A stretch of 61,860 bases of DNA, the filler included, from Asterionella formosa (Eukaryota): the NCBI GenBank assembly GCA_002256025.1. It is 9 parts of 9 records of this genome, joined end to end, with 100 filler letters (N's around TTAATTAATTAA, not from the genome) between each part and the next. Parts side by side here need not be neighbours in the genome. Positions count along the whole stretch, not along the records: positions 6,903 to 13,698 come from NKIB01012606.1; 8 more parts are not named here. One strand, 5' to 3'. The position numbers and the translations under genes are program-made. This document shows, one piece after another, positions 1 to 61,860 of the stretch; the stretch's first letter is position 1; each line of letters starts with the position of its first letter. The notes under the pieces are model-generated. The model made no database searches and was not told the origin of the DNA. It worked only from the letters and a program-made list of their open reading frames with translations.

Positions 1-7
1 TACCACC

Positions 8-436
8 ATGAAGCTTTCTGTTATCGCCACCCTCCTTCTCTCTGCTCTCTTCTCTGCCGTTTCTGTTGAAGGTTACGGCAACTTCTTTACCATCTTGAAT
101 CCTGGCCAACTCACTACGACTTGCACAGGCTCCGTCTCCATTGGAAATGGAGTTTTCACCCTCAGTGGGACCAGTCTCTGTGTGAAATCTATTGTCGGTG
201 GACTTACTGGTCCTCAGACTAGTGCTAAAATTTACGGCCCTGCAGCAATTGGGTCTGCTTCCTCTGTTGCTGTTGCCACACTTCCGCTTACTGGAGTCAA
301 GAACACTTGTGTCACCCTTTCTTCTTCCGCAGTCACAAGTCTCAATGCAGGAAAGCTTTTTATTTCCATTGCCACTTCGGGCTGCTCCTCCGGAGAGACC
401 CGTGGACAGATCTTGCCTGTCACCAAGCTCGGTTAA
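8..436 (+). CDS. Small secreted CHRD-domain protein (divergent)
   Basis: Signal peptide MKLSVIATLLLSALFSAVSVEG; CHRD-like motifs GLTGPQTSAKIYGPAA and LNAGKLFISIAT...GETRGQI. Confidence 0.75.
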   Translation: MKLSVIATLLLSALFSAVSVEGYGNFFTILNPGQLTTTCTGSVSIGNGVFTLSGTSLCVKSIVGGLTGPQTSAKIYGPAAIGSASSVAVATLPLTGVKNTCVTLSSSAVTSLNAGKLFISIATSGCSSGETRGQILPVTKLG

Positions 437-1368
437 ACGTAAATCACAGGATCAATGCATGAGGAACACTTGATGACAATATATAATCCTTTTTGTTGTT
501 GGCGTAACTCTAAATCAATTGTTACTTTTCTGAAATTCAATTTAGAAGACACAAGGAGCAAGCTTAGTACTACTGTTTCTATCAATCGAGTTATCTTAAA
601 TGAATGTATGATTTACTCTATTCATAAACCAGTCAGTGCCTTGTAGTAATGTTCTGAGAGTCATTTTGTGGACCCACTCAGGCTATATAGTAGTTATCAT
701 TTGTCGAGCTCGCAACATTTGTACCTGTTGTCAAATACCATAAGCAAGAATATGGATCTTGTCACCATTGTGTCCTTGTAGTTCTTTCTCTTTCCATACA
801 GTAGTAACCATGTCAAAACCTCTTCTTTGCCAGCACTGTCTACAAAATTGATAAAGTATCCAATTTCAGAACTGGTCCATTTGTTTTATTACGGAAATGT
901 ACCACCCTAAAAACTGATGGGTCATCCTTATTTTATTTACCCTTGTACATATATACTGGTATGTTACTTACGTGGTGGACATTGTGTAGGTCTTGGTTTG
1001 CTTCGAATCAGTCAAAATATCGATCCTCGAGTCGACTCGAGTCGACTCGTAGGATTCCCATGTATGGTGTGCCATGAGATCCTATATATACATAAAACCT
1101 CAATAAAAAAAGTACATAGGCAACTTCACAATAAAAAAAATAGAAATCATGACACCGGCAGTTGTCTCACAACAACAACAACAAGAACAATGAATTCTTG
1201 AACCTTTTGTTGGCAAACCAAAAAGGGAATAATCCCTTTATCCACCACCACTACCACTACACACTAAACATGAGATATCTTCTTCAAACAAGCCTCGTGA
1301 ACGAGAATCGACGACGGCAACAACAAGAAGAACAAGAAGAAGAATGGTCCGAGCGGAATGGGAATCGA

Positions 1369-3817
1369 ATGATCAAACGCCAGCAGAAGCTGCAGCAGCG
1401 GCTGCTGCTGCTATGGTCGTTTCTGCTGTTATGGGGGATAAAGCAAAATGTGTCGGAAGCATATATGATTCCCATCATCAGACGACGAATTACCATGTCA
1501 TCATCACGGCGTAGTCCTGTTACTACGACGACTGTCATGTTCATGGAAGCAGAGAATCAGAATACCTCCCCTCAAGAAGACAACATTACCGGTATTAGGA
1601 CTAGTAGTACTAGTATCACAGCACCCTCCTATTATACAAACAAAATGACTCCAATGCCAATCCTGGGATATGATTCCAACGCCATTATTGACTTTTATGA
1701 CAAGCGACCATGGGAAGTTGGATGGAGACTCAATTCTCTGGGCCTGCCCCTGTTGGGATGGTATTTTGGTTTGCTCTCTGACAAGGCCTTGGGGATTGAC
1801 GAGAGGGAAGCGGTACAAAGGAAACGAGGAGAGGAACTTAGGATGCATTTGGTACGATCGAGGAGTGTGGCTCTCATCAAGTCGGGACAAGCGCTCAGTC
1901 TACGACCAGATCTGATCAAAAACAAAATATGGGCGGATGAATTGGGGAAACTAGTGGATGCTGTGGGGGCCTTTCCAGATGACGCCGCTATGCATATTAT
2001 GATCAAGGAACTGGCGGACCTATCTCCGCGTCTCAAGGTGGCAAACATTCCATCAACATTAAAGAGAAAGAAGAAAATGTCCAAAGTCGAAGAAATTGTT
2101 GCACGAGACCCTGTTTTAAACCTATTTGAGTTTTATAACGACAATAAAGCTGTAGCGTCAGCGTCAATCGGTCAAGTGTACAAAGCGCGCATCCGAAGAG
2201 GCCGTCAGCTGGAGGCAGCAATTGGTAACAAGGAAGCAGCAAAATGGGGAGGAAAAATTGTTGCCGTGAAGGTACAGCGCCCTGATGCAGCAGCATCTGC
2301 ATCGTTGGATATGTACCTACTCCGACGTGCTGCCATGTGGTTGTCCAAATTTAGAGGTGGGGACTTACCTGGCATTGTGGATCAGTTTGCCATGCAACTA
2401 TTTGGGGAGTTGGACTATAAACGTGAAGCAAACAATTGTGAGCGATTTCGTCAACTCTATGGACACTGGGACAATGTACAAGTACCACAAGCGTGCAATG
2501 CGTTGACTCGAGGAAAGGTTCTTGTCATGGAATGGGTGGATGGTGTCAAGGGACCTTGGCCTGCCAAGCAAGGTGCTGAAATGGTACGAACAGGGTTGAA
2601 ATGCTCAGTAGATCAGCTCATGAGCTCGGGTCTCTTCCATGCAGATCCACATCGAGGGAACTTACTCAGAACTCCGGAGGGCAAGCTGGCCATGATTGAC
2701 TTTGGTATGATGGCTGACGTTAGCGAAGAGGAACGTTATGGATTGGTGGCGCTTGTCATTGGGATCCAAAACAAGGACTTGCCCCTCATCACAGAAAACT
2801 TGGTCAAGGTATGTACATTCAAATTGGTGCTAGTTGTTGATAACAATTCATTCATTAACTTTCATGCTTTTTCCTTAGCTGGGATTTTTGAGTGACACAA
2901 CTCAAATCAATCAATTGGTCCCCCGTTTGCGAGCAGCACTGCGGAATGCCACTGGTGGAAGTGGCAAGGCATCGGATGTCAACTTTGCCCAGCTTCAAGC
3001 AGAGCTAGATGCTATCAGTCAAGAAAATGTGCTGAAATTCTCCACTCCCCCTTTTTTCACTGTTATTATCCGTAGTCTGACAATTTTGGAAGGAATGGCC
3101 TGGAGTGTGGACCCAAAGTTTCGGCTGGTACGTGGATCTTATCCATATGTACTTAGACAACTGCTATCGCCAAAAAACCAGAACTCCACTCCAGTGGCCT
3201 TGCAGAATTTGTTAATTCGATTGTTGACTGTCAATGGGGAAGAACGTGAAATTGAATGGATGCGTCTCCGAGATTTTCTTCGGCTTGCCCAAAAAGCGGC
3301 CAGTTCGTATGACCCCTCTAGGGATGATGCTGAAGACAGGGCGAGTCTATCAAGACAGACCATTGAATTATTTTTCAAATTCCTTACTAGCCGAACAGGC
3401 CTATTCCTGAAAAAGCCCCTTGTTCACGAACTGGCAGAGGCGATTGATGGTATGGCAAGTATTGGTGAAGCCAACCTTGTTCGGTTCACCAGAGGTATGC
3501 TACCACAGTTACCAGGTATGAATGGACCAGTGAACACACGACGAATGGATGAACTGAAACTACTTGTAGATACATTTCAAGATGCCATTGTAGTGAATCA
3601 GGGTGGAACTCAAGGCCGTGCTCGAATGGATGGCATTGCGGAGCTCTTTCGAGAAGTTGTCTTGTTGTTGAATGATGATCGAATCCGAGAAGATGCAGGA
3701 CCCATGCTGGCTGAGATTCAGTCTGTGTTTCAATTGGTAGCATTGGAGGTTTTAGAAATTCGAGGGTCTAGAGCCATGAGGTCAGTATTAAGATTGGGTG
3801 GATTTCCTTCCTCCTAA
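1369..3817 (+). CDS. ABC1/UbiB-family atypical kinase, probably plastid-targeted; 2 exons, intron 2809-2878; start could instead be ATG 1270
   Basis: Motifs IKSGQALSLRPD, ASASIGQVYKA, VAVKVQRP, ELDYKREA, FHADPHRGN, DFGMM, PPFFTVIIRSLTILEG. The GTATGT...TTAG intron joins the two ORFs in frame (VK|LGFLSD). Hydrophobic leader ends in SEA-YMIP. Confidence 0.9.
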
Positions 3818-4293
3818 AGTGGGGAGGAGGAAGTGGATGGAAGTGATTGCAAGAGCAAGGACTGGCAGAAAGCCAAAGCTTGATAGTAACCATGAACTTT
3901 AGAAGAATATTTGCTGGAATGAATCAGCACTGCTGATCAACAAAGTTTATTAAAAATTATTGAGTTTGACACGTTGCTGGGTGCATGATTGAAGAACATA
4001 TAGTACATGGCTGTCATATAGGCCTGGTACACAAACCATTATTTCTAAAAATATAGCTAAACATTTTTGTGGAATGAAACTCTTGTTGTCCCAGCAACCA
4101 TCACCATGTTGATTGCACTCAGTTGGTTCCCTTTGCTTCCCTTCAGTGCCATGCATTAGGACCATGATCATACTGCCAATCAGAAACCAAACCGTCAAAA
4201 CAGATGACATCAAACTTTCAGTTGTTTGGACGATATTTTTCATTGGTGATGGCAGAGTCATTGGATTCCAGCCAACCTCCTCATTCACTACAT

Positions 4294-4516
4294 TTTTTAC
4301 AAATTTTTTATATTACATTTAAAGTATCCAATAATTATTCTTGGGCCCAAATATATGAACACAATTAGTACCTGTTTTATTTGTCGGTACAGTACAACAG
4401 GGCCTGTCAGCCACATCACCCAAAACACTAGGGACTACATGAAAAAGACAGGTGGAGAATGCAGGAATTGAACCTGCCACTGCAGAAGGGTGTGCTAACC
4501 ACTAAGCCAATTCCCC
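4294..4516 (-). mobile_element. tRNA-Ala-derived SINE (~223 bp) with 21-bp target-site duplication
   Basis: Minus-strand head 4516-4453 has A box TGGCTTAGTGG, T-arm GCAGG-TTCAATT-CCTGC and acceptor stem GGGGAAT/ATTCTCC with G3:U70; anticodon arm is collapsed. 3' tail is A-rich. Identical flanks CAACCTCCTCATTCACTACAT at 4273-4293 and 4517-4537. Confidence 0.8.
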
Positions 4517-5461
4517 CAACCTCCTCATTCACTACATGAACCAACAATGCAACATTGGAAGTGAGATGTTATTAAATACGCAAACATTGATGACATACTA
4601 CATGAACAAGTGCTACCCTTCAAAATCCTTTGAACCCAGTAACAATAGAATCACTATTCCAAGTGGCACAGTGGTGGACTTCGCTCTGTAAAGCCAAACC
4701 ACTTTCAAGTCAAGAGCATCTGTTACAACCTATTTTTCTTTTCTGAAAATGGTTCTCCTGCTCCTTTGTTTCCAGAGAACAGTATTGAAGCTTGTNNNNN
4801 NNNNNNNNNNNNNNNNNNNNNNNNNNNNNNNNNNNNNNNNNNNNNNNNNNNNNNNNNNNNNNNNNNNNNNNNNNNNNNNNNNNNNNNNNNNNNNNNNNNN
4901 NNNNNNNNNNNNNNNNNNNNNNNNNNNNNNNNNNNNNNNNNNNNNNNNNNNNNNNNNNNNNNNNNNNNNNNNNNNNNNNNNNNNNNNNNNNNNNNNNNNN
5001 NNNNNNNNNNNNNNNNNNNNNNNNNNNNNNNNNNNNNNNNNNNNNNNNNNNNNNNNNNNNNNNNNNNNNNNNNNNNNNNNNNNNNNNNNNNNNNNNNNNN
5101 NNNNNNNNNNNNNNNNNNNNNNNNNNNNNNNNNNNNNNNNNNNNNNNNNNNNNNNNNNNNNNNNNNNNNNNNNNNNNNNNNNNNNNNNNNNNNNNNNNNN
5201 NNNNNNNNNNNNNNNNNNNNNNNNNNNNNNNNNNNNNNNNNNNNNNNNNNNNNNNNNNNNNNNNNNNNNNNNNNNNNNNNNNNNNNNNNNNNNNNNNNNN
5301 NNCTTCAGCACAATTTCCGCAAGCAACTTGGCTGCTGGGTATGTTCTTTTGCATAAACAACAACTGATACTAAGACAATGCTTCCTATACCAGTACTTCC
5401 ATAGGATTAGTCGTACCATGTGATACATGCACATGCCCAGCCCTAGAGGGCATGGTGAAAC

Positions 5462-6748
5462 CTAAGATGTTAACACTTCAAGTGCATCTAATCCTAAGGG
5501 TTGCAGATCAGCATTAGATGAATGAGTTTTCAATGCAGAGAGAATCGTAGCAATACCTCTTTCTTCAGTAATCTTCAACTTGTTGATGTCATTCAAAGCC
5601 AAGTTAAAAAGTGCTGCACAACCATAGTGTTGCACATCAACCTTAGATAAATGAGTTCTCATCGCAGACAGAATCGTAGCAATACCTCCTTCATCAAAAA
5701 TCGTCACCTTGTTGATGTCATTCACAGCCAAGTTACTAAGTGCTGCACAACCATAGTGTTGCAAATTAGAATTGGATAAATGATTCTCCATCACTTTGCA
5801 AACCCTTCTTATAGCTTTTTTAGAAGTCGTCAACATAATGTCGTCATTATCCCAAGCCCTGCTCCAATACTCTGCACCGCCGTCATTATGCCAAGCCAAG
5901 CTCCAAAGTGCTGCACAACCGTATTCTTGGACATAAGAATTGTAAGAATGTTTCTCCATCGCAGACAGAATCTTAGTGATACATCCTTCTTCCGTAATCA
6001 TCCTCTTGTTGTTGCCATTCACAGCCAAGTTTATAAGTGCTTCGCAACCCTAGTGTTGTACATAAGCATTAGATAAATTAGTTGCCATCACAGACAGAAT
6101 CGTAGTGATACCTCTTGCTCCAGCAATTATCTCCTTGTTGTCGTCATTCTAAGCCAAGTTACAAAGTGCTGCACAACCATGGTGTTGCACATCCTCATTG
6201 GAGGATTTTGTCGTCATCGCAGACAGAATCGTAGTGATACCTCCTGCTTGAGCAATCGTCACCTTGTTGTCGTCATTTTTAGAAGACAAGTTCCGAAGTG
6301 CTGCACAACCTTGGTGTTGCACATCAGCATTGGAGAGATGATTTGTCATCGCATACAGAATCATAGTGATACCTCCTTTTTCAGCAATCTTCACCTTGTT
6401 GATCGGTACCAAAGCCAACTGAGCAAGATCCTTAAGACTAGCGAGAACCTCGCTTTTACTATGCATTATTCTAATCTTTGATACATTTTCATCAATCGGA
6501 GAAACAGTGACAGTGTCAATCTCTGGAGCAGGAGGCCCTTGGGTATTCCTACGTTCATAATCGCAATTAGAGCAGCTGCCTAGCAAAGTCTTCCAACCTC
6601 CAATCACATTCCTTTGGCGAAGCAGAACGTCTTGGTGACGATGACAGACATGCAATCCATTCCTAATGAGCTCAGCTTGTACGCCATGCTCATTCATAAT
6701 TGGAGCATCATGGCGGGTAGGGGCGTATGAACCACTGAAAGTCGCCAT
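5462..6748 (-). pseudogene. Armadillo-repeat protein with N-terminal Cys/His motif; two in-frame TAG codons (~6149-6151, ~6051-6053)
   Basis: Tandem ~42-aa repeats GGIxxILSAMxxHxSNxxVQxxGCAALxNLA continue in one frame from 6748 to 5462; the two ORF-track pieces are separated only by two TAG codons. Confidence 0.7.
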
Positions 6749-6802
6749 GTTTGGTTTGATCTCGTTGATTTGGTTGTTTTATGGCATGTGACATGGTCGT
6801 TT

Positions 6803-6902
6803 NNNNNNNNNNNNNNNNNNNNNNNNNNNNNNNNNNNNNNNNNNNNTTAATTAATTAANNNNNNNNNNNNNNNNNNNNNNNNNNNNNNNNNNNNNNNNNN
6901 NN
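6803..6902. other. Artificial contig linker N44-TTAATTAATTAA-N44; also at 13699-13798, 20580-20679, 27475-27574, 34367-34466, 41245-41344, 48122-48221, 54999-55098
   Basis: Identical 100-nt spacer whose core gives stops in all six frames, recurring about every 6.88 kb. Confidence 0.97.
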
Positions 6903-7564
6903 AGTCTTGAAACAAGCTAATTATTTATATAGCTTCAGCTTCTCCTATGTGTTGAAAAAGTCATGCAGGCTCAATGGGGTAAAACTGATTTGGACCAAAA
7001 ACCGTCGACAGCCAATTTTGGGCTACTATAACTAAAGAACTGGTACGAGATTGCAGTGTTCAAGTACGAACAATGCTGTTCCTTATATGCACAGGAAGGA
7101 CTTTGTCTAATACAGATTTAGAATATTACAAATACTCGTCTCAAACCGTGTGATTACCCCGTTTTGTTATGACTATCAGTACAAAACTGAAAGTTTGAAT
7201 GACTCAAAGTTTTTAGGTGGTACCAGGTACCTCCTGACCCAAGAAGGTGGGGTTACAGAGTGAGGTACCAGGTACTTATATCTGGTACCTGGTACCAGTA
7301 ATCTATTGGGTCTGACCATTTTTTATCCTAGACATTACTCAATCTCTTCTCCAGTTACTGGATAAACACTTGCTTGTTGTGTCCGTCTTTCCAGTTTGGT
7401 TGCAATACTCAGCTCAGTTTATATATGCCTAAAATACTAACCCCTACTACCAATTCTACGTCAAAAAAATAAAATGCCCTCATCTGCACTTGATTACGTT
7501 GACCCGAAAAGAGAAGTCAAGATTGTGATTTGCGCTTACTCGTTGCCTCGTATGAAATCCTTTT

Positions 7565-8305
7565 TCATTTGCTCAAATGAACGCCCATGTCAACTTTGAT
7601 CAAAGAAAAGTCATCCTTCTGTGTTCTTCCAAAGGCTTCCATATGATTCATAATAGGACAAGACTGTCCACAATTTTGCTGAGTAAACTTGACATTGGTA
7701 CTTCCCCCCAAATACTTTCTCGTGTCGACGTGAAACAGTCGGACAGTAAATCCCTGCCTCCAAATTCCATCATGTCCCGGCTGCACACATTCCACCACCC
7801 AATCATCTCCACCGTCCCCTACACCGTTCTCACCAAAGCCGGATACTTCTTGTTGCTTACTGAGGGGCGAAGGAATTCCATGGGTGTGCAAGTTTCGTTT
7901 CGTAGCCAAATGAGTGAGTCTGATAGTACTTCCACATTCCATGGGAGTGCCGGGATCGCATTCGCCTGCTTCGTGGTGTGACTTCCGAAGCCACCAGAGG
8001 GCCGACGCATCCGCCTTGTTAGGAATCCACGTTACAATTTGCTGGCCACTGCCTGATCCGAGGTTTTTGTTTTCCGAAAATAGCCAATTGAGTCCCTTGG
8101 ATTCTACATGAGTTAGTTTAATGGCGGATCCGCATGTGACTGGGTCTGTTGGCGAGGTTGTGAGAAGAAATGCCCGCCTTGCAAGGGGAAACAAATAACG
8201 CTACACGAGCCATGTTGTTTACTCACCACCTGCTCCAGCCAGGATGAAAGTTGGTGCCAACAGGGCGCATGCAATGACAGCCAATAAGTTCAAAGAGAGG
8301 TTCAT
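7565..8305 (-). CDS. SDF2: Stromal cell-derived factor 2-like ER protein (MIR domains); intron 8146-8226
   Basis: Signal exon MNLSLNLLAVIACALLAPTFILAG; GTGAGT...ACAG intron; motifs VTCGSAIKLTH, GSGSGQQIVT, CGSTIRLTHLATKRNLHTH, SPLSKQQEVSGFG, VRLFHVDT. Confidence 0.9.
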
Positions 8306-10536
8306 AGTGGAAGGAAGAATGCAATCGAAAGGTAGTGCGACGTTTTGACAAAAACTGCAGGGACTCTTAAACGATCGATATACCCAGGCACATACCGGTA
8401 AGCCACTAGGCAAGTGGCGGTGAGCATGAAATTCTAGCAAACATGTGTGTTTATGCATACCGGTACTACTACTGTATACCGGTGTGTAAAACATCTGCGT
8501 ACATTGTACACGAAAAAGTGTCCTAGACCGACATCCAGTACCACATGCACCACATCGACGTATCATAGGCGACGCAAGAAAGGCAGAATAAACTTTTTAT
8601 GTGTGGTGAGTCATTTGATAGCTATGATACCGGTACCTGGTACCTGATACCGCTAAAGCTACCGGTATACTGGCATAGCGCATACAAAATAATATGTGAC
8701 AAGTACATACTGAAGAAGGTACAAGGTACCTGGGACAAGGTAAGGTGACTCGCCCGAGCTTGGCGAGTGAATGCGAATGATATCGGTACACAGCCGATGG
8801 GGCTAAATAAATTTCTTCGTATGCAATAAATGTACTGTTACATCAATCTAGATTGCAAATCAGGCTACTGGTATGCATTTGCTTTTCATGCTATTTTGGC
8901 AAGCTTGCTTGCTTGTCATTGTCACAATTGAGCCTAGTTTCCTATGGAAATTTGGCGCATGCAATCTCCCAATCTTGGTGGGATTTCATATGGTGCGGGA
9001 CAAGAGTAATTCCATGGTTGAGTGCTCATGTCAGTTCAGTGCTGCTTGATGAAGGTCACCATAGTACTCAAGAACAAGATTGTGATGGGACAACATGAGA
9101 CCATTTGCTGATTCATGATTAAAGTACTATATTATCCATGTTACTTTTTCTGAAAATAAGGCCTCTTTAAATGGTTTTCATGTGAATTTTAACAGTGAAA
9201 TATTTGAGTTGATTATGGAAATAATTGATGTTAAGAATTGCTTCCCTTGAAAGTTCAACTAATATTCAACTTGGAAGGATAGTTCAAGCATCAATCATTT
9301 TCATAGCGCATTCTTGCTATTCTGTTTCTAGACTTGCCGGCTTTGCTCTCTGTGGCCCATATAAGGTAGGGTGGTGGAAGTCACTTCGATAATACATGCT
9401 ATTTCTGCAAGGAAACATTGTCGATTTTTCATGCGCTGTTTTAAAATCGAACGTTGAACTCGTCACTGGAAATATTGATGACCACAATAATTTTATTGAA
9501 GGTTGAACAAATATTCTATTTTAAAATATAATTCATTTGGAATATGGAACATAAATTTCGAAAAGTAATATTGTCAACACAACAAAACGAAATTTCGGGA
9601 TGATACACCAGAATGCGCCAACATTGACCTTGTCAATTGGTAGCTTGCATTTGTCACTGATTTTTTTAAAGTTAGTATGATTGTATTTATGATCCATTTT
9701 TCGTGTGATCGAGAACAGTCGAAGCATCCTTTTGGAGCTAGCTACCTTGAAGAAATATTCAGTCAAGGAACATCTAGTTTGCTTGATACGTCTGTAGGAA
9801 AAATGAAGAGCCTCACCTTCAAGGAACAACAAACAATTCATTTCAGAGACATGCCGGAGTTGCCATGTTTCAATCGAAACTACATTTCAAAATTACATTT
9901 AGTTTAAAAGGCTTACTCTTTTTGAAAACAATCAAGTAAAACTAAGATTGTCAACTTTATAATATATCCTAAATTGCTTGGACTCCCTCTGTTCTGGTGG
10001 TAGAGTTGCAACCAAACTTGAGGTCACTGCCTCTCATGAAGCGCAAGCTGCAATAATTCTCCAGCTAACCTCCTCTTTCAAAATTAATCCGAATTGAATG
10101 GTGCATATAATATATGTTCTAAGTAGCTAGTATAGAAATAGGTGAACCTGACTCGATTTCTTTACATGTATTAGACCCATGTCTATCTCACACTTACCGA
10201 TCATGTGTATAAGCATTGATCATTCAATTCAAACTGTTCGTCTTCCAAATAGTTTACTGGTATATCGTTTGTCTCATTATTGTCGGAGTAATAACGTGTG
10301 GTTATGATAGCTTGCTACATCAAAGTCGACTCATTCGACTCAATGGACTCATTTGACTTAAAGTCTCAACTACGTAGCGGTAGAACCATATCGTAACAGT
10401 CTACCTGATGGTCGACCACGGGGGAATACATGAGTCTCTACGTGATGGTCGATCACTGGGGAAATACATCTGTCGCCTTGACGGCTGCATTGAGTCTCTC
10501 CACCCCAGGACAACGCAACAATCCACCAGCCGCACC

Positions 10537-12012
10537 ATGTCCTCATTCATATCAATTCTAACGAACGAAGTGACTCGTTTGCACGAGTTTTTCGTCGATT
10601 GGTTCACAGGCAAGCTAGAAAGGTCAGACGAGATGCTACAAAGCGCATGTATCAGCTACTTCCATGAGGACTTGCACTTCATTCCACCAGCGGGCATCGT
10701 TCTGTCGAGAGAGCAGCTCCTCGAGCGTCTAAAGAAATCACACAGAACTCGCGACAAAGATTTTGAGATTAATATTCATAATGTTCAGGTACTTCAAGAA
10801 CTTTCGTCCGAAACGACTTTTCTGATTAGCTACCAAGAATGGCAACGACACCAGCAAATGCTGACGGCGAGGCTCACCACTGCTATTTTGGAGATAACTG
10901 CCAGCAAAAAGGTACTATGGAGACATGTGCACGAAACATGGATCGACGGAAAGATTCCAGCTGACAATACCGCAATTGGAAAGCAACCTGGCATTCACAT
11001 ACCGACCGCATCAATTAAACCCAATGAAAACGGCAATTTCGACAAAACAAAATCTGCGGAAAATCATGCTCCATCACCGCTAATTTCTAGGAGACGGCAC
11101 ATATCTCCTCAACTTCCTAATTTTGGTGCTAGACCTATCTTGAGGGACCATGGTTGCATGGCCGGCATTGTCCTTCGAGAAGTACAAGTAGTAACTCTCC
11201 AGGGGACTATTGCCAGTGACAGTTGGTTGACTTCTACAAGTAACGACTTGGAAGCGCTTTGCCAATACAAAAATAGCACTACTGCTTTCTCCAAACGACG
11301 ACTCCTACTTCCTGAAATGGTATTTGATAAGGCTATCGTCAAAATAGTACTCCCCGACAACGTTTCCATTGAATGGACAGCAACTGGGGCACTCCAAGAA
11401 TGGGCCAAAGCTCATCAAGCCATTCCGGTGGGAGCAACGGATAGTCACAACGGGGTATCCGTGCTCAAGGCTCTAGATGCTCAATTATGGTCCACCAAAA
11501 AGGAGGCCACTACGGAATTTCATTATGATTGGTCCTTTAGTACTCCCTATCTTCAAACTGGAGGAACCAACTGGATTCCACTCAAATCATCTGGGATGAA
11601 TCAAGGATTGCTCCTGGATACATCACAACCGATTCTATACTTCGACGAAAATCAACTCTACGAAGATGACATGCATGACAATGGGGTAGTTAGCTTTAGA
11701 ATTAAAACTCGAGTCATGCCCACGTGCGTATTCATCCTCTCCCGACTATGGTTGCGAGTTGACGGTGTTGTGTTGCGGGTCAAGGAAACCCGAATCATGG
11801 TGGAATTTGGATCTCTGGCTGTCCATCGAGATGTGTTGTGGCGAGAGTGTCACTGGGAGAAGCTGAAAAATTACAGCTTGCCGACTGACGTGCGTGCATG
11901 GCGAAATGAAGATGGCGTGGAAACAGCGGCCTGGCAAGGCTTGATCAATCGGTTGCCGCAAGTGTCGTTGCCAGTTGGTATTCCACAGTTCGCAAAATTG
12001 GAGTACAGATAA
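10537..12012 (+). CDS. TIP41: Fusion protein: N-terminal NTF2/SnoaL-like (DUF4440-type) domain + C-terminal TIP41/TIPRL domain
   Basis: TIP41 motifs LPEMVF, YDWSFSTPY, ILYFDENQLYEDDMHDNG, KTRVMP, RVDGVVLRVKETR. N-terminal LHEFFVDWFTG...FIPPAG...YQEWQ...RLTTA...WRHVHETW. One uninterrupted ORF. Confidence 0.85.
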   Translation: MSSFISILTNEVTRLHEFFVDWFTGKLERSDEMLQSACISYFHEDLHFIPPAGIVLSREQLLERLKKSHRTRDKDFEINIHNVQVLQELSSETTFLISYQEWQRHQQMLTARLTTAILEITASKKVLWRHVHETWIDGKIPADNTAIGKQPGIHIPTASIKPNENGNFDKTKSAENHAPSPLISRRRHISPQLPNFGARPILRDHGCMAGIVLREVQVVTLQGTIASDSWLTSTSNDLEALCQYKNSTTAFSKRRLLLPEMVFDKAIVKIVLPDNVSIEWTATGALQEWAKAHQAIPVGATDSHNGVSVLKALDAQLWSTKKEATTEFHYDWSFSTPYLQTGGTNWIPLKSSGMNQGLLLDTSQPILYFDENQLYEDDMHDNGVVSFRIKTRVMPTCVFILSRLWLRVDGVVLRVKETRIMVEFGSLAVHRDVLWRECHWEKLKNYSLPTDVRAWRNEDGVETAAWQGLINRLPQVSLPVGIPQFAKLEYR

Positions 12013-12141
12013 GAATTCTTGCATTGCCTACCGTAGTGGAAGTACTGGTAGTGCACTTGTGTCATAAGTAGAAAAGGGGAGTAAAAATTCAACAAATGGC
12101 TGCTTATGTCTATGTAAGCATATATACTATCACCGTCATGT

Positions 12142-12913
12142 TTATCGTTTCAAATTATTCAACCTCGCCTCCAACTCACTCAAGGCCGGATCCGCACTTC
12201 CACCACCTGCTGCCTCAGCCACTTTCTGAGTAGGCGCACTTTCTGGCTGAGTTTGCATTCCGTTTGGCACATTTGGGATCTCTTCGCCGAAAGATATCCC
12301 AATCTCATCCAAGACTTGCGACACAATTCGGTCTTCTTCCTCTTCATTGTCCTCTCCTTCCATTGCATCGTCAAGCGCATCCCCCATGATTTCTTGCATC
12401 ATGTCCGTCTTTGCATTTTCTCGTTCAAATTCAGCCATCATTTTATTAATTGCTGGTACATCCACAGCCTTGTTCATTTTGTGCATAGCCTTGGCTGTAC
12501 TTGCCATGGCTTCGGCCATAGCTTGGTGCGATTTGACTGTTTGTAATTTCAAGGCACACCCCTGTAAATGGGATCGCATTTCAATAAATTTCGTAATATA
12601 CTGTCGCGTGCGAACCAGATCCTGTCGTATAGTGGCTAGTGTTAGTCTCTTCTTTACTTCTTTCTGTACTACAGATGATAGTATTGGATTCAGTAAGCCC
12701 CGGTTCCGATTCCTCATTTACCTTGGCCATAATCTTGACGGTTGACATTCGCTGCTGTTTGGCCGCACTCTTAATCTCGATCGTCAACCGCTTCTCTTCC
12801 CTTTCCAAGGCCATCTTTTCTCGGTCTAACTCGCGAATCGCTCTCGTAATCATTCGCTTGTTTTCGCGCAAGACTTCCTTAAGCGGCTTTTCCTTTCCGA
12901 ACATGTTGCCCAT
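12142..12913 (-). CDS. VPS2: ESCRT-III subunit Vps2/CHMP2A; intron 12622-12721
   Basis: FGKEKPLKEVLRENKRMITRAIRELDRE, KIMAK|DLVRTR joined by GTAAAT...ACAG intron, C-terminal MIM1 ELEARLNNLKR. Confidence 0.95.
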
Positions 12914-15641
12914 TTTGCGACGGGTTTAAATTAGACTTGAAAGTCGAATGTAATAAGAAACTGGGAAATGTCGCTGTTGGCAAAGCTGATGGGGTACTTG
13001 AGCACCGAAAAGCAGTGTGAATGCAAGAAACAACCGAGGGGGATCCAATGATATGGGATGTTGCGTTATTGCTTCTTCGCTCGGCGTGATCGAGAATTAA
13101 TCGTTTTTCGTTTGTTCGTGTAGTACTTCTCGCCAGTACTGAGATTTCTGTCTATGCAGTGGATGCAACGGCTGCCCACTTCATACATAGCACACAAATG
13201 TCATCCATTTTCTCCTTCGATTGTTCTCCGGTCTGGAATACCGGTACTCCATCAGGTACCAGGTACGGAGTACTAAACCAACGCACAAAAGCCTCCCTCC
13301 CCTGGTACCTGGTAGCAATCCCAACCAATTCATCGTACCTATCGTCTTGCTTTCGATGAGAACTGTTGATGTTTAAGTAATTTGTGGTATCTCTAAGTAA
13401 TTTTTGTGTTGAGGCAATATATGGGCACAGTGCATTTTTCAGTACCCTGTAGTCAATTTTAGGTTCGAGCAGGGACCATCGAGCAACGTCAGGAGTAGTA
13501 GTACATGAATAAAATTTTCATGGGAATGACGAACAAGTTTAAAAGCCACAACACATCAAGCATGAGGGAGCTGTGGATATCAAAAGATCGTCCATACCTT
13601 AGAGGTGATGGCATTAGAGTTACAAAGAAAAGATGCACATTTTCCATTCCTGTAAATGTCCCTTTGTAATTCGGGAATTAATCAATACCAAAACAAATNN
13701 NNNNNNNNNNNNNNNNNNNNNNNNNNNNNNNNNNNNNNNNNNTTAATTAATTAANNNNNNNNNNNNNNNNNNNNNNNNNNNNNNNNNNNNNNNNNNNNTT
13801 GCTTGATGTGGAGGGGAGCAAGTTGCTGTCGATAATACTATTAACACAAACTTATCTCCCATCACTTGTCCCCCCGTCACACTCATTGCTGATTCTGGTA
13901 GTTCTGGCAATTACGCCACTGTTGATTTACCTGTCATCAACAAACGACCTACCACCAACCCTATCACCATTCAACTTCCTAACGGCAACCATGTTAAATC
14001 TACACATGAGGCCGAATTATCTTTACCTATGCTCTTACCTGCTGCTCGTCATGTACACATTGTCCCTGGTCTACACAATTGCTCTTTATTGAGCATTGGA
14101 CAACTATGTGATTCTGGCTACGAGGTACTCTTCACCAAACTACACATGTCTGTCTTATCCGATGGTCATTGCATCCTTCAGGGCCATCGCTCCACCACCA
14201 CTCGATTATGGCATGTCACCACCACCTCAATTGATCCACCATTGCCTACCCCTACCCACTACGCTGCTGCCGCCATTGGCAGTCCCAATGCACCAGCACT
14301 TGTTGCTTTTGCCCATGCGGCCCTCTTTTCTCCTGTTCTCTCCACTTTGGAAAGCGCATTACTCCATGGGTATCTTGTCAATTTTCCAGGTCTAACCTTA
14401 GCTACACTACGCAAACATCCCCCTCATTCCATCGCAACCATCAAAGGCCACCTCGATCAAACACGTCAAAACGTACGATCCACACGTGTGCCCCCAACTA
14501 TCATTGAGCCTGAACTTGCATCCATTCCTACTACCAATGTGCTGGGTGATGCTGATTTCCACCCTGAGGGTCTTGCAACCCCTACCCATATGTGTTTTGC
14601 GTCCATTATTGCACCCACAGGCCAAATTTACACTGATCAAACCGGAAAATTCATACTCCCCTCCAGCACTGGAAACAACTACATCATGATTTTATATGAT
14701 TATGACAGCAACTACATTTTCGTTCAGCCCTTTCATAACCGAACCGCTTCATGCCTCCTTGCAGCATATAAAGCATTACATCAACGTTTGTGCAAAGCTG
14801 TCCTACGTCCCAAACTTCAACGCCTTGACAATGAGTGTTCTACACTCCTCAAAGACTTCTTGGACGCCGAAGCTATTGCCTTTCAGTTGGTCCCGCCGGC
14901 TGACCATCGTCGCAATGCCGCTGAACGTGCAATTCGCACCTTTCAAAATCATTTCATTGCCGGTCTACGCAGTGTTGACAAACACTTTCCTCTCCACTTG
15001 TGGGACCAACTATTAGTTCAAGCTGAACTTACTCTTAACCTCCTCCGTGGCTCACGCATCAACCCCAAACTGTCTGCTTGGGCACAGGTCAATGGAACCT
15101 ATGATTACAACCGTGTCCCCCTTGCTCCACCTGGCTGTTGGGTCCTTGTTTATGCCAAGCCCCAACACCGCACAACATGGGCTCCGCATGCTCTCGATGG
15201 TTGGTATGTCGGCCCTGCTGTGGATTCCTATCGCTGCTACCGCATCTGGATGTGGGACACACGTTCAATCAGAATCTGCGATACTGTCTCGTGGTTTCCA
15301 ACCAAAGTCCACCTACCCTGTAATTCATCCACTGACCTCATCACAACCAGTTTGCAGGACATTGCCTATGCCTTGTTACATCCCACCACTCGGTCTCCCG
15401 TTGCACCACTCACTGCAACCCACAAAGCTGCTCTCCAGCAGCTCCTTGAAATTCTCTCATCGCCTGAGCTCACCCAACTACCCATTGCTTCCCTCCTACA
15501 TCACCCCATTCCATCACTGAGGGTGCCCGGTACAACCACAGCATCCACCATCCCCCTTCTCCCTGATCCTGATCCTGATGCCTGTACACCTTTCCCGGTC
15601 TCTCCCGCCCTCGATGGCAATGCCCAACCACTGAGGGTGCT

Positions 15642-15747
15642 TAACCCTAACCCTACCCCAAACCCTACCGACCCGAGTGTTATTAACCCTACCCCAAACC
15701 CTAACCCTCACCTCGCCGGTAACCCTAACCCAACCCCTAACCCTACT
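15642..15747 (+). repeat. Degenerate telomere-type (CCCTAA)n tract encoding NPNPTPNP in the IN-RT linker
   Basis: taaccctaaccctaccccaaaccct...taaccctaccccaaaccctaaccct...taaccctaacccaacccctaaccct. Confidence 0.8.
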
Positions 15748-17795
15748 CCTAGGGCCCCCCTGCCAGTGGCAGCACGATCCTTCCGGCACCCTCTCGCACT
15801 TATCGCGATGCTGTTGTGCTGCCCAGTCCCCTACCACCTTCCCCTTCGGACACTTATGACACTACCACTGTGCCCAAGAGCCGTCGACCACATGCCAGCC
15901 ATCCCCACACCCAATCTTTGCTTGCCAACTGTGCTCTCTCTGCCCCTCCTCAAACCAGTGCTACTCCCCTGGCCACTAATTTTTGTTTCGATGGCACCGC
16001 TATCAACCCTGACAATGGCAAAATTGCTGGCTATCGAGAATTATTGACTTGCAGCACTGCTCCCCTGTGGGCCACTGCCAACGGCTTAGAAATTGGCCGG
16101 TTATTTCAGAGCTTGGGACCCCATTCTGACATGCCAACGGGTACTAATTGCTGTTTTTTCATTCATAAGCATGAAATGCCCTCACACAAACGCGCCACTT
16201 ACATCCGCATTGTGTGCGCCGATCGCCCTGAAAAAACCATTCCCCAACGCGTTCGTTGGACTGCTGGGGGTGATCGTGTCATTTACACTGGCAATGTCAG
16301 CACCAAGACTGCTGATCTCACTACTGCAAAATGTTTGTTCAACAGCACCATCAGTACCCCCAATGGCCGCTTCATGACTCTGGATTTATCTGATTTTTAT
16401 CTGGAAAGTCATCTTGCACCTGCCGAGTATGAATACGTGCTCATCCCTATATGGATGATCCCCCCACACATTCAAACCCTCTACAACCTAGCTCCCCAAA
16501 TCATTGATGGGCACATCTATGCCGAAATCCGTCGTGGCATGTATGGGCTGCCTCAAGCTGGTAAACTTGCCAATGATCAACTTGCTCAGTTCTTGTTGCT
16601 CCCGCATCATTACCTCCCCTGCCCAGTCACCCCTGGCCTACTATCGATGGATACCACCAGTGATCTCATGTTTACGCTTGTTGTTGATGATTTTGGTGTA
16701 CGTTACACCAAACGTAGTGACGTGGACTGTCTCCTCACCACTTTACGTACCAAATACCGACTGACAACTGATTGGACTGGCTCTCGATACATTGGCCTTA
16801 CACTGACGTGGGACTACGAACATCGCACAGTTGAACTCACTATGCCTGGTTACATTGTTCGTGCTATACAACGATTCACGCACTCCACCCCAACACACCC
16901 ACAACATGCCCCCCATGCCTGGACTGCACCTAGTTATGGCGCTCGCCAGCAATTTGTTGTTTCTGATGTCACCCCTGCCTGTCCTTGACCTCCATGATAA
17001 AACACGTGTGCAAGAGATTCTTGGTACTTTATTGTATTATGCCCGTGCTATTGACTGTACTATGTTGCCGGCCCTTGGTACATTGGCTACACAACAAGCA
17101 ACCCCCACTGTGGCTACCTTGACTGCTATTAGTACTCACCTTCTCAATTATTGTGCCACTCATCCTGAGGCCACACTTCGCTTTACTGCCAGTGACATGG
17201 TACTCCATGTTGAAAGCGATGCTTCCTATCTCTCTGAAACACGTGGTCGCTCCCGCGCTGCCGGCATTCACTTTCTCAGCTGTAAACCCGTGTCTCCACC
17301 TAGCCTCACTACATCCATCCCTCCCCTTAACGGTACTATTTACGTCCACTGTCAAATTCTTAAGGAGGTTGTATCAAGTGCTGCTGAGGCTGAATTAGCT
17401 GCTTTATTCCACAATGGCAAAGAGGCATATGCTATTCGCACCATTCTTGTTGAGCTTGGTCATCCCCAACCTTCTACCTGTATTGTCACCGATAATAGCA
17501 CTGCCAGTGGCATTGCCAATGATACCGTCTGACAAAAACGTTCCAAAGCTATGGATATGCGTTATTAATGGGTACGCGATCGGGTTCGCCAAGGCCAATT
17601 TCTTGTATACTGGAAAAAAGGTAGTTTGAATCGTGCTGATTATTTCACTAAACATCATCCCGCTTCGCCCGCACTATCTCCATTGCCCTCCATCCCTCCC
17701 TAGTCCTCCTAACTATTATGCCTGCTTGGCTTCCGATGCTGATATCATCTCCACCCCCGCTCCTGTTCTTCTGCCTGCATCTGTTGGTGAGGGTG

Positions 17796-17962
17796 TGTTA
17801 ATATCTGCATATGATGCTCCATACATTCGCCGTACGAACCATACCGGCGCAGCCACCAGATTAGGTACATGCGTGAGTGCTAACAACGATGTACTTGGAA
17901 CAGCAATAGAATAGTCATAATATTGTAGTTCACCTTTATTCACGATAAGGTTCCCCTCAACA
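17796..17962 (+). repeat. Putative 3' LTR (~167 bp) preceded by PPT-like GGTGAGGGTG
   Basis: Starts TGTTAA directly after the purine-rich tract and ends TCAACA (TG...CA termini). The 5' LTR is outside the contig, so boundaries are unconfirmed. Confidence 0.6.
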
Positions 17963-18285
17963 ATATGATCGAATCATTTACCAGTACTCAGATAGCTTTA
18001 TTATTATCGGAACGAATCGAAATGCATCAGCATTGCGCAGCACATGTCTTACATAGGCCTATGTACTGTATTATAGTGTCGAAAGTCGGTCAAACTCGGC
18101 CTATTGCTTAGTCCACCTAGCGGTATGATATTCATTTATAAAATAAATATAAAAATGATGATAAAACGGATGCATGCATCTGTTAGTATAGAAAGTATTC
18201 ATATAATAAAGGTAAATCAAATTGCTCCCCTCTTGCTATAGATTCTGTATTTTCTATATTTCACAGTCACAACCGACCGCATACA

Positions 18286-20169
18286 ATGTCCATCCACACC
18301 ATGTCTGTCGCACTACTACGAGTAGTGTCGTTGATATCCACAGCCTCGCTACCGGTATTCCTATTCGTAGGTGCAGATCTTCGAGTCGTTTGTCCCTCCG
18401 ACAGTTCCTTCTACGCGTACGATTCCATCGCTTCCATGAATGCTGATATTCTCCAAAAAGTCGACGCCATTAATTCTAGTCCACTGGTCAATGCCCAACC
18501 CAACTATACCTACAACTTTTGTCCAAACACCACCTTTGATGGGAACGATCGATTGACACCCCTATTGAACAATTCATTCTTTGTTTGCGGGCGGAACGGA
18601 CAAGCCAGTGACAATTGCATCATTGCCGGTGGTCAAGTGCAAATATACTTGACTGATGAAGCTACTACTGCTATTAATGCAAGTAACTTTTCATCCATCG
18701 TGCATGACTACCGGTACTCATTCTCGGGACTTACGTTGGATTCGAGTACGAACTTTGGAGTTGCAGCCTTTGGATCTAATGCATCGACTGCTGAATTCTT
18801 CGATTGTCATTGGAAGGTACGTTTGGCAGTGCTTTTTATTATTTATTTTCATGCATTTGTTTGTCATCATATCAATTGACTCTGACGTGTCGTTCAACAC
18901 AATGTATTCATACATTGTATCTCCAAACATACACTGTACCATTGTCTGTATAACATTTATTTCATAGAACAACTCCGGAGTAGACTCCAATACAGGAGGT
19001 GGATCCTCCATTCATATTGTTTACGAACCATTTGTTCCTGCAACAACATTGACACGAGAAGAAAGTTACTACTATTCCACAGGAGACGTTTCTATGACAA
19101 ACATATTTGAACAGAGTCATGCCATGCAGAATACTCCAATTGGTACCAACCGTCGTCGTCGTCGTCTTTTACAAAACCAACAAATTGGAATGAACATTCA
19201 CTTGTACAATTCAAGCATAACAAATGGGTTCCAAACCAATGCACTTACCTATCGAGCCATCTTTTCAGAAGGATTTATCCTGTTGCACAACGTTACGATT
19301 GCCTATAATAATGGAGGACTCCTGACCAACATTGTTGGAGGTAGGGCTGTTATTGAAAATTCATTGTTTGCGGAGAATGTCATGAGTGCGGTCATACGTG
19401 TGACCGAAGGGGGATCGTTACTGTTGCGGAATACAAAGTTTGTACAAAATCAAGGAACAGTAAGTGAACATAGCACATGCATCCAATATATGTTTCTTGT
19501 ATCTGTTGACTCTCCTTCATTACAATCGTGCACCAATAGGCAAACGTGGTTATTATCGATTCCGATGCCAAGATTGAATCTTGTGGTTACTTGGACAACA
19601 AATTAGTCACTGCTGAAATTTTTGCTGCTGCCAATTTTCTTACCAATAGCACCAACGGTTCAATGGTTGAGTTGTCAGATTCGTGTTTTGTCGGAAGCAC
19701 CGTATCCACCCCTGTCTTTGTTGATGAATTTTCAAACACAACAGGATGGAGCAACTTTGGAAGTAATCTCATCGTCTCGGGATTTTGTGTAAACAGTCCA
19801 TGGGGGATCTTCAGGGAAACACCTGGTTTTTCTTGTTTTCAAGGTGCATCGGGGATAGAAAACTGCAAGGGAGTATGTGAGCCATTTGATTCTGGAACAT
19901 GCATACTTGCGGATTTGACACGTATTCCGACCAATACGCCATCTCAACCTCCGACCATGGATCAAATGTATGCTCCAGTTCTCAGCCCATCGTTCGAACC
20001 TACAAGAACCCCATCCATGTTGGTTTCAGCAAATAACCCCTCGAACTCACCTATCATTTCGAAGTTGCCGACAGAGCCACTACCGTCATCAAGTTCTGCA
20101 TTAACTGTCGTTTCAAACGCAATTCGGTTCCTTATCAATTCACTCGTTTTGTTGGCAGTCCTTTTCTAG
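18286..20169 (+). CDS. Secreted, possibly GPI-anchored Cys-rich/beta-helix-like surface protein; introns 18817-18967 and 19460-19539
   Basis: Hydrophobic leader; GTACGT...ATAG and GTAAGT...ATAG introns link three ORFs in frame; NxxF..N beta-helix-like repeats; RRRRRLLQ site; P/S/T stalk; hydrophobic tail SSSALTVVSNAIRFLINSLVLLAVLF. Confidence 0.75.
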
Positions 20170-20681
20170 GCCAATGTGGGTGGTTGAAACTGAAATAACT
20201 CTTTTCCCTTTCTAAATACTAGATGCTATGTAAATATGATGATGAAAATACCAAAAGGAATGTATGGGACAGCTAAAATTAGTTCTTCTGGCAGGCGAAA
20301 CTAGATGGAGAGCACGTAAATTAAACTGTGACAAAAATTTTGAAAACGACCTCGATTGGCATGAGAAAAAGGGATTGTATATCCAGCTACATGAACTTTT
20401 TAACGTTGCGAAATTTCTTTCCATCAATTCAGTAGAATCGAAGTGCACTGGTAATCCCATGAAAGCAACCTACTCGTATGAGTGGGAAAGTAGTGCTAAC
20501 AAGTAAACACGTCCCAATCGTTCTAAATCCTCCAACGCTGCCAGACCATCAGGTCCTTCGCCATGAATGCCGCCGTCACNNNNNNNNNNNNNNNNNNNNN
20601 NNNNNNNNNNNNNNNNNNNNNNNTTAATTAATTAANNNNNNNNNNNNNNNNNNNNNNNNNNNNNNNNNNNNNNNNNNNNAA

Positions 20682-21557
20682 ATGTCTGAAGAGAGCATGA
20701 GGCTCATCAAGTTTGATGGCAACGAAACGAACTGGTACCAGTGGAGCGTTAAAACGCTCGCTCTGGCGAAGGCAAGAGGATTCCGAACGATGTACTCCAA
20801 GAACCATAACCCGTGTTCTGACGAAGAGTACGAAGTCGAGACAGACAAAGGAGTCAGGGCTATCTACGAGGCCAACGACAAGGCGTACCAGTTGCTCATC
20901 ATGAGCTGCACCGGAATCGCCTTCGGACTCGTAAACCAAGCCAAAACGAAAACGTTGATCGATGGCGATGCATACATGGCGTGGAAGAACCTCGAAGCGA
21001 GGTATGCCCCCCATTCTGTGTCGGACCTGATCCAGCTGGCAAGCGATTTCAACAAATGCAAGCTGAACGATAGCTCCTCTGATCCAGACGAATGGTTCAT
21101 TGAGCTCGATCTAATACAAAGCAAGATGATGGCGATCGACCCGTCATTTGAGAAGAAAGAAATGGAAGTGATTGCGAACGTAATCGACAAGCTTCCAGTG
21201 GAGTACAGCGAGGTTGTGACAGTCGTCGAGGGCATGACAACAATCAGCCTCAACGAATTGAAAGGCAAAATCCGAGCATTCTACAAACGAAAGCTAAAGG
21301 GCACGAAGAGCACAAAGGAGATCGCCCTATTCACGCAGAAATACAGAGGTATCTGCAAGAACTGCGGCAAACAAGGGCACAAGGCCGACGTGTGCCGATC
21401 GAAAACGAACACAAGCGGAACGAATGCAAACGGTACGAACGAAAAAAATGAGATAAAGTGCTATAATTGCAATAAATATGTCGGGCATATTGCAAGAGAC
21501 TGTCCGGAACCAAAACGCGCACCACGCGGCGAGAAGAAAAAAGTAAACTCACAATAA
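20682..21557 (+). mobile_element. Copia-type gag ORF (UBN2-like region + two CCHC zinc knuckles), no pol downstream
   Basis: FDG..NWYQWSVK, AWKNLEARY, DPDEWFIEL, LPVEYSEVV; knuckles CKNCGKQGHKADVC and CYNCNKYVGHIARDC; intact 291-aa frame. Confidence 0.85.
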
Positions 21558-24500
21558 GAATATAGAAACGGAAAGAGAAACGAACGTCTCTATCTATAGT
21601 CTTCTTTGTCTAACGATATAGATCTATACAAAAGGTAATACTTTAACACTGGGATACTATTTTGCAAGTTGTGGTCATTTTGCTGAAATTGATAATTGTA
21701 GACGAAGGACAGGTGCTTTGTTCTTCAGAGTAAATGGAGAACGTCATCAATTCATATTTCGAAATTGACTGTATCACGACTTAGTGACGTAGGTAGGTTT
21801 TATGCAAATTAATTCGTCCAAACGCGGAAATGTCAAAACGAGGGCCAAAACTGGCTAACTAAAAGCAAATGACAATGACCGGTGTGCATAGTAGCTAAGG
21901 ATGGCCCAAAGCTATAGGAAGCAAAAGTAATTAAGTCTTGCATAATTTGCTGCATTCTTTCCAAACTCAAATTCGTTCTCCTTTTCGGCCGAAGTGATGA
22001 AAAATACCAATAATAAACGGTTCTAAAGAAGTTGGGATTTCAATATTACGCAACAACTTCCACATCTAAGCCGCGTTTTAAGTAATGTGATCATCACGTA
22101 AATAAGCCTAGTTGATTGTGAATTGATCACATGAATTAGTTGAATACATCAAAATGCTTACTTGAAAATATCTATATAATATCTGAATACATCACGTTCA
22201 TTATTTGATCAGAGTATCATGCATGCATCATCACTATATTACGTGATCACCTTCACGTAATTATTTGAAATACTTCAATTAATTCTGTAATTTAGTTCAC
22301 ATTGCCTTAAATTTTTGTTCACGTAATGTATTAAATTTGTTTACGTAATTTAAAAGTACTATCAAATAATGTTGATTACTAATTCAACAACCGGTATTTC
22401 ACATTACATGGGAAACAAATCTCGAGATGCAATCAAACAAAGCTGTTCTATCAGAATGGAATCTTCAGTCTTGAGAATGCAGGCGCTATGAGACATCTGT
22501 AAGGACATTGCAAGACGAGGAGAAGCCATTCATTCAGAAGGGGGAAATTATTCACTCTTGAACAGGCATCATTCTACGAAGTTGCAAAATGAATGCATCA
22601 CTCACTGGCTTTCTTCTTATCCTTGAAATGACTTCTTCATTGACCTGCAAAGATTTACATAACAACAGTGTGTCAGTAATTCATATGATAGAACTAGCAA
22701 CATCAGAAAGCAACACACAGATGTGGTAGTATTCAACTGTTTCTCAGGGTAGTCGAATTGGAACAACAAAATGGCATCAGCCAGGCAGCACCACAACTTA
22801 CTGATGCGTTCAAGAGAATGCTCCTGTTGTGAAAGGGACGGCTAAAATGAAAAATGAAGGTAGACAACAATAACAGAACCATGTGATTTATCGCTCGCTT
22901 TGCTGATACAATTATGAAAACTGAAGATTAAGCTGACCTTGAAGGCCTCCATTGCGGGTCTCCATATTGTGTCATTTCATCTGCTATCACTCATACTTTC
23001 CAAAGAACACTGCTTTTCTGAAAAGCCTATTCAAATGTCAAATGAATGTTGAAAACAAAAGCATGACATATCATGAGTTACTATCCCTTGCTTGGTGATA
23101 CAATAGCAAAATAGCAAGCCAATGAATCTTACCTTAAAAGCATCGATTGCTTACGATCTCAATGTTGCATCATTCAACCTTCTGTTGCTTGTTGCAACAA
23201 ACAATATGTGTTTTCTTGGCAGGTGATGAATGATTTGTTAATGGTGAGGCGCTGAAAAGCTAGAAGGGGATGCTGCTTTTAAGGGTTGTCCCCATGTTGA
23301 AATCATATGTTGTGCACAGTGGTGGTTAAATGTTGTCTTTTTGAATTCAGAGGGTCAAAAATCCTGGCGCAGCCATGACTTCATCTTTGTACCAACAGAA
23401 CCTACAATCTAGATGAAAAAATCTGGCGCAGTCTTACTTCGTCGGGAAAAATTCTGATGCTACAAGTGTGACCTTAAACAAATACCGGTATGAAAAGAAG
23501 GAGAGGACACAGCCAGTCGTGGTTACTCTTAATATATTCACAGTATGAACGCCATATTCTATTAGCTATAATAAGGGGAATACGGGAAGCAATGCTGGTA
23601 GTGCAAACCTACAGTTCCACAGGATGCACTTAGAAATGAGTACATTTTCTCAGTACGAACGAAATAATTCCTATTGTAACAAGAAGGGAAAGACGGAAAT
23701 ACTGGTAGGGCAAACCTACAGTCTCACACTTGTAACGATGACCTGGTACCTGGTACCTGGTACCTACCAGCCAGGAGTACCTGGTGGTATCATACAGTAT
23801 AGCTATTTGTTAGTATGTCTGAGTGCAGCGTCAAAAGACCCAAGGTACAAGGTAACAGGTACTCCCCTGGTACTAGCCCTGGTAGTAGTAAATAGTAGTA
23901 TGTATCATAGTAGCCCTGTGTAGGCCTTGTATACCGGTACCTGGTCCCAGGTAGCTACCATACCTACTATTCATTAGCTGAGGTCAACACACTCAGCATC
24001 ACGATGCCATTCCAGACATATTCACAATACACCAGGTATGTTATCCATATATTTTGTATCTTCAGATTTCATAAGAAATATAGGTTATGTAAAAGAATAA
24101 GAGAATTCATATTGGATGCTGACAATATCGATGGTAAGGATGATTGTTGATATGCTTCATGCACCCACTTGCCGACAACCACATCGCTTCGATTTTCTCC
24201 ATCAATATATGCCCAATAGCACTCCGAAGATTTGAAGTGGATAAACACACACTAATTCGAATAAATATCTAGTTCAGCATTTCAAATTCAATAATAAATG
24301 ATTCGTTCCATACCTGTTTTGTCCTCATTAGGGTTGGTTGTTGCTTGTATCCTCACGAATCATGTCGCAATATTTCTCGAGATCCATTTTGCTCCGTTTT
24401 TCTCCATCAATTAAGGGCAGATTGCAATCAAACAATTTGTAGTGAAGTCGTCTTTCGCAATGATTTATCCTCTAAAAAATTTATCTTGAACTTTTAAAAT

Positions 24501-27500
24501 GTTTTGTTGTAACATCAACTAGTCCTGCCTTGGAAATAACTGTTTGATTGTGAACCAGCCTTCACATGAAACCACGATAAGTAATCTGGTTCAGCAAAAC
24601 AGTTTTAAATATTATTTACGTGAATTGCACAAACATAAACTGTACCTGTTAGCATGAATTAAGACACCACAAATATCCTTACTATTTCACAAAGGAAGAT
24701 GCATGTCGTAAATGAATTAGCCATGAGAGCAGGGTCTTAGTTGAACTTTGAAATGAATTATTTGAAACATCAACTAATTCAGTCTCGAGTTCAAAGTTTT
24801 TTTGTGAAATCTTCACATGAAACCGTTAAAACTTCACATGAAACCGTTAAAAGTAACCTTTTCTCCGGGAAGAGTGGCATTAATTCATGTGAAGTACCAC
24901 ATAATTAACACTCCTACGTAGAACAAATTTCGAAAAGTGGCGTAATTTTTATTCCCATAATAATAGTTGTTTTACATGATGCTTCACTATTAATAATTGG
25001 TTTCGGGTCAAATACGACTCTAGTTTCTTATTTTGTTGACGGTTTAAGTAATATTTACTGACAATTGCTGCTGGACAGCCTCTTGACAATCACCGGTTGT
25101 TATTTGTCTTACTGTATACATATGTAATACCAATTGTTGCTTGCATCTTTGTTCTGCTCTGTTACACTTTGCTTCTTGCCATGTAGTACCGTGGCTAGTT
25201 ACCTGTGTCCACTAGCATTTTCATTTACTGGTATGTACTGAGCGACAGACATAATTTTTGTTTTTCATTCCTCCGCGCGCCTCTTCATCATAACCAACAA
25301 TGTCAACTCCTTCCGTAGCATCCACCACTCCTGCAGGATTCTGGACAGCACCACCAGTGGCAAGAAAATCCACTGTTGGGGCCTGTTGTTCACCATGATG
25401 CGATGTTGCACACAACCTGAGAAGTAGTGCTTGTCTTGTTTGTGGCGCTGATGCATCGCTATTGCGCCTGAACCATCGTACAAGTACCTTTAGATTAGCT
25501 ACATCACCCCATCTTTCAACTATAATTATCCAAGTTTCTTAAATGATAAAATTCGAACCATGTACAAGCTTTATTGTAGATGATAGAAATGGCTGGGATA
25601 GCTATCATACAATCAGTTTTGAAGCACCAGGTACTAGAACAGACAGTTATGGAGATCAAAGCCTATTTATGTCACCCATTTCGACTCATAACGTTGTCTA
25701 TAAGAACATAGTTTTTAATTCATACATGAACCTTCTTTTCTACCCCCAAACCGTGTTTTATTTTACTCTGTTATTACCACAAAAACTATGATGATTTATT
25801 ACTTTTATACTATAATCACTGGTACCAGGTGCCTGGGTTTTAAGTACCTATCATAAACACCACAAAGAAATTGTTCTGACATCGCATTTCAATCACTTAA
25901 GGTTCTCATCTGTCCAGTGGTCCTCCTATGAATTGTTTCAACTCAGCTCACGGGTAACTGTGGTGATCACTCATGAAAATATCTCACAGGCACTTTTTCA
26001 GGTAGGCATGCTGAGAGATCGCAGATGATGTTCTCCATTGTGGTGGTGAAGGACCTTGTTGAATATTTTGCACTGACAAAATATTCTATTCGGACACTTA
26101 ATTAATCTTTTAATGGATATTTTATAAAGTACCTGTGGATGATGCCAGCTGGATGGAGAAAAAATTAATTTAGCTTCTTCATTCCATTTCTCGTTGACAG
26201 CAACCTTGGAGCGAGTTTAATTATGTATGTCACGCAAAATAGCTGATAAGTTCGAAGTACAATTTATTGTTCGGTGTATAAATCGCTACAAAATTGCTAG
26301 AATAATTATGTTCGTATCTAGCATATTTAGTCCAAAACGTGAATTTACTAGATTTAACATTGACTTTCAGTTCAAAACCTTCAAAACGTTTGGTACCCAA
26401 GGTAGCACTCGCAAGTCCTTGTATATTATAATTTAGTTTAGATTAATCGAATCTTTTGTATATATTTTGAGATAGGTTGTTTTCACAACGGAAAATGAGA
26501 ACAATTTTTTTTGAACAATTTTGAGTTTGGATAGAATATAGCAATGTAACGAAGACTTGCTTACTTTCCCTTGCAGTCGAACAAATCGGAGTGCTTCTAC
26601 CACATCACTATAAATTTCCTGCGTCAGATGCACATTTTGAGGAGACACGAAGAAAACAGCTGACTGTTTGTTTGCCATTGTTACTGATATATATTTGTGA
26701 AATTTATCTCTGTACAGATTAGATATTTTTTTGCAATATTTAGTCCAACCTGGTTGGCCTACTTGAAATTATATTCTAGATCAAACACATCACGTAAAAT
26801 ATTGCATTACTACTTCACACCCTGAATTTTTGGTAAGACCAGCATCTAAACAATGGGCAGAACAAAATTTACATAAGTAAATGACTTCTTCCCTAGGGTA
26901 GACCACACCTATCCATACCCAATAATACAAAAAGTACTGATTATATGTTGCAGGAGGACATGTAATGCACAATATATATATTATATATATGTATATTAAT
27001 GTATGAATATAAATATAATAAGCATCCTTTTTGGCTCATAGTCATGGTTGTATTGGCGTATAGCACTATACAAGCAAGCGTTTTTCGCTAATAACATTTG
27101 ACATGATGATGCAATCACTTCAACAGTTCCTTGCTTCTATGTTTGCATCAAATTTCTAATTTTCGGGCATTTCTAATCGTACTACTGTAGCTGGTCCTAA
27201 ATTTAGATTTCCCTTGAATCTCTCTCTCCCTCATATATATGAAACGCAATAGATATTAGGATTGCAGTGATGACACGCATGCAGCAACAAGTATAGCAAG
27301 TGAAGTAAATGCAAGGAGATGCAAATTCATACACTGGTCTTTATTTCAACTTATCCGTTCTGTGCTCCTTACATAATTCTATTATTCAAGAGTACATCAC
27401 AACCAGCATCTGCCTCGAGAAAAGTAGTAGACTGCAGTAGACTACCCTGAAACAAATCTATCACACTGTGTCTTNNNNNNNNNNNNNNNNNNNNNNNNNN

Positions 27501-27574
27501 NNNNNNNNNNNNNNNNNNTTAATTAATTAANNNNNNNNNNNNNNNNNNNNNNNNNNNNNNNNNNNNNNNNNNNN

Positions 27575-28251
27575 CATCATCATCATAATTCAGCATTTCA
27601 TGTTCATTGCAGTCCATGGCCTGCTCCATACCAGTAGTAGTGCTACTGTTAGCATTATTCTTATAATTTTGTTCCATCATTTCTTTTTCCGTTTTCTTTT
27701 TCAAGGCATGTGCCGCAAGAGCTTCTCGCTTTCGTTCACCCAATACATGTTTAATAGCTGCCATACCTTTTTTCACCTTGACTCTACGTTCAGGTTGCAC
27801 CATAAGGATACTCTTGCGTCTCGAGAGATTAGCTTCTGTCAAGAGCATATTCTTCTCTTTGTACAAGACGTACCTGTTCAAAAGTAAGGATATACTCTAA
27901 TGTGTAAGTATCATAGCACAATATCCTCGCTCCAAAAACGCACACTCCGCTCACATGAAATCTTTAAATATGTATTGTCACGTACCATAACTTATGTAAA
28001 TCATCATATGATTTACGTCGAAGTTCCTTCACTGACCATGCTCGACCAACTATCTCATTCATACGTTGTGTTCGTGTCAATCGATCTCGGAATTCATCTA
28101 AAGGCATGGCCAACGGCCGAGTCGTTGTTGCGATGGAACGGACAACAGCTGCAGCACCAACATGGTTGCTAGCAGCAGTAGCAGTAGCAGTAGCGTTAGT
28201 TCGTTGCAGTCGTGCTGCCACTTGTAGTAGTCGTTGTGAGGATGATAACAT
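27575..28251 (-). CDS. MRPL47: Mitochondrial ribosomal protein uL29m (L47); intron 27874-27985; 3' end runs into linker
   Basis: GRAWSVKELRRKSYDDLHKLW|YVLYKEKNMLLT...RRVKVKKGMAAIKHVLGER; Arg/Ala-rich presequence; GTACGT...ACAG intron restores W-Y. Confidence 0.92.
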
Positions 28252-28499
28252 TGTCAAGGAAGTGGTAGGAAACAAAAGTAGTGTATGTAATGCTGTTGTA
28301 AAAGCTTGTGAGGAAACTTCGACAGCATCAAGTACCTGGTACCTGGTACCAATAGACTGACTACCGGTACCAGGTAGCTGGTACCAAGTATCACCGGTAA
28401 TCTAGAGGGTGGTACCAGGTACACCAGGTACACCAGGTAGCAGATCGTCACTAACTACATCCAGGGCAGAGAGTACCTGGTGCCGGAACCGTTAGCTAG

Positions 28500-29887
28500 T
28501 TGTGCAAAATGCGGTAAATGAGATGTGAAGCTTTATTTGGATATGTTCTACGGGTGAAACAGGGCACTTGTCTTCACCTTTCCTATCTTCTTGGTCGCCT
28601 TTGTGCGGCAGACAATGTAGGTCAGCTAATCAGAATTACAATTGACACTCTCCAAATCCTTCTCGGCCTCCCACAACCACCCCTGCTGCCTTATCCTTAT
28701 GCTTTAATCAAAAAGTACATCTAACCCCTCATCTGATTCACCTCAACCTGGTCCTTCCGGACAGAAGTAACCGGCTCCATCACTGTAAATGATCCATGGA
28801 CCCTTCCTCTTGATATTATCAATGATTGCTTCCTGATGCCAACTGTTGCTGCCTTAGCCTCTGGCCCCTTTCTTTCCTCGCTCAGCGGAACGAATAAAGT
28901 TCAATCGCTGTTGGCTATATCTACAAGTCCTGACTTTGTCGGATTTAGGTGACAGTCCAGGGACTTCCATCTGTTCTACCTTCTGGTCAGGCAACCGAAC
29001 ATCCAGAGAGTCGTCCCTGAAGTGACCCAAACAGGTCCGCCCCTGTTCCACGAGCTGGACACTCTGGCGCAGGGTCCTGACACACCTTTTCACCTCTGGT
29101 AAACGCTCCCAGTATTTACACCCCGCCTTCCTCCTTCGCTAATGGCTCCCTGGGAGCCCCTCCCCCACCAGCAATGGTCCACATATCTCGGTCCAGCAAC
29201 TAACACATTTTACTGTCAACTCCACCAATATCCTACTCTGTGATCTCACTCACACAGCCCAGTGTGCGTGTTCTATTCACTCTTCCAGTTACACTTGACG
29301 TGGTATATGTGACGAGCCACCAAGATTCCTGTCCTATCCCATACCCCCATGCCTCCCTCTCCCAGCCAGGCAGCGAAACTAAATATTCAGGCGGATGCTC
29401 TGACACAGCATACGGCTTATGTTGAATGCCCGCACCCCACAGTTACCCCTCTTTCCCCAGAAGTTTTTACCAGCACACTTTCCCTAAACTCAGTAGCTGT
29501 CACATCCGACCTTCAGGAAATAGCAGTGCTTCAATATTACACCCCCGCCCTACTTCAGTATTTTCAGGCCACTCCTTATCATGGCTGGTCCCCACACACT
29601 GTTCAGACCATTGATTGGCTCTCCACCTCTTGAGATCTAGTACAGAAGCTTTCCTATAGTACCAAAGAAGCAATTTTCAAACTTGTTAATGGCCAATGGC
29701 CAACATATAAGCAACTACAACGCCGGAGGCAGCACCCGCCCCACTGCCATCTGTCCTTGTTGCTCCACCTCTTCTCTGGAAACACATGATCATGTACACT
29801 AGTAATGCAGAGCTGCACAAGCCAACAATGCACTTCACTGGGAACTACTTCAACACCAGCTCCAATACACTCTCAAGACACCTCTTT
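28500..29887 (+). mobile_element. Degenerate non-LTR retrotransposon (LINE) 3' portion
   Basis: Broken-frame motifs FNRCWLYLQVLTLSDL, (W)PKQVRP...WTLWRRVL, RNase H-like YVTSHQD and LNIQADAL, IDW, and terminal CPCCS...ETHDHV knuckle. Confidence 0.65.
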
Positions 29888-29983
29888 GTCTGCAAATAAA
29901 AAGTCTCATGCATATAGGATCAAGGGTATTGTACGCTAAGTGGCACAGGATTTTCGTATATATGATAATTTTTGGATCAAAAC
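29888..29983 (+). repeat. ~95-bp transposon-terminus-like repeat; inverted copy at 34467-34562
   Basis: gtctgcaaataaaaagtctcatg...atcaagggtattgtacgctaagtggcacaggattttc...tatgata aligns with the reverse complement of 34467-34562; core TACGCTAAGTGGCACAGGATTTTC is identical. Confidence 0.85.
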
Positions 29984-32900
29984 TATGATCAAGGTATCTT
30001 ATAACTATGATGATTTATTAATATTTTACCGACCTTGAAGTATAATGATAGTAAGAAAATTTTCATCACACAATGTATATCAACTGATCAACAACATTTC
30101 TCATCAACATCATAAACCTTCTCATATTATTTTCAATTCTCGTGATCGCCTGATGTAAATTACTACAACGCATCCTAAATCAGCTCAACTCTATGCTATC
30201 ATTTAAATTGTTTCATCGTAAATCTATTGTAAACATGATCATAATTCTAATCACAAGCATTGTTCAAAATAGATTGAAATGGATCGTAATTTAACTATCA
30301 AATTAAGCAATGCTATCTATTAATCTACAGCATGCCAGCGACCCAACTTTTCTCTCTCTAGTACTCGGCTCAATGTGTATTGTTCCTGTCTTTCCCTTTT
30401 CTTCCTCTTTTCTGAATCTTGTGCCAAACAATGCCATACTAATGTTCTGTCTCTCTCCCTGCTGTTAGTGTCATTCTGAACTAGCCGACTATTCCGTTGT
30501 TTGATCGGTTTTATCGTCCTATGCAGTTACAGTAACAATGAGAAGGAATGACTTGTTAGCTAGACATGTTACACTAACACAACATCACAACATTCAATTG
30601 TATCCTCTTGCTTGCTTCACTTACCACAGCCAAATCAAAGCAAGTGATGCATAAGTCTGTAATAGTAAATTGTCAGTAATTTCTTGAATAAGTAAGTTTC
30701 AGGTTTCCAATGTTGCCGAATAAAACTCACCGATTCATTTTCGTTAGCTTAAGTTTGAGAGAAGGTAAAGTGGCGTGTCCGTCAGTTATGTTCCATCAGA
30801 AGTGAATACTGGGTCCAACGACAAGAGCACTTACCAATTTTGTTTTGTTTTACATTGGTGCTCCCCGACAAGCAAAACGAGCTGTTGAATCAACTAAAAA
30901 AAGGAAATGTGCGTTTAGTTTACAATTTGTTGTTGTCCTGCCTCCCAACAATTGTCATCCAAGTACCAGCCACATTGATGGCTTCATTACCTTACAAGAT
31001 ATGCTATTACTCAAACTTGGTTCTGATTTTGTATATGATAATGTAAATAGCGCTGTTGGTTTTATGGTATCATATCTAGACAGCGTAAAATATTTTATGT
31101 ACTGGCTGATGATTCATTTCATTGTAGCAAGCAACACCTGATTTTAAGATCATCGAACTTTAAGGAAGAGAACGAAAACAGTTATCTAGTAGTGCAATGT
31201 CTTCAAAAAACCATAAAGAGGTTCATGGAAACAAGCGACATATGGCAAATACTGCCGGTATGGAACAAAGAAGCAAGTACCAAAATGAGTTAACAAAGAA
31301 AAATCGAATAGGCGATTATCCAAAGAAACCCAATCAGCAACAGGGAGTTAGTGGGTGTACTACCCCATCATCGATGGGGACACCATCAGCTACTAGGAGT
31401 ACAAAGGCTCCCATAATTAATCCTGAAAGCGATGATGACGTTTCTTTTTCAGTTGTTGATACAAGAAAAATGGCTCCTGTCGATGATAACATTAAAAACT
31501 CCCGGATGCAGATGGACGATATGGTACCATGCATATCATAAATTCTCTAATTGCACGGACCAACAAGTATATGACAAACTGAGGGAAAAACATTTTGCAC
31601 TTAACAAAGGATATTATCAATTGGTCAATGAACTCAATCACTACAAAGGTCGCAATTCGAATTCGGTTCAAAACTTGTCCATACGAGGTTATCAATTTCA
31701 GCAGCCTTATCAGAACGTCGTTCCCGCTTAGCTAAAATTCAACCATCAATTGTAACAAAGGTTGTGAGTTTTATTTGCTTTTAAGACCAAGAAGTTTTGC
31801 TGTGAACATGTAAGTTTGAGTTTATAGTTCGTGAATTGCAGGTACTGTAAACAGAATATCAATCTAATGTGCTTTTTTCTGGTCCCAAAAGAGAATCAAG
31901 CATCCCGCCCTATCTGGTCCAAGTAGTACGAAAGGCATTTCCAATAACAAACAGGATTGGTTTGCTCAATGTTGCCTAACTCGGCTATAAACCACAGTGA
32001 AACTGGAGTTAGGTAAAGAAGTGGAGAGTGACCCAGAGCTTGCCGATTTCATATGGAATGGTTCCGATGCACTACTTCCGATGAATCAGACCATTGAACG
32101 TACCAACAAGGCATGTTTAGATTACATCAAATCAACATTTGGTGGCTGGTGGCATATGCATTAAAAAGTTAAATTGAATAATCAATTTAAAGGAATCTTA
32201 GGTAAGTTCTTGCAGGGCGGGAGATGCTCTGAAAGCATGATGTTTTGAGTCGGTGATTATATTCTTATCAATTATGTTAAAATTCAAAATGCTAACATAA
32301 TTCATGACACACCAGCTGGTCTAACAGAATATAACTTCCAGACTATGGATATTGATGACTTTATTAGGTGGGCGTTCACGCTTTATTGTTTTTCGCAGTC
32401 AAAGGACATTGACAGGGGAAGCCAAGGATACCAAGTCTGGCGTGATGTTCTTGCTCCAGTATATTATATAGGCAGGACAAGCCATGGAGAACCATTTTTA
32501 ACAGGAGACAAATCTGGTGTGACCAAATTTCAACTCAGTGTGAGAAATCTGATGTGACCAAGCCAAATTTCAACTAAGTCTTCGGGCACAGTGTATATTG
32601 CAATCACGTTTTGTTGGGTCAATGACAAATGCCAGTACAGAAGCATTTTGATTCTTGGTGCTAAAAGGAAAACTCCGATTGCAACAAAAATATTTGGGTT
32701 TCAATCCCGATAAGCAGGAAATNNNNNNNNNNNNNNNNNNNNNNNNNNNNNNNNNNNNNNNNNNNNNNNNNNNNNNNNNNNNNNNNNNNNNNNNNNNNNN
32801 NNNNNNNNNNNNNNNNNNNNNNNNNNNNNNNNNNNNNNNNNNNNNNNNNNNNNNNNNNNNNNNNCGCTATTCCATTCTACTGATTTTGTTGACATTGGTG

Positions 32901-34366
32901 GGAAACCACTTATCAAAAAGAGTGTGAGGGAAAAAAGTTCAGTTTCAAATGGTCTCACTGATCAATGGACTGATGATTTACTCGGTTACTATAAGGAAAT
33001 CTACACTAGACTTTCAGAAAAGAATCGATATGAACATGGAAGGAATCCTAGTGGAATTGCTACTTCCACAACAAATATCACACTCATACTTTTCATTTCC
33101 CACGGAAGTGAAGAGGATATGTATCAATATGTTGAACCACTTCAACCAAATGTTCCTAAGAAGAATATTGATTACAATGAACGCATTAATCAATGGGAAA
33201 TTGATGACAACGTTTATTTTGAATGGATCTAATAGAATCCAATGCATGCTTAGTAGTTATATAAAATAAATATAGTTATTGTGAGACTTCTACAATGCAC
33301 AAACCATTTCAAAGATGTTAGGAAAACAATGATGCTGCTCTATACTACTAGTAGTGGCGCCTGTTCTGTATGTAGCGGTATACCTCCATTTTTACTACTA
33401 TGGTGGAGTGATAATTTCACGACTCTGTATTGTCCAGTACAGCATGATCGGAGTGATGCTAAATTTATTATTGTTTATTATTCATATTCATTCTATCTTG
33501 TTCATATCCTGACTTGGTCATCATTTGAAATTTGTAATGTCTTTGCGGACATTGCAATGATACAACTGAATTGAGTGTTGTTGAATTTCATAACATACTT
33601 TCGGCAGCATTTGTTGTTCCTACTTTGAAACAACAGGAATCAAGGAGTTCTCTGAAACTGCAAGAAGTTTTGGAACAGATACGAAAAGATAAATTTTATG
33701 TTGCCATGCCTCCATGTCATTTATGGAAATCAATCGGGTGGGACCAATAACTAACAAGCGAACGTTGATAAAGATACAAGAATAATATTAATCACAGTGA
33801 TAATAGAGTTTCACATGCTTGTTAAGTTATTAGAAGGTGTTCACAAACTAAAATGTCCTGAGGAATGATGAGATTAGATGATCCCAAAGGTCCATCCATT
33901 ATTTGTTCTTTTTCACTTCCAAAGAACCTAAGATGGTTCTTCTCGTATCGTCCGAAATTTTTCTTCTCCACTTTTCAACTGGAGTTCAATATGAGTCTGT
34001 AAACTTTTTCAATTTGATTCCAGAATGGCTATCATCTGTTACAAAATATTTTTTCAACTTTTTGTCAATTTTGATGCATCAAGAAATTTGGCCAAGAGGT
34101 AGATGGTTATACCATCTGAAGGGAGCAACTTTTTCATTCATTTGTTGGATCATGGATTTCACCTTGACAACATCATCATTCTTGAAAGATGAATTGCAAG
34201 GAAGTCGTCCAAATACTTCGTTCAACATTTTTAAATCTAAATTGGAGCTCAAAATTTTGTCGATACAAAATTGAAGAGCAGTTATTTCCAAATGAAACAT
34301 AGACTATCCTCATGAATGTTTGTCGTTGTCACTTGAGGCCAAACTGTTCCAAGATGAAAGTATGTT
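29888..34366. mobile_element. Probable degenerate DNA transposon interior (AT-rich, broken ORFs)
   Basis: Begins with the terminal-type repeat. Fragmented ORFs at 31197-33232 (+). A minus-strand relic near 33690-33830 reads KHVKLYYHC*...GPTRLISINDMEAWQHK, loosely like CMC-group transposase H..H/GP...E motifs. Confidence 0.4.
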
Positions 34367-34562
34367 NNNNNNNNNNNNNNNNNNNNNNNNNNNNNNNNNN
34401 NNNNNNNNNNTTAATTAATTAANNNNNNNNNNNNNNNNNNNNNNNNNNNNNNNNNNNNNNNNNNNNTTTTTGATCGAAAAACTATCATATATGTGAAAAT
34501 CCTGTGCCACTTAGCGTATGAAACCCTTGATCATATTTTCATGATATTTTTTATTTACAGAC

Positions 34563-35080
34563 GATGGTGTGGGATTAAATCAATCTGTAATTCTTCAGCT
34601 AGTTCTAGTTGCATGGTGGACAATTGAAGAAGATCATAATCCGTTCGAAGTGTTGTGCCAGTTCGGCCACCGTATTTCCACTGTTTAATCCGAGACATCA
34701 ACACTGAATTATCTATGTACACTGACACCGTCATTCTTTTCATCAGAGTAACTGATGGCTGGCTCCATATATAGGATGTATGAAATGGTTGACAGCATTC
34801 CATCCAATAATCCACCCATCTCTGATCAAGCGAAGTGAGGACATTTTTTGACCTCTGCTGCTGGGGCTGGTAAGCAACATATCGTACTGTCATCGTGATT
34901 GCTTGTAGTAGGGGGGGGGGCAACCCACCACCATTTCTTGCACACCAGCCAGGCAAGACTGTGCAGGACACCAGTAAGGATGTTGGCAGTTTAACACAAC
35001 AATTGCTTCTCAAAGCAAGAAAAAATTGCGGGAATCAAACCAGCCACACAACCTCAGATCAAAGGCAATGTCCTTAACCA
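34563..35080 (-). mobile_element. Degenerate LINE RNase H-like fragment
   Basis: VSVYIDNSVLMSRI...TTLRTDYDLLQL...LQIDLIPHH resembles the LINE RNase H DN...DYD...HV region; cut off exactly at the terminal repeat. Confidence 0.45.
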
Positions 35081-36512
35081 CTAAGAAATTCCCTTCAAAA
35101 AGTAGCATATTAGCTATTGAGATAGTAACTGAATAAATTTTTCTTTGCATCACCAGAAACTATTGTCAGTTGACCCCAAAAATTATGTGGGTTTCTAAAA
35201 TAATTATGGAAGTTATTGAAACTAATTTAGTTCGTTCCTATCATATACTAACTACTAGACGAAAACAACAAGGGTGTTGGTGGTGTGGTCGACAGTCTCT
35301 TCCTTGCAGACATCAAGAACCCGGTATGTAGTATCACCTCTACCGGTAAACGGGTCAAGGAGTCGTTTACCGATCGTCTACCGCTACGTTGTACCCTGGT
35401 ACCTGGTACCAGGTTACTATAGTCTAATTGTATCGTATATACGCACAGGTACACGTATCCTGGATTCAATCTCTGTCGATTTCGCGCGGAAATACTCACT
35501 ATTTTGTTGTTGTTGGGACTCAGCCTGTCAAGTCGTTTGGAGCACCGAACACACATGCCAACGCATAGCACCAAAACTCAACCACTTGAGGCGACATTTA
35601 AAATTAAAATGACTGCCGCCGGCGCGCAGTTCCGATCGAGCAAATTTACATACCGGTACCTGTAATAGGGTACCCCTGGTACCTGTTACATGGTACTATG
35701 GTAGGCAAACAAACTGATCATCAAATTCGAATGTGCTGAAGAAGGGCTTATGAATTCAGCGGTATGCGATTGTGACCTAATGCAAGCACACTCATTTGTA
35801 TAGAATTTAGCGAACTGCCTGCATGTGTGTTCCGAAACAATACTCCGGAATCCGAAGTATGGTTTCGAGTACGGTTCGACAAATACCGTAGTTATTTTAC
35901 CCTACATACACACGTGTGAATCCTGAATATCATGTGTTACTAAAGATATTTACCGGGTTACTCCAGTACTATCAGGTAAATAGATTCAAAGGTAGTGGTA
36001 CTTCGCTGATAAACCATAGATTTAAACCCATCCCTGTAGCCGGCAATAGCTACCAGTGGTAGGTGCAAATATTGATTGTGCTTAAAACCAAGACTTCAAC
36101 GGTTAGTCTCGTGAGTATTTAGATGCCCATACAGGACTCGTCAATACATACCAAGGATACCGGTAGCGCCCCTCATGTATGCATATTATCAGCGAGCTTG
36201 CAATACTTGTGTATGGCTGTGAAGCCATTGGACTCAATTGCAATATGCATATATCTATCGATGTATACCAGGACTATATCTCCTCTGTCACGTAGATTTC
36301 TATATATTCTCCATGCACTTGATGTAGAATCGTTATTTGAATTTGAATCGGCAGCGAGTCAGGCCGTCACTGGTTAGCGATTTGAATTTTGACAGTGCAA
36401 GATACGAAGAAACGTTTCTTGTCAACAAATTTTCATAGGATCATCGCTCTTTCGGGTGTGTCATAAAAGGGATTCTAGGCCATCTTGCTTACCTATTTAC
36501 CTTCCTCCGTCC

Positions 36513-37724
36513 ATGATGCTTCATCTCGTTTGCTTAGCTCTCCTCGCTGTTGGGGTGGTCGCCCAACCCTCCACGCCCTGTGAAGTTTGCCTTAATGGCG
36601 GGGCTCCTGTTAATATCAATGCGATTATTGGCGGAGCAGACGGCATTCGTTGTGGCTACTACTACGAAAACGCTGAGTTTCTTTCCACGGATAGTTGCAA
36701 TTTGATTCAGGAGCCTATGAACCAATACATTTGCGGTTGCCCTGGAGCAGTACAAACACCTACACTTCCACCTGTGTCGCTTCCAATTCCTGATGGAACT
36801 CCGGAACCAACTACCCCAGGATCGCCAGCGCCAGTGGCTGCTCCAGTGACTGTATCCACTGCCCCAGTGGTTGCACCAACTACGCCAGGATCGCCAGCGC
36901 CAGTGGTTGCACCAACTACGCCAGGATCACCAGCGCCAGTGGTTGCACCAACTACGCCAGGATCACCAGCGCCAGTGGTTGCACCTACTGCTCCCGATAC
37001 AATAGTACCCACACAAAGTCCTCCGATTTCTGCTCCTACAGTGACTCCTCCAGTGCTACTAAAACCTCCGGTTGTAGGCTACCCGACAGTTACTCCAAGC
37101 ACGGCATACACATACGCGCCATTGACTACGCCACCATTCGCTCCTGTCCCTAAAACCATGCAACCAGTGCAAACCAAGCCAACCACCTATGACTACCCCA
37201 CACCAATGCCTGTCAAACCTACACCAATGCCTCTTGAACCTACACCAAAGCCTGTGGCTCCCTACTACAAGCCTATCGCTCCTGTCCCTAAAACGACCGA
37301 TGCTCCAGCTCCAGTTTCCACGCCAACCAGCTACGATTCTCCAAAGCCCGTAGAGTCCAAGCCGACCTACTATGAGCCTATACAAATTGCACCTTCAACA
37401 AGCAAGGGCTCAGACAGCAAGAGCGGATACGGAAAGGGCAAGGGAGGAAAGGGAGCTAGCAAGGGCTCGAAAGGATCCAAGGGAGGAAAGGGCTCAGACA
37501 GCAAGAGCGGATACGGAAAGGGCAAGGGTGGAAAGGGCTCAGACAGCAAGGGAGGAAAGGGCAAGGGTGGAAAGGGCTCAGGCAGCAAGGGAGGAAAAGG
37601 CAAGGGTGGAAAGGGCTCAGGCAGCAAGAGCGGATACGGATACCCAAGCGAAAGCAAGAGCGGATACGGATACCCAGATGATAAGACCGGAGGCAAAACA
37701 AAGCACGTCCGTCGTTCCAGTTAA
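36513..37724 (+). CDS. Secreted silaffin/cingulin-like protein: Cys-rich module + Pro/Thr repeats + Lys/Gly/Ser/Tyr-rich KxxK tail
   Basis: Signal MMLHLVCLALLAVGVVA; CEVC...C...C...CGC module; PTTPGSPAPVVA repeats; tail of SKSGYG and KGKGGKGS repeats. Confidence 0.8.
   Translation: MMLHLVCLALLAVGVVAQPSTPCEVCLNGGAPVNINAIIGGADGIRCGYYYENAEFLSTDSCNLIQEPMNQYICGCPGAVQTPTLPPVSLPIPDGTPEPTTPGSPAPVAAPVTVSTAPVVAPTTPGSPAPVVAPTTPGSPAPVVAPTTPGSPAPVVAPTAPDTIVPTQSPPISAPTVTPPVLLKPPVVGYPTVTPSTAYTYAPLTTPPFAPVPKTMQPVQTKPTTYDYPTPMPVKPTPMPLEPTPKPVAPYYKPIAPVPKTTDAPAPVSTPTSYDSPKPVESKPTYYEPIQIAPSTSKGSDSKSGYGKGKGGKGASKGSKGSKGGKGSDSKSGYGKGKGGKGSDSKGGKGKGGKGSGSKGGKGKGGKGSGSKSGYGYPSESKSGYGYPDDKTGGKTKHVRRSS
36807..36983 (+). 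repeat. 36-bp coding minisatellite (PTTPGSPAPVVA)
   Basis: ccaactacgccaggatc(a/g)ccagcgccagtggttgca tandem copies at 36876, 36912, 36948 and a related copy at 36807. Confidence 0.9.
37398..37680 (+). repeat. Purine-rich coding repeats (KGKGGKGS / SKSGYG)
   Basis: Repeated aagggcaagggtggaaagggctcag and agcaagagcggatacgga units. Confidence 0.9.
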
Positions 37725-38081
37725 CTCATTCGCGGCTCCATTAATAATTCATGATGAAATTTCTCCAAAGTGTTGGGTCAAGCTGGTGTACACGGCTATT
37801 TTATTAACATGTCGTTCGAAACCATTGCTTGTTCTTGCACACACATACTTACATAACTTACCACTAATGTTACTGTCTTTATTTTCAATTTAGTTTACGT
37901 TTTTTATTGTGTCTCGTTTATACCGTGACTGAGATGTGCAGATCATCACCTAAATTTGTTTACATTCGTTTTCGACAGTACAGCATAAAATAGTTCACGT
38001 TCGAAAGGCAGTGGGATAATTGCATAAGTGCACCCGTATACGCTCATCAGCCAGTGAACAAGAAAACCTGTGCGCTAAAGT

Positions 38082-39368
38082 CTATGATTCATATTTGCAG
38101 TTGCTGACAAGGCCAAGGTAATTGTGAATCGCCTCTTCCTCTTCGGTAAGTAACAACCGAATCGCATCACCCATACCATTCCATTCATGACCCACCTGTG
38201 TCAAAGCAACATCCAATCGTTCAAGACATGTGTTGATTTCCCTCGCCCTTGTTTGCAACATGCATGCCAGGGTCTCTTGTGGAAAATGTTCTGCTGCACT
38301 GGCACCGCCCAATTGCTCGCAAATTTGTGTCACCATGCCGAGATGTGCATTTAGTATGCTGGTCGGAAGTCTTGTTCGTCCATCATACGCCAACAAAGTT
38401 CGGCTCATCTCCTCTCCTCCAACTCTCGTGACTAGCTGTTTCAATTGAGCGACTGTCAGGGGATGAAACAGGGTTGGCCGAGCTGATGCACACCCTTGAA
38501 GGAGGTCGTCGACATCAAAGAATACAAGCATTTCGGGGTTTTCTGCTATGCAAAAATTGTACGTAAGCATCAGTTTTAAATTATCACGATCATCTCCGTA
38601 CGAGATAAATACTTGGTCTCCTGCTTGATAGGAGCATATGGACCGAAGCTCCCACTGGTCAGTTCCTTGTAGTTGCAAAGTCGATTTAGTCCCCACTCGA
38701 TGGTTGAGCAAATCAAATCCAGGAATCATGGCACGAAATTGTCCTCCCCCTCCAGGACGTATTCTATCGCCAAGCGTGTGCTCGAAATCAACTCCAACGG
38801 ATCTGGAGCGCACTGTTGCGAAGGCCCAAAGAAACTCCACTAGAGACGGGATGTACAAGGCAGTGTCCTCGTCAGCAGCTCGTAGTGCATCACAGGAGGA
38901 TTCATACATATCCACAGCGTACTCCTGGGTCGCATCTATGACTTTCGCATATGTCAACGGAACGCATGATTTTAGATGCTCTGGCATGGTCAAGACGGAA
39001 TATTGGTCAGGCAGCGACGATGCGTATTCATCGTGATCGTGCCGCAAATGACAAATGCCTAAGGAAAGTACTTGCTCATCGGTGAGCACTTGACTTCCTG
39101 CCTTAGCTGCGTCATTGATACGAGGATACTTGGCCAGAATCGAGACGCTGGTGACAACCTGCTCCGCACCAATGGCAAGAACTAGTTCGTTCTCGTTGCG
39201 ATCTCGCGTGGTTCGTATCCCTCGGCCGGTTTCTGGAAACGGATGTAGCTGCAAATTAAAGAGGCGAAGGTGCTCTATGATCTTTTCGGGAGGACTGCTG
39301 CTGTGCTGAGGCGACAATGATAGCCAAAGAACAGAGAGAAAAGGATTGTTGAACGAAAGGATTGCCAT
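38082..39368 (-). CDS. SET-domain lysine methyltransferase (Rubisco-LSMT/SETD3-like); 5' end uncertain (possible micro-exon from ATG 39383)
   Basis: GRGIRTT, FLWAFATVRSR, MIPGFDLLNH, QVFISYG, NLKLMLTYNF. Confidence 0.85.
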   Translation of the reverse strand: MAILSFNNPFLSVLWLSLSPQHSSSPPEKIIEHLRLFNLQLHPFPETGRGIRTTRDRNENELVLAIGAEQVVTSVSILAKYPRINDAAKAGSQVLTDEQVLSLGICHLRHDHDEYASSLPDQYSVLTMPEHLKSCVPLTYAKVIDATQEYAVDMYESSCDALRAADEDTALYIPSLVEFLWAFATVRSRSVGVDFEHTLGDRIRPGGGGQFRAMIPGFDLLNHRVGTKSTLQLQGTDQWELRSICSYQAGDQVFISYGDDRDNLKLMLTYNFCIAENPEMLVFFDVDDLLQGCASARPTLFHPLTVAQLKQLVTRVGGEEMSRTLLAYDGRTRLPTSILNAHLGMVTQICEQLGGASAAEHFPQETLACMLQTRAREINTCLERLDVALTQVGHEWNGMGDAIRLLLTEEEEAIHNYLGLVSNCKYES

Positions 39369-40027
39369 CGTACGATCACCATGGTCGCCGTCAACAAAAC
39401 AAGAATTTCGCTCAGATATTCTTTCAAGCAAGCATGCCCTGGGCGGCCCCCCTCTCCCACTTTTCTACCGTCTGTATGCTGGTATTCATACTACTGGTAC
39501 CCCACGGTAGGGCAGTACCAGTACATTACGACAAATTGAGGGCTAGTAAACAAAGACAGTATAAGGATATGCAGCTACCCTCATGCTGACATCCCTGATT
39601 CATTGATGCTGCTTTGATAAATGTTTCTTTTCCATGCATTGTTGCTTCCCACAAAGTTGTTCTAAGACTCGCTTTGAAATTCCACTTAATATTTCCATAG
39701 AAATCTTCAATCTTGTTAGATAGCTGATTGGCATGGAAATGCAAGATTCAACTTGTTGGATTACAATCGAGTCCACAATCCTCGTGACTCAAGCTAACAT
39801 TCTTGACAGACTACCAGTAGGTATACTGATAGATAATAATTTGCTTCTTTGGAGCAGCGAATCCTTGTTTCGCACTGGCAAACCTATTTTCCTGAATGTA
39901 AAATATCTCATTATTTTCTCTACCTATTAGGTGGCCATTAATCAATGTCAGCTTCTGCATGGGAAGGTGCCATACTGACGTAAGATGCTTTACTTTTGTG
40001 TGAAATTTTGTCCTCTGATTAATATCT

Positions 40028-41244
40028 TCACCGGAGTGTGGGTTCCTGAAGGTCAAAGTTATCGATATCGGTCTCATCATCCATCACATTCATTCTCATT
40101 CTCGGAGGCATATTGTTGGGCTGACCAGTCATGGCGAGAATTCTCTCCCATATCGTTCCATAGGGGCTCATAGATCGCGGACTTGTTGCTACTAGCTGAG
40201 GAATGGGCAAGTAGACAATGACATTGTTGACAAGCCCCACCGAGAATCCAGTCATTCCAGCCATTGCACCATGAACGGCATTTTGCGCAAGCTGCAAGCA
40301 ATAGAGAGAGTCTGCCCCATTAGCAGGAACCGAGCGAACTGTGTAGGAAGGGTCAATGTATTTGACAGTGGCCACTTCTCCAAAACTTTCGAAGTGATCT
40401 GCAATCGCCTTGGTGATAAATTCTCCAATTTGAGGCCGAGCCCTGTTGCCTCCTGAATCCAAGACCTCTGAGACACCGAGAATGTCCTCTCCCGCTCCTT
40501 CGGCAACAACGACGACGGCAAAACCTTGTTCCTTCACCCTGCTCCGTAGAAATGAAAGTATACTATCTGGTCCATCGAGAACGATTGGAATTTCTGGTAC
40601 AAGCACAAGGTCAACGTCGCCAGATCCAAGAGCAGCAAAGGCTGCAAGGAACCCAGCCGAGCGGCCCATTAATTTTACAATACCGATCCCATTTGGAACG
40701 TTACACATGGCCTCTGTCTTGGCAGTTCGTATACCAGCTTGTGCAGCTTCTACCGCACTTGAGAAACCAAAGGACCGGTCAATATAGTCTAAATCGTTGT
40801 CAATGGTCTTTGGGATCCCTGCCACTGCCACATTCATTTCGCTCCTTAAACACGCGTCACTAATATCATAAGCTCCTCGATGAGTACCATCACCACCAAT
40901 AACGTAAAGCTGCTGTATATCCTTTTCTTTTAGAAAGGCAAGAATCGCGTCCAAGTCAAATCCTCCACGTGCGGATCGTAGTATGGTCCCACCCTCGTGA
41001 TGAATGTTCTCTACCATTTCGTTTGTCAAAAGTACTGGTGGATATTCCGCTTGATGAAATCCATTAAACCCCCCTGTAATACCATATACCTTTGAGGCTC
41101 CATATAGATAGTACAGTGAGTGCACCAACTCTCGAATAACATTGTTCAGCCCAGGACATAGTCCTCCACAAGTAACAATGGCTGCATTTACCTTGCTTGG
41201 ATCAAAATGCAAGACCTTTCTTGGTCCGGCGAGATGGAACGCGC
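40028..41244 (-). CDS. PFK: 6-phosphofructokinase, plant/protist ATP-type; 5' end cut by linker
   Basis: AGPR, IVTCGGLCPGLNNVIRE, GGTILRSARG, GGDGT, PKTIDND, KLMGRSAGF, VVAEGAG, KYIDPSY. Confidence 0.93.
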
Positions 41245-41353
41245 NNNNNNNNNNNNNNNNNNNNNNNNNNNNNNNNNNNNNNNNNNNNTTAATTAATTAA
41301 NNNNNNNNNNNNNNNNNNNNNNNNNNNNNNNNNNNNNNNNNNNNTCGACGACG

Positions 41354-43100
41354 ATGAATGCTTCTCAAGTAGGCCGCCGCTTTGTCCCCAAGGCTACCAA
41401 GGCGTGGACCAAATCATTGCCTGTCTTTACGGTAAGTAACATGAGCATGGAAACGGGCAGCTGATTTGCTTGTCATTGTTGCTTGCAATCATGTACCAAT
41501 TGTATTTCAACATCTCTCCTAATATTTTTGCTCTATATTTTTGCGCGTGTACGATCTGATCCAATGTATCAGGCCTCCAAGAATGAATCCGACATCAGCA
41601 CGACTCCACTACTAGTCCTGGATCCAGTCCACCTGGAACCTCTAGGATCATGGTCGTCCGAACAACTCCATGCCTCGCGTGCGGCCAATCCATTCATGAT
41701 GACTTGGGTGCCTGGGAGGAACCGATCGGCAGTCCCGAACATGACGCATGGCGAGGGCGTATACTTGTACGACGACCAGGGCAAGCAGTACATTGACTGG
41801 ACGTCACAAGCAGTATGCGCCAATCTAGGGCACTCCGTTTCAGACCGCATTGTAGAGGCAGTGGTGCATCAAATTACGACTGTCCCGTTCCTATATGGTG
41901 GCATTGGCATTCCGGAAGTTCGCACCCGCCTCAATCAACTCATGGGAGAAGTCTTGCCAGGATCGTTGGTCGCTGCTGTATTCCCTTCCTCGGGAGCTGA
42001 AGCGAATGAAGCAGCAATTATGATGGCGCGGCGGTATACTGGGAAACACAAAGTGCTGTCGTGGTATCGATCCTATCATGGTGGAACGGCCCATGCGGGG
42101 GCCGCAACTGGGGACTTTCGTCGATGGTATGGATCAGACCATGTTCCAGGATTTGTAAAAGTATTTTCGCCATTTCCACTGTTTTTTGATCATAAGGGGG
42201 ACACTGAAGAGGAACAAGTGGCGTCGGCCCTGCACATGTTGGAAGAACAAATTTTGAATGAAGGTCCTGATACCATTGCCTCTATTATGATGGAAAGCAT
42301 TGTTGGAGCCGGAGGCTGTTTGGTCATGCCCAAGGGATACATGCAAGGTGTAAGAGCCCTGTGTGATGAATATGGTATTTTAATGCATTTGGATGAAGTC
42401 ATGGTGGGATTTGGAAGGACAGGTCAACTGTTTGGATTTCAACATTATGAAGGGGTCATCCCAGATATTGTTTCAGCAGCCAAGGGCCTGTCGTCTGCTG
42501 TTCTTCCTCTGTCCATGACAGCCTGTCGTAAGGATATTTTGGAATTTTTCGAGGACAAACCATTGGGATGGGGATCTACATATCAGGCACACCCTGTGGC
42601 CATGGCATGTGCCTACGAAACACTCAAACAATTGATTCAAACAGATATTGTTGGACGTGTTCAAGAATTGGCACCATTGTTCGATGCCAACATGCAACGT
42701 GTATCAGAACAACATCCATGCATCAAACAATATCGAGCTATTGGATTGTTTGGATGTATGGATGTCATGGAATTGGCTGGAACAAATCCTAAATTACAAC
42801 ACAAGGCTGCACATGATGCCTTTGTCAAGTACAAAAAGGTATGATTTGTGTGCCAAAATGGCAGTATACAATTTATAAAAACATGCTATGATAAAATATC
42901 GTTTCCATCTCTCTGACACTCACAAATGCACTCATTATTTATAGGCCTATGGGGAAGCTGGGCTGGTGGGTCTTCACCGTTACCCTCATATTCATTCAGC
43001 ACCACCACTCATCATTACAGAGAAGGAACTATTGGATGGGTTTGACCGCCTTGATGAAGCCCTCTGTGTTTTAGATGAGGAACTGGGATACAACAATTAG
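41354..43100 (+). CDS. Class-III PLP aminotransferase (omega-amino acid/taurine-pyruvate-like); introns 41432-41572 and 42839-42944
   Basis: GEGVYLYD, SSGAEANEAA, SYHG, DEVMVGFGRTG, PDIVSAAKGL (PLP Lys), TYQAHPVAMA, APPLII; canonical introns keep frame; Arg/Lys-rich leader suggests mitochondrial import. Confidence 0.9.
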
Positions 43101-43848
43101 TGTACAAGTGGAATTTGGGAACAATTTTGGCCATGCAGAATGCAAGAAACACGAATTGTTTTAGTGGCTTTAATGAATGCTCCGACTACTATAAAACAGT
43201 CTATTCCTCCTCAAATATATCATTGCCTTCACGATAATAATAATAGTACTCTGGATCACCTTCAGAAAAATCATGAAGGGATTTCAAAAGCATATAGCTC
43301 AGTCATTGAGCATCATCCACAGTCCTAGGAGTTGTGAACACAATGGCCATCACCACTTTACCTCTGATATTCATGAGCTCCTTCCACAAAACTGTTATTC
43401 TTTCAACTCAATGTCCCTTTGCAAAAATCACATGATGATTTTGGAACTATGGTCATGGGTGAACATACTTGGGAAGGCATGAAATGACAGCACCATTCCC
43501 AAATGTCAATTTTTGTTTTTGCGCCATCCCACACTGATATATTTTTAAATGATTTTGGGAGGCAGACTTCTCATGTAGCTGAAAATCTTCTTAAACCTAG
43601 AGACTTATTGTCATGTATACCTCCAGAAATCTCCATTTCTGTTAATATAAATGAATAAACTTTTCAGAATGAAATATCTGATAAATGGAAGGGATTGAAA
43701 TCCATGCTGAATCCAGTCAATTCAATTTGAGGATGTCAGCCTACTTAGCCAGAAATAATCCAAATACTGGTACACACAGCCATAACTTATATTAGTGTTT
43801 ACAAATTTCAAAAGTATAAAGGGAACTTATAAAAGGGAATGTTGCTCC

Positions 43849-43920
43849 GGTCCGCACGGGGATTTGAACCCCGGACCTCCTGCACCCAAAGCAGGAATCA
43901 TACCACTAGACCATGCGGAC
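43849..43920 (-). tRNA. trnP-UGG: tRNA-Pro(UGG)
   Basis: 72 nt: acceptor GTCCGCA/TGCGGAC, anticodon arm CCTGC-TTTGGGT-GCAGG, T-loop GGTTCAAATCC, discriminator C. Confidence 0.95.
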
Positions 43921-44232
43921 GGTTGTAACGGAGGACGAAAATGTAATATTTAATCTGTGGTTTTTAAGAATTGTATAATTCTTATTGTTGCTTACAAACA
44001 GAAATACCGGTCTACCCGGTAATGATGTACATTAAACATTCTATAATCATGATCATTGGATGACATGCGATGATAACGGTACTGGTGTTCTCATGACGAC
44101 GAACCAACTAGTATGTACGACGACGAAATCAAGAATTTCCGCCAAGAAGAATTTATCATTTTACAAAAAATAGTTGACTACCTGGTCCTACACTCGCTCT
44201 GATTATTATTATTATAATTACTATTATCCATC

Positions 44233-45545
44233 ATGACGACTGATTGTTGGTTGCTGTTCGTAGTAATCTTACCACTTGTCGGTCGTTGCACATTCGTGCA
44301 CTCGTTTGTTCCTAAAGCTCCCTTTCTTCAACACGAGCAAACGAATGGCCGCTGTCATGAATTGCAGCAACAGTTTCCTCACTTTGGAATCGCCGAATGG
44401 AGGGACTTGCCATACGAAGGGCCCTTGTTGGATCTCCTCAAAACAACAGCAGCCACAAAGCAGCAGCAACTACAACAACAACTGCCAAAGGTCGTGTCCA
44501 TCTTACCCTTTCCATTCAACCAAGTGTTGCTACAAGGAGAAACGAAGGAACTGCGGTTGTATGAAGATCGGTTCTTGCAACTCTTTGATTCTGTCATGGA
44601 ACAACAGGGTGGGATTGTAGGGATGGGATTGTTGGCTCAGTCAGGATTGATTCAAACTATTCCACTTTGTGAAATTGAAGCCTTTCAACGGATGGAGGGA
44701 TTCGGAATCTTTGTGACCATTCGGGTTGTTGGACGAGCGCAGTTGGTTGCTATAACTCAGCAAGAGCCATATTTAATGGGCGTTTGTCTGGAATTGGCGG
44801 ATGAATTCCCGCAGGATTCAACTACACTGCAGTTGTTGACAAATACTATGGAGCAGACCATTGTTACTATAACTGCCATGGAATATAGATTGAAAAAGAT
44901 TATGGAAGCGACCTTGTTGCTTCGTGATGAAATTGACAACAACAACAACAGCGACGACACTGACGATGATGACATGGTACGGAGAATCAATATTGCCAAG
45001 TTGGTAAGTATACGTCATCATAGTTTCCATTTATGCGACTGCAGGAAGAAGTCATCTCACGTTTGCCTCACTCATTCAATATCGACCTATATATCATGTA
45101 AACGTATTGTATTGTATTGTATTTTAATATTTTATAGGAGGACCAATTCTACCAAGATCAAAGTGTCGATAATGGCAATGACATGGAGGATATTGATGAC
45201 GACGACAATGATGAAATTACGGAACAGGATCGACGTGGTCGGTTTCAACAAGCCTATGAGATTGCCATGGAAACTGATACGCAGGGATATCTTTATACCT
45301 CTAAATCGTCATCCAAATTGGAAGATCTCTCTCCCAAGGAACTCACAGCCTTATCATGGGCTGCCTTTTGTACTGATCTCATCCCCAACAGCACAGATGC
45401 TATGTTTCGAATACAAGCCATGGATGAAACCAATATTATTGAACGATTGAAATTGGCAAGTAAGATGCTCAAGGATAAGAAAGGACGAGTAGAAACACAA
45501 TTGAAAAAAGCGGGATTAAATAAGGAGGAGGACGACAAGCCTTAA
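44233..45545 (+). CDS. Lon N-terminal (substrate-binding/PUA-like) domain protein, likely plastid; intron 45004-45137
   Basis: LPFP..VLLQGETKELRLYEDRFLQL, VVGRAQL...QEPYL, AMDETNIIERLK; signal + VHS-FVP; GTAAGT...ATAG intron; no AAA+ or protease domain. Confidence 0.8.
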
Positions 45546-45562
45546 AATGTCTTGACAATTCT

Positions 45563-47089
45563 CTAATCGGTTCTCTCCTTAAAAATATTTCGCAGCTGTC
45601 GTCGAAAATTTTGTTCCAAAGACATGGCCACACCAAGGAGCAGTAGTAAACTAAGGATGCCCAAAAAAACATGTTGACTTGCGTGTACGAGCCAATCAAC
45701 ATTCCGTAACGAAATCGTCCCACTTGTCAAAGTTGATTCGTATGCTTGCAATCGCCCCAATGAAAGTCTTGTGACACCGTACGATACCACAAATCCAACC
45801 AACACAAGGGGATGTGGCAACATGGCCCGCATCAATTTCATAAAACCAACCTTAAAGTACTTGGCAGCAAAATGAATGGAATAACAAATCCGTAACCCCA
45901 TACATACACCATTTGCTGCTACCAACCCAACTGACGAATAATGAGCTACGAAACTAGGAGCCAACCCTGCAAAGACACCACCAACAATGGTGTGCGCCAT
46001 ACTGAGTTGACCAATTTCAGCAGCAGATGTGGACACAGCATATACCAACGCTTCAGTCATGCCATTCCAAGCCAATACTCCTGTATAGACACAAAAGGCA
46101 GACAAAACAACAGCAGCATCTCGTGGCTGTCCTACAATAGTCACCAACACGGATGTATAATTCACCGCCACAAAGGTAAATATGGCGCCAATATACAGGA
46201 CAGCCTTGACAATGACGGTGTAGGATTCTTGTAATAGTGCTGAGTTCTGACGAGACCATAGCAGTCTAGCATTTTCTTCCAAGGGTTGCAGCAACAATCG
46301 TGCAGCCATGCCGCCATAGGCACTTGCAATGGCATAAATCCCTTGGTGGTAATTGTCAGCTAGAGTCGATAGGACAATCCTATCTCCTTCCGTCAACAAA
46401 TGCTTGAATATCCCCTGACAAGTAAAAATTCCAGTCAAGCGTAGCGTTTCGTAGTCTAGACCGTTTTTCCATGTTGGTAAAGGTACGTGTTTGCGAGTGT
46501 AAAGGTACATGACGATAGAAATGCCCAGGGCATGAGAAACTTGCCCGACCCCAAAGGCGGTGACTGGGAAGTTGGGAAAGCATAGCAACGACGCAATGGT
46601 AGCAATTGTTTTGAGCAATGCCCCTATACCTTCTGCCGATGCCTTGATGGAAATGTTTACTGTGCGGAGACACCACAAGACTCGTGGTTCAGCCAATCCT
46701 TCCATCCATGCGGCCAAACAATAGAGCAGCCCGGCAAGTCTGTAATCGTCGTTGGATGATTTGGAATCAGGTTGCAACACCCACCACCCAGCTGCGACAG
46801 CGGCTAGTACAGTGTGTACTATCACTGTACACCATGCTGTATTCCATAATTGTGGAGTATTCGCTTGTGTTTGCTTCGTAAGAGCCAATCGAAAGCCTTC
46901 TCTACTGAAAAACAGAACTGTCGACGACAGTAATTCTAGTTCGATGCTGGCCTTGCCGAGAGATGACACATCGACCAGTCGAAAGATTATTTGCGAGGAT
47001 AGGAAGGAAAATATTCTCAGTACAAGAGTAAGCAAGGTTCCTCGAGCAGCAGCAGCGGCGACGCTTCCACCACTGTTTGTCATGGTCAT
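45563..47089 (-). CDS. RFT1: RFT1 (Man5GlcNAc2-PP-dolichol translocation protein)
   Basis: LELLSSTVLFFSREGFRLA, EGLAEP, FKHLLTEGD, QGIYAIASAYGGMAARLLLQPLEE, LAWNGMTEA; multi-TM. Confidence 0.93.
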   Translation of the reverse strand: MTMTNSGGSVAAAAARGTLLTLVLRIFSFLSSQIIFRLVDVSSLGKASIELELLSSTVLFFSREGFRLALTKQTQANTPQLWNTAWCTVIVHTVLAAVAAGWWVLQPDSKSSNDDYRLAGLLYCLAAWMEGLAEPRVLWCLRTVNISIKASAEGIGALLKTIATIASLLCFPNFPVTAFGVGQVSHALGISIVMYLYTRKHVPLPTWKNGLDYETLRLTGIFTCQGIFKHLLTEGDRIVLSTLADNYHQGIYAIASAYGGMAARLLLQPLEENARLLWSRQNSALLQESYTVIVKAVLYIGAIFTFVAVNYTSVLVTIVGQPRDAAVVLSAFCVYTGVLAWNGMTEALVYAVSTSAAEIGQLSMAHTIVGGVFAGLAPSFVAHYSSVGLVAANGVCMGLRICYSIHFAAKYFKVGFMKLMRAMLPHPLVLVGFVVSYGVTRLSLGRLQAYESTLTSGTISLRNVDWLVHASQHVFLGILSLLLLLGVAMSLEQNFRRQLRNIFKERTD

Positions 47090-48221
47090 TTGTCATTGTG
47101 GGAAAATCTGGGTTTTGTGTACTCACGTAGAAATAAAATGAAATTTGTTATTCTTACATGCTGCACAAATTTAATAGATTATTTATTATAGTCAAAAAGG
47201 ACGAACTGTACTACTACTACCGGTACCAGTACAACGACATAAATGACAGCACCAGGTAGCAGGTACACGTAAGATATGCAATTATTCGAGAAAGCCAACC
47301 CTCCCTTTCAGTGGCATGTTATTCTCACCCTCATGAACAATTATCCACACCAGTCATGTCTTGAATCTCACCATTATAAGGAAGGGCAACCCTTAATTGT
47401 CCTCATCTTCCCATCAACAGATGCTGCCAGTATTACTGCTGTTTTTGTGGCTGATGCTAACAAGCTGCTTGTTGGGGAAAAGTGGTTATGTACTCAAGAT
47501 TGCACCAATACCACAAGGATTTCCAAGTTGCCGAATAAAAGAAACCTTCAAACATCGCTCTCACTGCAGACTGTGATCACTGAGATGGTTTTTGATAAGA
47601 ACTCCAATGGAGATAATACAACTGACCCAGAGGTGACTGTCCTAGTAACAGATAAGACCACAGAACGGAGCCAACTGATCAGCCCAATTTTCAGTAGCTC
47701 GGCCCTAAATCATGCTAGCACTATATACCTGGTACTCTGGTACCACCATGACTAATCATATCTATGCATGAATAGTGAGGGAGAGGAACTGTTTGGCAAA
47801 GAGGAGGGTTGTTGGGTTCTTCCATCTCTCTTTAGCCTTTGGTACTATGACGGTACCAGGTGAGTACCAGACAGGGTACTGGTATGTACCTTCTTTATGA
47901 TACCCCGGTATTTTTTCTTTTTATTCCCGGATAACACCACTTAGCCAATCAATTCATCGAAGTAACTTCGACACAATTACCGTCTTGTCCATTTCGTCTT
48001 TCTCCATATTTAGTCTGTGTTGTAGCTTCGTAGATACATCGCTGGAATATATGAAAGCGATCCATAGAATAATAGAATAATGAGCCAGGAATACTAAGTA
48101 GAAATAGCATAAATGGTTTTTNNNNNNNNNNNNNNNNNNNNNNNNNNNNNNNNNNNNNNNNNNNNTTAATTAATTAANNNNNNNNNNNNNNNNNNNNNNN
48201 NNNNNNNNNNNNNNNNNNNNN

Positions 48222-48506
48222 GGGGCCACCAGAAACGGAGGGATTGATTTCTGGAATGAGAGAGTATTCTCGAATAGTAAGTGAATCAAAGGACACGGAC
48301 TTTTTCAAAAGAGATTGCTTTGGTTTTGCTGTCAGACAGGAGCGCGTACGAGGAGGAGGAGGAGCGGATGTCAGAGACCTAACCAGTTCGGATACTTCAA
48401 TTTTAGAATCTAACGAAGACGTTATCGTTGCTGCTTTATCATGTCGACGCAGTTGAGGCAGAGAGAGGCTCCGGCGGTCAGAGTTGATCAAGGTAACTGG
48501 CATCAT
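48222..48506 (-). CDS. 5' part of an unknown protein with KSVSF...IREY...NPSVSGGP motif; truncated by linker
   Basis: ORF MMPVTL...LKKSVSFDSLTIREYSLIPEINPSVSGGP runs into the gap; from recall, the motif recurs in diatom proteins. Confidence 0.55.
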
Positions 48507-49739
48507 TGTGAAACAAATGTATCGGAAGAGGGAATCAGAGTTAGGTTCTATTCAGTTGTGCAACATGTAGTTAATGATTGGAAGGTAACATGAACAATGA
48601 TTGGTATGAAATCATTGTTCATTCGCATGTTTTGATTTCTCGGGTGGTACCTGGTACCTGGTACTAATACCACGTCAGACATCTACATATAGAAAGTGGT
48701 ATGACATCTTTGTTCATTCGCATTTCCGATTTCTCGAGTACCGCTACCAGGTCAGACAAAAACATTAGCAAAAGTGGTATGACATCCCGCAGCATACAAA
48801 ATTACGTATCTTAGATCATGAATCTATGTAGAGCCGAAGTACATAGGGCGGACACATTTACGTAAATAATGAATGATTACGAGTACCGGTGAAAGAAGTA
48901 TTGAAAATCTGAGTTGCTTGATGGTACCCTTGTACCAGTACTACTTCGTCGATGTGTGAACATGCATGCGCCTCTTCATCATCCGTAACTCAATCCAATG
49001 TCCAATGTACATAGTACATAGCCTACCAAAAAAAGAACAAAGATTTCACGACGACAGCCTTCAATGTTCCGTTGTTCGAAGGGAACCTATGAATAAACTG
49101 CTCTTCTGTTTTGGTACCACCATCCTACTAAGGGACAGGTACCTTGTATGCCGGGATCCCTTAGGTACATTGATAAGAATGGTGAGTAAATTGATGAACT
49201 AACCAAAAGATTATACTACACTGTATTAATATTAGCTAAAGAAATATCTAAATGCTGCGTTTCCGGCAATTGCATTTTGGAAATGAGAACACACACAAAT
49301 TTATTCGAATCATCATCATGTCGAAAAATTATTTCATGCTAAATAAAAGTCCAAAAGGTAGATAGTCCACTCCTCACTTCTAAACAAATGACAATGATCA
49401 ACATACGTACCGGTAGGTCTTCAGCATCACCAAGATGCGAAAAAGAGATCCTATATGTTCTTGATCGCCATAAATTCATCTCAAGATTGTTTGGAAGGAG
49501 CTGGAATTGTTGGAAGATTGTGGCTATGACTCCAAAAATTCTGATGTAGTTCAGGCTTGGTTTGAAATTAAATTATTCAAGAAAAGAATGTGGGATCACT
49601 ATTTCCTCTACTTTCAGAAGGTGAAGCATCAGATTAAGTCCAACTAATGAATAAATTATTTATCTTTCAACATTAAATTTTTTCAAGTAACTCTTTCCTT
49701 CTCCACTCTTTATTAACAGGAAGGTCATTGCAAGCCTAA

Positions 49740-50650
49740 GGTTTGCAATCTGCTAAGAATCACATCTTGCCTCACAGAGCTTCCAGGCAAAATACACAAC
49801 GGTTCCACAGTCAGTAAAAGTAGCCCACCAGTCATAATCCACCTGTTACCACCAATCTCAAAATTTCTCACGGAATCTTATTGGCAGGTTGCAGTCTCCA
49901 TGGCCAATTCCTTCCTTGCCAAAGCTAATTTGCTCAAACATTGATGGCTCTAGGCTTTGCATGAGGCCTTTCTCAGAATGAATTGGGCCCCCAGTCAGCA
50001 TGGCACTTCTACCCAATAGTACACCACACCTTTTGAGCTCATCTATGGGTTCAAGCCTAACCTTTGCTCCTTTTTTCTTTTGAGTGCATCAGATATTATT
50101 GTTGCCTTTGCCTTTGACAGCACCTGCAGTGCCCACACCAGTATTTAAAGTCAGAGGTTCACTCCTGGCATCACATTAAGTTGGGCTGATGCTGACACTT
50201 TAACAGGCAGGAATGCTCCTTATTTTTTCTGTGTCAATGGATTCTTACTCCATCTATGTGATACCATTGCTAATCCTTTCCCTGACATTATATGTGATGT
50301 TGGCTTTTATCTTTGGCTCTACACAGACTGTACAACCACTTCTGCTAAACCCTCTCACCCCAGTTGCACTGTGTTTGTCCATCTCACTCCTCAGGGAGAT
50401 GTTTCTGAGGGCCTGGTTAGAGCACTCCTCACCTCTTCTTTTGATTGACCTCCTGTATGGTGTCTCTCTCACTGCCTCCTTTAACAAACTCGATTTTCCA
50501 GATGAGGTCATCATCCCAGACTTTGTACTCCATGTCTCTCTGGATGGTGATGATGGCAATCCCCTTGCCCTTATCCTCCCTCCCTGGTTGAACTTTGGGT
50601 CACATTCACATTCACATCTCTTTCTCTCCTATAAGAAGTGGCTTGATGAG
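49740..50650 (+). mobile_element. Highly degenerate Copia (CoDi-like) integrase C-terminal relic
   Basis: Broken-frame TTPFELIYGFKPNL, GITL, FFCV, DVGF...L motifs; C/T-rich strand bias like the Copia at 14-17.9 kb. Confidence 0.5.
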
Positions 50651-50830
50651 TAAAAATTACCCGGTACCAGGTAGTAGTAATAGTAAACGGTCCAATTCCA
50701 TGCTGGGTAAGAAAATAAATTAACAAGAATTGTCCTCCCTATATAAGTATCTTTGTTTATTCACTCACTAGCTCACTGTCCTGCTGCTACTGCAAGCATC
50801 GAAATGGTGTCACATTTTGAGTATTTAACA

Positions 50831-51871
50831 TTACGCGAAATGAATCCCCCGTTCATTAAATTCACTAAGCAATTCCAAAAAGTCATCCAAATCCAATTTG
50901 CTTGCTCGCTTATCCTTCCACTTTTCACCAGTCGTTACTTCTTCCAAAATCTGTTGAATACTCTTGGTATCATTTTCATTGTCCATAGTATCATTCCCAT
51001 CATTCTCGTCTTTCATCATCATGGCTTGCATAGTCTTTCTATTGTCTTGTAACAATTTCATTGTTGGCTTTGTCATGAGGACACTTCGAAGTGTCTTATT
51101 TTTTCGATTGAACAATAGTCGCACCATGCCATCCCATTCTGTAAAATTAACAGGAGGAGGTGGGTTGCGCAATTCAATCCGTACAACACGTGATTCTACC
51201 TTGGGTGGGGGTCTAAAGTTGTTCCGTCCAACTTTAAGTAACTGATCTACCTTGGCAAGTAATTGTGTATTGACCGACAGTCGACAATACAGGGCCTCCC
51301 CCGGTCGTGCTGTCAATCGCAATGCAAATTCTTCTTGAAACATTAAAATAGCACACCTAAACATGGGACGGTGTGATAGTAATTTAAAAACAAGAGCAGA
51401 CGAAATTTGATATGGAACATTCGCAACACAAACATCAAAGAATGGCCATTTCGTTTGAATGGCATCTCCTTGAATGACTTGTAGTTTGGTAGCATCTGAC
51501 GTTTGTTCGACACGTTTCAATACTTCACGGACCATGCGTGTATCATATTCCATGGCAACGACTTTTTTACAGTCACGTAATAATGGGATTGTTAAATTCC
51601 CCGTCCCTGGTCCGATTTCAAAAACAACATCCGTTGCTTTAATGGCAGCCTTTTTAATAATGGCAGTCACGACGGCTGGGTTTTTTAGAAAATGTTGACC
51701 TAGTCCGGTGTTCGGAGCAATCAAGTTAGTTCCAGTTGCAGCACTATTGTTACTACCGTGATGAGAAGAAGAAGAAGATTCTGGTTTGGGAGTAAAGGAA
51801 TTGGATTCATCCATTCGATAGGGAGCATTTGTGGTGCCACGACGTTTGGAGGGCTTGCTAGCCTTTGGCAT
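50831..51871 (-). CDS. DIM1: 18S rRNA m6,2A dimethyltransferase Dim1
   Basis: GQHFLKNP, VFEIGPGTGNLT, VANVPYQISS, MFQEEFALRL, YCRLSVNTQLLA, NFRPPPKVES; first plausible ATG is MPKASK. Confidence 0.96.
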   Translation of the reverse strand: MPKASKPSKRRGTTNAPYRMDESNSFTPKPESSSSSHHGSNNSAATGTNLIAPNTGLGQHFLKNPAVVTAIIKKAAIKATDVVFEIGPGTGNLTIPLLRDCKKVVAMEYDTRMVREVLKRVEQTSDATKLQVIQGDAIQTKWPFFDVCVANVPYQISSALVFKLLSHRPMFRCAILMFQEEFALRLTARPGEALYCRLSVNTQLLAKVDQLLKVGRNNFRPPPKVESRVVRIELRNPPPPVNFTEWDGMVRLLFNRKNKTLRSVLMTKPTMKLLQDNRKTMQAMMMKDENDGNDTMDNENDTKSIQQILEEVTTGEKWKDKRASKLDLDDFLELLSEFNERGIHFA

Positions 51872-52399
51872 GGTGTATATAATCCTTCTATAGAGCAGAA
51901 CAGTTTCAGTTCCGCCACTCAATGATCCCAAGATGTGGTAGGGTTGTAAATAGAACAAACGATCGGTGTAGTGTGTGGAATGAAAATTGAAAAGAACACC
52001 AGCAAAATACAGAATGCAGAACAAAGAAAATCCTTGTTGGGTGATGCATGACGACATAAATCTTTTGAACCGGTATAACCATATATACCATATATATTAT
52101 GCAAAATACCATTTTGGTGGCCATCATTGCTTGATCCTCAAGGTATTTTGGGAGGATGACGTATGGTGGACGGACCGAACTGAAACACGTTCATGTGTAC
52201 CTAGTAGGTGGTACCTGGGAAGGTCCGGTAATCGAGATACTTAGCTTAATCCTTGTAAAAGCAAAAACCGTGTTTTACCGGACCTTCCTGGTACCATGTA
52301 GCAAAAGAAGTTCAACAGTTCATGATAGAGGTAATAGAATTTAGAGAATTATGTCATGCATCTTCTGAAACCAATTTCAGTTGACCTAGGAACATGCTG

Positions 52400-54850
52400 C
52401 CGCTAACATCATACAGAGGCCGCCTCCTACACCATCATCATCTCATCCTCCTGCCTCCCTTCAATGCTCTTAATGCATGCCTGGCCTCATTCCTTTCACT
52501 TTGATTCTGAAACTCCTCTGACTGCCTTCTGCCTCTCCCCTTTCCTTTTGCTCGCTCTGATTCTGAATTCGCATGCACTAGCTATTCTATTGTTTTATCC
52601 ATATTGATTTCCTCAATATACTAACGATGAGAAGGAGTTACTAATTCGCCATGTTTTTTTAAATCCGAACTCAGCAGTTCCATTTTATCATGCTTCAACT
52701 ACCATAAATCGATGAACTTTTTGCATGATTCAGTAAAATAATGTGTCAGTCGAAGATCACATCAGTACACATCAAGAAATCGTTCCACCAATAATTATCC
52801 TGAACGATAAAAAACATGCATTGTTGGTTTCACACTGAATGCAAAATGAGCTATTGCATTGCTTGAGAAGAAAACAAAATCATTTTGTCCTTGTGAAACC
52901 CAACAATCTATCATCCTGGTATGTGCCCTTGTTGATGTACTACCATAGATTCCATTCACTTTACCATTTTCATATCTTGTCGGATGCATCATTGTGCTTT
53001 ATTGTCGCCTCAGCTTTCCATTTGATGTTGCTGATGTGAATTTTCTTTTCAGGATGTTTACCGGTATCCGTTAAACATGATTTCAAATGTATTAGCCATG
53101 TATAGCTACATTTATGACAATTTGTATATATATATACATATAAATACATGCGCCTTTATGAAGAGAGACAAATTCACATGTAAAAACATCAAATTGAAAG
53201 TACTAGCAGACCTGAATTAAAAGTAAAATATTTTAAAAGGCGTTTACAACAATCACCGACTATACCAATTATCATGACCTTAATAGCATCTCGAAAAGGC
53301 AAAGCCTTGCCTCGAAAGAAGTTGCCTTCTGAAGAGCTCGACAGCATTCAGATTTGCCTTTAACGATGTGAGTAGGGAGCTAGAAGCTAACAAGGCTACT
53401 AACAAAGGTGAAAAATGCTTTCTTGGTGCCTTATCTGGGATAGTAAAAGCTGTTAGCTATGAAACGCATTATCCCTTGGATACTATTTGTTAACCAACAA
53501 GTGAAAAAAGAATTAAAACGAAGTGCTAAACGAAAAGTTAAGTCTACTACTACATATACTTCTCCTTCACTAATGCAGCCATCAACAGCAACCATGTCTA
53601 CCCTCAAACCTGACCAGTATGAACCTACATAACCACTTTTGTTGAATGCTGATGGCAGCGCTGCCATACTTTTTCCTAGCTACCTCATTCATAATTCATA
53701 TGAAGTTGTCGAGGAGGAAGGCAGAGGATGAAAACAATGAAAGCGTGGGTGACTGTTTTGTGGCGTTCTTCATGCTTGTACTAGCTAATGGAAAGTTAGA
53801 AAACGCTTGTTTCAATATGAATGTCTCAAAAGCAAAACGTAAAGCAATTACTCACCTTAAAAGCAGATCACAAGCAGTATCTTACAATTAACAAGATTGA
53901 CATTGTTGGTTTGGTGAATGTGGCATGGGAAACCTCCTTCTTTGCAAACAATATTGCGACAAGCAAGCAAGAAAGGGATTTCCGAACAAGTATGGTTTCC
54001 CATGAGCCATAATGCCTTGCTGTACCCTGAGATTCAATTAGCCCAACCTCAACAGAAGATTAGAGGCTAGTCGAAGCTAGAAAGGGAAAGGAGACAGCAG
54101 TTGCATACATCGAAGGACACAAGAAAGGATAACAGCAGGACTACTGGCCTCTGCACAAATATTGCGAATTGGACATGTCATTAGAACAAAAGAAACAAAA
54201 AGGCAGCAAGAGTTCTTCACTTTTTGAGAAAAAGTACTCCTGACATTGAAGGAACAGGAAAGGGCAGAAAAGAATAAAACAAAAGAACAAATGTTGAACT
54301 TGAATGTGCATTGGTACAGATGACCAGGTGATTTGCCTTTTGCACAAACAAGCAAGGCAAGTTCTAATTACAAGATTTGATGGCACTATCACTGTGTTGA
54401 CCAGCAGCTGCCAATTCCTCTCTATGAACCTCCTCCTGCTGTGGTTGCTGCTGCTGCTGATTTGGCTGTGGCTGCACCCCCTCCTGTTGCAATTGCTGCT
54501 ACTGGTCCCACTAATGATTCACCATTCTTCTATGGTATAAGTTTGAGACTCTGCAAGTAATTAAATAAGAAGCTTGTGATTTATGTAATGTATCAGAATA
54601 ATTCTCTTATTAAGTTGCCCTGCAAAAGAGGGAATATATATTCATTTGTTGATAGAAAATAATGAACTGTAAGAACAAGCCACTGCCGGTACAAAACAAT
54701 CTTGATGACTTTGAAAAAAATGGATCTTCATGGCTTCGTACACTAAATCAAAACAGATTATACTAATTATAATTGTATAGCATAGAGCATCATCTAACGC
54801 ACACTTTGTACTTGCATCAGTTTTGATGATCATTTCATTACATAAAGCTA
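52400..54850 (+). mobile_element. Possible degenerate DDE (pogo/Tc5-like) transposon relic
   Basis: AT-rich, only broken ORFs; fragments such as WYR*PGDLP and charged helical stretches recall diatom DDE-transposase C-termini. No clear TIR seen. Confidence 0.25.
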
Positions 54851-55814
54851 AATATTATAGTCCGAAGATACGGAGTAAAATACTGGTCGCTTATCTTTTT
54901 TAGCAATGTACAGATTTTTAACTGGTACCGTTACACCTTAAATTATTTGGCAAAGGAGGCATCAATGACCCTTAATTAAAAAGGACATTTGGAAGAAANN
55001 NNNNNNNNNNNNNNNNNNNNNNNNNNNNNNNNNNNNNNNNNNTTAATTAATTAANNNNNNNNNNNNNNNNNNNNNNNNNNNNNNNNNNNNNNNNNNNNTT
55101 CTAATCCCACCTTATTGTGAGCTTATTTGATCTATCTTGTAATCGTTCACATGACCAATTATTAAGGTTCTCTTCCCAAATTTGTATATAGATATTCATT
55201 GTGTTGTTAGACATTCAATTCTCAACTGACAACTCAACTCCACTCACTTAGTAGAACAATCGTGAATATTCAATGCTATCTGCATTGCATATATACCTTT
55301 CCTTCATTGAAATATTGATTACTTAGAACATTCTCCATTCGAATATTTACCTTGGTTTGCTGATATAGTTCTTGGCAATCAATGCTGTTCAAATTCTCAC
55401 AGCATTTCAATACGGGATTTTGGCTGGAATATTATTCAAGATTGATTAGTTCGACTGAACTAATTTGCACGCAGTACTAAATCTTGACAGCTAGGGTGGG
55501 GATTGCCAGGGTAGGTACAACATCATCGGTAATTAAAAATTCTTCAACTTGCTCAATTCTGATCATGACGGGATAAATAAGCAATTGTAAAATCGAATAA
55601 AAGGCTACAAATTGCGGCGTTCGATTCGCAGTGTCTAAGACAGAGAACGAAAACAAACGATTCTGATTGAGAAATAGGGGAACGCATACACTCAAAACTC
55701 GCGCAGCAAATGTGCAAGGCGTTAATTTAAGGACTGGAAAAAGGACAGGAACTAGCTTGCATCATCAATATGGTGAAAGTATGCTCGACGCTGCGAGATT
55801 GTATAGACCCAGTA

Positions 55815-57701
55815 ATGAGTACGTCAACGAGACCTAGCCTTATGCTAATCCTGATCTGGTGCATTGTAGTCCAATCTCTTGCATTCCAATCGAATGCTGG
55901 ACAATTGCAACGTACGAGGCCTTTTTCGGCGCAATGGTCGAATCCACATGTCGTGCCGATATCAGAATCGTTATCAACTCTGATTAGCCGACGGCAAGCT
56001 TTACTTGCCACCTCCGCAGCATCCCTAGCTTTATTGAGTATCTCATTCCCAGCCAAAGCTTCCGGCAGCTGTGGACTAGATGATATTACGTTGGGTCAAG
56101 GGCGCTGGACGCCCCAGAATGAGGCACTCCCAATTGTTAACGTGAAGTCTGGCATTCCTGCAACCTTTTGCACCTATGCCTCGCGATTTCTAATACGGTA
56201 CGACGAGGGGTTTAGAAATTGGTGGAATAATATACAGCAGTCTTATTCGTTATTACCTGACGACAGAAAACAGGCCAAATCATTTAATACCTTTGGCTGC
56301 TTGGCCAGGTCAATCCAGTTGGCCTTGGATCGCTATTTGCTTCACGACGGGTCGACGACTCTAAATAAACGATACGAAGACTTGGCTTCTGTATTCCTTC
56401 ATAATTACGGTGATGAAGACAGAGAAGCCAGGCGGCACATTGCTCTCTTATTTGCAATGCTTCCGGTAGTAAATCAGCCAGTCATGATTCTACAGCAACT
56501 AGTGGCAGACATGCCTAGCAGAGGCCACCTCACCGATGGTTTCTCCAAATTTATTCCCAACACTCCACCCCCATCATTTATGAAAGATCTTACAGTACTT
56601 CTTCCGAATGACTTTCGAGCCATTCGCGTCAAGCGACGTGGCGCATATACAATTTTCCCTCCACTATCTATGCACGAAGCCGGCGCTGACGGCGAATTCG
56701 CCTTTTCAACAATAGCAGGTCCTCTGGCGGTAAATCCGCTGAAACGTGAACAACCCGAATTTACAACGGTCATGTACGGCCTTTTCGGTATCAGTGGAGC
56801 CACGTCGTGTGCCCTGACGCATATGTCTGTAATCCCGTTGGATGTCGTCAAGACTAGAATGCAAACTGATCCTGAAGATTCCAAAAATATTTTGGATCGA
56901 GCGGCTAAAATTTTTGAAAAAGAAGGATTGCAAGGCTTGTTCCTTGGTAGTCAAGCCACACTAGCTGCATATTTGTGGTATGGAATGAGTGTTTATCCGA
57001 GCTATACATTTTTCAAACGCCTTCTCGCACACTCCTTATCGCCCGACATTGTCACCATTCATACCAATGATATTGCCTTGATCGCTGGAGCAATGGCTTC
57101 AGCGATAGCAAGCATTGGTGTGACACCTATGGAAGCCTGCAGAATACGAACTGTTGCAGAACCTTTTGTCTACAAATCAAAAGGGCTTGTGGGTACCATC
57201 AAGGCAATTTCTACGGAAGACGCAAACCGTGGGTGGACTAAACTCTATGCCGGTTTACCTTCGTTACTTACGCGACAAGTTATTTTTGGATCCATTAAGT
57301 TTGTGGCTTTTGAAAGGACTTGCGAGGTCATCTACCACTCATGGCCTGTATTGCATGATGCAGCTTGGACATCGCTTGGAGTTAGTCTGGTCGCTGGCGG
57401 AATCGCTGGTGTCCTGTCAAGTATAGTGAGTCAACCTGCTGACTCCGTCTTGACATATGTATCTCAAAACAACGGGAGTGGAAAATCCAGTTTGGGAGTA
57501 CTCGAAGGAAGTCGACTTATGATCGAGCAGGGAGGTTTTGGCTCGCTTTTCCGGGGCCTAGGAAGTCGCTGTGTCTGGGCTGGAAGCATTATTGGAGGGC
57601 AGTTTCTTTTGTATGATGTCTTTCGAACTTACTTTGGGGTGAATGGAGATGATCTTGAACAAATTTATGAAGTTGTTGTTAAGACTGTTGTGGAACAGTA
57701 A
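55815..57701 (+). CDS. Mitochondrial-carrier-family (phosphate carrier-like) protein with long N-terminal extension and plastid/twin-Arg presequence
   Basis: Three MCF signatures PLDVVKTRMQ, PMEACRIR, QPADSVLT; PiC-like CALTH, RQVIFGSIKF, QFLLYD; leader ...VQSLA-FQ then SRRQALLATSAASLALLSISFPAKA. Confidence 0.88.
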   Translation: MSTSTRPSLMLILIWCIVVQSLAFQSNAGQLQRTRPFSAQWSNPHVVPISESLSTLISRRQALLATSAASLALLSISFPAKASGSCGLDDITLGQGRWTPQNEALPIVNVKSGIPATFCTYASRFLIRYDEGFRNWWNNIQQSYSLLPDDRKQAKSFNTFGCLARSIQLALDRYLLHDGSTTLNKRYEDLASVFLHNYGDEDREARRHIALLFAMLPVVNQPVMILQQLVADMPSRGHLTDGFSKFIPNTPPPSFMKDLTVLLPNDFRAIRVKRRGAYTIFPPLSMHEAGADGEFAFSTIAGPLAVNPLKREQPEFTTVMYGLFGISGATSCALTHMSVIPLDVVKTRMQTDPEDSKNILDRAAKIFEKEGLQGLFLGSQATLAAYLWYGMSVYPSYTFFKRLLAHSLSPDIVTIHTNDIALIAGAMASAIASIGVTPMEACRIRTVAEPFVYKSKGLVGTIKAISTEDANRGWTKLYAGLPSLLTRQVIFGSIKFVAFERTCEVIYHSWPVLHDAAWTSLGVSLVAGGIAGVLSSIVSQPADSVLTYVSQNNGSGKSSLGVLEGSRLMIEQGGFGSLFRGLGSRCVWAGSIIGGQFLLYDVFRTYFGVNGDDLEQIYEVVVKTVVEQ

Positions 57702-57871
57702 ACGTCATATTTTAGAATGTAAAACGCAACAATAATAGTTCACACCAAAGAGTGCGGTCACCTCGTACAATGGCTATATCAACCCCCACAGTCACAAAAC
57801 TTCACTCCCTTCTACCTACAACACACTATTCATTTTTTGAATAATTTCCTTACGGTTTCTTTTACCTCACA

Positions 57872-59554
57872 CTATGACTCTCCCATCCATCCTGGGTGTA
57901 CAATATTTAAATATCCTATCACCGTCGCGTACAGCAAACTGGAAAATGTGATGGTAAGAAATATGCTACCTCCTAGTTGACTATTGAAGGTTTCATTTCT
58001 GAGTTTGGCAAGATCTTCCTTGTTGCGGGGAAGCAAGCCCAAGAATAAAATTCCAGAAACTTGCAAAATGCTCGTCAACAAGGTCAATTTTATCATGCCA
58101 TTCAATTCGCCTCGTCCCAGAGCTCCCTCGCTGACATCCCAAATACCCAACATCATCGTAGAAAGAGCCCTATGTACAGTATTCGCACTGTTGGAAACAG
58201 TGGTGAACATTGCATAAGAAGCACCCTCACTTCCGTCAGGGCATAAATTTACCATCATAATTGTGGTTGGCAAGAATTGAATTCCAAGCACAAACTCCGA
58301 CAAGGCTTCATCGCCCAGGGCAAAGAAGAAGTTGGACATACCAAAAGTCATACCCTTGATCAACAATACCTGCAGTACAGAGAAACACGCACATATTGAC
58401 GTTGTCATAAAATAAATATATCGCCAACTCCAGGTCATAAAAAACCTCTTGTACATGATAACTCCTGCATATAGTAAGGCATGGGCGACAACCAGAATGT
58501 AATTCAGCTCACTGGATGTAAAATGCAGAACAGTCCTCAAGTATTGCTTCCATGCTGCGTTTCCCACATGCAAAACATTATAAAGAAACTTGAATCCCAT
58601 GGGTTGCCACACAGCTCGACTGCACACAGTGCTCCATATTTCTCGACACTGCTCAGGCGTTGATTTCATCTTGTCAGCATCATACCGATTTTCTTGAAGA
58701 CAGAACACTACTGGAAGCATCGCTAGCGGCATGAATGCAAGCCAAGCTATAAGGCACCGAGGCCCATACGAGCTATACAAAGCAGTAGCAAGGGGTGAAG
58801 AAATCAGCAATCCGAAGAAGCGAAATGCGTAGCATGTTGATTGAATGTTCCCCCTTTGTAATTCAAGCTTCGACTTTTCCGCCACAACTGCATCAGCCAT
58901 GACATCCGCCCACCACATACCGATACCAAAACCAAGAATGCACAGAGATAAGAAGGGAATAGAAGGGGCATCTGGTGGCACATTTGTAATAGTAGAACCG
59001 TCATCATCGTCTCTGTGTATTAACTTGAGATTTGAGTTGAGCATCAACAGAAATAGCGAGAAGCTGGACATGCACCATCCCATCAGCATGTACGACTTGC
59101 GCCGAAACCCTCCAAAGGGAACGTTGTCTGAAATGAAACCAAAAACCAGTTTGAACGAAGCTGGAAGGAGACGAACCGAGGTGATCGTGGTTTGTTGTGC
59201 TTCTGACGCGCCCAGGTCGAGGGGGTAAACATTGCAAAGAGGTCCGGCAATGCCCTGGAGCATACCGACCATGAGGTAGCACGCCGGGAGGGCGAGGTTT
59301 TCAAGTCTAAAGAGCTGGCACTTCCTCGGGACTGTAGGAGGGAACAACCAATCATAAACTGGTTTCGATAGCCAAAATTCATCTCGATGGTCTGATTCAA
59401 GTGGTTTTTCTTCTTTGACTTTCCCCTTCTTAAACAAAAGTGGCTTTGATTCGATCTCGAACTGATTGTGGATGCCTGACTGCGCTTGTTCCTCGTCGTT
59501 AAGTTCAATGGCACTCTTTCGAGATATCAGCTGCCCTCGTCCTTTACCACTCAT
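57872..59554 (-). CDS. Folate-biopterin transporter (BT1/FBT, MFS)
   Basis: LPASFKLVFGFISDNVPFGGFRRKSYM, ADVMADA, RGNIQS, LCPDGSEGASYAMFTT; about 12 TM segments. Confidence 0.9.
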   Translation of the reverse strand: MSGKGRGQLISRKSAIELNDEEQAQSGIHNQFEIESKPLLFKKGKVKEEKPLESDHRDEFWLSKPVYDWLFPPTVPRKCQLFRLENLALPACYLMVGMLQGIAGPLCNVYPLDLGASEAQQTTITSVRLLPASFKLVFGFISDNVPFGGFRRKSYMLMGWCMSSFSLFLLMLNSNLKLIHRDDDDGSTITNVPPDAPSIPFLSLCILGFGIGMWWADVMADAVVAEKSKLELQRGNIQSTCYAFRFFGLLISSPLATALYSSYGPRCLIAWLAFMPLAMLPVVFCLQENRYDADKMKSTPEQCREIWSTVCSRAVWQPMGFKFLYNVLHVGNAAWKQYLRTVLHFTSSELNYILVVAHALLYAGVIMYKRFFMTWSWRYIYFMTTSICACFSVLQVLLIKGMTFGMSNFFFALGDEALSEFVLGIQFLPTTIMMVNLCPDGSEGASYAMFTTVSNSANTVHRALSTMMLGIWDVSEGALGRGELNGMIKLTLLTSILQVSGILFLGLLPRNKEDLAKLRNETFNSQLGGSIFLTITFSSLLYATVIGYLNIVHPGWMGES

Positions 59555-59985
59555 GAGTAAGCCAGACAATCCCGATGCTTAACCCGGTCGTGCATAAAAC
59601 GAAACAAATGATGACAAGTGCCTACTTTGTCAACGAAAGGGAGAAAATCCACTACATGTGATAGCTGTGATAATGTTAGTTACTCCGATAGCAATACTTG
59701 CTACGGCTAATGGAGTATTTATGTTATTCCATTTGTTTCGGTAAACCGCTACCAGGTGTACCTATCTTCTCTTGTGTTTTATATGTACAAAAGAATCGCA
59801 GCATGAAAGCTAAATAATTACATACTAGAGCCTACGAGGACCAAAATAATCATAGCACGTTACATTGTCTATGACAAGAAAATTATTGGGTGTTTGGTTC
59901 CACCTCGAGAAAATGTATGGGGGTCCAGCAACCATAGGCGGAGCACTAAATATCTTTAGTTTACTGGTGACTTTTCCCAAACAGA

Positions 59986-60102
59986 TACTGGTACCCCTGG
60001 TACCGGTATGTTGTATATCGTGTGTTTTACCTCGCATACTGATAAACGGCTCTGGTACCTTGTACCAGGTACCTGGTACCAGTACCAGGTACCAGGGTAC
60101 CG
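59986..60102. promoter_or_regulatory. GGTACC(A/T) heptamer array in divergent intergenic region; similar arrays upstream of several other genes
   Basis: ctggtacccctggtaccggta...tgtaccaggtacctggtaccagtaccaggtaccagggtacc. Regulatory function is inferred only from position. Confidence 0.4.
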
Positions 60103-60375
60103 AGTAACATACACGATATGAACGAAAATTAACAGCTGCTCTGTACTGCTACATAATGCACACAACGGTAATATTTAAGGTTGGCTCAGATATGGCTTTT
60201 TACGGACAAATATTCGCAATATTCGGACTTTCCCGGAATTCCCTTGTACTCCGAGTACCAAATTACCTGAAGTCGGTGAGCAAACCAACAGACCGCAGTG
60301 TTGCAAAACAAGCGATACGGGTACCGGTAGTCGGCAAACAGACCTTCCTATCGAAGCAACAAACAGACGATCAAC

Positions 60376-61408
60376 ATGATCGACGAACAGGCGGAAGCCG
60401 AAACCTACATCCCGCCGATGGACGAGACACACGATATCGACGTGGCCCAAGTGGTGGAAGATGCGACTAACGGAATAGGAGTGCTCGATGAAAAGAGCGC
60501 CGACGTTGCGGCTGTAGAGGCTGCTGTCGAGGCCGCTGCTGGGGTAAGCGAGTTTGACCGCCCGTCGTTGCTGCTGCATTGAATCTGATCAAACTGATTT
60601 CAATTTCAACTGAACTCACTTGCTGATGTGCGTTGTGTGACTTTCACAGGAAGCGCTTCTTTCCTCAGAAGCCGTCGCTGCTGCCGCCGCTGCGGCCGTG
60701 GCCGCTGTGACTGCGGACGTGGATGCCACCGTTGCGGCCCTGAATGTCGACACAGTCGATGTCAAGGGCGACGACGATTACGATGACCTCGATTCGCCTC
60801 CTCGTCGCAACGCTCGCAAACGCGGTCGCGACGGCAAGAAGGACGAGTTCGACGACGACGACGACGACGATGGCCCTCCCAAGAAGGGGCAGAATCACGA
60901 ATCTCAGCTGGCATCTAGGCGACAGAAGGACCGCCAGCGATACGCGAACATGACCCCCGAGCAGCGCCAAATCTACAACGCCAAGCGCCGTGAGCAGTAC
61001 CATCGGCAGACAGATAATAGCCGAGTCAAGCGTCGTGAACGGGAGCGATCTCGCTATCATTCGCTTAACAACGATGCTGCCAAAGAGCGAAACGCTAGGC
61101 GTGCTCGCTTAGAACGGGAACGTTACCAAAAGCTGACAGGCGACGACTTGGAGAGTAAGAATCGCAGACGCCGTGAGCGTGCTGCTGCTGCTCGCTCAAA
61201 GAAGGAGTTAAGTGCTGCTGCAACTGTGGCTGCCGTTGCAGCTGGCGAGGCTATGCCAATGGACAGCATTCAGATCAAGATCGATGTCAACCAAGCTGTT
61301 CAACAAAATGTTGATGAGGGGGAGAGTCGCTTTCACGATGACGATGGCTTGAATGGTGGTGGTGACCATGACATGGTTCATCCGAAGGATGATGTCATTT
61401 CTGTCTAA
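60376..61408 (+). CDS. Unknown nuclear-type protein: Ala/Asp-rich N-terminus + Arg/Glu-rich basic coiled coil; intron 60544-60649
   Basis: GTAAGC...ACAG intron joins the two ORFs in frame; RKRGR and PPKK NLS-like motifs; repeated (R)xRYxxL/M helical units. Confidence 0.75.
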
Positions 61409-61585
61409 GGAAGGGATTCTGTACACGAAATAAACTCCTACTATCTGGTAGTTGTCCCCTACCATGGAGGAGGCATTGCATTACCTACATACATACATGC
61501 TGTGCTCAAGGGCACTCGAAGTCAGCGCTTGTTTCAGAGAAAAATAAAAGTCTGCAGGTTAATAATATTATAATATATGTAGTAA

Positions 61586-61860
61586 GGGATTGTGGCTTAG
61601 TGGTTTAGCACATTGCCTTTGATCTGAGGTTGTGAGGTTTGTTGTGTGCAAGAAATAGTGGCAGTTAGAGTTTCCCCTAACACTGCAGCCAAGACAATCA
61701 CCTGATGCAAAAGGTGGTTGGGGACTCACCTGTGCTTACAAAACTAGGGAAGCACAGGTCTTTTCAGCAGGTAGTACAACAAAATACTTGCCAAGAAATT
61801 GGGGAGTACAAATGGGCTATAAAACATACTATCTTAATAAAAATAAACATAGTATATCTA
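61586..61860 (+). mobile_element. Possible second, degenerate SINE-like element
   Basis: GGGATTG-TGGCTTAGTGGTTTAGCACA matches the head of the 4294-4516 SINE; B box eroded; A-rich end near the window edge. Confidence 0.4.

Follow-up and report, generated by a model that had tools for sequence, protein, structure and literature searches.

The only TIP41 gene detected in the diatom Asterionella formosa encodes a variant architecture, in which a domain of the S6PP_C/PA1314 family and a linker precede the TIP41 domain. TIP41 is otherwise a single-domain, likely monomeric regulator of PP2A. We propose that an N-terminal NTF2-like domain, gained from a free-standing gene, may pair back to back with its counterpart via the β-sheet, which would turn the normally monomeric TIP41 into a dimer whose two PP2A-binding heads are held on flexible tethers. 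Such a dimer could raise avidity for the catalytic subunits of PP2A, PP4 and PP6, or could bridge two phosphatase complexes. The face opposite the dimer would keep a polar pocket, most likely still with a small polar molecule as its ligand or substrate, held apart from any rigid link to the TIP41 head. As a whole, the reading of TIP41 as a bivalent dimer that retains a small-molecule or catalytic pocket, with no rigid coupling, stands, in our estimate, at about even.

An expressed, lineage-wide fusion in the only TIP41 detected points to a different control of PP2A-type phosphatases in pennate diatoms. The fusion also offers a handle on the S6PP_C/PA1314 family, which has been read only as a plant dimerizer, yet has a polar set, away from the dimer face, that is nearly invariant. 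The diatom proteins form a natural comparison series, with both pocket and domain, with the domain and a decayed pocket, or with neither. If coupling between the two halves is nil, the fusion would be ordinary domain accretion. The novelty is that of a variant TIP41 architecture: neither domain is new, and automatic Pfam annotation already shows them together, precomputed for 12 of the 51 homologues described below. A literature search with most subscription journals outside its scope found no published description of an N-domain–TIP41 fusion.

The fusion gene and its transcript cover

The gene lies at 10537–12012 (plus strand) of the window, the whole stretch of 61,860 nucleotides, filler included, that was analyzed. 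Its single-exon coding sequence of 491 aa comprises the S6PP_C/PA1314-type domain, the linker and TIP41. The stop-free frame, gap-free RNA contigs and an identical protein, P0002 (ENA assemblies), establish the fusion of TIP41 and the N-domain as a real gene. Four of 16 RNA runs were compared with the locus (X1, X3, X4 and X6), X1 and X6 being polyA libraries. Although RNA contigs by nature prove neither a transcript start nor a single transcript, both domains are joined without a gap in one polyA contig in two of the four runs (10523–12110 in X1; 10463–12109 in X6), and X3 and X4 each have a pair of overlapping contigs across the gene. The signal at the fusion gene resembles RNA, since these runs show splicing of the neighboring Snf7 gene and no cover across 10221–10434.

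These results bear out several points of the earlier note, which had described a fused frame with neither a stop nor a needed intron and had quoted the motifs LHEFFVDWFTG, YQEWQ and WRHVHETW, all present as quoted. It had also raised the prospect of two genes, with transcripts starting inside the linker. Single contigs cross both domains, however, and the linker holds no in-frame Met. Indeed, Met is absent between aa 108 and aa 207 of the fusion frame, and translation is unlikely to start separately within the linker because the next Met, aa 207, is already within the conserved diatom TIP41 segment (from about aa 184). A genome search gave a single TIP41 candidate and a single S6PP_C candidate, both at 10537–12012. 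Among the best candidates that this search scores, in a fragmented assembly, neither the separate unfused TIP41 for which the earlier note had suggested looking nor a free S6PP_C-type copy was found, the latter also with a free-standing relative as query.

In the four runs the RNA contigs begin at 10463, 10463, 10468 and 10523. The RNA-covered leader (10463–10536, plus strand) contains no ATG, which favors a start at ATG 10537 rather than at the in-frame ATG 10408. A start at the latter (534 aa) was rejected, as it lies inside a 27-nt repeat pair and outside all RNA contigs, missing cover being weak evidence. The repeats themselves are two direct copies of 27 nt, 89% alike and spaced by 37 nt (10400–10463), just 5′ of the leader, and the first contains ATG 10408.

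The 3′ untranslated part (12013–12110, plus strand), seen in the RNA contigs, overlaps RNA of Snf7, a convergent ESCRT-III gene. Within this Snf7 overlap (12013–12250), an X3 contig extends beyond 12113, antisense to the coding region of Snf7, and skips 105 nt with GT..AG borders. Allele differences among the RNA runs alter the residue in six of eight coding cases, one of these in the N-domain, numbers too small to speak to selection.

The N-terminal domain, its predicted dimer and its polar residues

The N-domain (aa 1–138; 10537–10950, plus strand) matches the Pfam family S6PP_C (PF08472) at aa 10–119, with 39.2 bits for the whole protein and 42.8 bits for the domain alone against a cut-off of 34.4; its diatom homologues score mostly under that cut-off. 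Modeled alone, the domain reaches a pLDDT of 93.8 and a pTM of 0.84, and the model matches PA1314 of Pseudomonas aeruginosa (1tp6) with a Z of 20.3 and an rmsd of 1.6 Å over 126 residues. The next row stands at Z 14.8, and the top rows are NTF2-like. As modeled, the domain has an NTF2-like fold, and its closest family is S6PP_C/PA1314, not DUF4440 or SnoaL proper. The earlier note had likened it to DUF4440/SnoaL proteins and had proposed a check of the NTF2 fold. The fold stood, with the match to 1tp6, and the label did not, as DUF4440 (PF14534) scores 14.6–16.1 bits, under its cut-off of 25.2. No SnoaL family gave a Pfam match in the fusion protein at E up to 1.

The domain shares with the S6PP_C domain of plant sucrose-phosphate phosphatase (SPP) a PF08472 score over the curated cut-off and the position of an accessory domain on a phosphatase-related protein. 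It differs in being N-terminal, in sitting on a phosphatase regulator, and in the accompanying HAD domain, for which no Pfam match was found at E up to 1. PA1314 carries equivalents of H16, Y99, E101, Q103, R112, E133 and T134 in a profile alignment, but it is a free-standing protein of unassigned function, whereas the diatom domain is fused to TIP41. A review names PA1314 as a promoter-binding factor (PMC10363592), a role that we suspect to be a locus-tag slip. A functional analogy may be drawn with the hub domain of CaMKII, also an NTF2-like oligomerizing domain joined by a flexible linker to a signaling domain (Z 14.0–14.5). Hubs, however, are 12- to 14-mers on kinases with 9–12% identity to the N-domain, and no membership is claimed.

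Dimerization, which the earlier note had not considered, is the one function demonstrated in PF08472. According to PMC5113954, removal of S6PPc turns Arabidopsis SPP2 monomeric, its addition dimerizes the cyanobacterial enzyme, and plant S6PPc is both needed and sufficient for SPP dimerization. The diatom N-domain is likewise predicted to homodimerize, with a score of 0.69 (runs 0.69, 0.69 and 0.70; best of three controls 0.00), 100% contact agreement and a pLDDT of at least 91. Among solved pairs, 21 of 30 microbial and 17 of 29 eukaryotic ones pass the mark used, and no single chain does (0 of 23 and 0 of 30); among eukaryotic pairs without a solved relative, one of seven passes. As NTF2-like dimers are frequent among solved structures, the pass may stem from model memory. 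The predicted interface includes residues 51–55, 96, 98, 113, 115, 117, 130 and 132–137, and three of its residues are common to all three fused groups: G53 (30/30), E133 (29/29) and T134 (27/29).

The polar residues H16, Y99, E101, Q103 and R112 are absent from the interface list. Their conservation is 97–99% in 145 representatives, a figure inflated by the selection of these representatives for similarity to the fusion protein. None of the five varies in fused group A (11 rows) or fused group B (13 rows), where 22 of the 24 rows have a residue at position 16. Group C (6 rows) has lost H16, Y99 and E101 in 6/6 and kept G53, H130, E133 and T134 in 6/6, so that, of 30 fused domains, 24 have the whole set and six have lost it.

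Strand alternation suggests that Y99, E101, Q103, R112 and T114 would point into a cavity opposite the dimer face, and H16 of helix 1 probably joins them. With E133, these residues make up the polar set of the domain, which on sequence grounds suggests a putative binding or catalytic site; an internal salt-bridge network is the alternative. Conservation is higher in the pocket than on the dimer face, and dimerization may for this reason serve the pocket rather than TIP41. A ligand-binding or enzymatic pocket coupled to TIP41, as the earlier note had supposed, is thus upheld for its pocket, where a conserved candidate set exists. It fares less well for the coupling, given a disordered and variable linker, loss of the set in 6/30 domains and loss of the domain elsewhere.

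The TIP41 half and the linker

The TIP41/TIPRL domain (aa 184–489; 11086–12003, plus strand; Pfam core aa 261–444) opens with a diatom-type SRRRH segment. It scores 130.8 bits against TIP41 (PF04176; cut-off 25), covering model positions 1–174 of 174, and matches human TIPRL 5d9g_A with a Foldseek E of 9.6e-13 and a TM by target of 0.73. Residues of the cleft that takes up the C-terminal tail of PP2Ac were mapped through the 5d9g_A alignment, with an offset of 10 in the human numbering inferred from residue names in PMC4973239, where the roles of these residues are described. Human L141, I147, F150, K171 and R173 correspond to L360, I366, F369, K390 and R392, and F180, L182, R184 and R200 to F399, L401, R403 and R419. 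The conservation of this cleft makes the TIP41 half look functional. At a second site, N68, D71, M196 and D198 are replaced by T281, G284, V415 and E417, while the D71 column holds D in most diatom rows. A two-hybrid test reported in PMC4973239 found binding lost in D71L and M196V, and G284 and V415 at these positions weaken the dimeric-TIP41 reading.

The likeness to TIP41/TIPRL (PF04176; 5d9g, 5w0w) thus extends to the fold and to the PP2Ac-tail cleft, including R419 for human R200. In contrast, the diatom form has the N-domain, the linker, the SRRRH segment and the altered D71 and M196 positions, and it is a predicted dimer, whereas full-length human TIPRL is reported to form no dimer in solution and to be a likely monomer (PMC4973239). 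TIPRL and alpha4 together disassemble unmethylated PP2A (PMC5741625), and a Tap42/alpha4 gene is present in the genome. A DNA pattern for the PP2Ac tail gave 55 matches across the genome against 54 for the control, which is no signal. The basic S-x-R-R-H segment (11086–11140) is invariant in 26 aligned fusions and is seen too in unfused diatom-type TIP41s; it lies outside the stretch alignable to human TIPRL.

The linker (aa 142–181; 10960–11079, plus strand) is disordered. A full-length AlphaFold2 model, built with a 26-sequence alignment, has two confident domains and a linker with pLDDT <50. Its pTM is 0.63, compared with 0.84 when the N-domain is modeled by itself, and so gives no indication of a fixed contact between the domains. 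In the 26-row alignment, linker identity to the 25 other rows is 0–17%, compared with 18–61% for the N-domain, and linker length ranges from 28 to 673 aa across 33 fusions. Disorder and this range of lengths disfavor direct allostery from the N-domain to TIP41. In one sub-group of the fusions a long acidic linker contains an SH3BGR-like segment (PF04908; 22.2 bits in P0012 and 22.6 bits in P0258, cut-off 21), giving a three-domain TIP41; the insert is visible also in P0018, P0026 and P0259. The SH3BGR-like family has a glutaredoxin fold.

Distribution, origin and alternative readings

A homologue search returned 51 proteins, 50 with TIP41 and 31 of these with the N-domain (one identical to the A. 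formosa protein); another search added two fusions. Among the homologues listed, the sole named fusion elsewhere is that of Seminavis robusta (CAB9506347.1), named unfused TIP41s come from Cylindrotheca fusiformis and from a cluster with Dactyliosolen fragilissimus, and Phaeodactylum and Thalassiosira gave no named match. It is from these relatives that the window is placed in a pennate diatom. In the best 80 of 141 metagenome loci, the N-domain stands in frame with TIP41 in seven, and in the others none occurs within the available DNA, at most 3 kb per side. The fusion extends across groups with TIP41 domains only 44–54% identical to that of A. formosa.

The N-domain is missing in 19 of the 50 TIP41-bearing matches, some of them visibly truncated, and centric-type and Cylindrotheca-type TIP41s are without it. 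Unfused rows inside the fused clade that start mid-domain are probably truncated, and a four-row Cylindrotheca-type group (100/99) looks like true domain loss. The nearest TIP41 relative, P0004, is 74% identical and, as a predicted protein, is without the N-domain. The dispensability of the N-domain in the 19 matches, in the Cylindrotheca-type group and in P0004 weakens the dimeric-TIP41 reading. Group C and the Cylindrotheca-type losses share a clade (100/98 in the careful TIP41 tree), which places pocket decay and domain loss in one lineage.

In a quick TIP41 tree of 86 rows, all 36 fused rows fall in one 50-row clade (SH-aLRT 99), apart from centric-type and non-diatom rows. The careful tree, from which 31 rows were removed (long branches, gappy rows and near-copies) and which has a single distant, long outgroup, splits off 14 centric-type rows at 85/47 only. 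The N-domain tree (83 of 253 rows, 136 columns, bootstrap not fully settled) gathers 31 of 32 named bacteria in one clade (95/91), with the fused domains outside it, in four unresolved groups among free-standing proteins. N-domain and TIP41 trees show the same sub-groups. A single gain in early pennate diatoms, followed by losses, is probably the simplest reading, weakened by the 85/47 split and by the four fused groups.

A C-terminal G-x-x-P motif is found in 10 of 19 free-standing neighbors of the fused domains as against 7 of 78 bacteria. From sequence style and tree position, the nearest free-standing relatives would be eukaryotic, and the fusion probably recruited a gene already in algae, behind which an older bacterial source may lie. 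The bacterial origin that the earlier note had considered is unsupported as a recent transfer, since the fused domains do not nest in the sampled bacterial clade.

Relatives of the N-domain number 970 representatives at E up to 0.001 and 208 stretches in bacterial genomes, mostly free-standing proteins of 130–160 aa with 27–41% identity. In 80 bacterial loci, 66 of 78 callable frames are ≤210 aa, and the domain partners are unrelated (AHSA1, DinB, metallo-beta-lactamase, hydroxyacid dehydrogenase and beta-propeller). Bacterial gene neighbors gave no clue to function in these loci: the top family occurs in 8 of 80, mostly related Gammaproteobacteria, and the others in ≤6, with mixed functions. 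In eight loci (L004, L005, L007, L008, L009, L013, L027 and L051) the gene lies directly 3′ of a gene for a small O6-methylguanine methyltransferase DNA-binding domain, and folA and thyA are near it in four to five. The domain occurs in tandem in P0050 and C-terminally in P0095 and P0221 (467–483 aa).

The N-domain may instead be a small dimeric enzyme or binding protein with a job of its own and no functional coupling to TIP41 beyond a shared transcript, a possible account that we nevertheless doubt. The mostly free-standing state and short frames of the bacterial domain, its unrelated fusion partners, the lack of any neighbor family in more than 8/80 loci, the variable linker and the failure to find a free copy among the best candidates of the fragmented assembly all agree with it. 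It fits poorly with the six group C proteins, which retain the domain and its G53, H130, E133 and T134 after pocket loss, and with the persistence of the fusion across groups so diverged in TIP41. A metabolite sensor, whose pocket ligand would tune PP2A inhibition in TOR signaling by altering dimerization, localization or the contact made with the TIP41 head, appears unlikely. The conserved polar residues away from the dimer face, which most fused domains retain, would suit such a role. NTF2-like domains have been proposed to regulate fused partners via a ligand (PMC3924330), and the SH3BGR-like insert of one sub-group suggests a protein that accumulates modules. Yet the family is without a known ligand, the linker is disordered with no sign of a fixed domain contact, and some lineages have lost the pocket or the domain. 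A more elaborate and improbable version would make pennate TIP41 a ligand-responsive dimeric scaffold, a small analog of the CaMKII hub, in which a metabolite in the H16/Y99/E101/Q103/R112/E133 pocket sets head–PP2A engagement. If true, the same ligand would also account for what the PA1314 family and the plant SPP tail do.

Iota-type carbonic anhydrases are known in diatoms. An N-domain of this type, or one serving as a CO2/bicarbonate-binding module, has very little in its favor beyond the same fold (7c5v, Z 14.2; 7c5x, Z 13.9). These Z-scores lie amid many unrelated NTF2-like rows and far under that of 1tp6, and a 128-sequence profile searched against the PDB gave no iota-type carbonic anhydrase at E up to 10. 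The (H)HHSS motif described in PMC8425729 is replaced by HVHET in the last strand. It is scarcely credible that adjacent genes were read through by chance or that the assembly is chimeric. RNA contigs are not proof of a single transcript, and some database entries contain one half only (P0004, P0176 and P0082). Against this stand one open frame with no Met across the linker and the same domain order in the 31 TIP41-bearing proteins, the seven metagenome loci and S. robusta; both gene neighbors, moreover, are eukaryotic.

Further from the gene, the minus-strand neighbors upstream (5462–7942) comprise armadillo-repeat frames and a MIR-domain gene. Copia-type retrotransposon frames at 14029–17532, with a retroviral SH3-like domain and the type read from translations, lie beyond the end of the gene's contig.
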